Shown here: piece after piece, positions 1-64,000 of the stretch | Layout of the letters: each line of letters opens with the position of its first letter | How positions within the stretch are numbered: position 1 is the first letter of the stretch | Source of the DNA: the human T2T-CHM13v2.0 reference genome, Homo sapiens | Direction of reading: 5' to 3' | Length of the DNA stretch: 64,000 bases | Assembly: GCA_009914755.4 (NCBI GenBank) | Contig: CP086569.2 | Coordinates: 21,664,001 to 21,728,000 of the forward strand | The notes under the pieces: model-generated | Seen by the model: the letters and a program-made list of their open reading frames with translations, nothing else | Databases searched by the model: none | What the model was told of the DNA's origin: nothing | Position numbers and translations under genes: made by a program

Positions 1-256
1 ATGGAGTCTTGCTCTGTTGCCCAGGCTGGAGTGTAGTGGCATGAGCTTGGCTCATTGCAACCTCTGCTGCCTCTGAGGAGGTTCAAGAGATTCTTCCACC
101 TCAATCCCAAGTAGCTGGGACTATAGGAGCTTACCACCCTAATATTTTGTATTTTTAGTAAAGACGGGGTTTTACCATATTGGCCAGGCTGCTCTTGCAC
201 TTCCTACCTCCAGTGATCCACCTGCCTTACTCTCCCAAAGTGCTGGCATTATAGGT
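1..256 (-). mobile_element. Alu SINE, antisense; window opens at its poly-A-proximal end
   Basis: Opens gagatggagtcttgctctgttgcccaggctggagtg and ends cctcccaaagtgctggcattataggt, the reverse complement of the Alu consensus. Includes the tttgtatttttagtaaagacggggtttt motif. Confidence 0.9.
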
Positions 257-420
257 TGTCTTTCTTTCGAGACAGGGTCTTGCTCTAGCATCCAGGCTGG
301 GAGTGCTTTGCTATAATCAGGGCTCATGTTAGCCTCAACCTCCCAGGCTCAAACACTCAAACAGTCCTCCCTCCTCAGTCTTCTAAGTAGCTGGGATTAC
401 AGGCATGCAGCTGCACCATG
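257..420 (-). mobile_element. Alu fragment (partial, ~165 bp)
   Basis: gagacagggtcttgctct...cctcccaggctcaaa...ctaagtagctgggattacaggcatgc. Antisense Alu motifs, but not full length. Confidence 0.75.
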
Positions 421-732
<312 letters not shown>

Positions 733-878
733 CAATTTTGTATTTTTTGGAGAGATGGAGTTTTGCCATGCTGGTCTTGAACACCAGTGGAAGGATCTTG
801 AATGATCTTGAACAATCCTTCCACCTTGGCCTCACAAAGTGCTAGGATTACAGGTGTAAGCTACTGCACCCAACCTTT
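733..878 (-). mobile_element. Alu monomer-sized fragment
   Basis: ggagagatggagttttgccatgctggtcttgaac...cctcacaaagtgctaggattacaggtgtaagctactgcacc. Confidence 0.7.
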
Positions 879-1020
879 GAATTCTTTTATTAGTTCTGGT
901 TTTGATGAATTCTTTAGGTTTTTCTGTGTGTAAAATTATGTTGTCTACAAACGAAGATAATTTCACTTCTTCATTTCCAGCTTGGAAGTATTTTATTTTT
1001 TGTCTTGCCTCATTGTGAAG
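879..1020 (-). mobile_element. Old L1 ORF2-derived fragment (antisense), left remnant of the L1 that the ERV sits in
   Basis: tgtctacaaacgaagataatttcacttcttcatttccagc is a diverged version of the L1 antisense motif tcatctgcaaacagggacaatttgacttcctcttttcctaattgaat (compare 5750-5810 and 34180-34230). Confidence 0.55.
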
Positions 1021-1140
1021 CGGGATTTAAGGAACCAGAGAGACCAGATGGAGTGCAAGAAAGTGTTTGTTTTAAGGTGTACACCAGCCTAGCAGACATT
1101 TGTCCTAAAGGTGAGCCCAGAACAAAGAAAACGAGTCCCT
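1021..1140 (-). repeat. Truncated 3' LTR remnant (first ~120 bp of U3), next to a PPT-like aaaaggga on the minus strand
   Basis: cgggatttaaggaaccagagagaccagatggagtgcaagaaagtg...gtgtacaccagcctagcagacatttgtcctaaaggtgagcccagaacaaagaaaacgag aligns to 10289-10396. Minus-strand ...cttaaaaggga lies just inside at ~1137-1150. Confidence 0.65.
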
Positions 1141-1144
1141 TTTA

Positions 1145-2100
1145 AGCATTTTGAGGCAGGTACTACATGAAGCAGGCTTACAGAAGCAAGAACAAAAGGC
1201 TGCTGTGACACTTTTGTAACATGTCTTACATCTCTTTGAGAACTTGGTTTGCAGCTTATGCTTATGTCTTGGGACTTTGCAGCTGTGCAGGGAAGAAAGA
1301 AGTAGGAGTTTATAAAGCCAACAAAATATGTGGAGGATAGACATGGTTAATGGTTCTTGGAACAGACAGTTAATATTCTCTTCTGACTTTAATTTCGGGG
1401 GGCTACTTACATTCTTCTTAGCTTTGGTTAATACAGAAATTCATTCTATGAACTGTTGTTATTTTTCTAACTATTATTATAATTTTTACTATTATGACTT
1501 ATGTTATTATTCTGTTATTTTCACAATTTCCCCCTTCATCCCCACTTTGGTGCTCTGTATTAATGTTGGTTAATAGAGCACTACAATTGTTTATTTCTTC
1601 TTGGGCTGATACATATTCTTCTTGGGGCAAAACCTGATACTTAGTCAATGCCATTTTTCGGGCAATAGTGTGTCTGGCCATGATTGCCTCTATAGTTGAC
1701 TGAACAATTCTGATGAAAAGAGGTAAGAGACAAGGAAGAATTAGGCAGAAATAGTAACAACATTAGTGTGTATAATAGAAACATGATTACACTACACATG
1801 GGCATGGGAGGCTTTCTCCTGGACAAAGGGATTGGCAACATTTGTAGTAACAGCATAATAACAAGATAATTAATACTGATAAAATCACAACTAGACTTAT
1901 GAATTTTATCCATGTCTACTTATCTATTGCTTATTCCTAAAGCTTCGGCTGTGGGTAGACCAGTCAGCTTTCAGTGTGTGACTTCAGCAGGGCTTGAAGA
2001 CTCCTTAAGCTTCAGTCGTGCATAGACTGACCAGCCTCCGGTGTGGTCAGAGCAGGGCAGTTCTTCTCAGCAGTGGCTTGGTTTTGCCACAAAATCAGTC
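1145..2100 (-). pseudogene. env: env remnant, heavily truncated (~1 kb where ~2 kb is expected)
   Basis: Position between the pol end (2100) and the 3' LTR remnant. The minus ORF 1641-1913 has hydrophobic TM-like stretches (IMLLLQMLPIPL). There is no intact SU/TM. Confidence 0.4.
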
Positions 2101-3737
2101 ATGTTGGATGATCTGCGTCCTGCTGACTGGTCCACTGGTCCTGGGCAGCCAGCTTCAGTTGGCTGTGGCGAATCCAGGGTATGATAGCTGCAACTTCAAC
2201 AGCAGTGGGAGTAGACAAGATTACAGTGTGGGTCCCATCCCATGTGGGCCGTAAGGTGGTTGGGTTCCATTTGTTAACCCAAACAAAAACTCCAGGTATA
2301 AAAGGGTGGACTGGGTCTGTCAGGCTAATAGGCATCTTTTCTTGAACCCAGTCATGGACCTTCTGCATAGCTTGCCCTAAGGCCTGCATTTGCCTTCTTA
2401 AAGTTAGTTCTCCTAGTTCCCAGAGATCACCTATAATCTGATTTATAATTGGGGGTGGTTAGAGAACACAATCTCATAGGGTGAATACCCAGTTAATTTG
2501 GTAGGGGTATACCTGACTCAGAGAAGGACCATGAGCAAGACCTGATACCACCTAAGATGAGTTTCTTGACAAAATTTCTTCAGCAGCTGCTTCAATGTCT
2601 GGTTAATCCATTCTGCCTTCCCTGAGCTCTGTGGGTGGTAGGCTGTGTGTAATTTCCACTTTATTTTTGCAGCTGAGTTAGTTGCTGTACAACTTCAGCC
2701 ACAAATGCCAGGCCATTGTCTGATCCTAAGGACAGAGGCAGTCCAAATGTAGGAATAATGTCCTTTAGCAATACTCTGGTTACTTCTAGGGCTTTCTGTG
2801 TCCTAGTGGGGAATGCTTCAACCCATCCTGAGAAATTGCAAACAAACATCAGGCACTGTTAGCCCCTGCTCGGGCAGTTTGGTGAAGTCCACAAGCAAAT
2901 TCTCACAAGGTGTCGCTCCTATCTCTTGAATTCCTGGGGGCCGAGTTGGCCCTTGCCTTGGATTGTTCAGAGCACAAGTCATGCATTGCCACAAACAGCT
3001 TAAGTGATAGCAATAAGGTGTGGGACATAAAAGTTCTGTACTACAAGAGTCTCTAAAGCAGTTTTTCCCATGTGCGATCCTTGATGAAACTTTTACAAAT
3101 CAGGGGGCTATTGTTTCTGGGATAGCTAGCCTTCCATCTGAGAACTTCCACCAGCCTCCTATGTAACTTCCGCTCTCTTGTTCAAACCAAGTTCTCTCAT
3201 TTGGAGAGTAGTGTGGGGTTTCAGTTAAGGAAGGCTCTAGTAGAAGTGGCAGGGTTGGGGTCTACTTTTTAGTACCTAGGTTGGACATAGCTGCTTGCTT
3301 GGCTTCTCTCTCTGCCTTTCTATTTCCTTGTGCCTCTATGCCACCACCTGTCTGGTGTCCTTTACAGTGAATGACTGCCATCCTGTCTGGAGCCCACATA
3401 GCATGTAAGAGCTGTAAAATTTCCTCTTTATTTTTAATTTCTTTCCCTCCAGCAGTTAAAAGTCATCTTTCCTTGTAAATAGCCTCGTGGGCATGCAATA
3501 TGGCAGAAGCATACTTTGAGTCAGTGTAAATGTGGACTGTTTTTCCTTTGGCCACCAGCAGGGCTCTAGTTAGAGCTATAAATTCTGCTTTGTGTGCTGA
3601 GTGAGGTCCCAGCAGGGAGGGCCTGTGCCTCAGCTACTGAACTTAAGAGTCTCCACTCCTTGCCCGGCTTGGTGGATCCCCTCTGATGTGAAACTGCTCC
3701 CATCTGTGAAATATTCAACATCTCGTACCTCAAAGGG
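2100..3737 (-). pseudogene. pol: pol: RNase H + integrase portion
   Basis: Minus ORF 2099-2389: HPFIPGVFVWV...WDGTHTVILSTPTAVEVAAIIPWIRHSQLK, matching the MLV IN C-terminus [30 protein letters not shown]. Minus ORF 2661-2849: FSGWVEAFPTRTQKALEVTRVLLKDIIPTFGLPLSLGSDNGLAF (IN core). RNase H: ...HIYTDSKYA... on the minus strand at 3250-3737. Confidence 0.85.
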
Positions 3738-3743
3738 CTGGTC

Positions 3744-5834
<2,091 letters not shown>

Positions 5835-5845
5835 AGGACTGGTCC

Positions 5846-7440
5846 TTTAAATCCTTCTGGCTCAAGAATATTTTGTCCACAACGTCTGCACAGTAGTGCT
5901 GGGGAAATTGGTCATGCAGCTTGGGCATTTCCATGGGCAAAAGAGTAGCCAGGTTTAGGATATTTACAGTTTCTAAATTTATATTTGGATTTTCAAATGA
6001 GAGCCCTTGGTATCTTAATATTCTTGGATTAGATAGCCAGTGATATCCTTTTTGACCCATTAGGAAAATTATGGTATGTGGCACCCGTATTATTAGCCTT
6101 TGGGCTAGAGTTAACTTGGTTGCATCCTCGGCTAGCGTGGCAGTGGTGGCCAATGCCTTCAAAGAGGGGGGCCATCTGAAGGCCATAAAATCTAGTCATT
6201 TTGACAAGTAAGCCACTGGTCGATTCCACAACTCTACCATTTGAAATAAAACTCCTGTGGCCATTCCCTTTCTCTGATGGATGTAGAGAAAGAATGGCTT
6301 TATCAGGTGAGGCAGTCCTAAGGCTGGAGCCTGGATTAAAGCTTTCTTGATGTTGTTGAAAGCTTTTTCCTGTTCAACTCCCCACAGAAGAGGTTCTTTT
6401 TCTCCCCACTTGGTGGCTTAATACAGTGGTTTTGCCATAAGTGAAAAGTTTGGTATCTAAATGTGGCACAACACAGCTACCCCTAAGAATTCTCTGATCT
6501 GCTGACATGTTACAAGTGATGGAAGAGCACAAACAGCCTGTTTTCACTCACTGCCCATTTCACATTGCCCTTGAGTTACTAGAAACCTAGATATCTTGCT
6601 CCTTGTTCACAAATCTGGGCCTTCTTCTGGGACACCTTATAATTTGCTTTACATAGTAGATGCAGGAGGCCCTCAATGCCCTGGTAGCAATCTTCCTTAG
6701 TTGGGGCTGCAAACAAAAGATCATCTATGTGCTGCAACAGGACACATTTGTCATTTGGCGAGACAAAATCCTTGAGATCAGACACTAATGCCTCCTCAAA
6801 GATAGGAGGGGAGTTTTTGAACTCTTGTGGAAGTCGCCTCCAAGTATACTGTGTTTCTCCCCCATCTGAATGCAAAAATAGATTGGCTTACTGGAGTTAG
6901 CTTGAGGCAAAAGAAAGCATCCTTTAAGTCTAAACAAGTAAACCAAGCAGCATGAGCAGGTATCTGACTCATCATTGTATATCAGTTGGGTACCATGGCA
7001 TGCAAAGTAACAGTGACTTTATTTATGGCCCATAGGTCTTGCACATGTCTAAATTCACCAGATGGTTTCTGCACCAGTAAGAGAGGTGTGTTCTCTTACT
7101 GGTTGACCTACAGAGTGACTTACATTTTCTTATAATTCCATGTTCTAACAGCTGGCTCATGTGTTTGTTCATACCTCATACTGCCTCTATGGACACCTGG
7201 TACTGTGGATCACACACTGGTGACACACCTGGATTCAGCTCTACTACCACTGATGCTTGGGGTATAGCTAGTGCTGGTGGATTGTCTTCTGCCACACTTC
7301 AGGTATCTTCAGAACAAGCCTGTCCATTAGTCTGCCCATAAACTTGGACAGTTGATATGCTGCTTTCATGTATAGCCTGCATTCCTCAGTTTTTGGCAAG
7401 GTAAGGGTTAATGCCATGGCTTTCAGACGACTCAGATCTA
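5846..7440 (-). pseudogene. pol: pol: reverse transcriptase domain
   Basis: Minus ORF 6579-6875: YTWRRLPQEFKNSPPIFEEALVSDL...VLLQHIDDLLFAA (YXDD). Minus 5846-6190: LNLATLLPMEMPKLHDQ, matching MLV LNPATLLPLPEEGLQH. The revcomp of 6230-6560 gives ...REFLG...QEKAFNNIKKALIQAPALGLP...RPVAYLSK. Confidence 0.88.
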
Positions 7441-7453
7441 GAGTCATGTTTCC

Positions 7454-7738
7454 TTATGACCTGAAAGAACTTTGAGCTTGGAGTTTCTGAAGTATGTCCC
7501 TCCCTAACAGAGGCACCGGACAGTTTGGCAGATATAGAAATTCATGCCAGACCTCCTGACCTCCAATAACACACCTTCTGGACTGAAAGAAAGGCCTTTT
7601 TTCTGACACTCTGGTTGCCCCAACTATAGTAGCATAGTTTTTAGATAGTGGCCCCACTGGCCATGTCATCACTGAGTGCTCAGCACCAGTATCTACCATA
7701 AAGTCCATCTGTTGGTCCCCTACCTCCATAGAGACCAA
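7454..7738 (-). pseudogene. pro: pro: retroviral aspartic protease
   Basis: Minus ORF: MVSMEVGDQQMDFMVDTGAEHSVMT...CPVPLLGRDILQKLQA (DTGA active site, LLGRDIL flap). Confidence 0.8.
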
Positions 7739-7759
7739 GGGCTCCCGGAGGCCCAGAGA

Positions 7760-9400
7760 GATCGAGCTTGGTCTGTCTCAGTCCTCATATTCTTCAATTC
7801 CTGCCAAGCCGACCAAGTCAGCTTCTTGCTTCAAAATGCAATGGCTAGCAGCTGCTGGCCTTTGCCATGTCTCAGGTCCTTGGCTGTTGCCTCCATCCTT
7901 TTCTGTTTCTGTACATTCATCCTTCTAATTCCCTTTTCTGTTTGCATCTCACACACTGATCCCTCTCAAGCCTAGCCAGCCCTCTTGCCCTGGCCTAGCT
8001 TGTCCTCTTCCACAACCATGTCCACAACCATTTCTACATCCACATCCTTTCACAAATCCAGTCTCTCTTTCTACCATGGCAGCAGCCAACAAATCAGCCT
8101 TTTTCTTAGCTTTGGCATTGCCTGTTCCTTGGTTTCCTCCTCTCAATTAACAAACACCATGGTAGCCACTTGAATAAGCTGGGTGATATTCATACCTTCA
8201 AACCCTTCCAACTTCTGAAGCTTTCATCTGATACCACCTTGTGCCTGGCCCACAAATGCCCTGTTAATCATGCACTGGTTCCCTACAGCCTCTAGGTCAA
8301 ATGGAGTGTGAAGGCAGTATGCTTCACAGAGCCTTTCATAAAATTTACTATGACTGTCATCAGCCTTCTGGTGAACCTCTGAGACCTTTCCCATATTCAT
8401 TGTCTTTTTTCCTCCTGCCTTTATTCCGTTAAGGAGTGCCTTTCAATACCATTGCAGGTTTTGTAACCCTTCTGCCTGGTTTTGTCTCCGGTGCATACTG
8501 CTTGACATTGTTTGTGCCTTCTGGTTCATTGCTTTCTAACAACTGGAGGGCCACTTGTGCCACTCTACGACATTCCTCCATATTGAATAATGCTAAAAGA
8601 AGTTGTTGACAATCAGGCCAGGTAGGGTTATGAGTCAGAAAGATGGACCACATCAAGTCTGTAAGGGCCTGGGGCTTCTCCGTATAGGAGGGTGTATTCT
8701 GTTTCCAGTTTAGGTCAGTGGTGGAGAAAGGCTAGTAAACAAAAAGACCCTGCCCTCCTCGGATTTGACCTTGTTCATCATGATAAATATAACCTTGTGT
8801 CTCCCCGAGAGGCATCTGCAAAGCTTGGATGCAGCCTGATCTCATTATCCTGAGGTTCTTCCTTAGTCTTTACAGACAGGGGCTCTAACTCTTCCCTGCC
8901 AGGTGAAACCTTAAATCACTCTCCTCTGAGCTTTATTCCTCTAGGACCACTTGTTTGGCATCCTGCCTTAGCCTTGCCAGAGATGGATATATTGGGACAT
9001 AGAGAGGTGGAATTTTCCTCTCCTCAGGTCGGGCTTGCAAAACAGGCTTTTTCTGTTCTCCTCGTGGCTTTTTCTTTTTTTCTACAGTCTCTTTGGACAC
9101 TTTTACTGTGTGTAATTTGGCACAGGTTACCAAGGTATTACAGTAGTTTTCAAAACAGACTTGCAGATACTTGGGGCGATTTTCAATGACCCTCAGCCAG
9201 GAGTCAACGTATGGGAACTGATCGGGGTGCCCAGATTGTTCTCCGGTTCCAGTTACTACCCTAAACACACGGCCAATTATCTCCCTATCTATTGTTCCTT
9301 CAGTCGGCCACCTGACATTAAAAAAAGGCCAATCCATTTCACAGAGAGTTCTCAATCTCTGAGAGTCAATTTAACTTCATTAATCTCCATTAAAACCTTT
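7760..9400 (-). pseudogene. gag: gag (MA, p12 with PPLY late-domain motif, CA, NC remnant); frameshifted
   Basis: Minus ORF 8933-9355: EMDWPFFNVRWPTEGTIDREIIGRVFRVVTGTGEQSGHPDQFPYVDSW (MLV MA-like: AEWPTFNVGWPRDGTF...GHPDQVPYI), then ...PPLYVPIYP. Minus ORF 8429-8656: HNPTWPDCQQLLLALFNMEE (CA major region). Minus ORF 7949-8146: Cys/His-rich NC-like. Confidence 0.8.
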
Positions 9401-9766
9401 CTTGAAATTTTTCAACATATACTCCAATGCAGTAGCCTTCGAAGCATTTCCTTCCATCTCCAGCCTTGAGAGGCGCATTTGCTGTCACTTTCACTCCTGG
9501 ACTGACCAGACGGGGTCCTATTACGGGAAGTCTGGGGGTTGCTTAGCCAGGAGAATACCTTAATCCTGTCACAGCCAGCTGCAGCCGTGAAGCAGCTCCT
9601 ATTGGCTGTATGCAATGCCCTAGATCTGGCTCGTCCCACACTCGCTTTGGAACACACAGTCTGTGCTAAGAGATCTGTGTCTCCCCACGTCACATCCCGA
9701 GTTGGCCTCTGCTCAGACCGTCTCTTTCACATACTTTCACACACCTCCCCATTTCCCGTACTGGCC

Positions 9767-9885
9767 TTTAGTTAAAGCAGCGAGCCCCCGCCACTTTCAG
9801 TTTCCTTGAATCTCCTCTGTTCTCTCTCTTTCTTTAGTTAAAGCTGCGAGCCCCTCTTGCCACTTTCATTTCCTTTTTCCGACCG
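9767..9885. repeat. ~66-bp tandem duplication in the ERV LTR-end/PBS region
   Basis: tttagttaaagcagcgagcccccgccactttcagtttcc (9767-) is repeated as tttagttaaagctgcgagcccctcttgccactttcatttcc (9832-). The minus strand reads gaaagtggcgggggctcgc, a partial match to the tRNA-Pro PBS TGGGGGCTCG. Confidence 0.6.
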
Positions 9886-10396
9886 ACCTATAAGCCTCTC
9901 TCGCATTCGATGTCGGTTGGAGCATGAGTTTCATCTGAATCAAGGGGCCTCTCTTGTTGTCCCCAGTCCCTCTGGGTCGGACTAGTTGTCTCACCCTGGG
10001 AGGTGATCACGCTCCCTGGGGACGGGTCCTGCCTTAAGGCTCAGACCCTTACTGCAGTTCATATGTCTGCACAGAGCTCCTGACACTGTCCAGCAATCTC
10101 CTTTGCCGGTTCTGTTGCGCTGTCAGGAAGGGCACCAGGACAGAGGAGGACCAATTCCCTTATGGGCTGAAGTCCTCCCGTGGTGCCGAGGGGTTCAGGT
10201 CTCCCCTCTTCTGGGGCCTCAGTCCCACAGGCAAAGGATACAGAAATCTGCTGTCTCCAGTTCCCAGGTTTTGGTACCAGATGAAGTGGGATTTAAAGAA
10301 TCAGAGAGACCGGACAGAGTGCAGAAAAGTGCTTAAGGTGTACACCGGCCCAGCAGACATGTGTCCTAAAGACTGAGCCCAGACAAAGAAAATGAG
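9800..10396 (-). repeat. ERV 5' LTR (boundaries approximate; inner boundary uncertain because of the tandem duplication)
   Basis: The outer 110 bp (10289-10396) match the 3' LTR remnant at 1021-1140. The unrelated L1 sequence starts at ~10397. Confidence 0.55.
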
Positions 10397-11307
10397 TTAA
10401 TTTTGGTCTTCTATATATAACTTCTTAAAATAGAAGTGTACATTTTTGAAATACATTTTGTTTTCTCATGTTTTGATTTAATGCCATAAATTTACCTGTC
10501 AGCACTGCTTTTACCTTCATCTGATCTGAAGTATTGTATTTTCATGTTTATCCAGCTCAGTGTATTGTTTTATTTTCCTTGACAATTTTTTTTAAATCCT
10601 CTCGTTATTAAAGGATTCTTGTTTGACCCAAGGATTATCTTCCCAGTGTATGGAGATTCTCCTGTTTTTTTCTTTGTCTTACTGATTTCTACTTTAGTTG
10701 TATTGTGGTTGGGAAACACACTGGATTATTGTAAGTCTTTTATGTCTGTTGAGTTTTCTTTTATGGCACAGGAACCCTGAAAGCAATGTGTATTTGGCAT
10801 TGGGTGGAACGTTCCATTAATGTTGATTCAATTCTTTTGGTTGATGGTGTTGCTGAGTCCTCTTCTTTGTTGGTTTTCTTTCAAGTTGTTCTGTAAATTG
10901 AGAAAGGATGTTGTCCTTTCCAACTGTAATTGTAGATTTGTCTTTTTCTTTTATATTTTTAGGTTTTACTTCACATATTTTCAGTTCTGTTTCTTGCTGC
11001 ATGGACAGTACAGATTGTGGTTTCTTCTCGGTTACTAGTTTCATTTATCATTATATAATATCTTTTACATCATTGAAAATTTTCTTTTCTCTAGTCTACT
11101 TTATCTGGTGAATATGTCTATCCACTCCTGCTTTCTTCTAATGTCTGCATGATACATTTTTCTTTTTTACTTTTGAACTTTTCATCCTGTCTCTACTTTT
11201 ATGTGAAAGTGAGTTTCTTATAGATAGTATACGTGTGGGGCATGTTTTAAAATTCACACTGCTAATCTCCATATTTTTGTTGTATTTACACTATTTAGAA
11301 TAGTTTA
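10397..11307 (-). mobile_element. Old L1 (L1P/L1M-like) ORF2 3' region, antisense; right part of the L1 that hosts the ERV
   Basis: ttggcattgggtggaacgttccattaatgttgattcaattc..gttgatggtgttgctgagtcc...ctttccaactgtaattgtagatttgtc parallels L1 antisense ggtggagtgttctataaatgtcaattaggtc...tgttcaagtc...ctccaactataattgtggatttgtc. Confidence 0.75.
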
Positions 11308-11372
11308 CTTTTTTTTGTTTGTTTTTTTTGTTGTTGTTGTTGTTGTTTTTTTTTTTTTTTTTTTTTTTTTTT
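11308..11372. repeat. Poly-T/(GTT)n simple repeat (expanded Alu tail)
   Basis: ttttttttgtttgttttttttgttgttgttgttgttgttttttttttttttttttttttttttt. Confidence 0.9.
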
Positions 11373-11668
11373 GAGACGGAGTCTCGCTCTGTCGCCCAGG
11401 CTGGAGTGCAGTGGCATGATCTTGGCTCACTGCAAACTCCACCTTCTGAGTTAAAATGATTTTCTTCCCTCAGCCTCCTGAGTAGCTGGGACTACAGGTG
11501 CATGCCACCACGCCTGGTGGTGCATTTTTTTTTTTTTTGTATTTTTAGTAGAGACAGAGTTTCACCGTGTTAGCCAGGATGGTCTCGATCTCCTGACCTC
11601 GTGATCCTCTCACCTCAGCCTCCCAGAGTGCTGGGATTACAGGCATGAGCGAACCATCGCACCCAGCC
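11373..11668 (-). mobile_element. Alu SINE, antisense
   Basis: gagacggagtctcgctctgtcgcccaggctggagtgcagtggc...cctcccagagtgctgggattacaggcatgagcgaaccatcgcacccagcc. Confidence 0.92.
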
Positions 11669-12300
11669 TACATTTAATGTTAATTTTTGATATGTTCATT
11701 AGCTCTTCATTTTCTGTTTGCTGGTTTTATTTTGTTTTCTTTTCTCTTGAGTTTTTTTTTTTTTTTTTTTTGTCCTTTATGTAGTTTATTTGAAGAGATT
11801 TGAGACATTCATTCTGATGTATTTATCATCTTTTTGAGTATACCTAAAGAGGTATAAAGATGTGTCTTTTTAAATTGTTTTTTGAGGTGTGAAATTCTGT
11901 AAACATAATTTGTCATAGTATACTGACATCTTTTTACCAGCTTCAGTGAAATATATAAACCTGTATACCTCCCATTATTCACTGTATTATTAGCTTTTTA
12001 TACTTGCCTTATATATTTTCTCTACATACATTTAAGATCACCTCAGACTGAGTTACATGATTTTTGTTACAGTTTTTAGTCCTAAAATTTCCCTTTGTTT
12101 ACTGAAACCTTTAATTTTTATGCTTTATACTTTTTCATTAGTTTTGAGCATGTTCATAATTCTTCATTTAATTATTTTTATGACAATTTAAAAATATTTC
12201 TCAGATAATCCTGATAGTATTGACATTTCTGTGTTGACATTTATCATGTTGTTTCATTGAGGTGGAGACGTTCCTATTTCTTGATTTTTATGAGTAATCT
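11669..12300 (-). mobile_element. Old L1 continuing (antisense), AT-rich ORF2/ORF1 region
   Basis: tacatttaatgttaatttttgatatg matches L1 antisense ccatttacatttaatgtaattattgatatg. Continues the 10397-11307 element on the other side of the Alu. Confidence 0.55.
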
Positions 12301-12623
12301 TTATTTGAAACTTGAATATTTGAGGGACTATTAGGAGACTCCAGACCTTATTACAACCCTCATTTGTAGCTGGCTTTGTGTGATACCACCCTAACAGAGG
12401 AAAGGGGTGTGCATGTCAAGTAGGGGCAGAATTCCAAATTCCCTTCTTCAGTTCCTTTGACACACAAAGCAGGGTTTCCTGTTATTGATAAATGAATATG
12501 CAGGTTTCAGCTTCACCCAAGGCCTTACGTGCATCTCTCTGGCTAGGAGGGGAGGAGTGTCTTCTTACCACATGTAAGAGTTGGAAACCCTAGCTCTCTA
12601 CTCCACCTTCTCTGATTCTACTC

Positions 12624-13122
12624 TGTAGGAGCTCGGTCAGGGTGGTGGGAGAAATTACAAGATAAAATTATAGGAAAAATACAAACCTTCTTAGAAGGCC
12701 AGAAGGTTTTGCAAAAGCGTTAGGAAAGAGATATGGCTGAAAGCAGCCTGATCCTCTTACCTTGAGCTAATAGTAAAAGGCAAATAACAAGGGAATGTAG
12801 AGGAGTTCATCTAAATAGCTTGTTTAGTCATGTTGTCCTAACACCAACCTTTGATCATTTGTGCACAAGACTGCTTTCTCTGGGAGGGTGACCATGTTAA
12901 TTATCTACAAGTGTGTTGACTCAAAGCCTCTGTCATTAAATCAGTGCTAAATAAATGCCTGTGGCACCAGCTTGTCAGGGCTGTGGCTGCTGACTCTTTA
13001 TAGCACTTTTCTCAACATCTGTAGGTGGCTTAGTCCTCTAGCCTGCTCTTTCACTGGATACCTGTGTCTGAGTGCATTTGTTCATCCATCGTTTGGCCAG
13101 GGTCTGTGGGTCAGACCTGGCA
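12624..13122 (+). repeat. HERV-K-like 5' LTR (~499 bp, TG...CA)
   Basis: tgtaggagctcggtcagggtggtgggagaaattacaag...ctaaataaatgcctgtggcaccag...ggtctgtgggtcagacctggca. Copy at 17140-17885. Confidence 0.85.
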
Positions 13123-13299
13123 GATGGTACCCCATGAGAGGAATGCTGCAACCATCATGACAGAACCCTCAAAAACGAAGGTGAAGAAGAATGCACAGTC
13201 AGTAAGTCAGTAAGTCATTGGTGCCCACTCAGGATTTCCAAGTTTGAAGGAATTGTTCAGGCTAGGGTTTCATCCTGGGACAACAGTTATCAGTTCAAC

Positions 13300-15280
13300 A
13301 GAAACAATACATAAAACTATTGAAACAGCTGCTTAAAGCTAGTGGAGACTTGGTTTCACAGGCTAAATTAAGAGACCTAATGCCAACTGTTATAGCCTAT
13401 AACCAGTTTCTCCTGAGAAATATCTTGGGTGCATACTAACTTCTTCGTCAGTAAGACCTCAAGAGTTTAAATTAAATACTAGCAACTTACCTACCTTAAA
13501 TGATTATCAGAAATTGCTAAGTGATATTAATGGTCTTCGCCCCATCTTGGGCATAACAGGTGATAAATTACAGACGTTGTTTTCTATCTTAAAAGGCAGT
13601 GCTGCCCTAGACTCTTCCAGTTATTTAACTCCTGCAGCACAATGGGAAATTGAAGAAGCAGAGCTAGCTATTTCTCAAAGACAGCTAGCTCATATTGACC
13701 CATGGTATTCAATGCAATTATTTATTTTTCCCATGAAACACTCCCCTATAGGGTTAATAGGACAGGTGGCCCCGGGGCTATGCTTTCTAGAGTGGGTTTT
13801 TTTGCTCACATTACTGGGACTAAAACACTTTCTCCCTATATCCAATTAATCAGTAAAGTCATCTATTCAGGCCATAGATGATGCAATCAGTTTCTAGGTT
13901 ATGACTTTTAATATCAACAGGATTCCTTTAAGTAAATAGCAATTTGAAGAAATATTGCCGTTATCTATAGACCTGAAAATAGCTCTCTCATTACTCAGGC
14001 CATATAGAACATGCACTTCCTTCTGACAAGCTTCTTCAGTTCTTATCTCATACTTCTGTGGTTTTGCCTACAAAAATATTTCAATCCCCCATACTTAACA
14101 CTTTAACAGTCTTTACTGATGGCTCTGGTAACCACAGAAAAGAGGCTGTCTAGTGGAGACCACATAATTCCCTCACTCATTCTGGATTTACTAGCACTTA
14201 GAGAGCTGAGATTGGAGCCTTAATATTGGCTCTCGAGCCTTTTTCCACTCAGCCCATCAATATTATTAGTGACTCTTCTTACTCTGTTTATTTATTGCAG
14301 AACCTTGAGACAGCCCTCATTAAGTCCACTCTGGAGCCCACCCTGTGTGCACATTTTTTTCTGACTTCAACAATTACTAGATCAACGTACACATCCTATT
14401 TTTGTTACACACATTCGGGCCCACAACTCACTGCCTGGCTCATTGGCTTATGGCAATGATCAAGCACACCTACGGGTTCATCTAAGCAATTTTAACTTAC
14501 CCAGAGACTAGCTAAATAAATTATCCTGCAATGCCCAGATTGCCAGCTCACAGGCACATCCCCTCCTTCAACAGGTGTTAACCCTAGTGGACTAGAACCT
14601 AATCAGTTATGGCAAACAGTTGTTACACATGTCCCTGAATTTGGAAAACTTTTATATGTACATGTATCTGTTGATACCAACTCTCATTTAATTAGCACTC
14701 ATGCTCTTCCTGGAAAGTCCACCCATTATTTCATTAAACATCTTTTAACTTTTGCATTTAGGGGGCAACCCACAAAAATTAAAACTGATAATAGTCTGGC
14801 TTATGCCAGCTCACAATTTCAACAATTTTGTCACACATGAAACATCCAACATTCCACAGGCATCCTGTATAACTCCCAAGGACAGGCCATAGTAGAACGT
14901 GCCCACTTCACCCTTAAAAATATGCTCAAAAAACAAAAAAGGGGGAATACGAGTAAGGACCCTGCAACACTACTGGCACAAGCCTTACTCTTAATTTTTT
15001 TAAATTTAGATGATAAATTTCAATCAGCTGTAGAAAAGCACTTTCCTAAACCCTCTCAACACATAAAACCTGCAGTTTTATGGAAAGATGTAAACAGTAA
15101 TGTATGGTGTTGTCTAAATGAATTGTTAATGTGGAGGAAAGGATATGCTTGTGTTCACACCCTCACAGGTCCTTCTTTGGATTCCAGCATGATGCATCAA
15201 ACCATGGGGTTACTAGGACCCAACCCAGAAATAAAGAAAATGACCCTACAGGACCCACAGCTGCGGTGATGCAGCTTCTG
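13300..15280 (+). pseudogene. pol: pol remnant: RT C-terminal/connection, RNase H, integrase. N-terminal RT, pro and gag are deleted
   Basis: ORF 13514-13849: [27 protein letters not shown] (HERV-K LLGEINWIRPTLGI...LFSILRG). ORF 14226-14459: [25 protein letters not shown] (HERV-K [26 protein letters not shown]). ORF 14922-15269: IN C-terminus ...VLWKDVNSNVW...WRKGYACV. Confidence 0.82.
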
Positions 15281-15299
15281 TGGATGACACAAGCCCTGG

Positions 15300-16690
15300 A
15301 GGATGCTGAAGAGGATCACTCAGGAGGCTGAGCGAATCTTGCTCTGGACACAGACACCATTTACTCCATGTAATTTGTTCCTTGCTATGCTCTGTGTTGT
15401 ACATTGCAGCTTGTGTAGGGTATTGATCCTTTGTATGCTCTCGCTTTGTCTGCAGCCTGTACCTGCTACACCTCTATTGGGCTCATCTCTTACACCCATC
15501 TTTCTTTCGCCTTGTCACCTGGGCAGACACCCCCTTCCCAGCCTCTAATAATGTAACTGCTTGGCTAGGAGGGATAGATTTACTCCCACTGGGGTTCCTC
15601 ATTAATGGCACACATTGGACTAAGGTGCGGGGTAACACTACATATCATCCCACTATCCTCCCACTGTATGTAAATTGTAAAAGTTCTACCCCTTACTGTG
15701 TACCCGCCCAAACACAAGTATGGCTACATCATGGCAAAGGAAATGTCTTAACAGGCTTACTTGCATATAGCCTTAAACTAGGCAATGCAATCAATGCCAC
15801 TTTCTCAAACATTCCTCACTGTGCTAAAGAACAAAAGCAAGAAAGTAATGGATTCCACTTTAGCTGAGAGGTCTGTCATGGGGAATAAGCTCGTAGCCTC
15901 CAGTTAGGCAATTGTAACATCTTAAACTGGAGCCCCCATAGCTGTTTGTAGGGTAATCATACTGATGTCCTTGTCTGTCGTGATATCAATGACAGTTTTG
16001 TAGCCACGTCCCATTCCCCTATAATTTGGTTCAAAATGGGGATGGCATGTCTCCATCCTCAAGTAAAGTCCATGCCACCCCAAGACACTTTACGGTGCCT
16101 GGGGCATCTTAGCACCCCTTTTAACACCTGGGATGGGACATATCATAATTCCAGTCACAATTATACTGTGACCTTTTTTCATAATCACCCTGATCAGTGC
16201 CTGATTTGCACACTACCCATTCATATGTTTTTCTTATGGGAGCCAATATTTCTATTATACCCCAAAACTCCACGTTTGTGACCCTCATGCAGGGACAGGC
16301 TTGGTTTGCCTCTTGTATCTCTAATTATAATGTATCTAATTTAAATATTACTAGGGTCATGGTATTGAGGAGACCATCTGACACCATCCTACCAGTCAAT
16401 TTAACCTGTGATTGGCAAGGGCAGGGAAGCTCAGAACATGCCCTGTCCCAGATCAGACACAAAAGATTCATAGTTACACTTATAGCCTTTATAGTCTCAA
16501 CCATAATCATCCTAGCAACTGCTAGTGTTGCTGTAGCATCTGTTACTGAATCAGTACAAACGGCTACTTTTCTAGATAATTTGGCCAGAAAGTTGTCTAA
16601 GAATCTTCTCTTATAGCAAGGTATAGATCTAAAGATTCCTGCATGTCTGCAAGCCCTTGAGGCTGCCTTGGAATATGTGGGGGAGTGACA
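15300..16690 (+). pseudogene. env: env remnant (SU + start of TM) with RHKR furin site (16455-16466) and fusion peptide; frameshifted across several frames
   Basis: ORFs 15303-15548 (signal-peptide-like), 15625-15867, 16036-16281, 16197-16616 (...SQIRHKRFIVTLIAFIVSTIIILATASVAVASVTESVQTA, matching HERV-K [36 protein letters not shown]). Confidence 0.78.
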
Positions 16691-17117
16691 GGACGCACTG
16701 GCATTCTGACAGCAATTAAAATGCAACTGGGAGCATAAACATGTCTCTGTTATTTCTCAACCATGGAATCAATTAATACATAGCTAGGATAAGGTGAAAC
16801 AGCACCTCTGGGGAGTCTTTCATGACAATTTAACAGTAGCCATAAAACAACATAAAACTAAAATTCCAGAACCCCTAAACGCCGTAGATCTACACGCACA
16901 ACAAACAGCCATATGGGAGGTTGTGTGAGATCATCTCTCCTGGATAGACCCCCCCAACTGCCGTGGGTCACTGCTTGATTGTAAAAGAATTTTGCTAATT
17001 ATATTCATGTTTGTCTTATTTACTAATTCTAGGATGCAAAGCCGGAATATGAGCAGTGACTGCCACCCCTGACAGACCTGTTGCATCTGTACTCTTCACT
17101 CAACAAAATCTGATGCA

Positions 17118-17139
17118 AAAAAAACAGAAACGGGGGAGA
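17118..17139 (+). promoter_or_regulatory. Polypurine tract immediately 5' of the 3' LTR
   Basis: aaaaaaacagaaacgggggaga, followed by LTR start tgtagc at 17140. Confidence 0.6.
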
Positions 17140-17885
17140 TGTAGCAATTTGTTCAGGGTGGTGGGAGAAATTATAAGAGGAAATTATATGAAAAACACAA
17201 ACTTTCTTGGAAGGACAGGTTTTGAAAAAGCTTTAGGAAAGGTTTATGGCTGAAGGCAGCCTGATCCTCTTACCTTGAGCTAATAGTAAAAAGCAAATAA
17301 CATCAGGAGGCCAAGGCAGGCGGATCACGAGTTCAAGAGTTTGAGACTATTTTGGCCAACATGGTGAAACCCCATGTCTACTACAAATGCAAAAATTACC
17401 TGGGTGTGGTGATGCGCACCTGTAATCCCAGCTACTCAGGAAGCTGAGGCAGGAGAATCACTGGAACTCAGGAAGAGGACGTTGCAGTGAGCTGAGATCA
17501 TGCAACTGCTCTCCAGCCTGGCAATAGAGCAAGACTGTCAAAAAAACAAAAAAGCAAATAACAAGGGAATGTAGAGGAGTTATAGCTTGTTTACTTATGT
17601 TGTCCTAAAACTGACTCTGATCATTTGCATGCAAGACTGCTTTCTTTGTGGAGGGCGACGAAGTTAATTACCCACAAGTGTGTTGACTCAAAGCCTTTGT
17701 TATTAAATCTGTGCTGAATAAATGACTGTAGCACCAGCATGTCAGGGCTGTGGCTGCTGACTATGGCACCCTCCTTAGTGTCTGTAGACAGCCCAGTCCC
17801 CTAGCCCACTCTTTCACTGGGTACCTGTGTCTGAGTGCATTTGTTCATCTATTGTTTGGCCAGGGTCTGTGGGTCAGACCCAGCA
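17140..17885 (+). repeat. HERV-K-like 3' LTR (~480 bp of LTR sequence plus a 261-bp Alu/TSD insertion)
   Basis: tgtagcaatttgttcagggtggtgggagaaattataag...gggtcagacccagca. About 85-90% identical to the 5' LTR by eye. Confidence 0.85.
17303..17548 (+). mobile_element. 5'-truncated Alu inserted in the 3' LTR, with a 15-bp TSD
   Basis: TSD aaaaagcaaataaca at 17288-17302 and 17549-17563. The 5' LTR has the uninterrupted site (gtaaaaggcaaataacaaggg at ~12789). Alu body ggaggccaaggcaggcggatcacgag...gcaagactgtcaaaaaaac. Confidence 0.92.
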
Positions 17886-18195
17886 TTACTCCAGCAGAGG
17901 ATTGGGATGTTTCATTATTGCCTGGTGCAATGGATATTCACACCTGGACTTTGTTGGCTTGGGTAGGTTTTTTGTTTTGCTTTGTTTTGTGTTGTGTTCT
18001 TTGGCTAAAGTAGTGTGACTATTGCATAAAAGATTTTTGTCTTAGTATGGTGTCCGTTTCCTGTCCCTGTGGCTAGAGAAGGTGGGCTTTGGGGAGACAT
18101 TTTTGTTTGGGCCTATTTACAGTTTTTAGTACTGACTCCTTCAGGACTAAGACATGTGAAATGTGAAAACCAACATGTGAAAATGTGCATTAGAG

Positions 18196-18478
18196 ACAGG
18201 GTGCTGTGGCTCACTGCTGTAATCCCAGCACTTTGGGAGGCTAAGGCGGGTGAATCACCTGCGGCTAGGAGTTCCAGACCAGCCTGTCAATATGGTAACA
18301 TGGTGAAACCCCATCTCCACAAAAGTTTACCGGGTGTGGTAATACACATCTGTAATCCCACCTACTTGAGATGCTGAGATATGAGAATTGCTTGAACCCA
18401 GAGGTGGAGGTTATAGTGAGCCAAAATTGTGCCACTGTACTTGGGCCTGGGCAATAGAGTGAGACTATCTCAAAAAAA
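18196..18478 (+). mobile_element. Alu SINE, sense
   Basis: gggtgctgtggctcactgctgtaatcccagcactttgggaggctaaggcgggtg...gagactatctcaaaaaaa. Flanked by aaaatgtgcattaga (18178-18194 and ~18498-18514). Confidence 0.9.
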
Positions 18479-18837
18479 TAAGTCAGAGAAAAGAATAAAA
18501 ATGTGCATTAGAAGACATGAAAGGTGCACTCTTGCAGGAGGCAATTAAAGGCACAAACTTGCTGGACTGCTTTGTTAGATCAAAAATAGCCCTTGCTGAT
18601 GCCAGCTGTAAAATTCCACCATGTGCTGACAGTGATGCAGTCCATGAATATAATATCACATGAGCTTTATTACTCAAGATAACACAAATGATGATTATCA
18701 TGGTTACTGAGATGGCCTAGTAGATTTAAATTGTAATGAAGAGTTTTGCCAACTAAAATCCAAATTTAAAATAACTGGGGAAATGTAACTGAGAAAATAC
18801 TGAAATATGTAGTGTGTGTTAACCTTTCTCTAGATTT

Positions 18838-18885
18838 TCTATGTGTGTATGTGTGCGTGTGTGTGAGTTTGTGTGTGCATGTGTT
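18838..18885. repeat. (GT)n-rich simple repeat
   Basis: tgtgtgtatgtgtgcgtgtgtgtgagtttgtgtgtgcatgtg. Confidence 0.85.
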
Positions 18886-19338
18886 CCCTCCTTTATGCCA
18901 TCCTAATTTGGGCCCTACTAGATTTATGCTAGACTATTTGAGAAGTTGCTTATTACCATTTCCTAACTCCAGTTCCTTTATTTTCTTTTGCCTGCTGTCA
19001 TGGTTTTGAATGTCCCCTCCAAATTTCACATTGAAATTCTCTGGCCATTGTGATAGTGTTGGGAAGTAGGACCTTTAAGAGGTGATTAGCCATGAGGGTG
19101 CACCCTCATGACTGGATTGAAGGTATTATCTGGAAAACAGGTTAATTATTGTCCAAGTGAGCTTTGGATCAAAGGATGACTTTGGCCCCAATTTTCTGTT
19201 CCTCATGTGACCTTCACCATATGATAGCCTCCTGCCATGTTGTAACATAGAAAGAAGGTCTCACCACATGCAGCCCCATGGACTTCCCAGCCTCTAGAAA
19301 CATCAGCAAAATAAGTCTCTTTACAAATTACCCAGTCA

Positions 19339-19645
19339 GGGCCAGGCGCGGTGGCTCACGCCTGTAATCCCAGCACTTTGGGAGGCCGGGGCGGGCAGAT
19401 CACGAGGTCAAGAGATTGAGACCATCCTGGCTAACACAGTGAAACCCTGTCTCTACTAAAAATACAAAAAATTGGCCGGGCGAGGTGGCGGGCGCCTGTA
19501 GTCCCAGCTACTCGGGAGGCGGAGGCAGGAGAATGGCGTGAACCCCAGGGGGCGGAGCCTGCAGTGAGCCGAGATCCTGCCACTGCACTCCAGCCTGGGA
19601 GACAGCGGGACTCCGTCTCAAAAAAAAAAAAAAAAAAAAAAAAAA
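19339..19645 (+). mobile_element. AluY-like SINE with 25-nt poly-A and 13-bp TSD
   Basis: gggccaggcgcggtggctcacgcctgtaatcccagcactttgggaggccggggcgggcagatcacgaggtc...; CpG-rich, close to the AluY consensus. TSD aattacccagtca at 19326-19338 and 19645-19657. Confidence 0.93.
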
Positions 19646-19952
19646 ATTACCCAGTCAATGGTATTTTGTTCTTGGAGCAGCAAGTAGACTAAAACCGTCT
19701 ATTATTTATTCCTTTTTAGGTAACTAAATAAACTAACTTACAAAGGAGCATGTCAAATTTCCTGTCAAATTGTCAAAAAGCCCATAAATGTTTTTAAAAC
19801 GTAGTACAATAGCCTGCCATTGAAATAAAACTCCATTTTACTCTTAGCCACATTTTTAGAAATAAGTAAAAAACAACCATAAAGGTGAACATGTAATTTT
19901 ATTGTTCAGTAAAAGAAATACAGGAATTTTTAATTTTTTGTCAATATAAATT

Positions 19953-20631
19953 TCAATCACTGTTGTGCTGCGTAAGTTGGCCCTCCTCTGATGGAAGTTC
20001 AGTTGTAATTAGGGTGATATTTGTCAAGTGAAGATAGTTATGAGCTGGCCTGGAATTAGAGGCAGCTGATGAATCAGCTATCACAGGCATTTGGAACCAC
20101 TGGTTGCCTGCTGGTAGCCAGTTAGGATAAGAAGCCTTATTGACTAATACCTCAAAATGTCTGGTTGGAAAAGCAGATGGTTCCACCATTAGCCCCGAAG
20201 AACTGTTCTGTATCGAAGTTACGATGTGGTATTGGGAAGTTGTGGTTGTAACAAAATTCATAATGTGGCCATTTGCTTGCGTTGCAGGTGCTATGAGAGT
20301 GCATATGAATAGTGGCCAACTGATTTAAAATAGCATGCTGATCTGTTGCAATTTTGTCTGATGGTCCAACTGAGGCTGAAATGGAGGAGAAAGAAAAAAC
20401 ACTTTGGATTGTTTCAGGTGAATTAGCAATTCTCTGGCTGACAATAGACTTCCTTGTTAGAGGCATATTTAAATTTGTAGAGTTAGAAAATGAACTTTCT
20501 CCACTAGTTTCAGCCACTGAGCTGGAATTATGATTATCCATGTTACCCCCTGCTCTAAAGTGCTTCTTGTTGGCATTTTCAGCAACTAAAGTAGATACAT
20601 AAGGGTTTTTAATCCCAGCTCTTCTTTTCAT
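19953..20631 (-). other. Two overlapping minus-strand ORFs (159 aa and 102 aa, a frameshift apart) in non-repeat sequence; unknown, possibly a decayed coding remnant
   Basis: ORF track: 20152-20631 (MKRRAGIKNPYVSTLVAENANKKHFRAGG...) and 19953-20261. No L1/Alu/ERV motifs recognised in 19660-20830. Ser/Asn-rich. Confidence 0.25.
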
Positions 20632-20760
20632 TCTTATTAAAAGTTGAGGACAGCCATGTTTAAAATTTGGAATATGATAGAACTGTAACTAAAACCAAAA
20701 GAAAAAGTAATTTAGTGCCATTTTAAACCAAAAGACAAGCAACAATAACAAAATGCATAA

Positions 20761-22190
<1,430 letters not shown>

Positions 22191-25100
22191 TGTTGGGAAA
22201 AAAAGCATTCAAATAGTAAAGCCCTCAAGTGTAAACATGTTGAATATTGATAGTAATGTTTCATTAAATGCCTTTCGTACCTTTATTTGGAGGTCACTTC
22301 ATTCAAAGTTGCTAGCAAAATTTCTTAAAACCCTGAAAGTTTAATACTTAAGCTGCCCTCAATGATTTTAAGAAATTAAAAACTTAAATAATTACCTTAA
22401 ATATTAAAAAATTAAATAATTTTAACCTTAATATTTTATATAATTTTCAAAATCTGACCTTACTTCATGTATTAACATGTTTACTTATGTACAAAATAAA
22501 ATACACTCTACATAAAGTGGCAACTGAAATATTTTGAATACCTTGCTTCAAACAGAGATTTTTGTTTTTCTTCTGCCAGAAGGTCAGCTAGAATATCAGA
22601 TCTTTGAAAATTCTGTGAAATTTTACTATATCCATGAAGGTTGAGCTGTTGAGCTAAGCTTTTCATACTGTCAGTTTCAAATATTCTGTAAAAGAGTCTT
22701 TCTTTCCAAAACTTCTCATTTATCACTATGCAAGTTCCATTCTTATTCCACCAAATAGAGTTGAATTGGTCACTTTGCCAAAGTTTTCTGGGTAAGATCA
22801 GAGAAAGAAAATCATTATCTTTATCTGGCTCAGAGACACAAACTATGTAACATTGCCTTTATATCAAGGATTCTTGCGACAAAACTTGAAAAGCATTTTC
22901 TTCAATTATTGGCCTTAAGTTTGCATCCCCAAGAAATGTGTGTTCATATAATGGAGACCTTAAGGCAGGCTTCTGAACCAGTTGATTCATCTTTAGGAGA
23001 AATATCTCAAGTTCCTGAAAAATATGTGCCATCTCAAACAAATTTTTCTTCAGCTACTCTTCCAGCCTGCATGGTTTTTAACACTGCACTTCAAATGCTG
23101 CCTCAGTAAGTCTATGCAGGTAAAGTAATCTAGGCCATTACAGTGGTTCTCAACTTTAGTACCAATGATATCACAAGAGGACTTTTGTCTTCTAGCAACA
23201 AATGTTAAAAAAAAAAAAAAAAATAGCCAAAAGTGTTTCCTTCCGAGTCTGAGAAATGTATCCAGTAAAAATAAAATGTAGCCTGAGTACTTACACTGTG
23301 CAATCTGCACAATCTCACTCCTGCAGAATCTTTTAAGTAAATAAGGAAATAAATAATGTCCTAAATCCCTGAAATAAATATGCTTTTCTCCCTTACACAT
23401 ATGCTCTTAATAAATTGGTGCCAGAACTATACGGCCTGGTAATTGGGCAATGCAAAAAAAAAAAAAAAAAAAAAAAATTTAAAAAGTTATGTTTATTTAA
23501 AACTAGAATGTGTATATAACATATATATTGTAAGGCATAAATTTGTTATACTCATGTGATTTAAACTATAATTATATTTAATAAAATGGTTATTTATATA
23601 TTTTACATAGTACTCTTTTAAATATATAAAAAGCTTTCCATAGTCATGTGAATGGGATATTTTAGTTAATGTTTATAAATATTTCACAAATATTTATAAA
23701 GTAAAACGAGTTTAAACAATCATATATTTTATTAAAAAGGTACCAAAAATTAAATAAAAAATAACCACAGTTTTATAAGTAAAGTAATGTTACTATTAAA
23801 ACAGTAGTAAATGTATGTTAATATTCTACCCTGAACTTCACACACAAAAAAAAACTACAAAATCTTATGTTCATTACTTAAGTTCTGTATACTTAGTTTT
23901 TTTCTTCCCCTGCCTTAAGTCTTTCCAGTCCTAACAAGGAAGAGATCTACTAATTTTGTTTATAATTCACACTTCTGTAGGTTTTGTTAAATGTTCAATA
24001 AATGTTTTAATATTTATCATATTTTTAGGAGGCGGTTCTCTCATACCTAGAAAGAAGCATCATTATAAGGACATTTTATTAGTTTCACATTTTTAAAATG
24101 TAATATTTTATAAATTATCAGTATGTAATAGAAGTATTTTTCATTAACAATCTTTAGTATATACAATCATATGTAAAGCTATAATATTTAATTAGTGATT
24201 AACTACATGTAACATAATCCATATTGGACAAAAATAAAGGAGTTAAAACAGATCAAACGGGATCGGGCCAAAATGTTGGACTACAAGAGCTCACGTGTGC
24301 TGCTATCCCGGAGAGGAGATAGAAGGGCTAGCGAGCACTGACCCTGAAGGCTGATTATCTGAGAAACCACATTAGGATTCACCAAGGCAGCAGAGGAACA
24401 CAGATAGCAGAGAGAAGTGAAGTTGTTGTACACCAGCCTGTTTGGGTTCAGTGCAGATGGGACTAGGAGAATCTCCCTGACCCTCCTGCAACCCCATCAC
24501 AATTCTAGACTGAAGCAGAGAGCCATCTGGATGTTTTACAGGGCCACTCTACAAGTCTTGGGCCCTGCAACATACCAGCATCAGTGCCACATCCCCAGGA
24601 CAGGCCACAGTTGCAGTGCCTAGGAGAAATAAGATTGTATCACCCTCTGCTTGTTGGTTGAGGCTCGGTGCCTCAGTGCCAGCTTCCAGACCAGTGGTCC
24701 TCTTACAGTGAGTTAGATAGGCAGAAATGAGCATGGCAGGACAGAGTCCCAAAGAATATCAGGTGACTGTCAGGCAATTGTCAGGTGGCTGGAAACAGGA
24801 AGAAGACAATTTTCTAACAAACACAGGATGTCTTTGGCTTGTGGGCAATCACTGCCTGATAAAAACTGAAAATGGCTAAATGTTTGATCTTCCTCTAAGG
24901 GCATGCTCAGTCATCACAGGAAAGGGCAAAATGATGGTATGCAACCCTCATATGACCTTTCTCTGGGAACACTAGACCGGTAAGAGAAAATTACCCTAAG
25001 AGATCATGCACATAACTTTAACCACCAAATGATGCATGCAGTCCCTCCCCAAAATTGGCAATATCCTCCAAAGGCAGCAATTAGCCAACAGCAAATACAT

Positions 25101-25379
25101 AGAGAATAATGAGTAGATGAGACCAGATAAAAAAGATGATAATGTAAATTTATAGGACCCCTAAGCCAAACATTGTGTGGGACACTCAATTTTTTGAATT
25201 GCTCACCAGGTGCCTTCCAATTATACTTTTCTTTTTGCTTCAGTAAACTCTTGTTTCTGCCTTAAATCTACCTGTTCCTTTTGGCCAAATTATTTCTCCC
25301 AAGAAAACAATAATCAAAGGCTGTAGAACTCACTCAGTCTTGCTGCTGATAACAGTCTCTTTGGCCCAAACTGGGCCAT

Positions 25380-26600
25380 CCACTTCACACATCCCCACCA
25401 CTGATAATCAGGCAGGCAGTGTTTGCTAGAGATTTTACCCCAGTGGTCCCCCTTTTGTGTGAACTCAGCAGGAGGGGTAGATTCCTGTTAACTAGGGAAA
25501 CACCTGGAGAGCAGAACACACAACCCTCCACTGATAGCAAGGTGGGCAACTCTTGCAATAACCTCTGGCCCAGCAATCTCACTTCTGTCTAAACTCAGCT
25601 GGAGGACACAGCTTCATCTTGTCCCAGAAAACACTGAGATGGCATAGCATGTGACACCACCTGCCATTGCCACTGGCAATCAGGCAAACAAGGCTTGCTA
25701 CAGCTTTTGGCCCAGGGACTCCATTTCTGAATAAACTTCAGCTAGAGGTTGAAATTTGCTATTAACCTGGAAACACCTGGAAGCACAGTACCACCCTGTA
25801 TGCCACCACCATAGGTAGGCAGGTGGGCAATGCCTGCTAGAGCCTATGGCCCACTCACCCTGCTTCTGTGTGAGCCCAGCCAGTGGGCTCAACCTGTTGT
25901 CCCATGAAACATCTAGATGGCAGACCAGGTGACCGAACCCACCCCTACCAATGATAGCCAGGTGGCCAACATCTGCTAGAGCTTCTAGCCCAGTAGACCT
26001 GCTTCTGTATAGACTTACCTAGAGGGCATGACTTCCTCTTGTCCCAGAAAACACCTGGATAGTACCACCTATTCCTGACACTGGTATCCAGGCAGGCAGG
26101 GAGGCAGGCAATGCTTGCTAGAGATTCAGGCCCAGCAGACACCCCTCTGGGTAAATGCACCTGGAGGGCACAGCTTACTGTTGTCATGGGAGATACCCAA
26201 AACACCCAGAAAATGGAGTGTATGACTATACTCACCACTGCCACTGGCAACCAGCCAGCTTCCCTGCTTGGATATAAATTCAGCTAAAGGATACAGCTTT
26301 CTATTGTGCCAGGAAACACCTGAATGGCAGGGCAGACATTTCTACTCATTGGTCAGGCATTGGTGGTAGCGGGATGAGTCAAACCTGCTACAGCTTCCAG
26401 TCCAACAGTACTACCTCTGCCTGAATTTGCCAAGGGACACAGACTCCTGTTGTCTGTGTTCACTCCTAGATGGCAGGGTGGACAACTCCACCCACTCCCA
26501 CCACTTGTAGCCAGATGGGTCACACCCATTAATCCTTCCAACCAGTGGACTTGCTTCTACCTGATCTTGGAGGGCAGGCACAATTCTATTTCCCAAGGAA
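25380..26600 (+). repeat. About 9 tandem units of ~135-145 bp inside the old L1 5'UTR
   Basis: A recurrent motif, ...cac(c)a.tg..a.caggc.ggcaatgc(t/c)tgctagag...ggcccag...ctgtntaaactcagctggagg.cacagctt..tcttgtcccagaaaacacctgga.ggca, recurs with tgctagag anchors at ~25426, 25553, 25697, 25838, 25972, 26116, 26390. Confidence 0.6.
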
Positions 26601-26862
26601 GCTTAGAAACAGTAGAATATAGCCAACTTTGCAAGGATACAGCTTGTTTGCCAACTGTGGCCTCTGCTTGAGGTAGCCCTGTGGACCCAAACGCCCAACA
26701 AAAGAAACATAGGCATGGAGACAGTAATTGAATTTGGTTGAATGGGTTGAAATTCTAGTTCACTCAAAGCCCCAGAGTGAACTAGAATTAAAGCCAGTCA
26801 ACCAAACACACTTTATGCCATAATCAACCCCCAAGGGGCATCAAACAAGAAAGAAGCAAAGA

Positions 26863-64000: not shown

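What the first reader, a model, noticed from the sequence alone, without database searches (positions are those of the whole stretch)
1021..10396. Nearly complete MLV-like (class I) HERV provirus with clearly readable gag-pro-pol, nested in an old L1
Minus-strand translations align collinearly with MLV Gag MA/p12/CA, PR (DTGA), RT (YXDD, RPVAYLSK, LNPATLLP), RNase H and IN (GWVEAFPTRTQKA...LGSDNGLAF; WDGTHTVILSTPTAV). The F-K-N-S-P RT motif (LPQEFKNSPPIF) is closer to MLV than the HERV-H/W version I recall (LPQGFRDSP). This suggests a HERV-E/HERV-T/ERV3-like lineage rather than HERV-H/W. env is reduced to ~1 kb. Only ~120 bp of the 3' LTR survives, next to an intact-looking PPT. The L1 sequence on both sides (879-1020 and 10397+) looks like the same antisense L1, with ~1 kb missing across the junction. 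That implies a deletion removed env distal, most of the 3' LTR and some flanking L1.
Basis: partly seen in the sequence, partly recalled or inferred. Interest (0 to 1): 0.55.

Follow-up and report, generated by a model that had tools for sequence, protein, structure and literature searches.

The report
Degraded ERV3-like provirus inside old L1

Summary
Confirmed: a class I (MLV-like) provirus lies on the minus strand, about 10397 to 1016. Pfam finds Gag_MA, Gag_p30, RVP, RVT_1, RT_RNaseH_2, RNase_H, rve and MLVIN_C in the retroviral order. Both flanks are old L1 ORF2 in the same orientation, with about 1.04 kb of L1 missing between them.

Corrected:
1. The ~115-bp repeat shared by the two ends is the 3' terminus of the LTR. 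At 10282 it abuts a primer-binding site; at 1016 it abuts L1. So the 5' LTR is the truncated one.
2. The 3' LTR is complete: 1538-1016, 523 bp, TGAAGGGGG...CCCGCTTCA. A related LTR from another contig aligns over its whole length.
3. One ~1.45-kb deletion removed L1 ORF2 codons ~333-677 plus ~410 bp of the 5' LTR.
4. env has an internal ~2-kb deletion. Its start and its membrane anchor/tail remain.
5. A 5'-truncated L1 (5832-3748, 16-bp target-site duplication) splits pol.
6. The RT box reads HIDD. The genes carry over 25 stop codons and about 10 frameshifts.

Lineage: closest to HERV3, HERV1 and HERV-I, further from HERV-E, and below 80% identity to every consensus I could test. The primer-binding site is Phe-type, unusual for this clade. 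Ordinary finding, low interest.

The parts
10398..11330 (-). Old, strongly diverged L1 flanking the 5' side of the provirus: ORF2 from about residue 20 to about 330-332. An Alu poly(A) tail lies upstream at 11331 and beyond.
   Evidence: phmmer against PDB L1 ORF2p gives residues 291-352 for the junction-proximal part. tblastn with ORF2p gives 292-309 at 10511-10458. Three-frame translation.
10282..10397 (-). 5' LTR remnant: only the last 111-116 nt of the LTR, ending ...CCCACTTCA. The junction with L1 lies within 10392-10398, because ACTCA could come from either side.
   Evidence: Direct repeat with 1016-1133. 95 of 109 aligned sites identical, K2P 0.146.
10262..10279 (-). Primer-binding site TGGTACCAAAACCTGGGA, 2 nt after the LTR end. 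Phe-type.
   Evidence: Sequence. My count from that sequence: 15 of 18 match the tRNA-Phe complement TGGTGCCGAAACCCGGGA. That complement is confirmed as tRNA-Phe in PMC2063832. The variant tggtgccaaaacctggga is listed as F/GAA in Vargiu 2016 Table S6. All three differences are transitions, two at CpG.
9458..10261 (-). Long untranslated leader, containing the clade-typical motif TCCTTTGCCTGTGGGACT.
   Evidence: Aligns to the HERV1 consensus leader at 74.6% and to the HERV-I consensus. The motif recovers seven related LTR-PBS-leader contigs.
7778..9457 (-). gag: ATG at 9457-9455, MA, p12-like region, CA, and one degenerate NC zinc finger near 7960-7900. Ends at TGA 7780-7778, in frame with pro.
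   Evidence: Gag_MA at 9370-8936 and Gag_p30 at 8731-8227. Gag-pro boundary ...EYED*DRPSS. Zinc-finger remnant read against the HERV1 gag consensus.
7457..7777 (-). Protease (MVDTGAEHSV).
   Evidence: PF00077 RVP, E 1.2e-15.
5849..7456 (-). RT, from its N-terminus through the connection domain, up to the L1 insertion point. Contains LPQEFKNSPPIF, LLQHIDDLLF, RPVAYLSK and LNLATLLP.
   Evidence: RVT_1 and RT_RNaseH_2. E 7e-52 to XMRV/MoMLV RT structures. tblastn with HERV1 and HERV3 Pol.
5833..5848 (-). Upstream copy of the target-site duplication of the nested L1: AAAGGACCAGTCCTTC.
   Evidence: Both copies are homologous to the same pol site in the HERV1 and HERV-I consensuses.
3748..5832 (-). 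Secondary insertion: a 5'-truncated primate L1 (ORF2 residues 678-1275, 3' UTR and A-rich tail), same orientation as the provirus.
   Evidence: tblastn with ORF2p gives 678-1074 at 5834-4647 and 1057-1275 at 4699-4013. A 294-residue clean stretch matches ORF2p at E 2e-164, which I estimate at about 87% identity. Tail and junctions.
3732..3747 (-). Downstream copy of the target-site duplication: AAAAGACCAGCCCTTT.
   Evidence: It matches the upstream copy at 13 of 16 positions.
2099..3731 (-). Rest of pol: RNase H (3633-3265) and integrase (about 3099-2102).
   Evidence: RNase_H, rve and MLVIN_C. tblastn with HERV1 and HERV3 Pol.
1549..2098 (-). pol-env spacer and env remnant: the start of env (about 1955-1800) joined to the TM membrane anchor and cytoplasmic tail (1762-1574). 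About 2 kb (SU and the TM ectodomain) is missing.
   Evidence: Nucleotide alignment to the HERV1 consensus stops at its position 7031, window 1809. Beyond that, only HERV1 Env residues 734-785 of 786 and HERV3 Env residues 644-694 match, at 1729-1574.
1539..1548 (-). Polypurine tract AAAGTGGGGA, immediately upstream of the 3' LTR.
   Evidence: Sequence. The HERV1 consensus has the homologous AAAGGTGGGGGGA|TGAAG. The L057 LTR homology starts right after it.
1016..1538 (-). Complete 3' LTR, 523 bp: TGAAGGGGG...CCCGCTTCA.
   Evidence: Aligns over 1538-1022 to the 5' LTR of an independent related element, L057 (score 537). Aligns over 1350-1038 to positions 17-362 of the 385-nt HERV1 LTR consensus, score 167 against 27 +/- 4 for shuffles. 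My reading: the terminal inverted repeat matches at 8 of 9 positions.
879..1015 (-). Old L1 flanking the 3' side: ORF2 from codon 678/679 to about 724, cut off by an Alu at 878 and below.
   Evidence: phmmer and tblastn place it at ORF2p 682/683-711. DNA alignment to the nested L1 starts at 1015.

Best explanation
A gammaretrovirus-like virus of the ERV3/HERV1/HERV-I clade integrated, in sense orientation, into ORF2 of an old L1 at codon 678/679. It used a tRNA-Phe-type primer-binding site. The locus was then damaged by four independent events, none of which has a known function.

1. An internal env deletion of about 2 kb. It may already have been present in the infecting genome.
2. A standard L1 target-primed insertion into pol, just upstream of RNase H. 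It has a 16-bp target-site duplication and is 2,085 bp long.
3. One deletion of about 1.45 kb. It removed L1 ORF2 codons ~333-677, the upstream 4-bp duplication and the first ~410 bp of the 5' LTR. The junction has at most 5 nt of ambiguity or microhomology (ACTCA/ACTCG).
4. Tens of millions of years of point mutation.

Shown directly: the gene content and order; which LTR is complete; the primer-binding site; the L1 insertion and its duplication; the L1 coordinates of both flanks. Inferred: the order of events, that a single deletion produced the 5' junction, and the age. LTR-LTR K2P of 0.146 on 109 sites suggests roughly 30 My, with wide error. The element is a fossil. Without U3 in the 5' LTR it cannot be transcribed as a provirus.
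For: - Domains in order, and RT matching MLV/XMRV at E 7e-52.
- The gag TGA stop is in frame with pro.
- The shared repeat ends ...CTTCA in both copies. At 10282 it is followed by TC plus an 18-nt primer-binding site, and at 1016 by L1.
- The L057 5' LTR aligns to 1538-1022, and the HERV1 LTR consensus aligns to 1350-1038. The inverted repeat is TGAAGGGGG/CCCGCTTCA, with a PPT directly upstream.
- The env C-terminus alone matches HERV1 and HERV3 Env.
- The nested L1 covers ORF2p 678-1275, with an A-rich tail and a 13/16 target-site duplication that is homologous to pol on both sides.
- The flanks map to ORF2p ~291-332 and 679-711, collinear and on the same strand.
- An exact 142-residue ORF from 5758-6186 is found on a contig from a human-associated metagenome. 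That fits human DNA.
Against: - No target-site duplication of the provirus can be checked, because the 5' side is deleted.
- The 5' flank is so diverged that tblastn alone gives only E 0.77 for its junction-proximal part. The phmmer hit used a hand-stitched query.
- That the two flanks belong to one L1 rests on collinearity, strand and similar decay, not on a consensus alignment.
- The 3' L1 flank is only 137 bp before an Alu and the window edge.
- The age rests on 109 sites.
- The family name could not be established: identity is below 80% to each consensus tested.
Confidence: 0.85

Rival explanations
1. The 3' LTR is reduced to ~120 bp next to a PPT, and one deletion removed distal env, most of the 3' LTR and flanking L1. 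The 5' end is the intact side.
For: Only ~115 bp is shared between the two ends. A purine-rich AAAAGGGA lies just upstream of the shared part at the low-coordinate end.
Against: - The shared part is flush with the end of the LTR in both copies. At the high-coordinate end L1 sequence, not U3, precedes it and a primer-binding site follows it.
- The 410 bp upstream of the shared part at the low-coordinate end aligns to independent LTRs.
- AAAAGG is a conserved internal LTR motif.
- The env C-terminus and a G-rich PPT are present upstream, at 1762-1539.
Confidence: 0.02
2. The two L1 flanks are different L1 elements, or one L1 that had already been rearranged. In that case no single 1.45-kb deletion occurred, and the 5' LTR was truncated by an event unrelated to the L1 gap.
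For: The flanks are short or very diverged, so identity of the element is not proven. The window is packed with L1 fragments.
Against: The flanks share strand, are collinear in ORF2 order, and show comparably low identity to modern ORF2p. One deletion explains both the missing L1 and the missing U3 with a single junction.
Confidence: 0.08
3. The element is an L1-mediated retrocopy of a proviral transcript. It would then start inside R rather than at U3, and the L1 gap would be a target-site deletion.
For: The copy starts inside the LTR, as an R-U5-initiated RNA would. L1 activity at this locus is evident.
Against: The 3' end runs through U5 to the terminal CA of a complete LTR with no poly(A) tail. 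A transcript copy would end at R followed by poly(A).
Confidence: 0.02

Closest known systems
HERV3 (ERV3 / HERV-R), HERV1 and HERV-I (RRHERV-I / HERV15, LTR15): the HERVERI supergroup of Vargiu et al. 2016 (PMC4724089)
   Same: - Pol is 56% identical to the HERV3 consensus and 55% to the HERV1 consensus, against 45% to HERV-E.
- The nucleotide sequence aligns along gag-pro-pol, the leader, LTR R-U5 and the pol-env spacer to the HERV1 and HERV-I consensuses.
- It shares FKNSP in RT, FSGWVEAFPTRT in integrase, a single NC zinc finger, and a gag stop in frame with pro.
   Different: - Identity is only 66-75% to the HERV1 and HERV-I consensuses. That is below the 80% goal those authors set for group consensuses. 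The HERV1 consensus rests on two proviruses.
- The primer-binding site is Phe-type. The paper lists R/P for HERV3, P/L for HERV1 and I/P/E for HERV-I.
- The exact Repbase/Dfam family was not determined.
Moloney MLV / XMRV (exogenous gammaretroviruses)
   Same: The same gene order and domain set. RT core matches at E 7e-52. The MLV-type integrase C-terminal domain is present. A gag stop codon is followed in frame by pro. The PPT is followed by TGAAG..., as in the MLV TGAAAG... (the MLV sequence is from my own knowledge).
   Different: No intact reading frame, env mostly deleted, 5' LTR lacking U3, Phe-type rather than Pro-type primer-binding site, and a TGA rather than a TAG gag terminator.
HERV-F / HERV-H48 / LTR19 groups (named or marked by a Phe primer-binding site)
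   Same: Phe-type primer-binding site. A near-identical string, tggtgccaaaacctggga, occurs in an LTR19-group provirus in Vargiu 2016 Table S1.
   Different: The paper describes HERV-F(A-C) as mostly two-zinc-finger elements, whereas I found one finger remnant. The LTR, leader and coding sequence are HERVERI-like on both sides of the primer-binding site.

Membership tests
Class I (gammaretrovirus-like) endogenous provirus | Gag with p15-type MA and p30 CA | tested here: met
   PF01140 at E 1.2e-13; PF02093 at E 3e-16 and 1.1e-10.
Class I (gammaretrovirus-like) endogenous provirus | gag and pro in the same frame, separated by one stop codon (readthrough strategy) | tested here: met
   ...GIEEYED TGA DRPSSISLG..., with PR continuing in the same frame.
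Class I (gammaretrovirus-like) endogenous provirus | MLV-like RT, RNase H, and integrase with the MLV-type C-terminal domain | tested here: met
   The catalytic box has decayed to HIDD.
Class I (gammaretrovirus-like) endogenous provirus | LTRs beginning TG and ending CA with an inverted repeat; a primer-binding site just after the 5' LTR; a PPT just before the 3' LTR | tested here: met
   TGAAGGGGG...CCCGCTTCA at 1538-1016, PPT at 1548-1539, primer-binding site at 10279-10262, 2 nt after the LTR end. Only the 3' end of the 5' LTR is present.
Class I (gammaretrovirus-like) endogenous provirus | Gamma-type Env TM with an immunosuppressive domain and CX6CC | tested here: not met
   That region is deleted. 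Only the start of env and the TM anchor/tail remain. This is loss, not evidence against membership.
Class I (gammaretrovirus-like) endogenous provirus | 4-bp target-site duplication | not testable with these tools
   The 5' flank adjoining the original integration site is deleted.
HERVERI supergroup (HERV-E, HERV3, HERV1, HERV-I) | Pol and nucleotide similarity highest to members of this supergroup | tested here: met
   HERV3 Pol 56% (1305 bits), HERV1 55% (1269 bits), HERV-E 45% (973 bits). The HERV-IP and HERV-ADP consensuses have PQGFTDSP/PQGFTEAP instead of FKNSP. The HERV-H/W/9 consensuses were not compared.
HERV1, HERV-I or HERV3 as a specific group | About 80% or more nucleotide identity to the group consensus (the goal stated in Vargiu 2016, suppl. 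2) | tested here: not met
   HERV1 66-75%; HERV-I 66-74%. HERV3 DNA consensus was not tested. The consensuses are low quality (HERV1 rests on 2 canonical proviruses, HERV-I on 3).
HERV1, HERV-I or HERV3 as a specific group | Primer-binding-site type reported for the group (R/P, P/L, I/P/E) | tested here: not met
   The site here matches Phe at 15/18 and Pro at 9/18 (my counts from the sequence). Seven related contigs carry Pro or Arg types. Group lists.
HERV-F/H clade | Phe (or His) primer-binding site together with HERV-H/F-type pol and, for HERV-F, two zinc fingers | tested here: not met
   The primer-binding site fits. The RT motif is FKNSP and there is one zinc-finger remnant. The sequences flanking the site are HERVERI-like.
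L1 target-primed insertion (the nested element at 5832-3748) | 5' truncation, A-rich 3' tail, flanking target-site duplication | tested here: met
   It starts at ORF2 codon 678 and has an A-rich tail. The 16-bp duplication matches at 13/16, and both copies are homologous to pol.

The most novel reading that the evidence does not exclude
The provirus may represent a HERVERI-lineage (ERV3/HERV1/HERV-I-like) subgroup that switched to tRNA-Phe priming. That primer-binding-site type is not listed for this clade in the classification I could read. Separately, a retroviral integration site and an independent L1 5' truncation point fall at the same nucleotide of L1 ORF2 (codon 678/679). This could reflect a preferred break or join site in L1 sequence rather than chance.
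Probability: 0.1. Interest if true: 0.25.

Novelty: already known. Interest (0 to 1): 0.1.

Why it matters
It matters little beyond correct annotation. The locus is a typical fossil provirus of a known clade, and any repeat annotation of the human genome would already mask it.

The useful outcome is the corrected anatomy:
- which LTR survives, which bears on any promoter or enhancer reading of the locus;
- that pol is interrupted by an L1;
- that the env loss and the 5' deletion are separate events.

The Phe-type primer-binding site in an ERV3-like backbone is a small illustration that primer usage is a labile character. It also shows why naming HERVs by their primer-binding site misleads.

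Tried and rejected
I used stop-free segments instead.
- A protein homologue search with the RT core returned 19 unnamed fragments, best 75% identity. It gave no help with the family name.
- A search with the plus-strand ORF that overlaps U5 and the primer-binding site, meant to find paralogues with the same site, found nothing.
- The first metagenome DNA scan, for the Phe primer-binding site plus the start of the leader, found nothing. The second, on the leader motif, gave 94 stretches. Seven of these were real relatives.
- The exact primer-binding-site string is not in the stored part of Vargiu 2016 Table S1, a file that is truncated in storage. I therefore could not retrieve the locus and its published class.
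- HERV-ADP, which has a Phe primer-binding site and one zinc finger, was considered and rejected on the RT motif and on its consensus site.
- HERV-F/H membership was rejected (see the membership test).
- A processed-transcript origin was rejected because the 3' end is a full LTR without poly(A).
- Tandem Repeats Finder found no array in the leader. The two ~40-nt similar stretches I saw by eye at about 9876-9836 and 9806-9768 are not a scored tandem repeat.
- Gene conversion between the two L1 pieces that share a start coordinate was rejected. Identity there is no higher than elsewhere.


Full report
**What is there**

Three-frame translation of the minus strand between 10400 and 1000 gives stop-free pieces. 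Pfam assigns them, in order, to:
- Gag_MA (9370-8936, E 1e-13)
- Gag_p30 (8731-8227, E 3e-16 and 1e-10)
- retroviral protease (7777-7457, E 1e-15)
- RVT_1 (6981-6582, best E 4e-12)
- the RT connection domain RT_RNaseH_2 (6417-6199)
- RNase H (3633-3265)
- integrase core (2858-2664)
- the MLV-type integrase C-terminal domain (2458-2102)

A stitched RT core matches XMRV and MoMLV RT structures at E 7e-52. Foamy, Ty3 and lentiviral RTs score far lower. Gag ends in TGA at 7780-7778, and protease continues in the same frame (...EYED*DRPSS...). This is the gammaretroviral readthrough layout. So the core observation, an MLV-like gag-pro-pol on the minus strand, is real and far beyond chance.

Two differ slightly: the polymerase box reads LLQHIDDLLF (HIDD, not YxDD), and LNPATLLP reads LNLATLLP. 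The genes are readable only by homology. The longest stop-free stretch is 145 codons. The HSPs to related consensus proteins contain more than 25 stops and change frame about ten times.

**Which LTR is which**

The only long direct repeat in the region pairs 1016-1133 with 10282-10394. Both copies end ...CCC(G/A)CTTCA.
- At the high-coordinate copy this end is followed by TC and then TGGTACCAAAACCTGGGA. That is the position and form of a primer-binding site, so this copy is the 5' LTR. L1 sequence, not U3, lies directly upstream of its ~115 nt.
- At the low-coordinate copy the end abuts L1 at 1015. It is preceded by a further ~410 bp that is also LTR.

Three results support the second point.
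- Window 1350-1038 aligns to positions 17-362 of the 385-nt LTR of the published HERV1 consensus. The score is 167, against 27 +/- 4 for shuffles.
- The 5' LTR of an independent related element, contig L057, aligns to window 1538-1022 along its whole length with score 537. I fetched L057 with a leader motif.
- The alignment starts at TGAAGGGGG, the inverted complement of the LTR end CCCGCTTCA at 8 of 9 positions. It lies directly after a polypurine tract, AAAGTGGGGA, at 1548-1539.

The 3' LTR is therefore complete: 523 bp, 1538-1016. The 5' LTR has lost its first ~410 bp. The same motif occurs in the HERV1, HERV-I and L057 LTRs.

**The flanks and the deletion**

I verified a recalled L1 ORF2p sequence against PDB entry 8uw3: residues 1-1275 align to 1-1275 at 2926 bits. 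With it, and with phmmer against PDB, I placed the flanks.
- The 5' flank ends at about ORF2p residue 330-332.
- The 3' flank begins at codon 678/679.
- Both are sense on the minus strand and similarly decayed.

Because the complete LTR abuts L1 precisely at its terminal CA, the integration site was at codon 678/679. A single deletion of about 1.45 kb then removed L1 codons ~333-677 together with the first ~410 bp of the 5' LTR. The junction lies within 10392-10398, where ACTCA could derive from either partner. That one event did this is an inference. It is the most economical reading.

**env**

Nucleotide similarity to the HERV1 consensus runs from pol through the pol-env spacer and the start of env, and stops at window 1809. 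Beyond that, only the last ~50 residues of HERV1 or HERV3 Env match, at 1729-1574. These are the membrane anchor CLILPCLLPL... and the cytoplasmic tail ...KYQ.LPQEEY. env therefore carries an internal deletion of about 2 kb. Its 3' end, the PPT and the LTR are untouched. This event is separate from the 5' deletion.

**A nested L1 in pol**

Between RT and RNase H lies a 2,085-bp L1 at 5832-3748, in the same orientation.
- It covers ORF2p residues 678-1275, the 3' UTR and an A-rich tail.
- A clean 294-residue stretch matches modern human ORF2p at E 2e-164. I estimate about 87% identity from the printed alignment.
- It is flanked by AAAGGACCAGTCCTTC (5848-5833) and AAAAGACCAGCCCTTT (3747-3732).
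- Both copies correspond to the same pol site in the HERV1 and HERV-I consensuses. This is a true target-site duplication of a classical L1 insertion.

The finding as written did not mention this element.

**Lineage**

No repeat library was available. I therefore used the consensus sequences in the supplement of Vargiu et al. 2016 (PMC4724089).
- Pol identity is 56% to HERV3, 55% to HERV1 and 45% to HERV-E.
- Nucleotide identity is 66-75% to HERV1 and 66-74% to HERV-I. Alignable regions include the non-coding leader, the LTR and the pol-env spacer.
- The HERV-IP and HERV-ADP consensuses carry PQGFTDSP/PQGFTEAP rather than FKNSP, so I excluded them.

The element thus belongs to the HERVERI supergroup, on the ERV3/HERV1/HERV-I side.

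**The primer-binding site**

The site matches the tRNA-Phe complement at 15 of 18 positions. PMC2063832 confirms that complement as tRNA-Phe. All three differences are transitions, two at CpG. The one-step variant tggtgccaaaacctggga is listed as F in Vargiu 2016 Table S6. The match to the Pro-type site is only 9 of 18.

Seven related LTR-PBS-leader contigs carry Pro or Arg types. The paper lists no F for HERV3, HERV1 or HERV-I. U5 and the leader on either side of the site are clade-typical. So only the primer-binding site differs, which is the pattern expected from a primer switch. This is a minor curiosity.

**Age and host**

The two LTR copies differ at 14 of 109 aligned sites, 12 of them transitions, giving K2P 0.146. 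At the rough 2.5 My per percent used by Vargiu et al., this is about 30 My, with a wide error from so few sites. The decayed nested L1 is consistent with an old insertion. An ORF from 5758-6186 occurs with the identical 142-residue sequence on a contig from a human-associated metagenome. The DNA is 99.5% identical over 615 bp. That fits human DNA.

**An unexplained coincidence**

The nested L1 begins (C)AATCAGGTAGG at 5833/5832. The old L1 flank begins CAATGAGGCAAG at 1015. A local alignment of the two starts at the first base after retroviral sequence in both. A retroviral integration site and an unrelated L1 5' truncation point therefore fall on the same nucleotide of L1 ORF2. I found no sign of gene conversion and no mechanism. 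I estimate the chance at about 5e-4 before correcting for the many coincidences one could notice. I treat it as chance.

**Verdict**

Interest is low.

Noticed in passing
window 5833/5832 and 1015: The L1 nested in pol and the old L1 flank next to the 3' LTR both begin at the same nucleotide of L1 ORF2 (codon 678/679). One boundary is a 5' truncation point and the other a retroviral integration site. No mechanism was found, and there is no excess similarity that would suggest gene conversion.
   Followed up: partly
window 10262-10279; loci L006, L016, L017, L019, L057, L078, L081: The primer-binding site here is Phe-type in an ERV3/HERV1/HERV-I-like backbone. Seven related LTR-PBS-leader contigs from metagenome assemblies have Pro- or Arg-type sites. 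This looks like an isolated primer switch.
   Followed up: partly
L019 (OJLT01002012.1), about 208-860 in the orientation of the leader motif: The contig reads env 3' end, PPT, LTR, primer-binding site, leader. This is either two LTRs collapsed into one by the assembler or a tandem provirus sharing one LTR. It resembles the HERV1 consensus.
   Followed up: no
window 20842-21932 (+), 36272-31837 (-), 57966-53538 (-) and many others: The window is very rich in L1. It holds two near full-length ORF2 regions on the minus strand and a younger 3' fragment that is 92% identical in protein to modern human ORF2p.
   Followed up: no
window about 1-878 and about 11331-11650: Alu elements bracket the locus. 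At least two or three fill 1-878 and cut off the old L1 after 137 bp. Another, with a long A/CAA-rich tail, interrupts the old L1 upstream of 11330.
   Followed up: no
window about 9876-9836 and about 9806-9768 (minus strand): Two similar ~40-nt stretches in the leader (GAAA(T/C)TGAAAGTGGC...GCTTTAACTAAAG), seen by eye. Neither Tandem Repeats Finder nor the repeat finder reported them.
   Followed up: partly
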